A DNA stretch of 52,312 bases from a bacterium (lineage in GTDB: Bacteria > Electryoneota > AABM5-125-24 > Hatepunaeales > Hatepunaeaceae), in the NCBI GenBank assembly GCA_025774605.1, contig JALGVR010000005.1:1-52312 (forward strand). Direction: 5' to 3'. The position numbers were made by a program, and so were the translations under genes. The notes beneath the pieces were generated by a model. That model saw only the letters and a list, made by a program, of their open reading frames with translations, searched no databases and had not been told where the DNA came from. Numbering within the stretch: position 1 is the stretch's first letter; the number at the start of each line of letters is the position of its first letter. This document shows, in pieces, positions 1-52,312 of the stretch.

Positions 1-8
1 TTCTACAA

Positions 9-31
9 GGGCTTGATAAATCAGCCCCTGC
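9..31 (-). repeat. REP-like palindrome (GTAG-type variant)
   Basis: Minus strand reads GCAGGGGCTGATTTATCAAGCCC: a GTAG-like tetranucleotide plus an imperfect GGGCT(T)GAT/ATCA(A)GCCC hairpin. Confidence 0.4.
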
Positions 32-91
32 GTGAAATTTATTCAGGCGTCAGCATTATATCCCAATAGAGGACAGAAGATATTGTCAAGG

Positions 92-121
92 AAATAAACC
101 CGTCCAGCTCGCCGGACGGGT
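92..121 (-). terminator. Probable intrinsic terminator after gcvPB
   Basis: Stem ACCCGTCC (98-105)/GGACGGGT (114-121), followed on the minus strand by TTATTT. Confidence 0.55.
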
Positions 122-196
122 CACATGGGAAGCGCACGAAACGTAAACAGTATGTCGAACGCAAGTTTAATGGATCAAGACTAACTTCGCGGCAGT

Positions 197-1660
197 CTAA
201 CCTTCAGAACTATTTCCTCCCGCACCGTCCCGATAACAGACATCCAGCCTGCGCGCCGCGCTGGCTTCGTCGAGTCGTGACACCGGCGTGTTGTGCGGCG
301 CATTCTTCAGCATGTCGGGGTTCTCGCGCGCTTCACGGTCGATCCGCTTCAGCGCTTCGATGAAACTGTCCAGCGTTGCCAGGGTCTCCGTTTCCGTCGG
401 TTCCATCATCAGCGCCTGGTGTACGATCAGCGGGAAGCTGACGGTCGGGGCGTGGAAGCCGAAGTCGAGCAGCCGCTTGGCGATATCGACGACCTTCAAA
501 CCGTTGATGCACTGATTGTCGGCAGAGAAGACGACTTCGTGCATGCAGAGGTCGTCATAGGGCAGTTTGTAGATGCCGATGAGCCCGGCGCGCAGGTAGT
601 TGGCGTTCAGGATCGCCGTTTCCGAGACCCGCTTCAACCCCTCGCTCCCCAGCGACCTGATGTATGCCGCAGCGCGCACCAGCACACCAAAATTGCCGGC
701 GAAAGCCTGCACCCGCCCGATCGATTCAGGTCTGTCCCAATCCCAGTCGAAGCCGTCGCCGGTCCTCATGATGCGCGGCACCGGCAGGAATCTCCCGAGA
801 TCAGCAGACACCGCCACCGGTCCCGAACCGGGACCGCCACCGCCGTGAGGCGTTGAAAAGGTCTTGTGCAGGTTCAGATGAACGATGTCGAAGCCCAGGT
901 CACCCGGTCGAGCCAGTCCCATCAGGGCGTTCATGTTGGCGCCGTCCATGTAGAGCAGGGCGCCGGCGTCGTGAACCGCTTCGGCGACCTCATCTATCCG
1001 GTTCTCGAACAGCCCGAGTGTGTTGGGGTTGGTTACCATCAACGCCGCGATGTCCGGAGTGAGGGCTTCCTGCAACGCTTTCAGGTCGATCCGGCCGCTT
1101 CGATCGGAAGGGATCGGCACCGGCTCGAACCCCGCCATCACGATCGTCGCCGGGTTGGTGCCGTGCGAGGAGTCCGGGATAAGGACCTTCGTGCGCATAT
1201 CGTGACGCGAACGGTGGTAAGCCCTTGTCAGGAGCATGCCGGTCAGCTCGCCGTGTGCGCCGGCCGCCGGTTGAAGCGTTACCGCCGACAGACCGGTGAT
1301 CTCGCACAGCCATTCCTCGAGCGTCGCCATCAATTCCAGCGCGCCCTGGATAGTCGCAGCAGGCTGATGCGGGTGCAGTCCCGCAAATCCCGGCAGCGCG
1401 GCAAGGGTCTCGCTGACCTTGGGATTGTACTTCATCGTGCACGATCCGAGCGGATAGAAGCCCTTGTCAACGTGATGGTTCATGGTCGACAGGTTGATGA
1501 AATGCCGCACGACTTCGGACTCGGCAACCTGGGGCAGATCGAGCTCCCTGCGGCGCATTTCCCGCGGCGGTCCGGCAATATCCTCGGGAATGTCGGATGG
1601 CGGTATGTGACTGCTGCCGGCAGTCTGATTGTTAAGTTTGAATATCAACGGTGTGGACAT
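197..1660 (-). CDS. gcvPB: Glycine dehydrogenase (decarboxylating) subunit 2
   Basis: YPLGSCTMKYNP, QPAAGAHGE, PLP-lysine motif HLNLHKTFSTPHGGGGPG, KRLLDFGFHAPT, MEPTETE. Confidence 0.96.
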   Translation of the reverse strand: MSTPLIFKLNNQTAGSSHIPPSDIPEDIAGPPREMRRRELDLPQVAESEVVRHFINLSTMNHHVDKGFYPLGSCTMKYNPKVSETLAALPGFAGLHPHQPAATIQGALELMATLEEWLCEITGLSAVTLQPAAGAHGELTGMLLTRAYHRSRHDMRTKVLIPDSSHGTNPATIVMAGFEPVPIPSDRSGRIDLKALQEALTPDIAALMVTNPNTLGLFENRIDEVAEAVHDAGALLYMDGANMNALMGLARPGDLGFDIVHLNLHKTFSTPHGGGGPGSGPVAVSADLGRFLPVPRIMRTGDGFDWDWDRPESIGRVQAFAGNFGVLVRAAAYIRSLGSEGLKRVSETAILNANYLRAGLIGIYKLPYDDLCMHEVVFSADNQCINGLKVVDIAKRLLDFGFHAPTVSFPLIVHQALMMEPTETETLATLDSFIEALKRIDREARENPDMLKNAPHNTPVSRLDEASAARRLDVCYRDGAGGNSSEG

Positions 1661-1728
1661 TGTGACAGCCTTCAGTTATTGGTTTCGGTTCACTCCTCCT
1701 GCAGAGTAGGTGACGTCACCGCTTCATT

Positions 1729-1752
1729 GTCATTCCCGCGAAAGCGGGAATT
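1729..1752 (+). repeat. REP-like palindrome, GTCATTCCCGCG family
   Basis: GTCATTCCCGCGAAAGCGGGAATT; near-identical to the copy at 6258-6284. Confidence 0.75.
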
Positions 1753-1918
1753 TAGAATACTGTTATTATTAAGCTTACATCAATAACAGGGCATGAACAC
1801 CTTAATTCGGCATAAGTGTATAAACAACAAGCCGGATTCCGGTTTTCCGGTCTGTCCGAAGATGATCGGTTCTTCGCTGTTTCATATGGGCTGTGATACA
1901 AAAGGGTAACTTTAACCT

Positions 1919-1943
1919 GGAGGGCGGACATTCCTGTCCGCCC
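1919..1943 (+). repeat. REP-like palindrome, GGAG family
   Basis: GGAGGGCGGACATTCCTGTCCGCCC; same unit as the pair at 14508-14590. Confidence 0.8.
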
Positions 1944-2059
1944 CGCGGGCGCAGGGTTAATCCCGATCCCCGGACCGCAAGGGTCCGGGCCGCGTCGTCA
2001 GTTTCTTAGAGATGACAACAGGAAAACCCATATTATCAACCCTACATCTACAGTGCTGT

Positions 2060-3838
2060 TCAGGAAAACTGCAAACGGTACAGCCTGGCATAGATGCCGT
2101 CCTGTGCCAACAGTTCTTTATGCGTGCCGGTCTCGCGGACGCGACCCTTGTGGATCACCACGATCCTGTCCGCCTGCTGAATGGTTGAAAGCCTGTGAGC
2201 CACCACCAGCGTGGTGCGATCCTTCATCAGCCGCTCCAGCGCCTCCTGTATCTGCCGTTCGGTCTCGGTGTCCACTGCGGACGTGGCTTCATCGAGCAGC
2301 ATAATCGGCGCATCGGCGGCAACGGCGCGCGCTATCGCCAGCAGTTGCTTCTGTCCGCCCGATAGCCTGGCGCCCCGCTCGCCGACCGATTCGTCCATCG
2401 CATCGGGCAATGCCTCGACGAATTCAAGCGCATTGGCGCTCCGCAGCGCATCCTTAAGCTCGGCTTCGCTGACGGCGGTGTCGCCAAGGGTGACGTTATC
2501 GGCGATGGAGCCGCTGAACAGAAACACGTCCTGCTGAACCACTCCGAATACCCTTCTCAGATCGGCGACGTTATATTCTCGAATGTCCCTGCCGTCAAGG
2601 AGTATATGCCCGGACGTCACATCCCAGAACCGTTGCAGCAGGCTGATCAACGTGGTCTTGCCCGCGCCGGTGGCGCCGACGATGGCGACCGTCTGACCGG
2701 GCTCGACACTAAAAGATACATCCGTAAGTACCCTTTCGCCACTCTTGTACTCGAATCCCACCCGGTCGAACTCGACTTTGCCCCTTATGCCTCCGGTCGA
2801 AACCGGTTCCGGCGGATCATCTATCTCCGGCTCGGTGTCGAACAGCCAGAACACCCGTTCCGCAGCCGCCATTGCCGCCTGCATGGTGTTGTAACGCTCG
2901 CTGAGGTCGCGGATCGGCCGGAAGAAGCGTTCGGCGTACTGCAGGAACGCCACCAGCGCGCCCCAGCTCAGCGCGTCGTCCCTGATCATCAATCCGCCGA
3001 CCAGCAGGATCAGCGCGGTGGAGATCGCCGACGTCAACTGAACACCCGGGAAGAACAGGGCGAAATAACGGATGGCTCTCAGGTAGGCGTTGCGGAAATC
3101 GATGTTCAAGAGCCTGAATTTCTTCAACGCATACTTCTTCTTGACAAACAGTTGAACCGTGCGTACGCCGCTGATGTGCTCCTGCATGAAGCCGTTCAGC
3201 TTTGCCAGAGCCTCGCGTATATCACGGAAGGTAACCCGCACCTTTCGCCTGAAAGCAACGACCATCCAGATCAGCAGCGGCAGAACGAGGAAGGTGACCA
3301 GCGCCAGCTTCAGGTTCAACACGATCATCACCACGACGATCCCCACCAGCGTCAGCAGGTCGCCGACTATCGACACCACGCCGGTGCTGAACAGCTCGTT
3401 TAACGTCTGGATGTCGTTGGTGACGCGTGTCATCATCCAGCCGATCGGTTTGGAATCGATGAACTTGACGTCCATGCGTTGCAGGTGGTCAAAGAGCCGC
3501 GTGCGCATGTCAAAAACCACCCGCTGTCCGATCCATTGGGTCAGATACATCTGCAGGGAGCGAAAGATGAACGTTATTACCTGCAAACCCATGAATAACA
3601 GGACGATCCAGCCCAGCCCCTCCAGCCTGCCGACGGCTATATGTTCATCGATGCCGATCTTGATGATCAGGGGCCCCGCCAGCTCCGCGCCCGTTCCGAC
3701 CAGGAGCAGAACGACCGCGCAGACCAGGTGAAGGTAATAACCCTTCATGAAGCCAAGCAGCCTCTTCATCAGCCGGGCGTCGTAAGCCTGCCCGTAGATG
3801 TCCTCATCCGGGCCAAGGGCGTGGGGACCGGGACTCAT
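2060..3838 (-). CDS. ABC exporter, fused TMD+NBD (MdlB/YheH-like half of a heterodimer)
   Basis: Hydrophobic N-terminal half; Walker A GATGAGKT, LSGGQ, Walker B MLLDE, AHRLST; 4-nt overlap with the upstream partner. Confidence 0.93.
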   Translation of the reverse strand: MSPGPHALGPDEDIYGQAYDARLMKRLLGFMKGYYLHLVCAVVLLLVGTGAELAGPLIIKIGIDEHIAVGRLEGLGWIVLLFMGLQVITFIFRSLQMYLTQWIGQRVVFDMRTRLFDHLQRMDVKFIDSKPIGWMMTRVTNDIQTLNELFSTGVVSIVGDLLTLVGIVVVMIVLNLKLALVTFLVLPLLIWMVVAFRRKVRVTFRDIREALAKLNGFMQEHISGVRTVQLFVKKKYALKKFRLLNIDFRNAYLRAIRYFALFFPGVQLTSAISTALILLVGGLMIRDDALSWGALVAFLQYAERFFRPIRDLSERYNTMQAAMAAAERVFWLFDTEPEIDDPPEPVSTGGIRGKVEFDRVGFEYKSGERVLTDVSFSVEPGQTVAIVGATGAGKTTLISLLQRFWDVTSGHILLDGRDIREYNVADLRRVFGVVQQDVFLFSGSIADNVTLGDTAVSEAELKDALRSANALEFVEALPDAMDESVGERGARLSGGQKQLLAIARAVAADAPIMLLDEATSAVDTETERQIQEALERLMKDRTTLVVAHRLSTIQQADRIVVIHKGRVRETGTHKELLAQDGIYARLYRLQFS

Positions 3839-5724
3839 GAGATCTCCCCCAGTTCATCGGCGAGGCGTTGGCGGTGGTACATATCGGCGTAGACACCGCC
3901 GAGCTTCATCAGTTCCTCATGGGTGCCGAATTCAGCCACAGCGCCACCCTCAAGTACTGCGATACGGTCGGCGCGCTCGGACGCGGCGAGCCGGTGAGTC
4001 ACCAGGATTACGGTTTTGCCCTTGAGCCCGGTCTTGATGTTGTTGATGATCTCGGACTCGGTGCGCGTGTCGACAGCGCTGAGGGCGTCGTCCAGGACGA
4101 GTATCGGTGGATCGAGCAACAGGGCGCGCGCCAGCGTGAGCCGTTGCTGCTGACCACCGGAAAGGGTTACGCCCCGCTCGCCGATGCGGGTGTCATATGC
4201 GTCGGGGAAATCGTCTACATCGAGGTCAAAGCGGGCCATCTGTGCCGCGTGCCGGATCTCCTGGACCGTGGCGTCGGGTTTGCCGAATGCGATGTTCTCG
4301 GTGATCGTGGCTGAAAAGAGGAACGGCGTCTGATCAACATAGCCTATCATGCGGCGCAGTCGGGATACCGGCAGTTCGTTCCAGGCCACCTCCCGCCCGT
4401 CAGCCGCCGAACGAGACTCCCGGGAGGCAGTACGTCCAGCCTCAAGCCTCGCCGGGGGCGCGAGCTCGGGAAATCCACTGAGAATCACAGTACCCTGCCG
4501 GGGTTCATACAAGCGGCTTAGTATCCGCAACAGCGTACTCTTCCCCGATCCGGTTCTGCCCACCACGGCGGTGATTTTTCCTTGCGGGAACAGCAGATTC
4601 AGATTGTCAAAGACCTGCGGTCCCTGATCGTTGTAGCTGAAACGGATGTTGCTGAACCTTATGCCGGACGCTTGAGCCTCGGACGCCGGCTGGACGGTCT
4701 TATCGTCGGCTTCATGACCATCAGCCGAGCCGTCATCATCGGAGAACTGTTCATTGACGTCGAGTATCTCCCTTAGTCGCTTGTGTGAAGCCTTGCCGCG
4801 CTGGTAGAGGTGAGTGACCCAGCCCAGTGCGATCATCGGCCAGGTCATCAACGCCAGGTAGCTCAGGAAGGCGATGAAGTCGCCCAGTCCGATAACTCCG
4901 GCGATTACTCTCTGCCCGCCGACCCACATGATACCGGCGACGCCGAACCCGATCAGCATGGTCAAGACAGGCATGAACAGCGCCTGTACCCTTGCCACGA
5001 CCATGCTGCGCTTGAAGTAAAGCCTGCAGGTGGCGGCGAATTTTTCTGATTCGCGCTGCTCGCGCACGAAGGATTTTATCACCCTTGCGCCGGAGAGATT
5101 CTCCTGGACATGCGCCTCCAACGCACCATATACCCTCTGCTGCTGCAGGTTCACACGGTGTATCGTACCGGTCAATGATATCACAACGCCGCCGATGACG
5201 GGCGCCAGGATCATCACGAGCAGCGCAAGTTTGGGATCCAGGTAGAACATCATCGCGGCGGAGAAGATCAGCGTCAGCGAGGTGGCGACCGAGAATTGCA
5301 ACGCCGGTCCCAACACCATCCTGACCCGTTCAAGATCATCGGTCGAACGCGCCATCAGGTCACCGGTCAGGCTGCGGTCGAAGAACTTCGGCGCCAGGCT
5401 GAGAAGGTGGCTGAAATAATTCTCGCGCAGGTCGCTCTCCACCCACCGTGAAGCCCCGATGACCACGCGACGCATCAGGTAACGGAAGACGCCGCCGATG
5501 AAGGCGACGATGATGATCGACCCGGCGAAGCCGTACAGCCAGCCGACAGGACGCGACGCCTGCAGGGCGTTTACGCCCGACCTGAGCAGCATCGGACCCA
5601 GGACGTCAAACGCCGAAGCCAGCGCCGCCGCGGTCAGTCCGAAAGCAAGCCGTTTGCGGTACGGTCTGGTGAATGCGGCCAGAGTGCCAATGAAGCTCGT
5701 ATCATTGAATGACATTCTCTTCAA
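3835..5724 (-). CDS. ABC exporter, fused TMD+NBD (MdlA/YheI-like half; degenerate catalytic base); ATG at 5715 is an alternative start
   Basis: TGDLMAR, Walker A GRTGSGKS, LSGGQ, Walker B LVLDD (E to D), THR H-loop. Confidence 0.92.
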   Translation of the reverse strand: MKRMSFNDTSFIGTLAAFTRPYRKRLAFGLTAAALASAFDVLGPMLLRSGVNALQASRPVGWLYGFAGSIIIVAFIGGVFRYLMRRVVIGASRWVESDLRENYFSHLLSLAPKFFDRSLTGDLMARSTDDLERVRMVLGPALQFSVATSLTLIFSAAMMFYLDPKLALLVMILAPVIGGVVISLTGTIHRVNLQQQRVYGALEAHVQENLSGARVIKSFVREQRESEKFAATCRLYFKRSMVVARVQALFMPVLTMLIGFGVAGIMWVGGQRVIAGVIGLGDFIAFLSYLALMTWPMIALGWVTHLYQRGKASHKRLREILDVNEQFSDDDGSADGHEADDKTVQPASEAQASGIRFSNIRFSYNDQGPQVFDNLNLLFPQGKITAVVGRTGSGKSTLLRILSRLYEPRQGTVILSGFPELAPPARLEAGRTASRESRSAADGREVAWNELPVSRLRRMIGYVDQTPFLFSATITENIAFGKPDATVQEIRHAAQMARFDLDVDDFPDAYDTRIGERGVTLSGGQQQRLTLARALLLDPPILVLDDALSAVDTRTESEIINNIKTGLKGKTVILVTHRLAASERADRIAVLEGGAVAEFGTHEELMKLGGVYADMYHRQRLADELGEIS

Positions 5725-6164
5725 GCAGCTCCCGTTTCGAGGGAACGAACCCGGTACGGCAGCCTTTCACGCAGACCTTCGGCCTCCTCTTGCGTGGGGG
5801 TGATCAGAATTACATCCTCCTTCATGCTCAGCGGGTCGACATCCCCGACGATACGCCATTCACTTTCCCGCCGCCAGTCATGTTTCATCGCCGTATTAAC
5901 CCTTCCGCCCTGAAACTGGTAGTATGTTTTATCCTCAGGCGATAATCGACCATACATGTCCTTCGATCCGTAAATTACCCGGCGGGCGCACAGTTTTCGC
6001 GGCACGCGGGATGTTATCAAAATACAACGATCACAGCCGCTTTCCAATGCCGCGCCAGTTACAGCGACACCTTTAATTAAATGGTTGAAGGATGGTTCGG
6101 CGGACGCAACAGGATATACAGGGAATTCTTTAAGCTGTTCTCGAGGAACGATTTCCACGTTCAA
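5721..6164 (-). pseudogene. Probable truncated gene or hypothetical protein; only the C-terminal ~90 aa look protein-like
   Basis: ARRVIYG...YYQFQ...HDWRRESEWRIVGD; stop overlaps the ABC gene start (TTGA); 5' part is AT-richer with a TTG start. Confidence 0.4.
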
Positions 6165-6257
6165 TTTAAGCCTGATTTAGCCTGCGGTTCTTCGCTTCAT
6201 TGACTGGGAGCGCGGACACTACTACCTACTTGAGTAAAAAAGCGTATGAAAGATGCT

Positions 6258-6338
6258 GTCATTCCCGCGAAGGCGGGAATCCAGGCAACTTACGTAATAT
6301 CAAATGCTTATCTGGATTCCCGCCTTCGCGGGATTAAT
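6258..6338. repeat. Inverted pair of GTCATTCCCGCG-family palindromes
   Basis: GTCATTCCCGCGAAGGCGGGAATCCAG (6258-6284) and its reverse complement CTGGATTCCCGCCTTCGCGGGA (6312-6333). Confidence 0.85.
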
Positions 6339-6393
6339 AACGGTTATATATGCAAGTAGGTACTACCGTCCGCGCATGCAGCCGATTGCAGTA

Positions 6394-7020
6394 TCACCCG
6401 ATCACGGTCGTCCTCAGCCTCTCGATCTGTTCATCGGTCAACCTCATCGGTTCACCGATCAGGCGGGCGATAAATGTAACCTTTGCGCAGAACTCAAGCC
6501 GTTCCAGCCGGTGGTGGGCTTCGATCAGGGTCTCTCCCGCCGTCAGAGCGCCGTGCCGGTCAAGAATGACGGCATCATGACCGTCGATCAAGCCTTTTAT
6601 TGCTTCCGCTCCTTCAGCGCTCGAAGGCGCGGCGAAGGGCGCGGTCGGGACGCGCCCCAGTGTCATGACCATCTCGGGCAGCAGATCCGCCTCAAGCGAA
6701 ACCCCCGCCAGGCTGAGGGCGACAGTATACGGCGGGTGGGCGTGGATGACGGCGTTGACGTCCGGTCGTATCCGGTATGCCTCGAAGTGCATCGGAGCTT
6801 CACTGGTCAAGCGACCGTCCGTCTCGAGATGACCTCCCCTGTCGCAGACAAGCAGCTCATCCTCGACGAGATCTCCCTTGCACCTGCCGGCGGGTGTAAA
6901 CAGAAACCTGCCGGAGGCCAGCCTGATCGATATGTTTCCATCGGTCGCCACAACCAGACCGCTGTCATACAGTCTATGCGCAACGGAGACAATCTCATGT
7001 CTGGCCTGCCGTTCGTTCAT
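6394..7020 (-). CDS. Class II aldolase/adducin family protein (FucA-like)
   Basis: DGNISIR, TSEAPMH, metal-binding VIHAHPPY and RHG. Confidence 0.9.
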   Translation of the reverse strand: MNERQARHEIVSVAHRLYDSGLVVATDGNISIRLASGRFLFTPAGRCKGDLVEDELLVCDRGGHLETDGRLTSEAPMHFEAYRIRPDVNAVIHAHPPYTVALSLAGVSLEADLLPEMVMTLGRVPTAPFAAPSSAEGAEAIKGLIDGHDAVILDRHGALTAGETLIEAHHRLERLEFCAKVTFIARLIGEPMRLTDEQIERLRTTVIG

Positions 7021-7718
7021 CGTCGATCACCGGTTTGCGGCTCTTCGCTGATCTCGCCGTCCAACATCCCGACGATCCGGTCGGCGTATCCGAGCAGGCG
7101 GGGATCATGGGTTACCATAATCACGGTTTGTCCCTCCTGAGACAGCCTGACCAGTAGTTCAACGATCTCCTGCCCGGTTTTCGTGTCAAGGTTGCCGGTG
7201 GGCTCATCGGCAAGTACCACAGAGGGGTTACTCGCCAGAGCCCTGGCGACCGCAACCCGCTGCTGCTCACCGCCCGACAACTGCGAGGGCAGATGGTTCA
7301 TTCGTCGCGCCAGCCCAACCTTCTCGAGCGCGAGTTGCGCCCTCTCCAGCCGCTCCGAATCCTTCATTGAACGGTAGGAAAGGGGCAGTATCACGTTTCT
7401 CAGCGCCGACGTGCGCGGCAGGAGGTTGAAATTCTGGAAGATAAAGCCGATGGTTCGGTTCCTTACACGTGATCGCTCGTCATCGCTCAAGTCGCCGACA
7501 TTCCTGCCGTCAAGGTGGTAGCTCCCGCTGTCCGGGGTGTCAAGCAGTCCGATAATGTTCATCAGGGTGGATTTGCCGGAGCCGGACGGACCGGATACGA
7601 CCAGGAAATCGCCCTTGTTTACAGCAAGATTGACATCCTTCAAGGCGTGGACAGTCACGGAGCCCATCGGATAGCTTTTGTGGATACCGCTGAGATTGAT
7701 TAAATATGAGTTGTTCAA
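7017..7718 (-). CDS. ABC ATP-binding protein, MacB/LolD/YknY type
   Basis: [41 protein letters not shown]. Confidence 0.93.
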
Positions 7719-7758
7719 GTCGATCTTGGTAATGTTGCCTGAATCCTGCTGATCTGCA

Positions 7759-9138
7759 TTATCTCAAAACCTTGCCGGTCGCCAGCTCCAGCTCACCGAG
7801 CGCCACGTAGAATTCGGTCTCGAGGTCAATCTGATCGTTCTTAGCCTGGATATAGCTGATCTGCGCGCTGCCCAGTTCGATAACCGTCGCGCTGCCGAGT
7901 CTGTACCGCTCCTGTTCGAACTTGAGCGTCTCCTCCGCCCAGCGGCTGTTCTGAGCCGCCACCTGAACCTGGTCATAAAGCGAGACCAGTCTGTCCGTCG
8001 CGATCCTGACCTGGTGGCGAACGTCCCGGGCCAGTTCGAAAGCCGACAGTTTCGCCTGGTGATTGCGCACCTTCGCCTCCTGGAGCCTCAGCGACCGCGT
8101 GAACCGGTTGAACAGCGTCCACCTCAGGTTCAGGCCTACCTCCGTGTACCTGTTGCGCGGTTTAAGCGAATATGCCCTGTCGACGCCGGATTGCTCAGAG
8201 CGCGAATGCAGGTAGGACAATGACAGTGACGGCAGATAATCCCCCTTGGCGGCGAGATGATCGTTGCCCGTGGTCTTGACTGCCAATTCGGCGGACCTGA
8301 GATCGCCGCGCAGTTCAACAGCCTGATCGGCGAGCGCCGCCGCGTCCCAATCAGGCTTGAACGGCGGGGGAAGCCCGGCAAAGCTGTAAACCGTATCCAG
8401 CGGCAGACCGATTTGTATATTGAGTTCCTCGAAGGTGCGTCTTTTCTCAAGATGCGCGGACAGACTGTCGCTGAGCGCCCGCCCCAGGTCGACCTCGGCC
8501 TGCATCACGTCGCGGCGGGTTACCGAGCCCGTTTCAAACCGGGTTTCGGCGAGCTTGAGCTGCAACCTCCTCTGATCAACAATCCTGCCGGCGAGTTCGA
8601 GCCTCCTCTCGGCGGCGACCGCCTGCGCGAAGGCACGGGTGATCTCCGAGCGCAGCAAAAACCGCTCGTACTCGAGATTACTGCGCCTGGTCCTGTTGAC
8701 CAGTGCGCTGTTTTTCAAATTGAGGTAGTTCCGCCCGCCGTCGAAGATAATCTCCTCGACGTTAATGAAATAACTTGAATTGCGTCGTTTACCCTCCGGA
8801 ACTCCGTGCACGATGACCGTTTCTCGACCGTCGATTGTAACGGTCTCGGAATAGGGCAGTGTCACCACCTTCCCGTCCGCATCCACGTAGGTCGGGTTAT
8901 AGTATTTCGACTGGTCGATGCCGTAGCCGACCAGAACCGAAGGCAGGAACTGACCCCAGGCTGCCAGCGATCCGGGTCGGTCAAGCTGTTTCTCCAGCGC
9001 GGTTCTGCGCAGGGAAGGGTTGCGATCCAGCCCCCACTGTATGCACTGGTTGAGTGTCACCTGAGCCGGCAGGGACAAGGGATATCCGGCAACCAGCAAG
9101 ACTGTCAGCGCGGCCAGGGATTTGTATCTGTTCATCAT
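7759..9138 (-). CDS. TolC family outer-membrane efflux protein
   Basis: Signal peptide; two OEP-like repeats (FLPS..., RFETGS; YLPSLSL..., RYRLGSAT); C-terminal LELATG. Confidence 0.85.
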   Translation of the reverse strand: MMNRYKSLAALTVLLVAGYPLSLPAQVTLNQCIQWGLDRNPSLRRTALEKQLDRPGSLAAWGQFLPSVLVGYGIDQSKYYNPTYVDADGKVVTLPYSETVTIDGRETVIVHGVPEGKRRNSSYFINVEEIIFDGGRNYLNLKNSALVNRTRRSNLEYERFLLRSEITRAFAQAVAAERRLELAGRIVDQRRLQLKLAETRFETGSVTRRDVMQAEVDLGRALSDSLSAHLEKRRTFEELNIQIGLPLDTVYSFAGLPPPFKPDWDAAALADQAVELRGDLRSAELAVKTTGNDHLAAKGDYLPSLSLSYLHSRSEQSGVDRAYSLKPRNRYTEVGLNLRWTLFNRFTRSLRLQEAKVRNHQAKLSAFELARDVRHQVRIATDRLVSLYDQVQVAAQNSRWAEETLKFEQERYRLGSATVIELGSAQISYIQAKNDQIDLETEFYVALGELELATGKVLR

Positions 9139-9210
9139 GGGTGATTATTCTGTGATCTATCAGTTTTCAGGTTTTTGCGTTGTTAAGTGGGATATTTCAA
9201 ATTGTTCCCT

Positions 9211-9234
9211 GTGGGCGGACGTTCCCGGCTGCAC
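9211..9234 (+). repeat. Degenerate GGAG-family REP copy
   Basis: GTGGGCGGACGTTCCCGGCTGCAC resembles GAGGGCGGACATTCCTGTCCGCCC. Confidence 0.35.
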
Positions 9235-9241
9235 CAAGGCG

Positions 9242-10162
9242 TTAATTGAACACCTTTATATTTGGAAATTCTCCTGATGAACTGTTGAAAGTATCCTGTT
9301 CAGTCCTCGCCAGTCTCTCGCGGGTAAGCTCGATCGCTTCCGGTGAGCAGTCGATGCCGATCCAGTTTCTGCCCAGCCTCTCCGCGGCGACCAGAGTCGT
9401 GCCGCTGCCGCAGAACGGATCCAGAACGACATCCCCGGGGCGGCTTGACGACTGAATGATCCGCTCCAGCAGCGCCACCGGCTTCTGAGTAGGATATCGG
9501 GTCCGTTCGCGCGCCATGTTGTTGATGGCCGGGATATCCCAGAAGTCGGGCGCTTTCTTAAGCTGACCCTTCATCCGCTGCGAGGTCGCCGGAATCTTTA
9601 TCGCCCTAAAATAGTGTCCATCCACAACCTTCGAATACCATAGTATGTCATCATGTTTGCGCGGCCAATAGCGCGGTGAGCTTCCGCCCAGCCCGTAGCA
9701 CCAGACAATGCAATTCAGAAAGTTGTCCCGACCGAAGACCGCATCCATCAGAAGCTTGATGTAAGCGCCTGCGCGCTGATCGCAGTGCAGGTATATCGAT
9801 CCGCCCGGCTTCAGAATCCGGTGAAGCTGTATCAGCCGCGGCGCCAGCATCAGTATATACGCCATTAGACCGGTTTCTCCGGTGATTTGTTTCAGTGCGG
9901 GCAGCAGAGATGACAGCCTGTCGTCTCCCTCGCCGCTCAATTCCTCGTATGTTTCGATGGCCAGATCGTTCCACTGCCACCTGTCTTCGAATGCACTCGA
10001 GTTGTCCGCGCTGATACCGCTGTGGGTGTTCCCCGACAGGGCAAAATAATCCCGATTACTGTTGAACGGCGGATCAAGGTATGTCAGATCGACCGATTCG
10101 TCGGCCAGCTGACGTCGCAGAACCTCGAGGTTGTCACCCTGGAACAAGCGGTTTTCAGGCAT
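9242..10162 (-). CDS. Site-specific DNA methyltransferase (N6-adenine/N4-cytosine, beta class), orphan; start placed at MPENRLF
   Basis: LFQGDNL, catalytic YLDPPF precedes the SAM motif VLDPFCGSGTT; YPTQKP. The longer ORF extension overlaps the Yip1 gene. Confidence 0.92.
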   Translation of the reverse strand: MPENRLFQGDNLEVLRRQLADESVDLTYLDPPFNSNRDYFALSGNTHSGISADNSSAFEDRWQWNDLAIETYEELSGEGDDRLSSLLPALKQITGETGLMAYILMLAPRLIQLHRILKPGGSIYLHCDQRAGAYIKLLMDAVFGRDNFLNCIVWCYGLGGSSPRYWPRKHDDILWYSKVVDGHYFRAIKIPATSQRMKGQLKKAPDFWDIPAINNMARERTRYPTQKPVALLERIIQSSSRPGDVVLDPFCGSGTTLVAAERLGRNWIGIDCSPEAIELTRERLARTEQDTFNSSSGEFPNIKVFN

Positions 10163-10233
10163 TATCGATCCCCGCGGTTCGGAGGCTGTCGACCGGCGCC
10201 TGCGTTGAACCGCGCCCCGGTCGACCTTCGATA

Positions 10234-10965
10234 TCATGACCCGGTGAACAGTGCATTGAGGACTCCGAGGAAGACAAACATCGTTCCCACCGCGCTGACT
10301 GTCCTTTGAATGCTCACTTCGTAGATCACGGACAGTCCGACGCTCAACAGCCATACCTGCCAGATCAGGAAGATATCGACAATGGAGATGAAGCGGTTGA
10401 AATACCCGCCGACCAGCTCCGGCGTGAGGATCAACGACAGGTTGGTGGGCAGGAACCATTGGTGATTTACGAGTTTTAAGGGGATGTTCAACAGCATGGG
10501 GAAGCCGCTGATTATCGACGCCCAGGCGACCATTGAAAAGACACTCTTAAAGGGCATTTTCCTCTTATAGCCGAACCTGCCGATCATGAGCAGCAACAGG
10601 GCGATGCCGGCGGTGCCCGCCAGAACGGTGAAGGGAGCCTCAAGGAAGATCATGAACGGCGCGCTGCTTATCATCTGCGAGATGTCCTTTCGGGCGGCCT
10701 CATCGCTTATCCCCCGCACCTCCATGTACCAGTCGTGAAACTCGGCGCTGGAGTAATGTTCGTACACTTCAGGCAACATGATCAGGCGCAGCCCGATGAA
10801 GGCGATCACCACGAACAGAATCGGAAACCAGTAGTCCGGATTAACGTTCAACCTCGTGAAGGAGCGGCGTGGAGCCAGTATGATACCGATCATCCTGAGG
10901 ATGTACCGTTTGAAATCGACGGTTCCGGGACCGGAATCCCCGAGGCTGTTCTTCGGTTCATTCAT
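10234..10965 (-). CDS. Yip1/YknW-family membrane protein; start placed at MNEPKN
   Basis: IILAPRRSF, several TM segments, IDIFLIWQVWLLSVGL; start overlaps the cca stop. Confidence 0.8.
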   Translation of the reverse strand: MNEPKNSLGDSGPGTVDFKRYILRMIGIILAPRRSFTRLNVNPDYWFPILFVVIAFIGLRLIMLPEVYEHYSSAEFHDWYMEVRGISDEAARKDISQMISSAPFMIFLEAPFTVLAGTAGIALLLLMIGRFGYKRKMPFKSVFSMVAWASIISGFPMLLNIPLKLVNHQWFLPTNLSLILTPELVGGYFNRFISIVDIFLIWQVWLLSVGLSVIYEVSIQRTVSAVGTMFVFLGVLNALFTGS

Positions 10966-12451
10966 CGGTCGGGAACCTGAAGTCGCGGTCGACCCTGGTG
11001 CGGTTCCTGGCGCGGTTGCGGATCTCAACTATCAGGTCTTTCGGGTCGGTTTTCATTGCCTCATCCTTGATCGAGAGGAGATACTGTTTGGCGGCATCGT
11101 AATCATAGGGTATTCCGCCGTCCAGGATGGCGTCCTCGATCCTCCCCTTCAGCGCTCCGACCACAGGGCCTGCTTCGACTCCGCAGATATCCATGATCTC
11201 ATCGCCGCGGATCGGGGATTGGAAGGAGCGCATCCTGTCACGCGCCTCGACATCCTCCATGCGGCGCGCCATATCCTCAAAGTTGGCCAGATAGCGGTTG
11301 ACGAGCTTGGGGTTGGCGGTGGTGATGTCGGCTCGGCAGAGGATCAACTGATCGTCGAGGTCTTCGCCGGCTTCGATCATCATTCGGCGGATGGCGCTGT
11401 CGGTCACGCCCTCGGATGTCAGGTTGATCGGCCTCATGTGCAGCCGGACGAGCTTCGACAGGCGGGCTGTGTTCGCCTTGCCGAGTCGCAGCCTGCGGGC
11501 GATGCGGGCGGCGATGCGCGCGCCCACCACTTCATGCCCGTGAAATGTCCAGCCCTGGTCGGGATAGAACCTCTTGCTGGCAGGCTTGCCGATGTCGTGA
11601 ATGAGACCGGCGAACCTCACGACCGGATCCCCGGAATTTTCAACCACGTTCTGCATCACCCGCAGCGAGTGTTTCAAGACATCCTTGTGATGATGCCTGC
11701 CGACCTGCTCGATCCCGCTCATCGCGCTGATCTCGGGCATTATCACAGCCATCAAACCGCTGTCAATCATTAACTGCACGGCACGGACAGGATCCGATCC
11801 GGACAGCATCTTCCAGATCTCCTCTCCGATCCGTTCCCGGGCGACGATCTCGAGACGCGCCAGGTTTTTTCGGATGCCCGACCAGGTGCCCGGCTCGATC
11901 TTGCAGCCATATTCCGCGGCGAACCGGATACCGCGCAACATCCTGAGCGGGTCGTCGGAGAAAGTCAGGTCAGGTTCGAGCGGGGTGCGCAGGATGCGGT
12001 TCTCCAGGTCGGCAAGCCCCTCGAACAGGTCCAGGAGCTCCCCCTTCCGTGGGCCGGTCAGCCCCAAAGCCAGCGCGTTCATGGTGAAATCCCGGCGTTT
12101 AAGGTCTTCACCGATAGGCACGGGCTTGACCGCCGCCGGTTTGCGCGAATCGGGAAGGTAACTCTCGGCTCTGGCGGTGGCGAACTCGTAATCCCTGTCG
12201 TTGTGCCTGACCAGCGCCGTTCCGAAGCGGGAGTAAACCGTCACCCTTCCGGACGCCAGGCGTTCTGTTATTCGCCTCGCCAGCTGGACGGCGTCGCCAA
12301 CCACCGACAGATCGATGTCACCTATCTCCCGCCCCAGCAGGAGGTTGCGGATACAGCCGCCGACGGCGTACAGTTCATATCCCTCCTCACCGGCCGTGTC
12401 CATCATCTCCTGAGGAACATGAAGGCTGATCTCCCGAAAAATGCTCTCCAA
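10958..12451 (-). CDS. cca: CCA tRNA nucleotidyltransferase with HD domain
   Basis: YAVGGCIRN, DIDL, DLKRRDFTMNA, DDPLRMLR, IHDIGK, FHGHE. Confidence 0.92.
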   Translation of the reverse strand: MESIFREISLHVPQEMMDTAGEEGYELYAVGGCIRNLLLGREIGDIDLSVVGDAVQLARRITERLASGRVTVYSRFGTALVRHNDRDYEFATARAESYLPDSRKPAAVKPVPIGEDLKRRDFTMNALALGLTGPRKGELLDLFEGLADLENRILRTPLEPDLTFSDDPLRMLRGIRFAAEYGCKIEPGTWSGIRKNLARLEIVARERIGEEIWKMLSGSDPVRAVQLMIDSGLMAVIMPEISAMSGIEQVGRHHHKDVLKHSLRVMQNVVENSGDPVVRFAGLIHDIGKPASKRFYPDQGWTFHGHEVVGARIAARIARRLRLGKANTARLSKLVRLHMRPINLTSEGVTDSAIRRMMIEAGEDLDDQLILCRADITTANPKLVNRYLANFEDMARRMEDVEARDRMRSFQSPIRGDEIMDICGVEAGPVVGALKGRIEDAILDGGIPYDYDAAKQYLLSIKDEAMKTDPKDLIVEIRNRARNRTRVDRDFRFPTDE

Positions 12452-12533
12452 ATCTATCTTGTCATCCCTGGATTATTAACTCGTGGAAACACCACCGCTG
12501 GTCGATTGAACCACGCATTGGCTGTAAACTCAG

Positions 12534-13568
12534 TCAACGCCCGGCGGTTCTCTTCAGTCCTTCCTCGCGCAGCTTCTTCAACCGCTTGATATCATTCGCC
12601 TTGCGTTCGGCGACCACCCTTGTCAACTGGATTCCCAACGCTTCATCGGCAAGCCTGACCACAGCCGCCCAGTCCCCCAGCCCGGCATGGGCTCTGGCGA
12701 GTGCGTGCAGACAGCCGATTTCGTTGTACCTGTTGTTGCGGCTCTCGCTCCTGACCGATGATAATATCCTCCGGTAGGTGTCGACGGCGTCGCTCCATCT
12801 GCCGGCCTCCATCTGCGCCCTTCCCAGGCACCAGAGAAAGGATCTGCCCTCCGGGTACTCCTCGAGCAGCTGTCCGGCGATCCTTATCGCGGTGTCATAT
12901 TCTTTGCGTGAGATGGCGATCCACGCCAGGTTCGAGCGCGCCGCCTGCCGTGAAAACGTCCCGTGTTCGGCGCAGATCCGGATCAGACTCAGCCCCTCTT
13001 CGCGCCTGTCGGATACCAATCCCAGGCTGCGCAGAAGGCCAGCTTTGTCACTGCTGTGATAGTAAAATGACCCCAGTCCCAGGTAGGCGTCGTAACAACT
13101 CGAATCGAGCGAAACAGCCTCCCCGAGCCAGCGAGCCATTCTCCTGCCGTAGGAGATGGCTTTCAGTCTATTATCTCTCTTGAACTCCCGGAACGACAGG
13201 TATCCGTCAACCGCCCCCAGATAGAACCTGACAACCGCCGAATGATCGCCCTCGTCAATCAGCCGGCTGCAGATCGCCGTTACGCTGTCGCAGGCCTCGG
13301 TCAGGGCATCATCGTCAAGCTCGTCCTCGAAATCGGTGGATCTGCCGCTGAGGATGGAGGCTCGCAGGAACCAACCCTGAAGTCCGGGATTCCCGTTCGT
13401 TATCAGGCTGTCCGCCAGCCTCAAGGCGGAACCATATCTCTCCATGCTGATGAGGTCGACAACCTGCACCGCCAGGGAGGAATCGAGACGGACGCTGCAA
13501 TTCTCCGGCCGGGCCTCAACCGCTGAAATGGTCGATAATACAGTCAGTGTCAACGCAGGGATGAACAA
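12534..13568 (-). CDS. Exported tetratricopeptide-repeat protein
   Basis: Signal-like N-terminus; TPR-like helices (DAYLGLG, LLEEYP, CLGRAQMEAG). Confidence 0.75.
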   Translation of the reverse strand: MFIPALTLTVLSTISAVEARPENCSVRLDSSLAVQVVDLISMERYGSALRLADSLITNGNPGLQGWFLRASILSGRSTDFEDELDDDALTEACDSVTAICSRLIDEGDHSAVVRFYLGAVDGYLSFREFKRDNRLKAISYGRRMARWLGEAVSLDSSCYDAYLGLGSFYYHSSDKAGLLRSLGLVSDRREEGLSLIRICAEHGTFSRQAARSNLAWIAISRKEYDTAIRIAGQLLEEYPEGRSFLWCLGRAQMEAGRWSDAVDTYRRILSSVRSESRNNRYNEIGCLHALARAHAGLGDWAAVVRLADEALGIQLTRVVAERKANDIKRLKKLREEGLKRTAGR

Positions 13569-13578
13569 TTACCAACCG

Positions 13579-14343
13579 CTAATTAACCTTGACCAGCAGG
13601 CCGGTCGCCTCGCCTTCGAGGTCTCGTGCGTCCAGCGGGATGCCGGTGACGATCTTGACCGGACCTACGCCGCGCGCGTACCAGACCGCCTGCCGCCTGG
13701 TTTTGGTCGTGCCGTTCGAATAGTCGTCGGTCCGCTGGGATTCGACGACGACAACATTCTTCCACCTGCCGAATTCCGTCTGCAGCTGGCATCTGTCGAT
13801 CAGCCGGTATTTCTGCCTCACATCACTCGAGAACAACTTTTTGCCGGCCCCGGAGTATATTTCGCAGTGATAGTCGTACGTGTATTCCCTGCCGCCGTCC
13901 ACGCGGGCGGGCAGCACGGTTCTCGCCGGTCTGAAGCAGGTGCTGTCGCCGTTCGCTCCGACCCGGTAAAGATGCTTCAACCCTTCAACATCCCACATGT
14001 ACGCCGACCGCGAGACGACCGTCTTGTCATCCGTGATTGTCGTGTCCACTATCAGGTAAACCTCGAGCCCATCATCCTCCGTCATGTCCGTCACCGTCAT
14101 AACACCTCGCCATACGTCGCCGCGCAGGTTCTTCCATTCAAGGGACCAGACACGATTCTCCCGGATGGGATAGTATTCCCCAAGCGAAATATCCCTGGCG
14201 AGTTTGTACGGCTGGGTTTCGGTCCTGCTTCCCCCGCAGCCTGAGATCAACAGTGTAACCGCAAGCATCAGCAGCGCACGATTCGGAAGCAGCACCGCCT
14301 TTAAGGATGTTTTTTGATACGCGGGCAATGTTTTCCAAGTCAA
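13579..14343 (-). CDS. Putative lipoprotein, beta-rich
   Basis: Lipobox LISG/C; YYP..., TEFGRW, WYARGVGPVK motifs; start uncertain. Confidence 0.7.
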   Translation of the reverse strand: MTWKTLPAYQKTSLKAVLLPNRALLMLAVTLLISGCGGSRTETQPYKLARDISLGEYYPIRENRVWSLEWKNLRGDVWRGVMTVTDMTEDDGLEVYLIVDTTITDDKTVVSRSAYMWDVEGLKHLYRVGANGDSTCFRPARTVLPARVDGGREYTYDYHCEIYSGAGKKLFSSDVRQKYRLIDRCQLQTEFGRWKNVVVVESQRTDDYSNGTTKTRRQAVWYARGVGPVKIVTGIPLDARDLEGEATGLLVKVN

Positions 14344-14420
14344 GATGGTTGTAATGTACTGAACCGTACTTCATAATATAAGCCTCAATCCTTACCGATC
14401 AAGATATTTGTGCAGTTTCC

Positions 14421-14449
14421 TTGCGACCGATTGCGGTAGGTCTTATCTT
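14421..14449 (+). promoter_or_regulatory. Candidate sigma70 promoter for the symporter gene
   Basis: TTGCGA-N17-TATCTT. Confidence 0.4.
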
Positions 14450-14507
14450 TTTCGAGCGAGATTAATGTCGTTACATATTAAGGGGAGCAACTGATACGTA
14501 GGCTGCA

Positions 14508-14590
14508 GCATGGAGGGCGGACATTCCGGTCCGCCCTGAAACTGCCGCCATACAACCACTTGGGCGGACAGGAACGTCCGCCCTCCATGC
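14508..14590. repeat. Inverted REP pair (REPIN-like), GGAG family
   Basis: GCATGGAGGGCGGACATTCCGGTCCGCCC (14508-14536) and GGGCGGACAGGAACGTCCGCCCTCCATGC (14562-14590). Confidence 0.88.
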
Positions 14591-14650
14591 CCGACTGCAA
14601 AGCGCCCCTCTTAATATCCATCATACATGTTAATTACAGGGGATCTCGAG

Positions 14651-16096
14651 ATGGGCTTGAACGAAGTCATAGGAGCCATATCCGGCATCGTCTGGGGACC
14701 GGTCATGATAGTGTTTCTGGTCGGCACCGGTCTTTACCTGACCTTCCGGCTGCGTTTTCTCCAGGTGCGCTACCTTGGTCATGCGCTTAAATGTATCAGC
14801 GGCAAATACGACGATCCGGAGGAGGAGGGCGACATATCCCACTTCAGAGCCCTGTCCGCCGCCCTGTCGGCAACGATCGGCACCGGCAACATCGCCGGCG
14901 TGGCTATCGCCATCGCGCTGGGGGGACCGGGCGCTGTCTTCTGGATGTGGATAACTGCGCTGGTGGGAATGGCAACCAAGTTCACCTCATGTTCGCTGGC
15001 GCTGCGCTTCCGCGAGATCGGTTCCGACGGCACGGCGCGCGGCGGTCCGATGTATTTCCTGGAAAAGGGCTTCGCTCCGAAGTGGCTTATAGCTCTGGCC
15101 GGAGAGACGCGGACCAGACGATGGGCCGTCGCCCTGGCGGTGGCATTCGCTCTTTCCGCCATGATCGCCTCGTTCGGCATCGGCAACATGGTGCAGGCGA
15201 ATTCGGTGGTAGACGGGCTCAGTTATGTCCTGCCCGACACCTGGAACGCCACCGGCTTCAACCTGTTCGGTTTCAGGATCGGCTGGCTGAGCCTGATCAT
15301 CGGCCTGGTTCTGGCTCTTCTGGTCGGGTTGGTGATCCTCGGCGGTATCCGACGAATCGCGAGTGTGGCGTCCAGGCTGGTTCCGGGGATGTCGGTCATC
15401 TACGTGGCAGGCGCCCTTGTGATCCTTATTCTGCACGCCGACAAGATCATCGATGCGTTCGTGATGATCTTCAGGCACGCCTTCACACCCTATTCAGCCG
15501 GCGGAGGTGTTGCCGGAGCGACGATGGCAATGGCGCTGCGCTGGGGCGTGGCGCGCGGGGTGTTCAGTAACGAATCCGGACTGGGATCGGCACCGATGGC
15601 TCACGCCGCGGCAAAAACCCGCGAGATGGTGCGCGAGGGCTTCGTCGCCATGCTGGGCCCGCTGATCGATACCCTGATCATATGCACAATGACGGCGCTG
15701 GTGATCCTCGTCACCGGTGCGCGAGCCACCGGCCTGACGAGCACTTCGCTCACTGCCCATGCGTTCGACGTCGGTCTGTTCGGCTACGGACACGTCATAA
15801 TCGGCTTCGGACTGATCCTGTTCGCCTACTCGACGATGATCAGCTGGTCGTACTACGGCGACCGCTGCGCTCAATATCTGCTCGGATCGAAGGCGGTGGT
15901 CTGGTACCGCGGGCTGTACGTTCTGCTGGTGGTGGTCGGAGCGGTGGGCGGGTTACGATTGATCTGGGATATAGCCGACGTTCTCAACGCTCTGATGGCT
16001 GTTCCCAACCTGATCGGACTGCTGGCGCTCTCCGGCATCGCCGCCGGTCTGACGAAGAAATACCTGGAGCGGTTGAAGGCGGGGGAATTCGATTAG
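14651..16096 (+). CDS. agcS: Sodium:alanine/glycine symporter (AgcS family)
   Basis: ATIGTGNIAGVA, GGPGAVFWMW, GGPMY, RGVFSNESGLGS, IICTMT; ATG at 14651 preferred, 14627 possible. Confidence 0.93.
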   Translation: MGLNEVIGAISGIVWGPVMIVFLVGTGLYLTFRLRFLQVRYLGHALKCISGKYDDPEEEGDISHFRALSAALSATIGTGNIAGVAIAIALGGPGAVFWMWITALVGMATKFTSCSLALRFREIGSDGTARGGPMYFLEKGFAPKWLIALAGETRTRRWAVALAVAFALSAMIASFGIGNMVQANSVVDGLSYVLPDTWNATGFNLFGFRIGWLSLIIGLVLALLVGLVILGGIRRIASVASRLVPGMSVIYVAGALVILILHADKIIDAFVMIFRHAFTPYSAGGGVAGATMAMALRWGVARGVFSNESGLGSAPMAHAAAKTREMVREGFVAMLGPLIDTLIICTMTALVILVTGARATGLTSTSLTAHAFDVGLFGYGHVIIGFGLILFAYSTMISWSYYGDRCAQYLLGSKAVVWYRGLYVLLVVVGAVGGLRLIWDIADVLNALMAVPNLIGLLALSGIAAGLTKKYLERLKAGEFD

Positions 16097-16176
16097 CCGG
16101 TCATTCATTTTAAGTGGATTTCGGGCGGGGATACCGGTTAGAGCATGCCTGAATGATGGGAATTGTGATCCCAAAG

Positions 16177-16205
16177 TTGACTTTTGGCAATATTTAGAGT
16201 ATTCT
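16177..16205 (+). promoter_or_regulatory. Candidate sigma70 promoter for nfeD-comEC
   Basis: TTGACT-N17-TATTCT. Confidence 0.55.
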
Positions 16206-16265
16206 ATGACTATCCGCTTTCTACCGTAACCGGATTGTATGCCTCCAAATAACTTATGGAGAATT

Positions 16266-17585
16266 ATGAAGTTACTTGTACATATATCACTCATGACAGG
16301 CGCCCTGATGCTGCTGTCCGCCCCGGCGCAGGCCGGAGTTGTGCATAAGATCAGGGTTGACGGCGTGATCAATCCGGTCAGTTCGAAGTTCATGATCGAA
16401 GCGGTGGACCGCGCCGAAGAGGACGACGCCGAAGCATTGATGATCGAACTTGACACGCCCGGCGGGTTGCTTGAAGCGACGCGGGACATCGTCCAGCGGT
16501 TTCTGGCGGCGGATGTTCCCGTCATTGTGTACGTCTCACCGTCAGGCGCACGAGCCGGCTCGGCGGGCGTCTTCATCGCGCTCGCCGCCCACATCGCCGT
16601 CATGGCGCCGGGGTCGAACATCGGCGCGGCGCACCCGGTGACCATCGGAGGGGGGGGAATGCCCGGGCAGGGAGAGCCGGATTCGACCAGCAAGTCGGTG
16701 ATGAGTGACAAAATGACCAACGACGCCGTGGCGCTGATCCGTTCCATCGCCGAACAGCGCGGTCGCAACATGGAATGGGCGGAGAGGGCTGTTCGGGAAA
16801 GCATCGCCGTTACAGCCACCGACGCCTTGAAGAAGGGGGTGATCGACCTGATCGCCGCGGATGTCGATACGCTGCTCAAAGCCATCGACGGACGCACGGT
16901 CAACCTTCCAAACCGCGAATTGACACTGCATACGGATGAGGTCCGCGTCAAGGATTTCAGAATGGACTGGCGGCAGAACATTCTCAATCGTCTGAGTGAT
17001 CCGAATATAGCATATATCTTCATGATGCTCGGCATCTATGGTCTTATCTTCGAACTGTCGAATCCCGGGGCGATCTATCCGGGTGTGATCGGGGTTATCT
17101 GTCTCCTGTTGGCGTTCTTCGCCTTTCAGACTCTGCCGCTCAACCTGGTCGGTGTTCTCCTGATCATCTTTGGCATCATCCTGCTTTTACTGGAGGTTAA
17201 GGTGACGAGCTACGGTATCCTTACAATCGGCGGCGCAGCGTCGCTCCTGCTTGGATCACTGATGTTGATTGACACGAAAGTGCCCATCCTGAGGGTTTCA
17301 CTCGAAGTAATTATTCCGGCTGTCATCGCCACCGTACTGTTCGCCCTCTTCGCGGTCGGCATGGGCATAAGGGCTCAGTCGCGCAAGGTCACAACCGGGC
17401 TCGAGGGTCTGGTGGGAGAAATCGGCGAAGCGTTGACCGACCTTGATCCCAAGGGCGAAATACTGGTATGTGGCGAGCGTTGGAAAGCCCGGTCCGACAG
17501 CAGGATAGAACGGGGACAGGAGGTCAGGGTCACCCGAGTCAACAGGATCACGCTCACGGTCGAAGCCGCCGATAATTCCGGTTGA
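16266..17585 (+). CDS. nfeD: NfeD long-form membrane-bound ClpP-class serine protease
   Basis: LDTPGG, RAGSAG (catalytic Ser), IGAAHPV, Lys in SDKMTND, TM region, C-terminal OB fold (GERWKA); start 16239 or 16266. Confidence 0.92.
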   Translation: MKLLVHISLMTGALMLLSAPAQAGVVHKIRVDGVINPVSSKFMIEAVDRAEEDDAEALMIELDTPGGLLEATRDIVQRFLAADVPVIVYVSPSGARAGSAGVFIALAAHIAVMAPGSNIGAAHPVTIGGGGMPGQGEPDSTSKSVMSDKMTNDAVALIRSIAEQRGRNMEWAERAVRESIAVTATDALKKGVIDLIAADVDTLLKAIDGRTVNLPNRELTLHTDEVRVKDFRMDWRQNILNRLSDPNIAYIFMMLGIYGLIFELSNPGAIYPGVIGVICLLLAFFAFQTLPLNLVGVLLIIFGIILLLLEVKVTSYGILTIGGAASLLLGSLMLIDTKVPILRVSLEVIIPAVIATVLFALFAVGMGIRAQSRKVTTGLEGLVGEIGEALTDLDPKGEILVCGERWKARSDSRIERGQEVRVTRVNRITLTVEAADNSG

Positions 17586-19966
17586 CGACCTTGCGTCGTT
17601 TACCGGCACTCAAATCTGCACTCCTGCTGGCGACCGGCATCCTGATCGCCTTCTGGACTGAAACCGCCGCAACGACGTTTCTCCTGATCAGTTCGGTCTC
17701 GCTGTGTGCGGCGATCGTGCTCGACCGGCGCCTGACCGGTCAACTGTTCCTGGCGCTGGCTCTGGTCGCTTCGGGCGGCTTGACCCTCCGCTCCACCATC
17801 CCAATCGACGATTTCCAACCCGCCAGGCTCCTGCTCACCGGAACCATATCCGAACCCCCGATCATCCGACGGAACCAGACATATTTCCCGATCAGCCGCA
17901 ATGAATTTCAGGACAACTCCGGACGGAGAGCGCGGCTGCACGGCAGGATATGGGTCAGGCGGGAAGCCCGGGAAGCCGCTTTGAAATCGGGGATGAGGGT
18001 TGAGATCGAAGGGATTCTGAGCCCCACCGGACCACCGCGCAACCCGGGTGACTTCAACACGAAAGCCTGGCGCGAGCGCAACGGATTCATCGGCGTTTTA
18101 AGCTCCTCCGGCCGCGATGAACTTAAGGTCACATCGCCCACCGGGTCGTTTATCCATCGAATCCGAAACGGTATAATCCGCATCAGCGACAGATATGGCG
18201 GTCAGAACGCGCCGCTTTTAAGGGCATTGCTGCTGGGGATCAGGCGCGACATCGATCCGGAGCTGGTCGATAATCTCAGGTCGGCCGGTCTCTCGCACCT
18301 GCTGGCGCTGTCTGGTTTGCACATCGGGTTCCTGGTCCTTATCCTGTTCGGTGTCGCCTCGATGGTGAGGCTTCCGCCTGCCGGTCGATCGCTCCTGGTG
18401 ATCGTCGGGATTGTACTGTTCCTGATTCTGGTGCCGATGCGCAGCTGCACTCTGCGCGCGGCGATCATGGCGTCCGCATTTTTTATCGGGCCGGTCGTTA
18501 AACGCTGGAGCCCGCCTCTCAACAGCTTAAGCCTGGCGGCGCTGCTGGTGCTCTGCATCCGTCCGGGCGACCTGTTCGACGCCGGATTTCAGCTCTCGTT
18601 CGCCGCCGCGGGCGGGATAATACTCTATCTGCCGTCAAGAGACAGAGCCAGGCTGTTCCTCGGCGCAGCGAAGCGGAGATCCCGGCGGTTGTTGTGGCGA
18701 TATATCGTTGAGCCGTTCCTGGTCTCAAGCGCCGCGACGCTGTTCGTTCTGCCGTTGACCTCCTGTCATTTCGGCATGATGGCTTTCGGCGCGCCGGTTT
18801 ACAACATCATCGCCATTCCCCTCCTTGGATTCATATTTGCCGCTTCCTGGCTGATGGTCGGCTTGTCGCTGGTCTGGTCAGGGCTGGCTTCCCTCGCCGC
18901 CGACGGGGTCAATGGAGCCGTTTTCCTGTTCAAGTGGCTCGTTCACTGGTTTTCGATCTGCGCGCCGGTATGGCGGGGACATCTGGCGCCGGTGACCATC
19001 CTTGTGCTGTTGTCATCACCGGCATGGCTGGTCATCAGCAGGCGGAAATATCCCGCCAAGCTGACGATCGCCCTCCTGTTGCTGCTCACCGGTATCGTCA
19101 TCGACGCTGCGATACCCTTTCCCTCCAGATTCCAAGTATGGTTCCTCGACGTCGGGAGCGCGGACGCGCAGGTCTGGCTCTTCCCCGACGGACGCACGGC
19201 GGTTATCGACGGCGGACGCGGCAGGCGGGGAAGAGGCGGGAATGCGGTTGCGGGTCTGCTCGATCGTTATGACATCGGGCGGGTCGACCTCATGAACGCA
19301 AGTCATCCCGAGGCTGATCATATCGGCGGGTTAATCGATGTTATTGAAAAATTTCCGGTCAAGACAGCGCTCTCCGGACCCAAGCGGTCAACCACGCTGA
19401 CCTATGCCCGGTTGTGTTCGGTATCGACGGCAAAGGGGTTGAACTGGCGGGTTGTATCGGCGGGCGACCGGGTCCTGGGGCTTGCCCGCGGTTATGACCT
19501 GAGCATAGAAGGACCGCCTGCGGGAGCTGAAAGCTGGTCGGCGAACGATGCCTCGGTGGTGATGAAGTTGAAGGTTCCGGCAGGCGGCGGGGAAAGCCTC
19601 CGGCTGCTGACGACCGGCGATGTCGAGCGGCGCGGCGAGGCTGCGCTGGTTAAGCGGGGCGGTATCGAGGCTCAGATCCTGAAGATTCCCCATCACGGAT
19701 CGAAAACGTCGAGCTCGCCCGATTTCATCGCCGCGGTCAAGCCTCGAACAGCGGTCGTAACCCGGTCGTCAAAACGGTATTCCATGGAACGTCCTTCGTT
19801 CAGGGCGTTGTTGAAACGGTTGAAAACGGCGGGGATCGAGGTTCATCAGACCGGCGTGGAGGGCGCCCTGTTGTTTGAGCCGGCTGTCAGGTCCGGGCGG
19901 GCTGAGTGGCGTCTGACGGACTGGCGTCACCCGCCGTTCTGGCGTTGGTTTTTCGGGCTGATCTGA
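17582..19966 (+). CDS. comEC: DNA internalization competence protein ComEC/Rec2
   Basis: RNPGDF, GLSHLLALSGLH, GFQLSF, FLDVG, MBL motif SHPEADH, TGD, PHHGS. Confidence 0.92.
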   Translation: MTTLRRLPALKSALLLATGILIAFWTETAATTFLLISSVSLCAAIVLDRRLTGQLFLALALVASGGLTLRSTIPIDDFQPARLLLTGTISEPPIIRRNQTYFPISRNEFQDNSGRRARLHGRIWVRREAREAALKSGMRVEIEGILSPTGPPRNPGDFNTKAWRERNGFIGVLSSSGRDELKVTSPTGSFIHRIRNGIIRISDRYGGQNAPLLRALLLGIRRDIDPELVDNLRSAGLSHLLALSGLHIGFLVLILFGVASMVRLPPAGRSLLVIVGIVLFLILVPMRSCTLRAAIMASAFFIGPVVKRWSPPLNSLSLAALLVLCIRPGDLFDAGFQLSFAAAGGIILYLPSRDRARLFLGAAKRRSRRLLWRYIVEPFLVSSAATLFVLPLTSCHFGMMAFGAPVYNIIAIPLLGFIFAASWLMVGLSLVWSGLASLAADGVNGAVFLFKWLVHWFSICAPVWRGHLAPVTILVLLSSPAWLVISRRKYPAKLTIALLLLLTGIVIDAAIPFPSRFQVWFLDVGSADAQVWLFPDGRTAVIDGGRGRRGRGGNAVAGLLDRYDIGRVDLMNASHPEADHIGGLIDVIEKFPVKTALSGPKRSTTLTYARLCSVSTAKGLNWRVVSAGDRVLGLARGYDLSIEGPPAGAESWSANDASVVMKLKVPAGGGESLRLLTTGDVERRGEAALVKRGGIEAQILKIPHHGSKTSSSPDFIAAVKPRTAVVTRSSKRYSMERPSFRALLKRLKTAGIEVHQTGVEGALLFEPAVRSGRAEWRLTDWRHPPFWRWFFGLI

Positions 19967-20049
19967 GCGGAGGCGGCTAAGACGCTGACCACTTGCCTAT
20001 GTGATTCATTGTTATATTATTGCTGATACAAGGGATCCGGGCTGTCCGC

Positions 20050-23000
20050 TTACCTGACCATAACCATCTTCCTCGTCGCCGTGAACGGGCCGGCTTCAAT
20101 CCGGCAGAGATATATTCCGCTCGGGAGGTGCGATCCGTCGATGACCGCCTGATGACCGCCGCGCGGAAGTCGTCCGTCGACGAGGGTACGCACGGGACGG
20201 CCGTTAAGATCATACAGCGCCAGCCTGACGTCTGCCGCCTCCTTCAGCGAGTACTCGATCGTTGACGACGAGTTGAACGGGTTGGGATGGTTCTGCTCCA
20301 ACGACCATTCGAAAGGCGGCAGGTGTGGGCCGGCCCCGGAGCCGTTGTCCCCGTCGACGTTCAGGAACACCGGCAGCTCAACGGCAACCTGCGCCAGTGT
20401 GTCCCCGATGACGATGACCTTCCGGTAGTCACCGTTCTCCAGGTTGCGGGTGTCGAAGACGGCGCGGATGACCGTCCATTCCCCGGGCGCCAGCGAGCCG
20501 GATCTTGGCTCAATGCTCAGCCAGGACGTGAAACAGACCTGACGCCGGCAATCCTTCCATCGATCCACCCCTTCGCGATCGATTCCACTGCCTTCATCTT
20601 CGATGGGGTCTCCCAACGACACGATGTATTCGAGCGGTCCTGTGCCGCTGTTCTGAATACCGACATGATGGCTGGTTCGGTGACCCGGGACAAGGAACTC
20701 GCCGACCTCGTTGCGATTGAGCCAGATCCGCGGGCGCAGCAGATACAGATCGATGTCCAGCGTGTCATTCTCCCGCATGGAGTCCGCTTCGGCGCGCACG
20801 CCGCGGTATCCCTTCCGGGTCACTTCGATCCGGTCGACGTTCAGCCCGACCAGACCGGTCATGTGGAACTCGCCGTCAGCGCCGGTCGTGTCTGAAGATA
20901 CAGCCTCTATTCCGTAATCCGCATAAACCCTGACCTTCGCCCCGGACAGCGGTTCGTCCGTTGCGTCGTCAAGGACACGACCGCAGGTGGCTCCGGAGGT
21001 GTAGCTGAGATTCGTGGTGAACAGGATCGCCCTGCGCCTGCCAAGTTCGGCGGCGCCCGCGGGATAGGTGTCCTGATAGGTGTAGCTCAAACCTGCAGTG
21101 CCGTCGGGGCTCGATATGCCGACCGAGGCGTAAGGCATGTCGGCGGCGGGGCCACGCGTCTGGTATATATCCTTGTAATAAAAAAGGATATCCGAATCGC
21201 CGCTGAGGGTCACGTGATATCTCGGGTCGTTGATGATCACCTGGAAGTTCAGGTTTTCATCCTGGTTTTCGTGATGCACATTGTACCATTCGACGATGAA
21301 GCGCTGATCCAGGTCGTCGTAATAGTAGTAAACACCCGGTCGGTTTAAGCCACCGACGTAGAGGCGCGTCCAGAACGGCGCGATCATGCCCAGCGGACCG
21401 CCTATCGCCAGCTCTACCGGATAGTTCTGCAGGTTCACCATCCGCCGCTGGTCTCCGACGCCGATAAACCCGTTCGTGCCGATGGTTATGGTGTCGTATT
21501 CCCTGCCGTAAAAACGCATCTTGAACGGCAGCGCGATAACCTCCGCCGCGTTGACCTGGACTGTGTCGAACAGTTCTATCCGCGTACCGTCGCCGTCCTG
21601 ATCACCCGTTCGCGGGGAGATCTCGAACCACCTGTAACGCGGGGCAAGCCGCCAGCCGTCGTCGGAATCATCGTAACAGTAATAGCCGTAATCGTCAGGC
21701 CCAAAAGGGGCATTCGGCTGTGCTTCGTTGACCCGCAGGTTGAAAAACGCCGTATCGAATGCGACATCGTCGCGACGGAAGACCAGCATCATCGGCGCAG
21801 TGGTGCCGGGCACGGCAAGGTCCCGAACGTTGACGCGAAACGGATTGCCATTGGAGCTTCGCCGCTCCTCGACAGCGATACCCGGATATTGAACCTCATC
21901 CCGGTTGATTTCAATCCCATACCCCTGTGATACAAGCCTGGCGGTCATCTCCGGCGCGTCGATCCTCCCCCGGTTCACGATCTCGATATTCAGGTCGCGC
22001 GGTTCGTTCATCACCAGGTTTCCGCCTTCGATCTCTGAGACCTCGAGATCCGTTCCCCAGATGTCGAGCGTAATGACCGAGCTCCAGATGAAGCCCGTTG
22101 ACGAGAAGTCCACGTACAGGGTCGGTTCAGAACCGTCGGGACAGGCGGGATCGACCGTGAAGTCAACCGCATGGTCACCATCGCCGCGCCCCCCGGGCGC
22201 GAGGTCATCGAAGCGGATCGGATCATGTTCTGCAACCGACAGGCAGGGTGAACCGCTCCGAATCCTCGCCTGAAGGTCAACGGCGGTTTCCCCGCCGCCG
22301 AAGTTGGCGGCGGTTATTTCGAGACTGACGGTCTCACCCGGATTCACGACGCCGTCGCCGTTGCCGCCGGCGGAATCGTCCAACTCATAATCTGAAACAG
22401 CTATGAACAGGTCGCTCGCAACGACTTCGATCTCCTCAAGCAGAGGATAGATATCCCTGCCGGTCACGGTCAGGTAGAGCGTGCCGCCGTCGATCAGCGG
22501 GTCGAACGGCAGCCTGATCTTTCCGGACGCGTCCGTTTTCCCGGTGACCATGAACTCGGGCTGCCAGTCATGGTAATCAGCCTGGTCGGGCAGCTCACCC
22601 GGGTGGTAGAGCGTCACCTGCGCACCGCGCACGACGTCGTCGCTGTTCTCCCTGTAAACCGTAACTTCGACCTGGTCTGTCCCGGGCGAAACCGTCGCGG
22701 GAAAGGCGGCCTCGACCGGTTGCGGAATCCCTATCCAGGGCTTGATACCCGGGTCGCCGTAGAGGTCGGTGTCGGACTGGTATTGCCGCATGGCGAGATC
22801 GGCGTCTTCGAATGTCTGAAAGATGCGCGGGAAGCTGACGCCGGCATAGTTGCGCGCCCAGCCGAGGCTCATGTCGTGAGCCAGCACGCCGCTGACCGTC
22901 GCCAGGTAGAAGGCGTTGTTGAATATGGTCGCCGGATTGCCCCAACTGTAGATTGTAGCGGCGGGTCCTTTAAGGTTGTCGATGTCGCCGGTGCGGAACA

Positions 23001-24474
23001 TGTTGTCCGCAGTGAACTCACCGTGGGCGTTGACGGTTATGTATATCGGGAACACGGTGTTGTTGTTTACGCCGCGGAATGAATGTTCCCAGTACTGATT
23101 GCGGGCGCGCCCGACCATGATACTCATTCCGTCGTTGAACCAGTCTGCCAGAACCGGACCGATGATCCCCCCGTTGGGATCGTTGGTGCCGTCGGTCTCC
23201 TCGATCCGGATGTCGGTAAAGCCGCGTTCCCTGAGTATCCGCTCGCCCCACCTGGTGGTATACACGATCGACATGTTGAAATCCGCCCAAGCCTGGCTGA
23301 ACACACCGGCACGGTCGAACCAGCCGGCATCCTCCATCCACGGCTCCATCTCATAGGACAGCGTTCTGGCGACGGCCAGCTCCATCATGTCCCGGTTGCC
23401 CGATCCCAGGCGGCCGATTGCCGCATCGGGAAAGAAGTCGTTCCCCTCCAGCAGGGTGTATTCATAGTCGGCGTGATCAGCCACATCCGGCATTGAAGTG
23501 TTCCCTTCGGGTGCGTACAGGTTCCACGGAGCATCCTGATGATCGTCTGACGGTCTGTCACCCAGCAGCAGTATGTATCCGAACGGATCCAGGCCGTCAT
23601 CGAGGTAATCATTATATATATCCTGGATGTCTTCGCGAATCAGGTCAACGTTCCGCGCCTCGTCATCGGTAAGGCGCAGTATGTCCACCTTGTAACCACA
23701 GCGACGCTTCCATTCGATCAGCGGTATGGCATACTGGAGGCAACTGTCGTGCGCAACGACCAGGTAATGCCCGACGTAATCACCGCCGATTTCACCCTCG
23801 TCGCGCGAGACAAGGTCAGCGTTGACCGCCAGGGCTCGCAGCATTCGAACGAACTCCGGACTGCGACCACGTCTTTGACCGGTGAATTCCACCGGATTTA
23901 CCGCTTCGCCGTCGGTAAAGCGCAGATTCAGATCGATCCGGTCGTGACGGATATAATCGCCGGTCGTCGTGTTGTACTGGACGGGATACATGGTGATCCT
24001 GACCATTCTGACCCCGCGCATTATCACCGGACCCTCTATCACAACCGGCTGAGGGGGATAGAGTCCGTCGTTTTCTTCAACCTTGCGTGAGCTCGATCCG
24101 TCCGGGGAAACGGCAGGACACAGCTGCGGTGCCGGAAGGTTATTCAACGTGACTGATGAACAACTTGTCACTTCGAGCCGAACGCCCGATCGTGGCGGGA
24201 CGATCACGTACCTTGAGACCGCCGGCAGCAGCGGAAGACCGGCATCCGTCAATCGTCCCTCCCCCTCGAGCGTGAACTCCACATGCTGTTGACCTCGCAT
24301 CTCCAGGTTGCGCATGGTTAAATCGCCTGCATCGAAGGAGACGCTGAGGCGTTGATCATTCTCTGCGTTTACCCGTGCATGAGATTCGGGAAGAGACCGC
24401 TGCCCGGCCCGCAGCGGGAGAAAAGTAAGCAGAATCGCCGGGATTACGGCGTTCAGGAGATGAAGCTGTTTCAT
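20050..24474 (-). CDS. Large secreted C25 (gingipain)-family protein with propeptide, Ig-like domains and a PNPFN-type C-terminal domain; start placed at MKQLHLL
   Basis: Signal peptide, GLPLLPAVS propeptide, EWKRRCG, ILLLGD, AIGRL, LYGDP, GPDDYGYYCYD, C-terminal QNHPNPFN...SGIY. Confidence 0.88.
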   Translation of the reverse strand: MKQLHLLNAVIPAILLTFLPLRAGQRSLPESHARVNAENDQRLSVSFDAGDLTMRNLEMRGQQHVEFTLEGEGRLTDAGLPLLPAVSRYVIVPPRSGVRLEVTSCSSVTLNNLPAPQLCPAVSPDGSSSRKVEENDGLYPPQPVVIEGPVIMRGVRMVRITMYPVQYNTTTGDYIRHDRIDLNLRFTDGEAVNPVEFTGQRRGRSPEFVRMLRALAVNADLVSRDEGEIGGDYVGHYLVVAHDSCLQYAIPLIEWKRRCGYKVDILRLTDDEARNVDLIREDIQDIYNDYLDDGLDPFGYILLLGDRPSDDHQDAPWNLYAPEGNTSMPDVADHADYEYTLLEGNDFFPDAAIGRLGSGNRDMMELAVARTLSYEMEPWMEDAGWFDRAGVFSQAWADFNMSIVYTTRWGERILRERGFTDIRIEETDGTNDPNGGIIGPVLADWFNDGMSIMVGRARNQYWEHSFRGVNNNTVFPIYITVNAHGEFTADNMFRTGDIDNLKGPAATIYSWGNPATIFNNAFYLATVSGVLAHDMSLGWARNYAGVSFPRIFQTFEDADLAMRQYQSDTDLYGDPGIKPWIGIPQPVEAAFPATVSPGTDQVEVTVYRENSDDVVRGAQVTLYHPGELPDQADYHDWQPEFMVTGKTDASGKIRLPFDPLIDGGTLYLTVTGRDIYPLLEEIEVVASDLFIAVSDYELDDSAGGNGDGVVNPGETVSLEITAANFGGGETAVDLQARIRSGSPCLSVAEHDPIRFDDLAPGGRGDGDHAVDFTVDPACPDGSEPTLYVDFSSTGFIWSSVITLDIWGTDLEVSEIEGGNLVMNEPRDLNIEIVNRGRIDAPEMTARLVSQGYGIEINRDEVQYPGIAVEERRSSNGNPFRVNVRDLAVPGTTAPMMLVFRRDDVAFDTAFFNLRVNEAQPNAPFGPDDYGYYCYDDSDDGWRLAPRYRWFEISPRTGDQDGDGTRIELFDTVQVNAAEVIALPFKMRFYGREYDTITIGTNGFIGVGDQRRMVNLQNYPVELAIGGPLGMIAPFWTRLYVGGLNRPGVYYYYDDLDQRFIVEWYNVHHENQDENLNFQVIINDPRYHVTLSGDSDILFYYKDIYQTRGPAADMPYASVGISSPDGTAGLSYTYQDTYPAGAAELGRRRAILFTTNLSYTSGATCGRVLDDATDEPLSGAKVRVYADYGIEAVSSDTTGADGEFHMTGLVGLNVDRIEVTRKGYRGVRAEADSMRENDTLDIDLYLLRPRIWLNRNEVGEFLVPGHRTSHHVGIQNSGTGPLEYIVSLGDPIEDEGSGIDREGVDRWKDCRRQVCFTSWLSIEPRSGSLAPGEWTVIRAVFDTRNLENGDYRKVIVIGDTLAQVAVELPVFLNVDGDNGSGAGPHLPPFEWSLEQNHPNPFNSSSTIEYSLKEAADVRLALYDLNGRPVRTLVDGRLPRGGHQAVIDGSHLPSGIYLCRIEAGPFTATRKMVMVR

Positions 24475-24610
24475 CGAAGCCCCTGTTCGTTCGGTTGAAG
24501 CGTACTTGGATTTTCCGGTAATCGTACCTGTTACAATATAACTGTTTACTGGACGGAATAGCAATTGCAGGATCCCGAAGAAAAGAGTCGAGAGCAAAAC
24601 TAAAAACGGC

Positions 24611-24639
24611 TTGCATTGTCTGGCATCATTGTTTATATT
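24611..24639 (+). promoter_or_regulatory. Candidate sigma70 promoter for tRNA-Phe
   Basis: TTGCAT-N17-TATATT ending 37 nt upstream of the tRNA. Confidence 0.55.
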
Positions 24640-24676
24640 AGCAGATTAATTATATTCAGGGGAATGAAACCCCGAT

Positions 24677-24749
<73 letters not shown>

Positions 24750-24779
24750 CAAGCTGTAAATCTGTAATTTCAAACAATT

Positions 24780-24813
24780 AACGCTCCGCGAGGCGACACT
24801 GCGGAGCGTTTTT
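24780..24813 (+). terminator. Intrinsic terminator after tRNA-Phe
   Basis: AACGCTCCGC/GCGGAGCGTT stem followed by a T tract. Confidence 0.7.
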
Positions 24814-25087
24814 AATTTGTGCTCACGAGCGGCGGCGTCTCAAACGGCTGATCGATTATGCCGGGGTCATAAGCTCGTATTCAAAATCCTATTTTGGACG
24901 GGTGTGATAAAACAACACGAATTATTTGAAAATTCTTATATTACAAATATTGAGCGCCTTTTCGCTTCCGAGCGGAGTTTCCCGTGATTGTTGAGGTCAC
25001 GTCAAGATCGCCAGAAATGCCCCATCGTCCTGATTGCAGTTTTATCTTCTCATAAAAGTCGCCGAGCTGTAATTGCATCGACATCTC

Positions 25088-25117
25088 TTGATTTCTCTCC
25101 TGTTGAGAAGTTATCTT
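25088..25117 (+). promoter_or_regulatory. Candidate sigma70 promoter for tRNA-Arg/lon
   Basis: TTGATT-N18-TATCTT. Confidence 0.4.
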
Positions 25118-25174
25118 TTACATGTACGGTCCGGGAAGTCGGATCCAAACAGGGAACTGACGGTAAATCCAGCC

Positions 25175-25251
25175 GCGCCTGTAGCTCAACAGGATAGAGC
25201 AACGGCCTTCTAAGCCGTAGGTTCCGCGTTCGAGTCGCGGCAGGCGTACCA
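25175..25251 (+). tRNA. tRNA-Arg (TCT), CCA encoded
   Basis: Acceptor GCGCCTG/CAGGCGT, anticodon arm ACGGC-CTTCTAA-GCCGT, T arm CCGCG-TTCGAGT-CGCGG, ACCA end. Confidence 0.97.
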
Positions 25252-25282
25252 CGAAAGCAAATACCAAGGACGAAGAGTTCAG

Positions 25283-27694
25283 ATGAATGAAACCTTAAAT
25301 TTAAATCAGGACATAATAACCGTACCCGACAGGCTGCCGGTTCTTCCCCTGCGCGATATCATTATCTTTCCGCACATGGTTCACCCGTTGGTGGTCGGTC
25401 GTGCCGGCACATTGAGCGCAGTCGAGAAAGCCAGGGGTTCCGACGACCTGATTGCGCTGATCGCCCAGAAGGACGCATCGATTGAATATCCCGGCGCCGC
25501 GGATATGTACCGTGTCGGTGTCCTGGGACGGATCGCGCAGATGATGAAGCTGCCCAACGGTCTGGCAAAGGTATTGGTCGAGGGACTTGAACGGATCAAG
25601 GTCGTCCGCTTCCACCGTGTTGATCAATCCATCCATGCCACCATCCGCATCTTGGAGGACAAGAGCGTAAATACACCCCAGCTCGAAGCGGCGCGCAGAC
25701 ATCTGATCTCCATGTTCAAGGAATTCATCGCTCTGAACCGACAGATCCCCGATGAAGTGGGGATGACCGTTGACCAAATAACCGACTCCCGCCGCATCAG
25801 CGATTTCGTCACCATGCACCTCAATCGCGACCTGCGCGAAAAACAGGCGCTGCTCCAGACGACGGACATCTATAATCTGCTGGTCAAGCTGTCGCGCGAG
25901 CTTAAGAAGGAGATCGAAATCCTGAACCTCGAGCAGAATATCGAGGACAAGGTCAAGGATAAAATCACCAAGACCCAGCGCAACTTCTACCTCCAGGAGC
26001 AGCTAAGAGCCATCAAGAAGGAATTGGGCGAAGATCTCGACGAAGATATTTCCGATGTGATCGAGTACCGGCGGAAGATCAAGAAAGCCAAACTGCCGTC
26101 GCAGGCGCGCCAGAAGGCGGAGGAGGAACTCGGCCGACTCGAAAATACGCCGATGATGTCGCCGGAGGCCACGGTCATCCGAACCTATCTCGACTGGATG
26201 ATCGGAGTACCCTGGTACAAGGCGACCGAGGACAACAGGGATATTGAGGCTGCCTCCGTGATACTCGACGAAGACCACTACGGCCTGGAGAAACCCAAGG
26301 AGCGGATACTTGAACACCTGGCGGTGCTGGCGATCGCCGGCAAGATTCGCGGACCGATTCTGTGCCTTGTCGGACCTCCCGGAGTGGGAAAAACCTCCCT
26401 GGGCAAGTCGATCGCACGCGCCTTGAACCGCCGCTTCGTCAGGATTTCACTGGGTGGAGTGCGGGACGAGGCCGAGATTCGCGGTCACCGGCGGACGTAC
26501 ATCGGCGCGCTGCCCGGACGAATCATCCAGTCGATGAAGAGAGCCGGAACCATCAACCCGGTGTTTCTGATGGACGAGATTGACAAGATGAGCATGGATT
26601 TCCGGGGCGATCCGTCCTCAGCCCTGCTGGAGGTGCTCGACCCGGAACAGAACAGCGCCTTCAGCGACCACTACCTCGAGGTCGATTACGATCTTTCCCA
26701 GGTGTTGTTCATAACAACCGCTAACACCCGCGACGCCATTCCCTGGGCACTGCAGGACAGGATGGAGATCATTGAGCTGCCGGGCTACCTCCACCAGGAG
26801 AAGTTCGAGATCGCCAGACGTTTCCTGATCCCCAAGAAATTGTCGGAGATCAGCCTGTCCGAAGAGGACATACATATCACACCAAGTGCGATCAACAAGG
26901 TTATCGAACGGTACACGCGTGAAGCCGGCGTCCGCGAGCTGGAGCGCAACATCGCCAAGATACTGCGCAAGTCAGCCAGGGAACTGCTGGATAACAGGAA
27001 ACGCTCCAAGCCGTTGAAAGTGGACGCACGCAGCGCTTCCCGCATGCTCGGCGTAGCCCGATACGACAGACATACCGTTGACGGCGAGGACAGAGTCGGC
27101 GCAGCGGTCGGACTCGCCTGGACACCCACCGGTGGAGATCTGCTGCTGATTGAAGCGGAGACGATGAGCGGCAAGGGAAACCTGACCCTGACCGGTCACC
27201 TCGGCGATGTGATGCAGGAATCAGCCCGCGCCGCGCTGACCTCCGTACGGTCTCGAGCCAGGGAGATAGGCTTCAACGCCGGCGACTACCTCAAGCGCGA
27301 GGTGCACGTTCACCTCCCGGAGGGAGCCGTTCCCAAGGATGGACCGTCTGCCGGTGTAACCATCGCGGTCGCGCTCGCTTCAGCCTTCTCGGGAAGACTC
27401 GTGCGAGGCGACATCGCCATGACGGGTGAAATTACCCTGAGGGGCGACATCCTGCCCATCGGCGGGTTGCGTGAGAAGCTGATGGCGGCCCTGCGCGCTG
27501 GAATTAAAACCGTGCTTATACCTGAAAAGAACCGTCGCGAGTTGGCCGAGGTGCCTCAAGCGGTTCGTCGTCCGCTCCAGATAATCCCCGTTAAAAACAT
27601 CGACGAAGTGCTGGAGATGATGCTGCGTCCGGCAAAGCCCGGCGTTAAGGCAACGCGTAAATCCGTGCAACGGGGCAGGGCGGCGGTCAACTGA
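25283..27694 (+). CDS. lon: ATP-dependent Lon protease
   Basis: LPVLPLRD N-domain, GPPGVGKT, RGHRRTYIGA, PKDGPSAG and GGLREK dyad. Confidence 0.98.
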   Translation: MNETLNLNQDIITVPDRLPVLPLRDIIIFPHMVHPLVVGRAGTLSAVEKARGSDDLIALIAQKDASIEYPGAADMYRVGVLGRIAQMMKLPNGLAKVLVEGLERIKVVRFHRVDQSIHATIRILEDKSVNTPQLEAARRHLISMFKEFIALNRQIPDEVGMTVDQITDSRRISDFVTMHLNRDLREKQALLQTTDIYNLLVKLSRELKKEIEILNLEQNIEDKVKDKITKTQRNFYLQEQLRAIKKELGEDLDEDISDVIEYRRKIKKAKLPSQARQKAEEELGRLENTPMMSPEATVIRTYLDWMIGVPWYKATEDNRDIEAASVILDEDHYGLEKPKERILEHLAVLAIAGKIRGPILCLVGPPGVGKTSLGKSIARALNRRFVRISLGGVRDEAEIRGHRRTYIGALPGRIIQSMKRAGTINPVFLMDEIDKMSMDFRGDPSSALLEVLDPEQNSAFSDHYLEVDYDLSQVLFITTANTRDAIPWALQDRMEIIELPGYLHQEKFEIARRFLIPKKLSEISLSEEDIHITPSAINKVIERYTREAGVRELERNIAKILRKSARELLDNRKRSKPLKVDARSASRMLGVARYDRHTVDGEDRVGAAVGLAWTPTGGDLLLIEAETMSGKGNLTLTGHLGDVMQESARAALTSVRSRAREIGFNAGDYLKREVHVHLPEGAVPKDGPSAGVTIAVALASAFSGRLVRGDIAMTGEITLRGDILPIGGLREKLMAALRAGIKTVLIPEKNRRELAEVPQAVRRPLQIIPVKNIDEVLEMMLRPAKPGVKATRKSVQRGRAAVN

Positions 27695-28059
27695 AGGTGT
27701 CCGGCGATGATTCAGGACAACCGTCAGCATCGTCATTCAGACCGTTCAGAAATATTAAGGGCTGGATAATTAAGTATATATGACGCGGCTCGCGGAGTAT
27801 CGGCGGCGTGGCGTCTCATTCTCCGGCGGCATATCCGCGAAAATGACGGCAAATATCTGAAATCTTCACATTAGTGATCTACATCAATTCGAGACATGGG
27901 AAGATCGTTTATATTTCAGAAAATCAGCGGGACTTCCCGTCGCACTTCATGCCACCAGCCTGTTCGTCAGGGAATAAGTCCGATTTCAACAACATCTCCT
28001 CATCCAAAATGAATCATACATCATACGATTGCCGCACTGACAACATACCGCTACTCTCC

Positions 28060-31000
28060 GTGAAGAGAAATATACGCATATACGCGATCGTTTTTTCGTT
28101 GCTGTTCGTGCTTCCATTGCAAGCCTCCCAGCTGGCGGAAGTCGCCCTGATCAGCCGCAGCGACCTGGATCGACTGCTTCGCGGCGGCTTCGATATAACC
28201 TGCGTCAGCGGCGGAAACATGGCTGAGGTCGTTCTGCACAATGAAACCGACGTTGAGCTGTTGAACGAAACCGGTCTTCATTACATGATAACCAACCGCA
28301 ACATCGAGGCGTTCCTGGCGGACCGGCTGGGTGGAAGGCGCGACGATATGGGCGGTTACAGAACCTACGATGAGATCGTCGAAGAGATGGCGTCGATTCA
28401 TGACGATTTTCCGGACATCGCGGGCGAGCTCGTTTCGATAGGCGAGACAATTGAGGAGCGCGATATCTGGGCGTTCAAGATTTCCGATCATCCCGAGGAG
28501 GATGAGGACGAGCCCGAAATACTCTATTCGTCGTTGATACACTCCCGTGAAGTTATCACCGCTGAGGTCCTGTTCAATTATATCTACTATCTTGTCGACA
28601 ATTACGGTCGGGATGAGGCGGTCACTGAACTGGTCGACACGAGGCAGTTGTGGTTTATACTGTGTAACAACCCCGACGGCTATGTCAAGAACGAGGAGGA
28701 CCACCCGGACGGCGGCGGAATGTGGCGGAAGAACTGCCGCCGCAACGACGACGGAGATATTATTGGCGTCGATCTGAACAGGAACTTCGGTTACATGTGG
28801 GGCTATGACAACATCGGCTCCAGCCCCGACGAGGGCCGGGATACGTACCGGGGGACAGGACCGTTCTCGGAACCGGAAAGCCAGGCCGTCAGGGAATTTG
28901 TAAACGATCATAATTTCGGCATCTCCATGTACTTTCACTCATGGGGTGACCTCGTCCTCTACCCTCTCGGCTACGATTACTATTTTCCGGAGGATCTCGA
29001 CGTGTTCAACGCGCTGTCGATGCTGATGTCGCGTGAGAACAGCTACCTGTTCGGAACCGGTTGGGAAGTAATCTACATCACCAACGGCGACACCGACGAC
29101 TGGCTCTATATGTCCGACGAACATGAGCCCGTCGTTGCGTTGACCTTGGAAGTCGGCAACCGCAACGACTACTTCTGGCCGCCGCGCAACCGCGTCGAAG
29201 CGCTGGTCGACGAGAACCTGGAGGCCTGCCTGACAGCCGCCGAATACTGCGACGAGCCGCGCCGGATACTGCGACCGCCCACGCCGGTCAACGTCACCGC
29301 CATGACCGATCAACATGACCGGATCGTCGTCCGTTGGGAGAGCCCGGATGATGAAATCAACCGGGCGGTGAGCTATCGCGTCCGCGCCTGTACGCCGGAT
29401 GATCCCGTCTTTGACGACGCCCCCGAAGACCAGGAGCTTTGGGAGATGAAGGGGGTAAGTTGCTCAGGCATTGATCCCCACAGCGAGCCCCTCAGCTACC
29501 GGTTCGAAACCCGGGATGACATGGCGACCATGACCCTCATCGAGGAGATCCCCGCTCCGGACACCCTCAGCGCCTGGGTCAGGTACAGTTTCAGACACTA
29601 TCTTCCCCACGGTATCGCCCTCGAAGTCTCTTATGACGGCTTCGAATGGGAGCCAATCCCCGGCGCTGATACAGAGGATATCATCACTCATGATATCAAC
29701 CTCGGACCCGCCCTCAGAGGCGACAGCGAAGGATGGACACAAACCGAGTGGTACCTGGGCGATCATGCCGGTGAAATGGTCAAACTGCGCTTCCGCTATT
29801 ACCAGTTCGCCCGCCGGCTCAACGGGGAAACAGCTTACATAGACGACATCGGACCGCTGCCGCAATGGCAGGACCGCGAGATCCTCGCCGAAGACCTCGA
29901 CAACTGGGTCTGGGTCGATCGCGAGCACGACCTGGAAGACAACTTGTACTATCAGGTTCAGGCTCTCGACGCCGACGGCGACGTTTCGTTCTGGAGCGAA
30001 CCGACCGGCGTCACGGAAGGTCCGGCACGGTTCAGCATCGACATACCGATCGGCTGGTCGATTATCAGTTCGCCGCTGGAGCTGGTTGATCCCGATCTCG
30101 AGAGCGTCTTTGCGGAGCTGATCGACAAGGACGCGCTCAATCTGGTCAAGGATGTGACGGGGGATTTCTTCTCGCCCGCGCACAACTATAACGGCATCGG
30201 CGACTGGGATCCCCTCTGCGGCTACCAGGTCAAGTTGAACCAGTCCGCCGAGCTTGAGCTTGAAGGATACTACCTGCCCGAGGATACGCCGATACCCCTC
30301 GAAGCCACCTGGAGTATAATTCCCTACCTTCCCGACGAACATATTCCGACCGAAGACGCCCTCGGCAGCATCGAGGAAAACCTCATCATCGCCAAGGACG
30401 GCTTCGGCAGGTTCTGGCTGCCCGAGTGGAATTTCAACAACATACCCGACATGAACCAGGGGGAGGGTTATTTTGTTCTGCTCACCGATCCCGACACCCT
30501 TGTCTATCCGGTCGAACATGCTGATTTCGCCCTGGAGCCCGAAGATCACGGCTTCGATTTGGCCGGATTTGACCCGCCGGGGCCGGACAATCACAGCCTG
30601 CTTCTTCAGTTTGATCAACCGCTCGAACCGGGGATCATCTCGCTGATGGACCGTGATGGCAACCTCTGCGGCAGATCCAGGACTTTTGCCGGTCAGACCG
30701 ATCTCGGGCTGGCGGCCTGGGGCGAGCCCCCCGGCAGGCGGAACGGCTACAGGACGGGTGAGCCCTTCAGCGCCGTCTGGAGCGCTGAGGATTCCGACGA
30801 GGGAATCGCATTGTCGCTCTCGGTTGTCATGGGCGATCCCGTATACAGGAAAAACGGTATCTCGGTCATCTCCGCCGTTCGCGAAGCGGCTGCTCCCCCG
30901 TTTGAACACGGTGTGATCAGCGCCGCCCCCAACCCGTTCAACGGCAGGCTGACGCTGAGATTCAACCTGCTTGAACCGGCGCACATAAACCTGTCCATAT

Positions 31001-31176
31001 ATAACACCTCCGGTCGCCTGGTGGATCAGGTCGCGGCGGGTGATCATCCGGCAGGCCGGTATCGCCTGGTCTGGCGGGGTGAAGAGAGACCCTCCGGGCT
31101 GTATTTCGCCAGACTTGACACCCGATCCGGAGACAATACCAGCCGAACACAAACCAGACTTCTACTCATCCGCTAA
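28060..31176 (+). CDS. Secreted M14 zinc carboxypeptidase (CpT-like) with accessory domains and a PNPFN C-terminal domain; start uncertain (28009 or 28060)
   Basis: Signal peptide after GTG 28060; HSRE, NPDG, WRKN, GVDLNRNF, FSEPE, FHSW, catalytic TLEVG; C-terminal PNPFN...SGLYF. Confidence 0.9.
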   Translation: MKRNIRIYAIVFSLLFVLPLQASQLAEVALISRSDLDRLLRGGFDITCVSGGNMAEVVLHNETDVELLNETGLHYMITNRNIEAFLADRLGGRRDDMGGYRTYDEIVEEMASIHDDFPDIAGELVSIGETIEERDIWAFKISDHPEEDEDEPEILYSSLIHSREVITAEVLFNYIYYLVDNYGRDEAVTELVDTRQLWFILCNNPDGYVKNEEDHPDGGGMWRKNCRRNDDGDIIGVDLNRNFGYMWGYDNIGSSPDEGRDTYRGTGPFSEPESQAVREFVNDHNFGISMYFHSWGDLVLYPLGYDYYFPEDLDVFNALSMLMSRENSYLFGTGWEVIYITNGDTDDWLYMSDEHEPVVALTLEVGNRNDYFWPPRNRVEALVDENLEACLTAAEYCDEPRRILRPPTPVNVTAMTDQHDRIVVRWESPDDEINRAVSYRVRACTPDDPVFDDAPEDQELWEMKGVSCSGIDPHSEPLSYRFETRDDMATMTLIEEIPAPDTLSAWVRYSFRHYLPHGIALEVSYDGFEWEPIPGADTEDIITHDINLGPALRGDSEGWTQTEWYLGDHAGEMVKLRFRYYQFARRLNGETAYIDDIGPLPQWQDREILAEDLDNWVWVDREHDLEDNLYYQVQALDADGDVSFWSEPTGVTEGPARFSIDIPIGWSIISSPLELVDPDLESVFAELIDKDALNLVKDVTGDFFSPAHNYNGIGDWDPLCGYQVKLNQSAELELEGYYLPEDTPIPLEATWSIIPYLPDEHIPTEDALGSIEENLIIAKDGFGRFWLPEWNFNNIPDMNQGEGYFVLLTDPDTLVYPVEHADFALEPEDHGFDLAGFDPPGPDNHSLLLQFDQPLEPGIISLMDRDGNLCGRSRTFAGQTDLGLAAWGEPPGRRNGYRTGEPFSAVWSAEDSDEGIALSLSVVMGDPVYRKNGISVISAVREAAAPPFEHGVISAAPNPFNGRLTLRFNLLEPAHINLSIYNTSGRLVDQVAAGDHPAGRYRLVWRGEERPSGLYFARLDTRSGDNTSRTQTRLLLIR

Positions 31177-31265
31177 GGGTAAACCGCCTGAAAATGCCCC
31201 GTTAAGTTTTGGAGAGAGGCATTAATATCCTTATATTAATGTTTTAAGTCCATTTTCGAATTAAA

Positions 31266-33968
31266 GTGAACCTCAGGCATCCGGAAAGCTTGAATCTCCA
31301 CACCCCTAATCTCAGTTCAGCTGTCAAGGCTGCAATCGTCAGCCTGGCGGTGGTCATGTCATACGTCCAGGCACCGGGCTGTCTTTGCGCTCCGCTGGAG
31401 ATCACCGTCCCCACCCGCACCGTTAAGGATGCCTTTTACCATCAGCGCATCATGCCGGATCGACGACGCCTGATGATCGCGCTCTCGGGGGGAGGCGACC
31501 GGGGACTGGCACAGGTCGGCGTGCTGGAGATCCTCGAGGAGGCCGGACTGAAACCGGACGGCATCACCGGCGTGTCCATCGGCGCGCTGGTCGGCGGCTT
31601 GTATGCCGCGGGCTATACGACCTCCCAGATAACCGCGCGCCTGGCGCAACTGGACTGGAGCGGCATCCTTCTCGACAGGCCGGAACGTAAGACGCTCTTA
31701 CTGGCGCGCAAGGACGAACAGGCGCGCCACCTTTTAAGCCTCCGTCTGGGGAAACACCTGACGCCCGTCATACCCGGCGCCATCGCGCCCGGGCAGAAAC
31801 TTTACATGAGCCTGCTCGATCTCACCCTCGATATCCCCTGTCGCACGGACGGGGACTGGTCGAACCTGAGAATTCCCCTGCAGATACTTGCTACCGACCT
31901 TAAAACCGGCAGGGGCGTCGTCTTCAACTCCGGTGACCTGACGCCCGGCATACGCGGGTCGATCTCCATGCCGTTGCTCTTCGACCCGTTTCAATACGAC
32001 ACGCTGCAGCTAATCGACGGCGGCATCACCAACAATATCCCGGTTAAACTGGCTCGCACAGCGGAAAATGACGTTGTACTGGCGGTCAATACGACCTCGC
32101 CCCTTCGCTCCACCGCACCCCCTGTCCAGCCCTGGCGCATCGTGGATCAGGTTACCAGCATAATGGAGAAGGAAGCCGATGCGCGATCGCTGGACGAAGC
32201 CGACATCGTGGTTTCGCCGCAACTGGGGAACATCTTCATCGTCGAACCGGAGCAGGTTGATGATGTGGTGGATGCCGGCCGGAGGGCAATGGAGACCGTT
32301 CTTCCCGATCTGCAGCGGCTGCTGAAGCGACCTGTTCAGGAGGATGATACCGTTTTCATCCGTTTCAGCCGGGTTGACTTCAACGGCGGCGCGTCGCCTG
32401 CGCCGCCGCCGTTTCATGAGGGATCGGACCTGAACGGCGGCGCTGAAATCGGTGAAATCAGGGATTATCTGTGGCGCCTCTACCGCGACGGCACGGTTCG
32501 CAACGTGCACGCACGCTACGACAGCTCAAATTCCGTTCTGTCGATCAAAGTGATCAGAACCCACCGGCTGACCGGGGTTGAATTCAGCGGTGAACCGTTA
32601 ATTCCGGACAGCATCCTCGTGGAGCCCTTCAAGCCGCTGCTCGGCAGACTGTTGAACCTCGACACCGCCGCGGTCGCGCTGTGTAACGTCCTGTCTCTCC
32701 AGCGCCGGGCGGGTTTCCCGCTGACCACGGTATCCGCCGTTTCTTTCGACACCACGACCGGTAAGCTCGACCTGAAAATGGATGCGGGATGCCTGGGCGG
32801 GATACGTTTCGTCGGTCTGAAGAAGGTCGCGGAGGGATGGATAAGGCATGAGATCCCGCTGGAACGGGGTCAGCCGGTAACCCGGCAGGGCGTCGTCAAG
32901 GGTACGGCGAACCTGTACGCCACCGGGCTGTTCCGCAACGTTCATCCGGTGCTGTCCCGGAACAGGCGGGGGAGCGGGTACTGGACGCTGGAGGTTCATG
33001 TCAGCGAACATCCATCACCCCCGGTTCTGCTGGGTTTAGCCTATCAGAGCGAACAGCTGACCCGGGGCTTCATCGAACTGGTACATCCCTATTCGTTCTA
33101 TTACGCGGCGCGAACGGTTCTCTTCACCTCCTTCGGCAAAATGGATACGGAGTACAGAATCTCGACCCTCACCGACAAGCTCTTCGGACTCCCGCTCACA
33201 TACAACCTGTCAATGGCGTATAATATGAGAAAACGGACCTCGTACGACAGTGATCATAACAGCGCCGGCGATTACCGCCAGACGCGCTGGGGGGGCAGCA
33301 TCCAGGTCGGAGGTCACATCCTGACATGGGGAATGCTGACGTTCGCCTGTCGGTGGGAGAAACACGAGAATCATTACCCGGCAAAGGACGAATTTTACAG
33401 CCTGGGCGCAATAAACGCCAGGTTCGCCATCGACACGCAGGATCGGACGGTTTTTCCCAAACATGGGATCAGGCTGGAGTCGATGTATGAATCAGCGAGC
33501 GACTACCTCGGATCGGATCGTAAATTCAACCGTTTTCTGGGTTCTTTCGACGGATGCGCCACAGCCTTCAGGCGACATACGCTGAGCCTGCATTTCAGGG
33601 GGGCGACCAGCGATCGAACCACGCCCTCTGACGAACAGTTCAGGCTGGGCGGCATCCATTCGTTTCCCGGCTTGCACCTTGACGAGAAGGTGGGCCAGAT
33701 GCAGATAGCCGGCGGGGTCGAATACCGCCTCGACCTGATCAGCCGCATACTGGCGGAAAGCTACGTCGGTCTGCGCTATGACATCGCCGGCAGTTGGAGA
33801 GACCCTGAAGCGCAGATCACGCGGCGTGACTGGATGCATTCGAGCGGTATATACCTCGCCCTCGACACCATGCTGGGACCGGTGATCATTCAATGGGGGC
33901 ACCTGTTTGACATAGGCCCTTCGCCGATGCAGGACATCTTATTCATCCAGATCGGGAACCAATTCTAA
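31266..33968 (+). CDS. Patatin-like phospholipase fused to POTRA and an Omp85-type barrel (PlpD-like)
   Basis: LSGGG, GVSIG nucleophile, DGG; NLYATGLF POTRA; FRLGG; terminal IQIGNQF. Confidence 0.87.
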   Translation: MNLRHPESLNLHTPNLSSAVKAAIVSLAVVMSYVQAPGCLCAPLEITVPTRTVKDAFYHQRIMPDRRRLMIALSGGGDRGLAQVGVLEILEEAGLKPDGITGVSIGALVGGLYAAGYTTSQITARLAQLDWSGILLDRPERKTLLLARKDEQARHLLSLRLGKHLTPVIPGAIAPGQKLYMSLLDLTLDIPCRTDGDWSNLRIPLQILATDLKTGRGVVFNSGDLTPGIRGSISMPLLFDPFQYDTLQLIDGGITNNIPVKLARTAENDVVLAVNTTSPLRSTAPPVQPWRIVDQVTSIMEKEADARSLDEADIVVSPQLGNIFIVEPEQVDDVVDAGRRAMETVLPDLQRLLKRPVQEDDTVFIRFSRVDFNGGASPAPPPFHEGSDLNGGAEIGEIRDYLWRLYRDGTVRNVHARYDSSNSVLSIKVIRTHRLTGVEFSGEPLIPDSILVEPFKPLLGRLLNLDTAAVALCNVLSLQRRAGFPLTTVSAVSFDTTTGKLDLKMDAGCLGGIRFVGLKKVAEGWIRHEIPLERGQPVTRQGVVKGTANLYATGLFRNVHPVLSRNRRGSGYWTLEVHVSEHPSPPVLLGLAYQSEQLTRGFIELVHPYSFYYAARTVLFTSFGKMDTEYRISTLTDKLFGLPLTYNLSMAYNMRKRTSYDSDHNSAGDYRQTRWGGSIQVGGHILTWGMLTFACRWEKHENHYPAKDEFYSLGAINARFAIDTQDRTVFPKHGIRLESMYESASDYLGSDRKFNRFLGSFDGCATAFRRHTLSLHFRGATSDRTTPSDEQFRLGGIHSFPGLHLDEKVGQMQIAGGVEYRLDLISRILAESYVGLRYDIAGSWRDPEAQITRRDWMHSSGIYLALDTMLGPVIIQWGHLFDIGPSPMQDILFIQIGNQF

Positions 33969-34020
33969 CCTGATCGCATTAAACAGATCAGGTACCTAAA
34001 CACACATTCGGAGCCAAGGC

Positions 34021-35754
34021 ATGAAACTGTTGCCGATTATTTTCTCAACCATATTCCTCTTCACTTCGGCTTATTCCGACAACTCACAAGCATCCAGGAG
34101 CACCAGGCGGGACCGTTACCGGGATATCGCCGTCCAGATCAAGCGGATCGGTGAAGTCATCAACGGTGTGAACGAACGCTATGTGGATCCCATTGACATG
34201 GATGAATTCATCCAGGCCGGCATCGAGGGAATGTTGAGAACGCTCGATCCGTACACCGTTTATTTCGAACCTGATCGAGTCAAGGATCTCGACGAGATCA
34301 CCAAGGGTGAGTTCTGCGGTGTGGGCATCGAAATCGGTCTGCGCGGCAAGGAGAAGGAGCTGACCGTCATATCCCCGATGCCGAACACGCCTGCCTCGCG
34401 TATCGGCATCAGAGCCGGCGACGTCATAATCGCGGTCGACGGGAAATCCACCAAGGGCTTTACCACGGCGGATGCCGCCAAGCACATCCGCGGTGAACCC
34501 GGCACGGAAGTCACCCTGACCATCAGACGCAGGTCCAACGAACAGCCTCTTGAATACACCATCGTCAGGGAGAACATCCGGGTGCACGACGTGGCCTATT
34601 CCGGGATGCTCAAAGACAACATCGGTTACATCAAGCTGGTGAGGTTTTCCAGTCATGCCGGCACCGAGCTCCGGCAGGCACTAAGGGAATTGCTGCCACA
34701 TAATCCGGCCGGTCTGATACTTGATCTCCGCTCCAACCCGGGGGGACTGCTGCCGTCGGCGGTGGATGTGTCAGAGGAATTCCTGCAGCCGAACCTGCAG
34801 ATAGTGTCAACCCGGGGAAGATACCCCCGTTCGATACGCTCATTTAAGGCGACCGCGGAACCGCTGGCGGCGGATATTCCACTCGTCGTGCTGGTGAACG
34901 GCGGCAGCGCCTCCGCGTCCGAAATCGTCGCCGGCGCGCTCCAGGATCACGACCGGGCGGTTATCATCGGCACCACAACCTTTGGCAAGGGGCTGGTTCA
35001 GTCGGTGCGCAAGCTCTCAGGCAACGCCGCGCTCAAGATCACCACTGCCCGATATTATACGCCGTCGGGACGGTTGATCCAGCGTGACCGCCACCGTGAT
35101 GAAGACGATCTGTTCTCCGCGGTTGACAGTAATCGGAGCTCTTCCGCCGGCACCGGCGAAACGACCGCTCCCGACACGAGCGGGGAGAAGTTCTACACCG
35201 ATTCCGGTCGGGAGGTGTTCGGTGGAGGCGGCATCACACCCGATATAATACTGAAACCGGAACCACTCGATCCAACCAGGGTGGAGATGTATCGAAGGGA
35301 CCTGTTCTTCATGTTCGTCGAGAACTGGCTGACCAAGAACACGCGACCGGATACGGTCGTTGTGACCGAAGAGATGCTCAGCGACTTCGACAGGTTCATC
35401 GACAGCCTTGACTTTCAGCCGCCCATACACGGTGAAGAGCAGATCGAGGCGCTGCGGGAGATCGGGCGGCATGATTCGCTGGACACCCTTTTCACGGCTG
35501 ACCTGGACCAAATCGAAGATATATTACGGCGGTCGTCGCGTGATTTCAATCCGCAGATACGGGAGTTTATCAGGCAGAGCATCGACATGGAGCTCGCCTC
35601 GGTCCTGGGTGGCAGGGAGTGGCGTATCCGCGCCTCGTTCGACGAAGACGTTCAACTGGCTGAAGCGATTGCCATACTCAAGGACAAGGCTCGGTATACC
35701 GCCGAGCTTCAGGGCGTAAGCCGTGCTGATGCCGGTGAAAACCGAACCGAATAA
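34021..35754 (+). CDS. ctpA: C-terminal processing protease, S41A family with PDZ domain
   Basis: LDPYT, GVGIEI, DLRSNPGG, SASASEIVAGALQD, TFGKGLVQ, ARYYTPSG. Confidence 0.94.
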   Translation: MKLLPIIFSTIFLFTSAYSDNSQASRSTRRDRYRDIAVQIKRIGEVINGVNERYVDPIDMDEFIQAGIEGMLRTLDPYTVYFEPDRVKDLDEITKGEFCGVGIEIGLRGKEKELTVISPMPNTPASRIGIRAGDVIIAVDGKSTKGFTTADAAKHIRGEPGTEVTLTIRRRSNEQPLEYTIVRENIRVHDVAYSGMLKDNIGYIKLVRFSSHAGTELRQALRELLPHNPAGLILDLRSNPGGLLPSAVDVSEEFLQPNLQIVSTRGRYPRSIRSFKATAEPLAADIPLVVLVNGGSASASEIVAGALQDHDRAVIIGTTTFGKGLVQSVRKLSGNAALKITTARYYTPSGRLIQRDRHRDEDDLFSAVDSNRSSSAGTGETTAPDTSGEKFYTDSGREVFGGGGITPDIILKPEPLDPTRVEMYRRDLFFMFVENWLTKNTRPDTVVVTEEMLSDFDRFIDSLDFQPPIHGEEQIEALREIGRHDSLDTLFTADLDQIEDILRRSSRDFNPQIREFIRQSIDMELASVLGGREWRIRASFDEDVQLAEAIAILKDKARYTAELQGVSRADAGENRTE

Positions 35755-35822
35755 CGCAGTCCGGCTGACCGTTCACCGGTGGAACAGGCTGTCACATCAT
35801 CTCCTTACGCCGGAATGATCAA

Positions 35823-35851
35823 GCGTCTCCCGCCTGAACGGCGGGAGACGC
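35823..35851. terminator. Perfect 12-bp hairpin after ctpA (terminator or REP-like)
   Basis: GCGTCTCCCGCC-TGAAC-GGCGGGAGACGC; no clear U tract. Confidence 0.5.
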
Positions 35852-35998
35852 GTCACTTTGACAGAACATGACCCGCCGCAATGCACTTCCAGCCGGGCCG
35901 CAATAATCTCCAGTGAATCCCACGATCGCCGGTCAAATCACCGTCGCGCGGCACCCGTCTCGAAAGTAAGAATTTTACAAATTTTTCCCTCAATCTCT

Positions 35999-36078
35999 TG
36001 CGTATGATGTGCAGTTGATTTATCTTTCGCTTGCGCATTTTTTGCACACAGATTCGCTTATTCTGCAAATTATTCGCA
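35999..36078. promoter_or_regulatory. Three phased TGC-N9-GCA palindromes (candidate regulator binding sites)
   Basis: TGCGTATGATGTGCA (35999), TGCGCATTTTTTGCA (36032), TGCAAATTATTCGCA (36064). Confidence 0.55.
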
Positions 36079-36109
36079 GTGGAACTGTCATGATAACAAG
36101 GGAGGCGGA

Positions 36110-37129
36110 TTGTCTGAGCGACCTTTAGGATGGGTTTTTCTCCTGGCCACGACTTTGCTTTTGGCAAACTGTGATTGGGATCCTGCACACGACCACATTT
36201 TAGACCCTGATAATCCTCAGTCCAGACCGTTCGGCAGCCTTAGATTAACGGTACTTACCCTGGATCAGCACCCCGTCAACAACGCTTACGCCCAGATCAA
36301 GGAGGTCGGCCGTTTCGGGACAACCGATACAAGCGGTGTGGTCTGTTTCTACGATCTGCCGGAGGGCGAATGGTGGGTTGTGGCTTACCGCAACAGTGTT
36401 CCCGATACGGTATATGCGCCCGACTCGGTGCAGGTAACCATCCGGCATTTCACCCGTACAGACACCAACCTGCAGCTTGACGCCGTACCCTCCTTTATCA
36501 ACGTCACCGTGAACTCGATAACACAGGCTGTCAATATCGACAGCAACTACATCTATGCCAGGCTGACGGCGAGGGTGTTCGATCCCGATGGAATCACCGA
36601 TCTGGACCGGGTCGAATGGAAGTTGCGGGACCTCCGAAACAACATACTGATGCATGATACTCTCGATCACTACGATCCCGATTCCGCGTATTGGTGGGAG
36701 GAGATTCCCTCCGGTGAATTTCCGGGGGGGAATCTCATAAACACGTTTACCACACCCTTCATCTTTGAATCGTATGACCATGCGGGAAATTCATCGCAGT
36801 CAACGGCTTACCTGGCCAGGATCATATACCGTCCCCCTGAACTGCGGGCGGTTGTCCAGTCAGGTCCCAAGCCGACGCTGAGGTGGAACTACAGTTGGAG
36901 CCTCGAGTTTCCCGTGCCCGAATCGTTCTACTATCTGGTCAGCATTTACGAGGTTCCCAGCGAGACACTCGTCTACCGCCGACAGCTCATCCCGGACGGC
37001 TCCGGAGAGATTTCGCATACGGTGGAGGATTCCCTTGAAATCGCCGGGACCTATCGCTGGGATGTGTGGGTGTTTGACCTTTTCGGCAACAATGCCCGTT
37101 CGCTGCGTAACGGTTTTGTAGTCGGCTGA
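36110..37129 (+). CDS. Putative lipoprotein with a carboxypeptidase-regulatory-like (Ig) domain
   Basis: GGGAGG RBS before TTG; lipobox LLAN/C; TTDTSG...LPEG.W; ARVFDPDGITD. Confidence 0.8.
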   Translation: MSERPLGWVFLLATTLLLANCDWDPAHDHILDPDNPQSRPFGSLRLTVLTLDQHPVNNAYAQIKEVGRFGTTDTSGVVCFYDLPEGEWWVVAYRNSVPDTVYAPDSVQVTIRHFTRTDTNLQLDAVPSFINVTVNSITQAVNIDSNYIYARLTARVFDPDGITDLDRVEWKLRDLRNNILMHDTLDHYDPDSAYWWEEIPSGEFPGGNLINTFTTPFIFESYDHAGNSSQSTAYLARIIYRPPELRAVVQSGPKPTLRWNYSWSLEFPVPESFYYLVSIYEVPSETLVYRRQLIPDGSGEISHTVEDSLEIAGTYRWDVWVFDLFGNNARSLRNGFVVG

Positions 37130-37153
37130 TAAAAAATTTGGCTTGGGTATAAC

Positions 37154-38626
37154 ATGTGCGCTGAACGAAAATATCCCCCGGGCAGCCTGGAAGCAGGTCT
37201 GAAATCGACGCCGGACGCGACATCACAGGATGAAGTAACCAGGCTGCTGAATACCACCCTCAAACTGGCGGTGGAGATGATGCAGGCCGATCGCGGCGTC
37301 ATCCTGCTGGACGAGGGCGGCAGGCTGGAGGAACTGGCGTCCTTCGATTCAACCGCCGACAGTCCGGACAGCGATATTGATTATTCGTCCAGTTCGGTCG
37401 ACATGGTTATGAAATCGGGTACACCGATATTGACTCACGACGCGTTGGCTGATCCAAGGTTCGGCGACGCTGAGAGCATCATCATGCACCAGATAACGTC
37501 CATTATCTGCACACCGATGTATCTCGAGGATCAGGTGATCGGGGTAATCTACCTTGACAGCCGTCACAACAGGCAGCGTTTCACAGAGGGCAATCTCGAC
37601 TTCGTTCACACCTTTGCCAAAATGGCGGCGATTGCTGTGGATTACGCCCGCAGAAACAAAATGTTGCACATTGAGAAACAGCGGTTGCAGAGCGAGCTGG
37701 AATTCTCCCTGAAAGATATCGTCGGGAAGAGCCCGAAGATGTCCGAGATATTCAAGCTGATTCACCGGATTGTCAACTCCGACATCTCCGTGCTTCTGGA
37801 GGGCGAGAGCGGTACCGGCAAGGAGCTGGTGGCGCGCGCCCTCCATTACAACGGTCCGAGGCGTGACAAGCCGTTTGTGGCGCAGTTCTGCGGCAACCTC
37901 GCCGAGTCGCTGCTGGAAAGCGAGCTGTTCGGACACAAAAAGGGCTCCTTCACCGGCGCGATCGCCGATAAGATGGGGCTGTTCGAGGTTGCCGACGGCG
38001 GTTCGTTCTTTCTCGATGAGATTGCCGATATCAGTCCGACCATTCAGACCAAGCTGCTGCGGGTTCTCCAGGAGGGTGAGATACGGCGTGTCGGCGATAC
38101 GGTATCTCGCAAAGTGGATGTCCGCATCATCTCCGCCACAAACAAGAGCCTCAGGGAGGAGGTTGAAGCCGGCAAGTTCCGCGAAGACCTGTATTATCGG
38201 CTGAACGTGATTACGATTAATCTGCCGCCCCTGCGTGAACGTATCGGTGATATTCCCCTGCTCGTAAACCACTATTTGCGGAAATTCGCCGAGACCAACA
38301 AGATGCCCTCCAAAAAGATCTCGCCGCGGGCCATGGAGGTGCTGGCCAACTATCATTGGCCCGGGAATGTACGCGAGCTGTTGAACACGATCGAGCGCGC
38401 CATGATTCTGTCCGATGACGACGTGATCAAGGTCGACGACCTGTTTATTCCCGAGGCGGAAAAACTCGCCACCGGCCGCAAATCACTCAAGGAGCACGAG
38501 AAGGACTACGTCCTCAAAACCCTTGAGGATTGCGGCAACAATAAGACGAAGACCGCTGAAATGCTCGGCGTTTCGCTGCGGTGGCTGCATTATAAGTTGA
38601 ACGAATGGAAGAAACCGGTCGGTTAG
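37154..38626 (+). CDS. Sigma54-dependent enhancer-binding protein, GAF-AAA+-HTH (copy 1)
   Basis: GAF (DPRF...SIICTPM...GVIYLDS), GESGTGKE, ESELFGH, GSFTGA, FLDEI, FREDLYYRL, WPGNVREL, Fis-type HTH. Confidence 0.95.
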   Translation: MCAERKYPPGSLEAGLKSTPDATSQDEVTRLLNTTLKLAVEMMQADRGVILLDEGGRLEELASFDSTADSPDSDIDYSSSSVDMVMKSGTPILTHDALADPRFGDAESIIMHQITSIICTPMYLEDQVIGVIYLDSRHNRQRFTEGNLDFVHTFAKMAAIAVDYARRNKMLHIEKQRLQSELEFSLKDIVGKSPKMSEIFKLIHRIVNSDISVLLEGESGTGKELVARALHYNGPRRDKPFVAQFCGNLAESLLESELFGHKKGSFTGAIADKMGLFEVADGGSFFLDEIADISPTIQTKLLRVLQEGEIRRVGDTVSRKVDVRIISATNKSLREEVEAGKFREDLYYRLNVITINLPPLRERIGDIPLLVNHYLRKFAETNKMPSKKISPRAMEVLANYHWPGNVRELLNTIERAMILSDDDVIKVDDLFIPEAEKLATGRKSLKEHEKDYVLKTLEDCGNNKTKTAEMLGVSLRWLHYKLNEWKKPVG

Positions 38627-40395
38627 GATCCTACCGGATTGATGCCGAGCTGGCTCACAGCAATATCTGCACGGTTTACCGCGCCTTCGAAGAGAGCCTG
38701 GGTCGTCCGGTTTTAATCAAGAAACTTCACCCGCAGATGGCGCGGGAGGAGGATATCCGGACCCGCTTCAAGCGCGAAGCCCAGGTGTGTGCCCAGGTCA
38801 AGCATGAGAACATCGTTGACATCTATGGCTACATCGCCGATTCCGATCAAACCATGCTGATTCTGGAGTTCGTCGAAGGATTGTCCCTGGGGGAGCTGAT
38901 CTCGAACTGTGTGTATATTCCCTGGCAGCCGGCGCTGGCAATACTGAGCGGTGTGCTTGAGGGTCTGGCGTTTGCCCATTCCAGGTCCGTGATTCACCGG
39001 GACATCAAGCCCGGCAACATCCTCATTTCCCTGGATGGTCAGGCGAAGATATCCGACTTCGGACTCGCCACGCTTGAGGATGCACCCAAGCTGACCAGGC
39101 AGGGAATGGTGGTCGGCACACCCGCCTACATGCCGCCTGAGCAGATTACCGGCGGGCAGATAGACCAGCGCAGCGACCTCTTCTCCCTGGGGGCGAGCTT
39201 CTACGAGGTGCTGACCGGAAAATCACCCTTCTATGCGGACAACTTCTCGGAGATCATGAAGAAGGTGTTGAATGCCCATCCGCAAAGACCGTCCGCTGTT
39301 ATTCCCGACATCCCGACTGAATTTGACCAGATCGTGCTGCGCCTGATCGAAAAGCAGCCGACCAAACGATACGCCAGCGCCGATCAGGCTTTGCGGGATG
39401 TGAAAAAACTCGCCGAGCAGAAAGACGTTAGTCTGGACAAGGACTCCGTCCGTGAATTTCTTGATCAACTGGATGTTGCTCCGGCTGGCGGCGCGAAATC
39501 ATCGACATCCATAACCGAGCCCGCTCCCCTCCGAAACAGACGGAACTATTCAACATGGCTGCTCGGCGCGATCGGTGTGACGGCAATTGTCGTTGCCCTG
39601 CTGCTTCCCGGCTCGCGAAACGACTATGTGAAACCGACTCCCCGACCATTCAACCAGATCAGTCCGCCTCCGCGGAGAGGCGCGAGTAAGACCGTGCCTC
39701 TTCAGCCGAGAGAATCAGCCGGAATCGAACGGTACTCCAAGGCGGTTGAACAGCCGAAGGCATCAGAGGGAGCCGTCTCCGGGCGGCGGCGGAATGTCAG
39801 TCGGGACACCGCAGGCGGGGAATCCAAAGTGGTTAAACCGGCGGAAGAACTGGTTGCGCACGAACCGATCGATAATCGAACCGCTCCGGTTTACCCGACA
39901 CCCTCAGCGATCGATACGACGGAACCCGGTCAACTCTTTATCTTAACCGGAAGACAATGGGCTGCAGTGACAATCGATAATAAGACAATAGGTGTAACAC
40001 CACTCACTGAACCGATCAAGCTTGCGCCGGGCAAACACCAGGTTACTTTATTCAACGACCAATTCCCCGGGCCGGTGTCTGAGACCGTCATCATTGAACC
40101 GGGAGCCGAGCAGCGGTTGGTCGTTGATCTCGAACGTTACTTTGCTGTAATTAAGGTTCTTTCAGTCAAACCCTGGGCGGAGATCTTCGTCGACGGCGTT
40201 TCCTACGGTGAAACACCTCTTAACAGACGGATAATCCTCCCGCTGGGTCAACATGAAATCGAACTGCGCAACCCGGATTTTAGAACCTGGCGGCAGGTGT
40301 TCAATTTCAGCCAGGGCGACCCCCCGGTGGAAATATCCGTGTCACTTGCGCCGCTTCAAAGCGCTGAATCGAGACAAGATCTGCTGCCGAGATGA
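38605..40395 (+). CDS. Membrane Ser/Thr (Hanks-type) protein kinase with two C-terminal PEGA-like domains (copy 1)
   Basis: VLIK, REA, HRDIKPGN, DFG, GTPAYMPPE, SDLFSLG; single TM; QWAAVTID...GVTP and PWAEIFVDG...GETP. Confidence 0.93.
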   Translation: MEETGRLGSYRIDAELAHSNICTVYRAFEESLGRPVLIKKLHPQMAREEDIRTRFKREAQVCAQVKHENIVDIYGYIADSDQTMLILEFVEGLSLGELISNCVYIPWQPALAILSGVLEGLAFAHSRSVIHRDIKPGNILISLDGQAKISDFGLATLEDAPKLTRQGMVVGTPAYMPPEQITGGQIDQRSDLFSLGASFYEVLTGKSPFYADNFSEIMKKVLNAHPQRPSAVIPDIPTEFDQIVLRLIEKQPTKRYASADQALRDVKKLAEQKDVSLDKDSVREFLDQLDVAPAGGAKSSTSITEPAPLRNRRNYSTWLLGAIGVTAIVVALLLPGSRNDYVKPTPRPFNQISPPPRRGASKTVPLQPRESAGIERYSKAVEQPKASEGAVSGRRRNVSRDTAGGESKVVKPAEELVAHEPIDNRTAPVYPTPSAIDTTEPGQLFILTGRQWAAVTIDNKTIGVTPLTEPIKLAPGKHQVTLFNDQFPGPVSETVIIEPGAEQRLVVDLERYFAVIKVLSVKPWAEIFVDGVSYGETPLNRRIILPLGQHEIELRNPDFRTWRQVFNFSQGDPPVEISVSLAPLQSAESRQDLLPR

Positions 40396-41057
40396 AAACA
40401 GTCCGATACCTGAAACTGCTGTTGAGTTCGCTGGTATTCCCCCAATATTGCCCATCCTGCGGCAGGGAGTGGACAGGAGGGGCGGGGTGGCTCTGTCCGG
40501 ACTGCTGGCTTAATCTGCCCGCGGCGGGAAGAGGGTACTGGCGGCACATGCCGCGGCTGAGAGACAGGGTTATAACAGCCTTCCGGTACAACGAAACAAC
40601 ACGCGAGCTTACCCACCAGATGAAGTTCAACGGCCGCGTTGACATCGCCGTGGAGCTGGGGGGCAGGGTGGCCCGCCGGATCATGGATTTGATCTCCCCG
40701 GGGGATATCGCCGCCGTCGTGCCGGTGCCGCTGCATCCGACGCGAATCAGGGAGCGCGGCTACGACCAGAACCTCGTTCTCTCCCGCCGCATCGCCGAAG
40801 GACTCAACCTCCCCCTCCGTACCGGATTGATCAGGAGGGTGAAGCATCGACCACCCCAGTCGCGCCTTTCCAACCTGGAGAGACTGACAAACCTGAAAGG
40901 CGCGTTTCGACCGGATACATCCTCCGGGACGAAGATTGACGGTGCAGTCCTGCTGGTGGATGACATCATTCACACCGGCGCCACAGCCCTGAGCTGCATC
41001 GATGCACTATCCAGGATGGGGATCAGCGACGTCAGGGTGTTGGCGGCGCTTGGCTGA
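40392..41057 (+). CDS. comF: ComF family phosphoribosyltransferase-like competence protein
   Basis: CPSC...LCPDC, PVPLH, RERGYDQ, LLVDDIIHTGAT; ATGA overlap with the kinase stop. Confidence 0.9.
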   Translation: MKTVRYLKLLLSSLVFPQYCPSCGREWTGGAGWLCPDCWLNLPAAGRGYWRHMPRLRDRVITAFRYNETTRELTHQMKFNGRVDIAVELGGRVARRIMDLISPGDIAAVVPVPLHPTRIRERGYDQNLVLSRRIAEGLNLPLRTGLIRRVKHRPPQSRLSNLERLTNLKGAFRPDTSSGTKIDGAVLLVDDIIHTGATALSCIDALSRMGISDVRVLAALG

Positions 41058-41134
41058 ACTTTCACGCTTGCGCGCGGGAATACGGTTGCATCTTTTTCGT
41101 ATCCATCAACAACGTAAACCAAATCGGATCTTCC

Positions 41135-42832
41135 ATGACAAAGGGAAAGACAGAAGTAGCCTCAATTCAGCTCTCGACAGACCGTCAGATAAACTCGCTG
41201 CTCAACGATATTGTCAGCCGTCTCAAGGAGTACACCGAGACGCAGGTGAACCATATCAACAAGCTCGCCAAGATCGGCGTCGCACTTTCATCGACACGGA
41301 ACCTTGACAAGCTGCTCGAGATGATCCTCGACGAAGCGCGCGCCTTTACGCGTTGCGACGCCGGTACGTTGTACCTCGTGAACGACGAGAACAGAACGGT
41401 TGAATACAAGATCGTTCAGAACGAATCGATGGGCACCCGCGTGGGCGGCGCTACCGGAGAGGCGATAAATGCCGGTTTCTTTCCACCCGTTCCCCTCACG
41501 GTTGACGGTAAACCCAACAACTCGAACGTCTGTGCATACGTTGCCAACTCAGGGAAAATGGTCAACATTCCCGACGTATACGAAGTCGACGGTTTCGACT
41601 TTCAGGGACCCCGCAGGTTTGACGCCAGCACGGGTTACCGCACCAAATCGATGATGGTCTTTCCCATGCGCAACCACGAGGGAGACATCATCGGCGTGAT
41701 GCAGCTCATCAACGCATTGGACAAGGACACCGGCGAACTGATCCCGTTTGCCAAGGAATTCGAGGAGCTCTCCGAGGCGCTGGCATCCCAGGCCGCGGTC
41801 GCCATAACCAACGCGCAGCTCATCCGCGATCTGGAGAACCTGTTCGAATCGTTCATCCAGACCATCGCCACGGCGATCGATGAAAAATCGCACTACACCG
41901 GCGGACACATCGAGAGAGTCGCCAACCTGACGATGGAAATCGCCGAACGGATCAACGCCGCGACCGAAGGACCGTACGCCGCTTCCCGGTTCGACGAAGA
42001 CAAGCTAACCGAGCTGCGACTGGCGGCCTGGCTGCACGACACGGGCAAGATCACCACACCCGAATACGTGGTCGATAAGGGCAGCAAGCTGGAGACCATA
42101 TTCGACCGCCTGGAATTGGTTCGCACCCGCTTCGAGCTGGCCATGGCCGAGGCAAGGCTCAAGGCCGCCGAGACCGGATCAGCTCCCGCGGATGACGATG
42201 CCTCAGGCGGCGAAGGATCCCGCTCGATTCGGAAAACCGATGAGATTGTGAGGCAACTGATCGATGATTTCAAGTTTGTTGAGAGCAACAATGCCTCACA
42301 GGAGTTTGTGCCCGACGAGAAGATCGAGAGGCTGCGCGACATATCCCGCGCGACCGTTCATACTTACACCGGCGGTGATGAGCCGATGTTGACGGACGAC
42401 GAGCTTTACAATCTGGAGATCCGCAAGGGCAACCTGACTCGCGAGGAACGCCAGACGATTGAGAACCATGTCGTTGTCACCAGGAGGATGCTCGAGAATG
42501 TGCCCTTCCCGAAGAAGCTGAAGGATGTGCCGTTCATAGCCGCCGCTCACCACGAAAAACTCAACGGCAAAGGCTACCCGGACGGCTTGAAGGGGGACGA
42601 AATCCCGTTGCAGGTGCGCATCATGACGCTGGCGGACATATTCGAAGCCCTGACCGCGGCCGACAGACCATACAAGACCGCCAAAAAGCTGTCGGAGGTG
42701 TTGAAGATCCTGGGGTTCATGGTCAAGGACGGAGAGTTGGACGGCGACCTGGTGCAATTCTTCCTGGATGAGAAGATGCATATCGAATATGCGCGCAAAT
42801 TCATGGACCCCGAGCTGATCGATGTTGATTAG
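41135..42832 (+). CDS. GAF plus HD-GYP domain phosphodiesterase
   Basis: GAF (GYRTKSM...GVMQLIN), YTGGHIERV, WLHD, HHEKLNGKGYP, ADIFEALTA.DRPYK. Confidence 0.92.
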   Translation: MTKGKTEVASIQLSTDRQINSLLNDIVSRLKEYTETQVNHINKLAKIGVALSSTRNLDKLLEMILDEARAFTRCDAGTLYLVNDENRTVEYKIVQNESMGTRVGGATGEAINAGFFPPVPLTVDGKPNNSNVCAYVANSGKMVNIPDVYEVDGFDFQGPRRFDASTGYRTKSMMVFPMRNHEGDIIGVMQLINALDKDTGELIPFAKEFEELSEALASQAAVAITNAQLIRDLENLFESFIQTIATAIDEKSHYTGGHIERVANLTMEIAERINAATEGPYAASRFDEDKLTELRLAAWLHDTGKITTPEYVVDKGSKLETIFDRLELVRTRFELAMAEARLKAAETGSAPADDDASGGEGSRSIRKTDEIVRQLIDDFKFVESNNASQEFVPDEKIERLRDISRATVHTYTGGDEPMLTDDELYNLEIRKGNLTREERQTIENHVVVTRRMLENVPFPKKLKDVPFIAAAHHEKLNGKGYPDGLKGDEIPLQVRIMTLADIFEALTAADRPYKTAKKLSEVLKILGFMVKDGELDGDLVQFFLDEKMHIEYARKFMDPELIDVD

Positions 42833-43741
42833 ATGATATCCAGCGAAGAAATCGCCGCCGACCTCAACGTTGTGCCGGGCTCGATCGGCGCCTCACTGCT
42901 GGAGGGTGAACAACGGCTTCACTATGCCGGCGTGATCCGCCCGCGCCGTCACACCGAACTGCTGCTGGAGAAGGTGATGGGGGTCGACCGCACCGAGCTG
43001 TACCTGAGAGCCCGCGATCCGATCAGTCCGGAGCAATCGGCTCACTTTCGTTCGCTGCTGGCGCGCCGGGAAGCCGGTGAACCGGTGCAGTACATCGTGG
43101 GCTGGGCGCCCTTTTATGGTCGAAAGTTCTACATCGGCGAAGGGGTCTTCATCCCGCGCTTCGAGACTGAAACCGTGATCGAACGATTCCTCACGGCGCT
43201 GGCTGAAGATCGACCGGCGGAGCGACCTGTTGAGGTTCTGGACCTATGCTGTGGCAGCGGCGTTGTCGGTTTGACCGCCGCCGCGGAAGCGCCCGGCGTC
43301 AGGGTCACCTTGATCGATCTCTCTGAGACTGCGATTGAATGCACGAATCGGAATGCGCGGGAACTGAAGGTTGAGAACTGCGTTGAAATTATTAAACGGG
43401 ATGCTCTCAGCGATCCGCCGCGCCGATGGCGGGGGCGATTTCGGTATATTCTTGCCAATCCGCCCTATATCCCGCTTGCCGGGCTGGATGATCTTCCCCG
43501 GGATGTACGGGACGGCGAGCCGCGCCACGCGCTGACCGACCGCGCTGACGGCCTCAGCTTTTACCGGCGCTGGATGCAGACGCTGCCCGCCATAATGATC
43601 CCGCACGGCAGGTTGATCGTCGAGTGCGGCGATAACACCGCCCGCTCGGTAATGAACATACTCCAAGCATCCTTCAAGGATGTCATGGCAACGCGGGACA
43701 TGAACGGAATGGAAAGGGCCGTGGAGGGAATCCTGTTGTAG
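42833..43741 (+). CDS. prmC: Release factor glutamine N5-methyltransferase
   Basis: GEPVQYIVG, VFIPRFETE, LDLCCGSG, ANPPYI. Confidence 0.93.
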   Translation: MISSEEIAADLNVVPGSIGASLLEGEQRLHYAGVIRPRRHTELLLEKVMGVDRTELYLRARDPISPEQSAHFRSLLARREAGEPVQYIVGWAPFYGRKFYIGEGVFIPRFETETVIERFLTALAEDRPAERPVEVLDLCCGSGVVGLTAAAEAPGVRVTLIDLSETAIECTNRNARELKVENCVEIIKRDALSDPPRRWRGRFRYILANPPYIPLAGLDDLPRDVRDGEPRHALTDRADGLSFYRRWMQTLPAIMIPHGRLIVECGDNTARSVMNILQASFKDVMATRDMNGMERAVEGILL

Positions 43742-43807
43742 GCTCAACGGTCTGTAAACGGACCTTCAGCTTTCAGATTTCAAATCAACACACTACTTGA
43801 GAGACAG

Positions 43808-44920
43808 ATGTTATCATTCGCCAACAGCCTGGCAATGTTGCTTATCCTGACCGTAAGCGGTTACCAACCGGGGGGGACGTCAGCCCAATACACAGGTGAA
43901 AACTTTTACCTGAAGGAGATAAAACAGCTGTCGCCGGATGTCGGTGAATTGAAGACCGGCTGTATAAGCCCCGACAGTCTGTGGATCTGCTGGCAGGGCA
44001 ACTGCGCGGACGGCTGCATGGGCGATCAGATCTGGATCATGCCGATAATCGGCGGTACACAACGGATGATCTCACCGGCGGTGGGTGAAGCTGTCAAACC
44101 GGTTTTCACTCCGGACGGGAAGCGAGTCGTCTACAGCATGAGCACGGGTCCCGAGCCTGAAAAAATCAATCCGGCTGAACCGGCGTCCAGCCTGCACTGG
44201 CGCCTGGATGACCTGGATATTTACATCACCGACCTTGGGGGCGTCCACCAGACTCAATTGACGAACGTTCCCGGCTTTGACGGCGAGGCGGCGGTGTCAC
44301 CGGACGGGAAAACGGTGGCTTTTACTTCGGTCAGGGACGGCGATGTCGACATTTTCACAATGACCATCGACGGGCTGGCTGCAACTCGGTTGACCGATAC
44401 GTTCGGTTATGACTGCCTGCCGAGATTCTCGCCCGACGGGGAATGGATCCTGTTTTCAAGCTACACGCCCAGGACGGACGCCGAGATAGAGCATTACGGG
44501 GAGATGATCGCCGCCGGCAAGGCAGCCCCACCGTGGCTGGAGCTTGACATAATGCGGGCTGACGGCTCTGAGCGAAGACGGATCACCAACCTGAAGGCGA
44601 TCTCGATCTCGCCGTGCATGCATCCCCATAAAAAAGTCATAGTCTTCTCATCGAATTATAATCAGTCCCCGTTGAGCGGCAAGGGAGGCATTGAAAACTT
44701 CGATCTGTTTATGATCGGTCTCGACGGCACCGGGCTCCGGCAGGTGACCTTTGATCCCAAGTTCGACGGTGAGCCGAGCTTTTCGGGCAACGGTTCGAAA
44801 CTGACCTGGATATCCGGCAGGGGATCAGCTTCCACCGGAGGGCGAAGTATTTATTCTGCGATATGGACGGGGGGAAAGACCGTGCCGGCGCCGGCGCCGG
44901 AGCCGACGACGGGTAATTGA
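43808..44920 (+). CDS. TolB-like (PD40) beta-propeller protein, exported
   Basis: Signal peptide; repeated FTPDG/VSPDG/FSPDG and LT...G.DG units. Confidence 0.85.
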   Translation: MLSFANSLAMLLILTVSGYQPGGTSAQYTGENFYLKEIKQLSPDVGELKTGCISPDSLWICWQGNCADGCMGDQIWIMPIIGGTQRMISPAVGEAVKPVFTPDGKRVVYSMSTGPEPEKINPAEPASSLHWRLDDLDIYITDLGGVHQTQLTNVPGFDGEAAVSPDGKTVAFTSVRDGDVDIFTMTIDGLAATRLTDTFGYDCLPRFSPDGEWILFSSYTPRTDAEIEHYGEMIAAGKAAPPWLELDIMRADGSERRRITNLKAISISPCMHPHKKVIVFSSNYNQSPLSGKGGIENFDLFMIGLDGTGLRQVTFDPKFDGEPSFSGNGSKLTWISGRGSASTGGRSIYSAIWTGGKTVPAPAPEPTTGN

Positions 44921-44987
44921 TTTTCCCGCACTCGAACAGTCGGGTGGCTGAAGCCGGCGGACGCGCGGGACGGCTTGCCTGCCCCCC

Positions 44988-45019
44988 TTCCTTCCCCCCG
45001 CAACAGAAGGGGGAGGGAA
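44988..45019. terminator. Hairpin between convergent genes (bidirectional terminator or C/G-rich repeat)
   Basis: TTCCTTCCCCC (44988-44998) pairs with GGGGGAGGGAA (45009-45019). Confidence 0.4.
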
Positions 45020-45032
45020 AACCGTCCCTGTT

Positions 45033-45893
45033 TTAAGGGCATAACAACGGTTTCAACTCTGCAGAGATCCTTTCATCACCCAGCCTGTCCAACAGCTCAA
45101 GGCTCAACCGCCGATAGATCACCGCCGCGTCCGGATAGTCCTCCAGGATCTCGAGATGCGCCCTGACGGTTTTCGCGTCACCCCGGCGCAGGGGGCCCGA
45201 AACGGCATCAGGCAAGCCCTTTTCAGCAATGTTCAGGGCGGTCTTCTTCATCAGCGGACCCAACGTTCGCATCGCCTGCCCGTCCGTCATTCCACTGTCA
45301 TGAAGTAACTTCATCGCCGTTCCGGCAAGCCCGGCCATCAGGTTGCAGGCCACGACCGCGCTCAGATGGTACAGGCGCCGTTTATCGGGCGGAACCCTGA
45401 ACGGGACGCCGCCCAGCTCGAGCGCGATTCTCTCGCCGAGCTCAACCGCCCCCGGATCGCCGTCTATCCCGAAGGTTACACCGTTCAACAGCTCGGCTCC
45501 CTCGCCTCCGACAAAGGTCTGCATCGGATGCCAGCTCAACGGCAGCGCTCCCACCTCGCGCAGACGATCAAGCGGTTCAGCCGACAGGGCGCCGGCGGTA
45601 TGGGCGACAACCGTGCCGGGCTTGAAACCTTTTCTCATCACGATCTCATCGACCAGTCCGGCTATCTGACTGTCTCTCACACAGAGAACAACAAAATCGG
45701 TTTCCGCTGCAAGGTCAGCGACCCTGCTCACGACCGGCAGACGCAGGCTGTCCAGCCAGACATCCCGCCCCCGGCGCCTGATGACCAGCCCCGACAAGGT
45801 GTATCCCGCCGCAACGAATGCCTTCGCCAGAACGCTTCCGACCCTGCCGTATCCCACAACTGCGATCGGCGGCTTCGAGCCGTTTCCGTTCAT
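45033..45893 (-). CDS. Rossmann-fold/DUF2520 oxidoreductase (PanG-like ketopantoate reductase family)
   Basis: VVGYGRVG, HTAG, HPMQTF, YHLSAV.ACN, SGPLRRGD. Confidence 0.88.
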   Translation of the reverse strand: MNGNGSKPPIAVVGYGRVGSVLAKAFVAAGYTLSGLVIRRRGRDVWLDSLRLPVVSRVADLAAETDFVVLCVRDSQIAGLVDEIVMRKGFKPGTVVAHTAGALSAEPLDRLREVGALPLSWHPMQTFVGGEGAELLNGVTFGIDGDPGAVELGERIALELGGVPFRVPPDKRRLYHLSAVVACNLMAGLAGTAMKLLHDSGMTDGQAMRTLGPLMKKTALNIAEKGLPDAVSGPLRRGDAKTVRAHLEILEDYPDAAVIYRRLSLELLDRLGDERISAELKPLLCP

Positions 45894-45923
45894 GACCGAT
45901 CTTCCTTTGATCCATCCTTCAAG

Positions 45924-46940
45924 TTAAATCTCCAGCACCTCTTTAACCGCATCCAACACCCTGTCATGCAACAAGCCGTTGGTGACTATCACGCCGACGT
46001 TCCGCTCAAGCGTCCTGCCGGATGAAAAGTCAAGTTTCGTCCCGTATACATCGGTTACCATCCCGCCCGCTTCCTCTATTATGATCGATCCGGCGGCATG
46101 ATCCCAGATCTTCTCCGCGTACCTGTCCGGATCGTTCACCGCGATTCCCGCGACGGGCAGTCTCAGGTATATCGACGCTTCGCCCCGGGCTGTCACCGCA
46201 TACTTGCACTGGCTGTCGATGCGCACGGGCGGCTCATGCAAGCCCAACAGCGCCGCGATCCTTGCCGAATCGGAGTGCGATGAATGACCGGATTCGACCG
46301 ACTCGCAGAACCTCGCCCGAGCGGGATCGGTGACATCATCAACCCTGACAGGCAGGAGCTCGGCGGATGATTCCAATGGTGACATGAAGCTTCCATCACC
46401 CCTGACCGCAACCACCAGGCAGCCGGTGGAGTCTCCGGGCTTATCCAGGTCCGGAGGCAGATTCGGGCAGCCCAACACCCCCAACGCCACCTCGCCCTCA
46501 ACAATCAGCGCCAGCGCGACCGCATACTGTCCGCCGCGCAGGAAGCCCTTGGTGCCGTCAATCGGGTCGAGGCACCAGAACCTTCCCTGTGCACCGCCAC
46601 CGTACGATCCCCGATCGATCGCCCCGATGACGGACGCTTCGTCGATCCCGGGGTCGACCCGCCGGACGACTTCAATCACACGCTCCTTCAGCATCCGTTG
46701 CCCGGGTTGAACGAGACGGCTGGAATCCTCTTCAGCCACCAGCGGAATTTCGGGAAACGATCGATACAACGCATGGCTGACGATCGCCTGCGCCCCGAAA
46801 TCAGCCAGCGTCACCGGTGAACGATCGTCCTTGGAGACGGTTTCAGCCGAAACGAGGCTCTTCCGAACCGATCGGCAGAGCCTGCAAGCCTGTACTACTG
46901 CCGCAACTGCGGATTTCAGCTCATTCTCGAACAATATCAC
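45924..46940 (-). CDS. 3'(2'),5'-bisphosphate nucleotidase, HAL2/SAL1-like
   Basis: KDDRSPVTLADF, AEE, LDPIDGTKGF, GCPNL, DSQCKY, EKIWDHAAG. Confidence 0.92.
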   Translation of the reverse strand: MILFENELKSAVAAVVQACRLCRSVRKSLVSAETVSKDDRSPVTLADFGAQAIVSHALYRSFPEIPLVAEEDSSRLVQPGQRMLKERVIEVVRRVDPGIDEASVIGAIDRGSYGGGAQGRFWCLDPIDGTKGFLRGGQYAVALALIVEGEVALGVLGCPNLPPDLDKPGDSTGCLVVAVRGDGSFMSPLESSAELLPVRVDDVTDPARARFCESVESGHSSHSDSARIAALLGLHEPPVRIDSQCKYAVTARGEASIYLRLPVAGIAVNDPDRYAEKIWDHAAGSIIIEEAGGMVTDVYGTKLDFSSGRTLERNVGVIVTNGLLHDRVLDAVKEVLEI

Positions 46941-46998
46941 ACTCCATCAGTATCGGCCGTCGATCCTCCACCTCGACAGCCGTTCCCATGAATATATG

Positions 46999-47023
46999 AA
47001 AAAGGGCGGCGATATGCCGCCCT
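46999..47023 (-). terminator. Intrinsic terminator after the Kelch/TPR gene pair
   Basis: Minus strand AGGGCGGC-ATATC-GCCGCCCT-TTTT. Confidence 0.65.
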
Positions 47024-47100
47024 CGACAGGGAATTCCATCCACCGAAAAATGATTCGGATAATAATCCCGCCTGTGAACCATATTCGCATCATGTGCGTA

Positions 47101-47970
47101 TCACATTCGCAGTTTCCATGCCAGTGATATGAAATAAGCGCGTGCCTTTACCGACATCGTCCCGGAATCAATCCGGTCATCGATCGATAGTGAGACGGGG
47201 ACTGGAGGGGATGAACTGAAGAAGTCAACCTGTGCGGCGAGATAAACCACTGCCGTAACCACCGCGAACCCCCAGGTCATCCGGTATGAACGGTTATAAC
47301 TGTCGTACCCGGCGTCGATTTCCGCCGGATCGCGGGCGGCGAGGTAATCATCCCGGTTTCGGCTTGTTTCAAGCGCCGAGACGACCAATCCGGTTACGGC
47401 AACGGCTTCGATGCCGGCGAAAATATAGCCCTTTCGCCTGCCTTCCGTCAGGTGGCCCCAGCCGGGAAAGACGAGCGATTTCACCGCCGCAGAAGGCTGG
47501 CGGTACACCGGTTTGAAGATGTAGGCGGTATCAATCCTCGCTGTGGTCGGCGGCGTATCGGCTGCTGCGGGTTCAGCGCCGGTCGTCGCACGATTTTCCA
47601 GCCTTCTCTTGACTGTCTCAGAGGTGGGGAGCGGAATCCGGTTGCGCACCGATTCATAGATCTTCCACACCGGCGGCGGCAGTTCGGACGGGGATAGTTC
47701 AATCGATGGATCGAGGTCAAGAGCGATTTCAAAGGAAGTGACGGCGACGCTGTCCTTCCCCTGTATTGCATCCGCACAACCCAGCGTGAGATAGAGCCTC
47801 GCCAGTTGGGTGGTATCGGCGGAGCCGGAGCCTTCAGCCTCGATCACCAACTGCTCGACCCGGTCAAAATCGCCGACAAGATAGGCCTCCCACGCTTCAT
47901 CAGCCGGACCGGCGGCATGCAGGGAGACGGAAACCAGGATATTAAGCAGGACAACCGTCCCGAGGATCAT
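47101..47970 (-). CDS. Exported TPR protein with a DUF5683-like membrane C-terminus; start placed at MILGTVV
   Basis: Signal peptide, TPR (ALDLDP...PP), SLVFPGWGH motif and two hydrophobic helices; ATGA overlap with the Kelch gene stop. Confidence 0.78.
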   Translation of the reverse strand: MILGTVVLLNILVSVSLHAAGPADEAWEAYLVGDFDRVEQLVIEAEGSGSADTTQLARLYLTLGCADAIQGKDSVAVTSFEIALDLDPSIELSPSELPPPVWKIYESVRNRIPLPTSETVKRRLENRATTGAEPAAADTPPTTARIDTAYIFKPVYRQPSAAVKSLVFPGWGHLTEGRRKGYIFAGIEAVAVTGLVVSALETSRNRDDYLAARDPAEIDAGYDSYNRSYRMTWGFAVVTAVVYLAAQVDFFSSSPPVPVSLSIDDRIDSGTMSVKARAYFISLAWKLRM

Positions 47971-49187
47971 TTCACCACCACGATTCGCCCGGTCTGCGCA
48001 ACGCCCCCGGACAGAGGCGCATACCTGTAGATGTAACACCCGGCGCTGAACGGACTGCTGTCCCATATCCGGCAGCCGCCCGATGCGGGGATGGAGATGT
48101 CCGCGATCGATCTGCCGTTCAGGTCAGACAGTTTCAGAAGCGCCGTACCGGGAGGCAGGATGAACCTGACGGAACCGTTGGTCGGATTCGGCAGCGTCAC
48201 AACAGGTGATACCCGGGGTGGGTAGTGACCGTAATCGGCTACGTCACTGGCGTCGTCGTACAGGATTTCAACCGAATTCAGCACAGTCATCATCCGCTGG
48301 CCTCTGCCGCCGATGGCGTAAAGGGTATCGTTCAACTCGATCAGCGCGAAATCCATGCGCGGGGTGGTCATCCCGGGCAGCTCACGCTCGACCCACTCGT
48401 TGTCCCGCGCTGAATAAGCCTCCACGAGGTTGGTCACCTGCCTGTCGTGCATGCGGGTTCTGCCGCCGGCGACTATCAACAGGTCACCCAGGAATGCTGC
48501 GCCCAGTCCACCCCTGGCGGTGGGCATCGGTTGAAGATTCACCCAGCCGCGCCCGCGCAGCACCTCAAAGCTGTTCAACGGTCCACCGAGGTTAAACCCA
48601 CCGATCGCCCAGACGACATCGTCTCTCTCCAACAGTCCGAAATTGGCGCGGGGATTGTTGAGAGTGTCAGCGACCGTCCACCTCGAGCTGTCCGGCGAAA
48701 ACCATCTGCCCCTCCCTTCGAATCTCCGTTCTCCCGCCGCGCCGCCCAGGATCAGGATCCTCCTGCCGACCCTCGCCGCGCCATGACCGTACAGGTAAGG
48801 CTCCGACATTCGCCCCGCGACCAGAAACGTGTCGTTCTCCGGGTTGTAGAGATAGATCCTGTTGTTGAAGTTCCCGTTGCTGGTCAAGCCGCCGATTATC
48901 AGGATGTTCCGTCCGTAACTGACGGCGGTGGCCTGATACAGCGGCGCCGGCAGCGGCTCTATCTCGCGCCAGCCTCCCCGCCGGGGAATGAAGACCTCTG
49001 CGGAGGTGGTCATTTCCCGACGAGCGCCGCGCATGCCGCCGAACACATAGATTCTCCCTTCGTGCGCCACGGCGGCATACCCCATGCGGGGATCGTGCAT
49101 CGATGGCGCCGCTCCCCACCTGAGATCAGCCGACGCCGCCGGCGCCAGGAGAAACAACAGTACCGATATATATACGATCAGCTTCAT
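47967..49187 (-). CDS. Secreted Kelch-repeat beta-propeller with a PNP-type C-terminal domain
   Basis: Signal peptide; about six repeats (IYVFGG, ILIIGG, ILILGG, VWAIGG, LIVAGG, LYAIGG); LPNPTNG...DLNGR...AGCY. Confidence 0.88.
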   Translation of the reverse strand: MKLIVYISVLLFLLAPAASADLRWGAAPSMHDPRMGYAAVAHEGRIYVFGGMRGARREMTTSAEVFIPRRGGWREIEPLPAPLYQATAVSYGRNILIIGGLTSNGNFNNRIYLYNPENDTFLVAGRMSEPYLYGHGAARVGRRILILGGAAGERRFEGRGRWFSPDSSRWTVADTLNNPRANFGLLERDDVVWAIGGFNLGGPLNSFEVLRGRGWVNLQPMPTARGGLGAAFLGDLLIVAGGRTRMHDRQVTNLVEAYSARDNEWVERELPGMTTPRMDFALIELNDTLYAIGGRGQRMMTVLNSVEILYDDASDVADYGHYPPRVSPVVTLPNPTNGSVRFILPPGTALLKLSDLNGRSIADISIPASGGCRIWDSSPFSAGCYIYRYAPLSGGVAQTGRIVVVK

Positions 49188-49248
49188 TATCCTGGAAAGT
49201 ATGTCGAGCCCTCAATTACATTTAACGGGAGCGTTTTACAGTTGTGCC

Positions 49249-49318
49249 GTTATCCCGAACGCAGTGAGGGATCTTCCTGGTGTAAGGAGATGAGATTCTT
49301 CACTTCGTTCAGAATGAC
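49249..49318. repeat. Inverted pair of GTCATTCTGAAC-type REP-like units
   Basis: GTTATCCCGAACGCAGTGAGGGATCT (49249-49274) vs AGATTCTTCACTTCGTTCAGAATGAC (49293-49318), 20/26 complementary. Confidence 0.75.
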
Positions 49319-49408
49319 GCATCGCCCTGTTCACAATGACGCATCGCCCTGTTCACAATGACGCATCGCCCTGTTCACAACGACGTAGTGCTCCGTTCAC
49401 AATGACGC
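49307..49408. repeat. 22-bp tandem repeat, about 4.6 copies
   Basis: Unit GTTCACAATGACGCATCGCCCT starting at 49307, 49329, 49351, 49373 (diverged) and 49395 (partial). Confidence 0.92.
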
Positions 49409-49472
49409 GCGGAAATACAACCATAAGTTGCCCCCCGTAATGAGCTTGACGGCAACGGATGTTGATCCTCTG

Positions 49473-51008
49473 TTAATGCTTTACACTGTTTATGTCAGTC
49501 GCAATCATCGTGCCGCTCTTCATGTCGACGCGCAGGCTGCGGCGCCCGCCCGGCTCAACCTCGATCGGTGTGCGCCAGGTCTTGAATTCGGGATGTTTTA
49601 TTTCGATCAGATGTTCCCCCGGCGCCAGCCAGAGCGGGCTTTTGCGCGGAAGCAGACCGATTGAATCGCCATCGACCCACAAGCAGCCCCAGGGAACGGC
49701 GGAGAGACTGACCCGTGCGTTCTCAGCGGTGAAATCGACCTCGACCGTGTCCCGCAGGCCGGACTTAAGTATCAACCTCCGCCGAACTTCCGGATAGAGA
49801 TCGTGCCTGAAAACAACATCGTGCTCTCCTGCCGGCAGCAGAATCGTGCCCAACGGTGTCACCCCGGCATCCCGCCCGTCGACGGTTACCTCAGCCCAGG
49901 GACGGGCGATAACGGTCAGCCGCGCCGGCTTGCGGGCGACTGAGGTTTCGACCGGCGCCGGTTCATACCGGATCGCCGGTTCGATCACCGGAACCAAGGT
50001 GTCGACGTCTGTGCTGATCACCGTAGATTCAGCTTGAACATCCAGGGTGTCTCCCGTCTGCTCCGATGCCACATTCTCATCGGCGCCGCTTCGTCCCTCG
50101 ATGCGCGAAGCCCGGTCCGACCGGAACAGCATGGCGAACACGACAATCAGCGCCACGCCCAGAGCCGCCCAGGCAAGCGTCAATCTCTTCCCGGTTGTCT
50201 CTTTCCGCGTCAGCGGCTCGCCTTCAAGAATGGCGATGGCTGCGTCGGGATTGACTGGTCTCGCCTGCGGATCCCGCTCCAGCAGAGTATCGATCAGCTC
50301 GGCCAACCCGGGTGTAAACCGCTTCTTCCCCGTGAGCCGCGGCGGTTCGATCTTCCTGATCCTGTCGAGGCTGACCAGCGGATCATCGGCAGCGTACGGG
50401 TTGAAGCCGGTCAAGGCCTCAAGCAGTATGACACCCACTCCGAACAGATCCGAACGCGCTGAAGCGGGTTTCCCCTCCGCCAGTTCGGGAGCCATATATG
50501 CCGGTGAACCGACGATGGCGCCGTGTTGTGTCACGCCCGGCAACGCCTCAAATCCGGCCAGCGAAAAATCCGCCAGTACGATCCTGCCGTCTCTGCCGAT
50601 CAGGATATTGTCAGGTTTCAGATCGCGGTGGAGCAACCCCTGCGCATGAACCGCGGATAAACCCTTCAGGATTGCCAGGGCGATCCGCCGGACCTCCTCC
50701 TCGCGCATGGGCCCCCTGGCGATTTCGTCCGCCAGTGTCCCGCCCTCGATCCATTCCAGCGCCAGGTAGGGAATCTCCTCCTCTTTGCCGCACTCATAGA
50801 CGCGCACCACGTTGGGGTGATCGATCCTCGCCACCGCCCTGCCCTCGCGGATGAACCGTTCGACCAGCTCTTCGTCCTCGATCCAGTGCCGGTGCAGCAC
50901 CTTCAGCAGGACTTTTCGATCAAGCGATCTCTGCCGTGCCGGATAAGCCGTGGCGACCTGACCGACATGCAGCGGACTCTCTATGTCAAACCGGTCTTCT
51001 AAGGACAA
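49473..51008 (-). CDS. Membrane Ser/Thr protein kinase with two PEGA-like domains (copy 2)
   Basis: VLLK, REG, HRDLKPDN, DFS, GSPAYMAPE, SDLFGVG; single TM; PWAEVTVDG...GVTP and PWGCLWVDG. Confidence 0.92.
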   Translation of the reverse strand: MSLEDRFDIESPLHVGQVATAYPARQRSLDRKVLLKVLHRHWIEDEELVERFIREGRAVARIDHPNVVRVYECGKEEEIPYLALEWIEGGTLADEIARGPMREEEVRRIALAILKGLSAVHAQGLLHRDLKPDNILIGRDGRIVLADFSLAGFEALPGVTQHGAIVGSPAYMAPELAEGKPASARSDLFGVGVILLEALTGFNPYAADDPLVSLDRIRKIEPPRLTGKKRFTPGLAELIDTLLERDPQARPVNPDAAIAILEGEPLTRKETTGKRLTLAWAALGVALIVVFAMLFRSDRASRIEGRSGADENVASEQTGDTLDVQAESTVISTDVDTLVPVIEPAIRYEPAPVETSVARKPARLTVIARPWAEVTVDGRDAGVTPLGTILLPAGEHDVVFRHDLYPEVRRRLILKSGLRDTVEVDFTAENARVSLSAVPWGCLWVDGDSIGLLPRKSPLWLAPGEHLIEIKHPEFKTWRTPIEVEPGGRRSLRVDMKSGTMIATDINSVKH

Positions 51009-51071
51009 GTCTGTTCCGTTAATTGGGAGCTGATATCGCCGCCCCGGCGAAACAATCTGTCGATGACGGGA

Positions 51072-52312
<1,241 letters not shown>

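Follow-up and report, generated by a model that had tools for sequence, protein, structure and literature searches.

The window analyzed here is a stretch of 52,312 nucleotides, in which the region of interest lies between an S41/PDZ peptidase gene (34021-35754), its upstream neighbor, and a gene for a 339-residue lipoprotein (36110-37129, forward strand). The lipoprotein gene is the first gene of an operon. Its TTG start is preceded by a ribosome-binding site, GGGAGG, that can be read from the sequence at 36100-36105 (forward strand), 4 nt before the start, and its product has a lipobox cysteine, after which comes a conserved WDPPHDNPxDP stretch. The protein matches no Pfam or NCBIfam family, and the gene was found in all 15 other genomes of the family as well as in 8 of 45 genomes from other families in the phylum. 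After 24 bp, there follows the gene of a bEBP with GAF, sigma-54 AAA+, and Fis-type HTH domains (37154-38626, forward strand), an order that we observed in the examined loci wherever the locus extended far enough and that all 15 other genomes of the family preserve. The bEBP gene overlaps by 22 bp with a gene for a Ser/Thr protein kinase with C-terminal PEGA domains (38605-40395, forward strand), which in turn overlaps by 4 bp with a gene for a ComF-like phosphoribosyltransferase (40392-41057, forward strand), probably the last gene of a four-gene operon. On the other side, 3' of the S41 gene, the sequence contains a GC-rich 10-bp inverted repeat (GTCTCCCGCC / GGCGGGAGAC, 5-nt loop; 35825-35849, forward strand). 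This repeat has no T tract and is not called by the terminator scan; the upstream transcript may end here.

Three TGC-N9-GCA words stand in a row ahead of the lipoprotein gene, namely box 1 (TGCGTATGATGTGCA, 35999-36013), box 2 (TGCGCATTTTTTGCA, 36032-36046), and box 3 (TGCAAATTATTCGCA, 36064-36078). An earlier note on this DNA had taken them for a helically phased array, and its description of the words proved accurate: The boxes start 33 and 32 bp apart, all three carry AT at positions 6-7 and T at position 10, and 31 bp lie between the end of box 3 and the TTG start at 36110. Its caveat holds as well, as a -24/-12 scan of 35755-36110 returned no sigma-54-like promoter. A genome scan for clustered words identified this as the single triple within 100 bp among 660 matches in the 2,827,581-bp genome. 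The loose word is not enriched in the window (18 occurrences versus 15.8 ± 3.6 expected; 30 of 100 shuffles reach 18), and at least three occurrences arose in 15 of 20,000 (0.075%) first-order Markov simulations of the 355-bp intergenic region.

Sixteen genomes of the family (Ca. Electryoneota/Calditrichota-like), the window's own among them, were compared in the region ahead of the orthologous lipoprotein-bEBP operon. A common architecture emerged in all 16 regions: TTGNNN, a spacer of exactly 17 bp, TANNNT, and then, after 3 to 9 nt (mostly 6 to 7), i.e., in the start region, a dyad-symmetric site. In the window, these elements are the -35-like hexamer TTGCGT (35998-36003, forward strand), which doubles as the left arm of box 1; the -10-like hexamer TATCTT (36021-36026, forward strand; TATCTT in 8 of the 16 regions); and the dyad CGCATTTTTTGCA (36034-36046, forward strand), which lies within box 2, begins 7 nt after the -10, and is followed by CAC. 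The dyad has the form YGCA-N5-TGCA, usually followed by YAC in the orthologous regions, and its GCA-N5-TGCA core is present in 16 of 16, in surroundings that have otherwise diverged and next to lipoproteins whose identity falls as low as 35%. A 20-position weight matrix built from the 16 orthologous sites returned the window's own dyad as the best match in the genome, at 26.2 bits.

From conservation alone, we infer a sigma-70-type promoter ahead of the regulator's own operon, with transcription predicted to start near 36033. A scan with the E. coli sigma-70 consensus calls no promoter at the conserved TTGCGT-17-TATCTT, missing the -35 because TTGCGT matches three of the six positions of TTGACA. 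By an ad hoc weighting of the sigma-54 consensus, no -24/-12 candidate was conserved in position across the 16 regions. In another family, three loci (L018, L021, and L023) carry an imperfect TGCA-N5-TTCA element that is placed before the -35 and not on the start, and the recognition helix of their bEBPs is unchanged despite this shifted, imperfect element. In a further relative (L005, genome G011), an insertion of ~90 bp at about -120 to -15 from the lipoprotein start separates the dyad from the start codon; it consists of a long perfect inverted repeat, AACAGGGGGACAGTATACCTATTTT...AAAATAGGTATACTGTCCCCCTGTT, and is MITE-like or terminator-like.

Elsewhere in the genome, the dyad was found near genes for secreted proteins. 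Of the 11 best distinct non-self matches to the matrix (at least 15 bits), we sorted ten by context, the eleventh being on C107. Four of the 11 (on contigs C70, C159, C58, and C80) flank five giant C25-like genes on their 5' side, whose products combine Propeptide_C25 (four of five), Peptidase_C25, and CarboxypepD_reg or an InhA-like MAM domain, with a T9SS sorting tail in three of the five. Likewise, four of the 11 (C70, C97, C58, and C147) have a sigma-54-like promoter 65 to 157 bp away that points away from the site. Among the remaining matches, the dyads on C132 and C24 fall inside ORFs according to crude gene calls, that on C23 looks coding, and that on C81 sits in a 3' gap. Further intergenic dyads precede a gene for an S8 subtilase with an FlgD-Ig tail and a gene for a 526-residue T9SS-tailed protein. 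The target on C97 is a 125-residue ORF without a Pfam family, which recurs in one of five relatives as a 40-residue match broken by a stop codon. No recognizable -24/-12 promoter stands beside the strong dyads on C159, C80, C106, and C13; those on C106 lie upstream of a sigma-70-like TTGACT-17-TATATT and fit poorly to a pure enhancer role. The genome holds 20 C25 matches in ~2,400 genes, and strong dyads stand ahead of a subset of these; most other C25 genes, including the window's own C25-like gene (~23290-24378, reverse strand), have no upstream dyad.

The association depends on the spacing of the arms. Upstream of C25 genes, YGCA-N5-TGCR occurs 8 times in 9,041 bp versus 0.74 expected, and the same arms at spacings of N2-N4 and N6-N10 yielded 0 to 3 occurrences. 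At the 21 best -24/-12 candidates, GCA-N5-TGC was present at -115 to -45 in four cases, with 0.32 expected and 0 to 2 found for the control spacings N2-N4 and N6-N10. Where a dyad and a -24/-12 site occur together, the distance is mostly 70 to 81 bp, as on C58, C97, and C147 and in the relatives' loci L056, L065, L068, L111, and L116. Across all intergenic DNA, we counted 30 YGCA-N5-TGCR words versus 10 to 16 for each of N3, N4, N6, N7, and N8. Inside ORFs, there were 201 versus 87 to 126 for N3, N4, and N6-N8, an approximately twofold excess for which we have no explanation. These ORF-internal dyads occur in many genes and in each of the three codon phases, and they form no repeated 13-mer family.

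Two further observations concern individual contigs. On C91 (~5277-5700), a -24/-12-like site, TGGTATGTTATTTGCA, is followed by a gene for a type IV pilin-like protein (N-terminus FTLIEVLVVV...), and two GCA-N5-TGC dyads stand 178 to 198 bp upstream of that site; the gene may be a target of the PilR type or may belong to the regulon as well. On C58 (~14040-14400; L049/L055), the long leader of a C25-like gene contains four to five tandem units of ~17 to 19 bp that end in ...TTCGTTCAGAATGACA, and a near-identical stretch occurs upstream of the lipoprotein operon in another genus (G012, L010, at about -360 to -300 from the lipoprotein start). This tandem unit may be a REP/MITE-like repeat shared across genera.

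The link between the dyad and sigma-54-like promoters recurred in relatives. We surveyed 31 upstream regions of C25-like genes, representing 30 loci, two of them from the window's own genome. A dyad of at least 13 bits was present in 8 of the 31 regions, six of which had a sigma-54-like promoter downstream, at distances of 70, 70, 80, 80, 121, and 157 bp, whereas 3 of the 23 dyad-free regions had such a promoter (Fisher p = 0.0026; 0.0077 when the loci of the own genome are excluded; relatives are not independent samples). Each of the 16 family genomes contains 11 to 37 C25-like matches. This C25 expansion takes the form of giant genes of 1,300 to 2,000 codons that encode a C25 propeptide, a partial C25 domain, and CarboxypepD_reg, and one of them lies in the window.

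Two other sets of targets were followed. In two relatives, the small SLT gene that follows the C147 site has kept its -24/-12 promoter, and in one of these a GCA-N5-TGCA stands ~80 bp upstream of that promoter. Three of the six relative SLT loci have neither the dyad nor the -24/-12 element; L098 and L099 are paralogs, and L097 lies in another genomic context. A further locus, L094, is cut by the contig end. In L098 and L099 (genomes G003 and G011), the SLT-domain paralogs directly follow a GvpA-like gas-vesicle gene. Genome G015 contains 12 dyads with the AT spacer, six of them intergenic by crude gene calls and six within called ORFs. The intergenic ones precede genes for Ig-repeat proteins, a gene for a T9SS-tailed protein, and a small ORF, with -24/-12-like sites at distances of 74, 80, and 252 bp.

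Which protein binds the dyad can be approached through the bEBP encoded in the operon itself. Its Pfam matches comprise Sigma54_activat (PF00158; E = 2.9e-69), GAF (8.7e-20), and HTH_8 (9.6e-11), and it carries GESGTGKE as its Walker A motif, GSFTGA as the loop that contacts sigma-54, and SLRWLHYKL as its recognition helix. An rpoN gene is present on contig C41. By its domains, its Walker A motif, its GSFTGA loop, and the presence of rpoN, the protein is predicted to be sigma-54-competent. Its best NCBIfam match is NifA (4e-124; 415 bits versus a cut-off of 529), and all 25 models listed among the 29 that match, including NifA, NtrC, AtoC, and NorR, fall below their cut-offs. AT-spacer dyads occurred at a density of 5.4 per Mb in genomes of the own family, 4.2 per Mb in genomes of other families with the module, and 2.2 per Mb in genomes without it, as compared to 1.15, 1.10, and 0.81 per Mb for a reversed control word; the difference between genomes lends weak support to this bEBP as the binder and is confounded by phylogeny and base composition.

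We propose that the dyad serves both as an autorepression operator on the sigma-70-type promoter and as an enhancer of a secreted-protein regulon, bound in both roles by the operon's bEBP, a reading of the sequence comparisons to which we assign a probability of roughly 0.55. The sigma-70-type promoter would drive the operon of lipoprotein, GAF-AAA+-HTH activator, Ser/Thr kinase with PEGA domains, and ComF-like protein. A bEBP dimer would then bind 36034-36046 via its Fis-type HTH and block RNA polymerase, yielding negative autoregulation: The dyad covers the predicted start of the promoter, and its occupancy should therefore block initiation. The same bEBP would use the dyad elsewhere as an upstream activating sequence for the sigma-54 holoenzyme, with the dyad center ~87 to 97 bp before the predicted start of the sigma-54 promoters. 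Candidate targets are the C25 gingipain-like giants, the S8 subtilase, other T9SS-tailed proteins, and the lytic transglycosylase. Judging from gene order alone, signals could plausibly enter through the GAF domain, the adjacent Ser/Thr kinase, and the lipoprotein. In this scheme, the conservation, the positions, and the genome-wide associations of the dyad are observed, and we infer from them the identity of the binding protein, the transcription start, and the sign of regulation.

The most serious alternative, albeit an unlikely one, is that the dyad is real and bound by another regulator that controls secreted-protein genes, either one of the 12 bEBP paralogs or an unrelated factor, with the operon as merely one of its targets. 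TGCA-type half-sites are common in the bEBP family, and the genome has 13 clear bEBP genes, so another paralog could bind the dyad; several dyads also have no adjacent -24/-12 promoter. Moreover, a second bEBP gene in the window (51495-51998, reverse strand; recognition helix SRRYLQKTL) sits at the contig end, and its upstream region lies beyond it. Against this alternative stands, in the first place, the presence of the dyad in the promoter of the lipoprotein-bEBP operon in 16 of 16 genomes. Furthermore, among the 13 bEBP genes, the operon's own is the single one with a dyad match of at least 12 bits within 4 kb upstream, in a search where the contig ended sooner for four of the genes. The recognition helix also tracks the operon: SLRWLHY is invariant in all 14 orthologs whose locus extends to the helix, and it differs in all 10 aligned paralogs. 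Lastly, only bEBPs are known to activate sigma-54 promoters from such upstream positions. The dyad is very likely a binding site of the downstream bEBP.

It is improbable that the conserved block is instead an intrinsic promoter element, such as a discriminator or an initially transcribed region, or a structured 5' leader RNA. The block always comes right after the -10 hexamer, as such an element would, and a long hairpin (-19.7 kcal/mol) is possible in the leader. However, this fold is no better than that of shuffled sequences (z = -1.59; 16 of 200 shuffles fold as well), and the stem formed by the dyad alone would comprise 3 to 4 bp. No Rfam family was detected in 35500-36400, where the best match was noise (mir-96, E = 0.66, 18.7 bits versus a gathering threshold of 65). 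The palindrome also recurs away from such promoters, 70 to 81 bp upstream of -24/-12 sites and ahead of C25 and T9SS genes.

Still less probable is the reading in which the three phased TGC-N9-GCA dyads form an NtrC-like enhancer, where three dimers would assemble into a hexamer that activates a sigma-54 promoter of the operon. The spacing of the three words, the uniqueness of the triple in the genome, and the approximately whole helical turns between the relatives' auxiliary dyads and the main dyad speak in its favor; yet it is largely refuted by the ortholog comparison. The TGC-N9-GCA register occurs at the box-2 position in 4 of 16 regions, limited to those whose left arm reads TGCGCA, as opposed to 16 of 16 for GCA-N5-TGCA. 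Box 1 (forward strand) has the -35 hexamer as its left arm, and its right arm is present in this register in none of the 15 relatives, such that box 1 appears to be essentially the -35 hexamer plus an unconserved right arm. One relative, L006, carries a different N5 dyad in which its -35 serves as the right arm. Box 3 (TGCA-N7-CGCA, forward strand), which lies in the 5' leader and is centered 31 bp downstream of the main dyad, is shared by 1 of 15 relatives, namely the nearest one, L003 (CGCAAATTTTTCGCA, at +32), and scores below 12 bits on the N5 matrix. An array of three equal sites is thus not what is conserved: The N5 dyad within box 2 persists, and boxes 1 and 3 do not. The same holds for a local enhancer, as a -24/-12 element is conserved in none of the 16 regions, neither at this locus nor in the 15 relatives, and the boxes lie between the promoter and the start codon and not upstream of a promoter. 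Of the two roles that the note had offered, that of an autoregulatory operator fits the dyad, and that of an enhancer, taken as serving a sigma-54 promoter at this locus, is not supported.

Some tandem arrangement does exist in the leaders. The main dyad is present in 16 of 16 regions and a second clear dyad in 6 of 16, at varying places; the other 10 have a single clear leader dyad (setting aside a doubtful N7 match in L007), which speaks against a conserved array of three dimers. Four relatives other than L003 carry a second N5 dyad, at +21, +21, +40, and +41, against an expectation of 0.37 for the 1,441 bp of leader. The auxiliary dyads of the six genomes thereby lie 21, 21, 31, 32, 40, and 41 bp from the main dyad. 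The suggestion that the sites share one DNA face is partly supported because these distances, from relatives that are not independent samples, fall close to two, three, and four helical turns; the places themselves are not conserved. Box 3 may thus act weakly as an auxiliary site within the 5' leader, and in the scheme of an operator and enhancer bound by the operon's bEBP, box 3 and the second dyads of the relatives would be weaker auxiliary sites on the same face of the DNA. The striking triple palindrome resolves into a -35 hexamer, one real, if predicted, operator, and one lineage-specific site.

Least probable of all is that the dyad is itself a degenerate sigma-54 promoter, with a right arm, TTGCA, that looks like a -12 element: In 2 of 16 regions (L010 and L012), the -24/-12 scan gives the dyad and its flank 16.5 of 21, but the two GCA arms of the dyad lie 9 bp apart where the consensus has 11 bp, and we rejected this candidate because the near-invariant -24 GG directly precedes the dyad in 1 of 16 regions.

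Returning to the dual role of the dyad under the operon's bEBP, a broader and more tentative hypothesis can be formulated. In Ca. Electryoneota and related Calditrichota-like bacteria, the module of lipoprotein, GAF-bEBP, and PEGA-kinase could act as the master switch for an arsenal of secreted proteins, comprising the C25 gingipain-like giants, the S8 subtilases, and the Ig-repeat T9SS cargo. The bEBP would represent a previously undescribed subfamily, characterized by the recognition helix SLRWLHYKL and the site YGCA-N5-TGCA, that receives its signal from an envelope lipoprotein and a kinase of the eukaryote-like type in place of a histidine kinase, and that activates T9SS cargo via sigma-54 as it throttles itself at a sigma-70 promoter. 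We regard this wider picture as doubtful in its full extent.

The uncultured lineage is thought to live by protein degradation (PMC9324843), and the available text of this description reports abundant S8 proteases and makes no mention of sigma, T9SS, or C25 (PMC9324843). In the literature searched, we found no paper connecting T9SS cargo or C25 peptidases of the lineage with sigma-54 or bEBPs, and no account of how its C25-like protease arsenal is controlled. With the predicted regulon of the YGCA-N5-TGCA dyad, a possible phylum-level regulatory circuit gains a 13-bp site, one candidate for the regulator, and a set of candidate target genes.

The closest known parallel is NtrC (NRI) at E. coli glnA/glnL, where a Fis-type HTH binds 17-bp dyads with TGC/GCA arms. 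NtrC sites act as enhancers for a sigma-54 promoter and as repressor operators where they overlap sigma-70 promoters, that of its own gene included. The double use as enhancer and operator, here predicted, the TGC/GCA arms, and the Fis-type HTH are common to both systems. The site differs, as the NtrC dyad spans 17 bp with another arm spacing, compared to the 13-bp YGCA-N5-TGCA, and so does the signaling, where NtrC has a receiver domain and a histidine-kinase partner in place of a GAF sensor and a neighboring Ser/Thr kinase. According to the available text of a study on Caulobacter NtrC (PMC10274813), one bEBP can both activate and repress, and repression of its own operon by a bEBP is well established for the class (PMC10274813). 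As described there, Caulobacter NtrC lacks GAFTGA and acts at sigma-70 promoters, whereas the bEBP here has GSFTGA and candidate targets with -24/-12 elements; its regulon was measured by ChIP-seq and RNA-seq, whereas the present one is predicted (PMC10274813). Against the NCBIfam ntrC model, the bEBP scored 334 bits, far under the cut-off of 559.

NifA, the best NCBIfam match, is likewise a GAF-AAA+-HTH protein, and its dyad enhancer, TGT-N10-ACA, lies upstream of -24/-12 promoters. The three-domain architecture and the upstream dyad enhancer are thus shared, but the dyad here is YGCA-N5-TGCA, the bEBP score lies below the NifA cut-off, and the candidate targets comprise secreted proteases and surface proteins with no nif genes among them. 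In the pspF-pspA system, the enhancer sites of PspF overlap the activator's own sigma-70 promoter, which leads to negative autoregulation; the logic of self-repression is alike, whereas PspF lacks a sensor domain and is encoded in a divergent gene pair. The LuxO site, TTGCA-N3-TGCAA, is likewise a short dyad of TGCA arms, although these are 3 bp apart and in the opposite orientation, and neither PspF nor LuxO regulates T9SS cargo genes. The site described here thus differs from the NtrC, NifA, and LuxO motifs, and we predict it to be the operator and enhancer of an uncharacterized bEBP subfamily.
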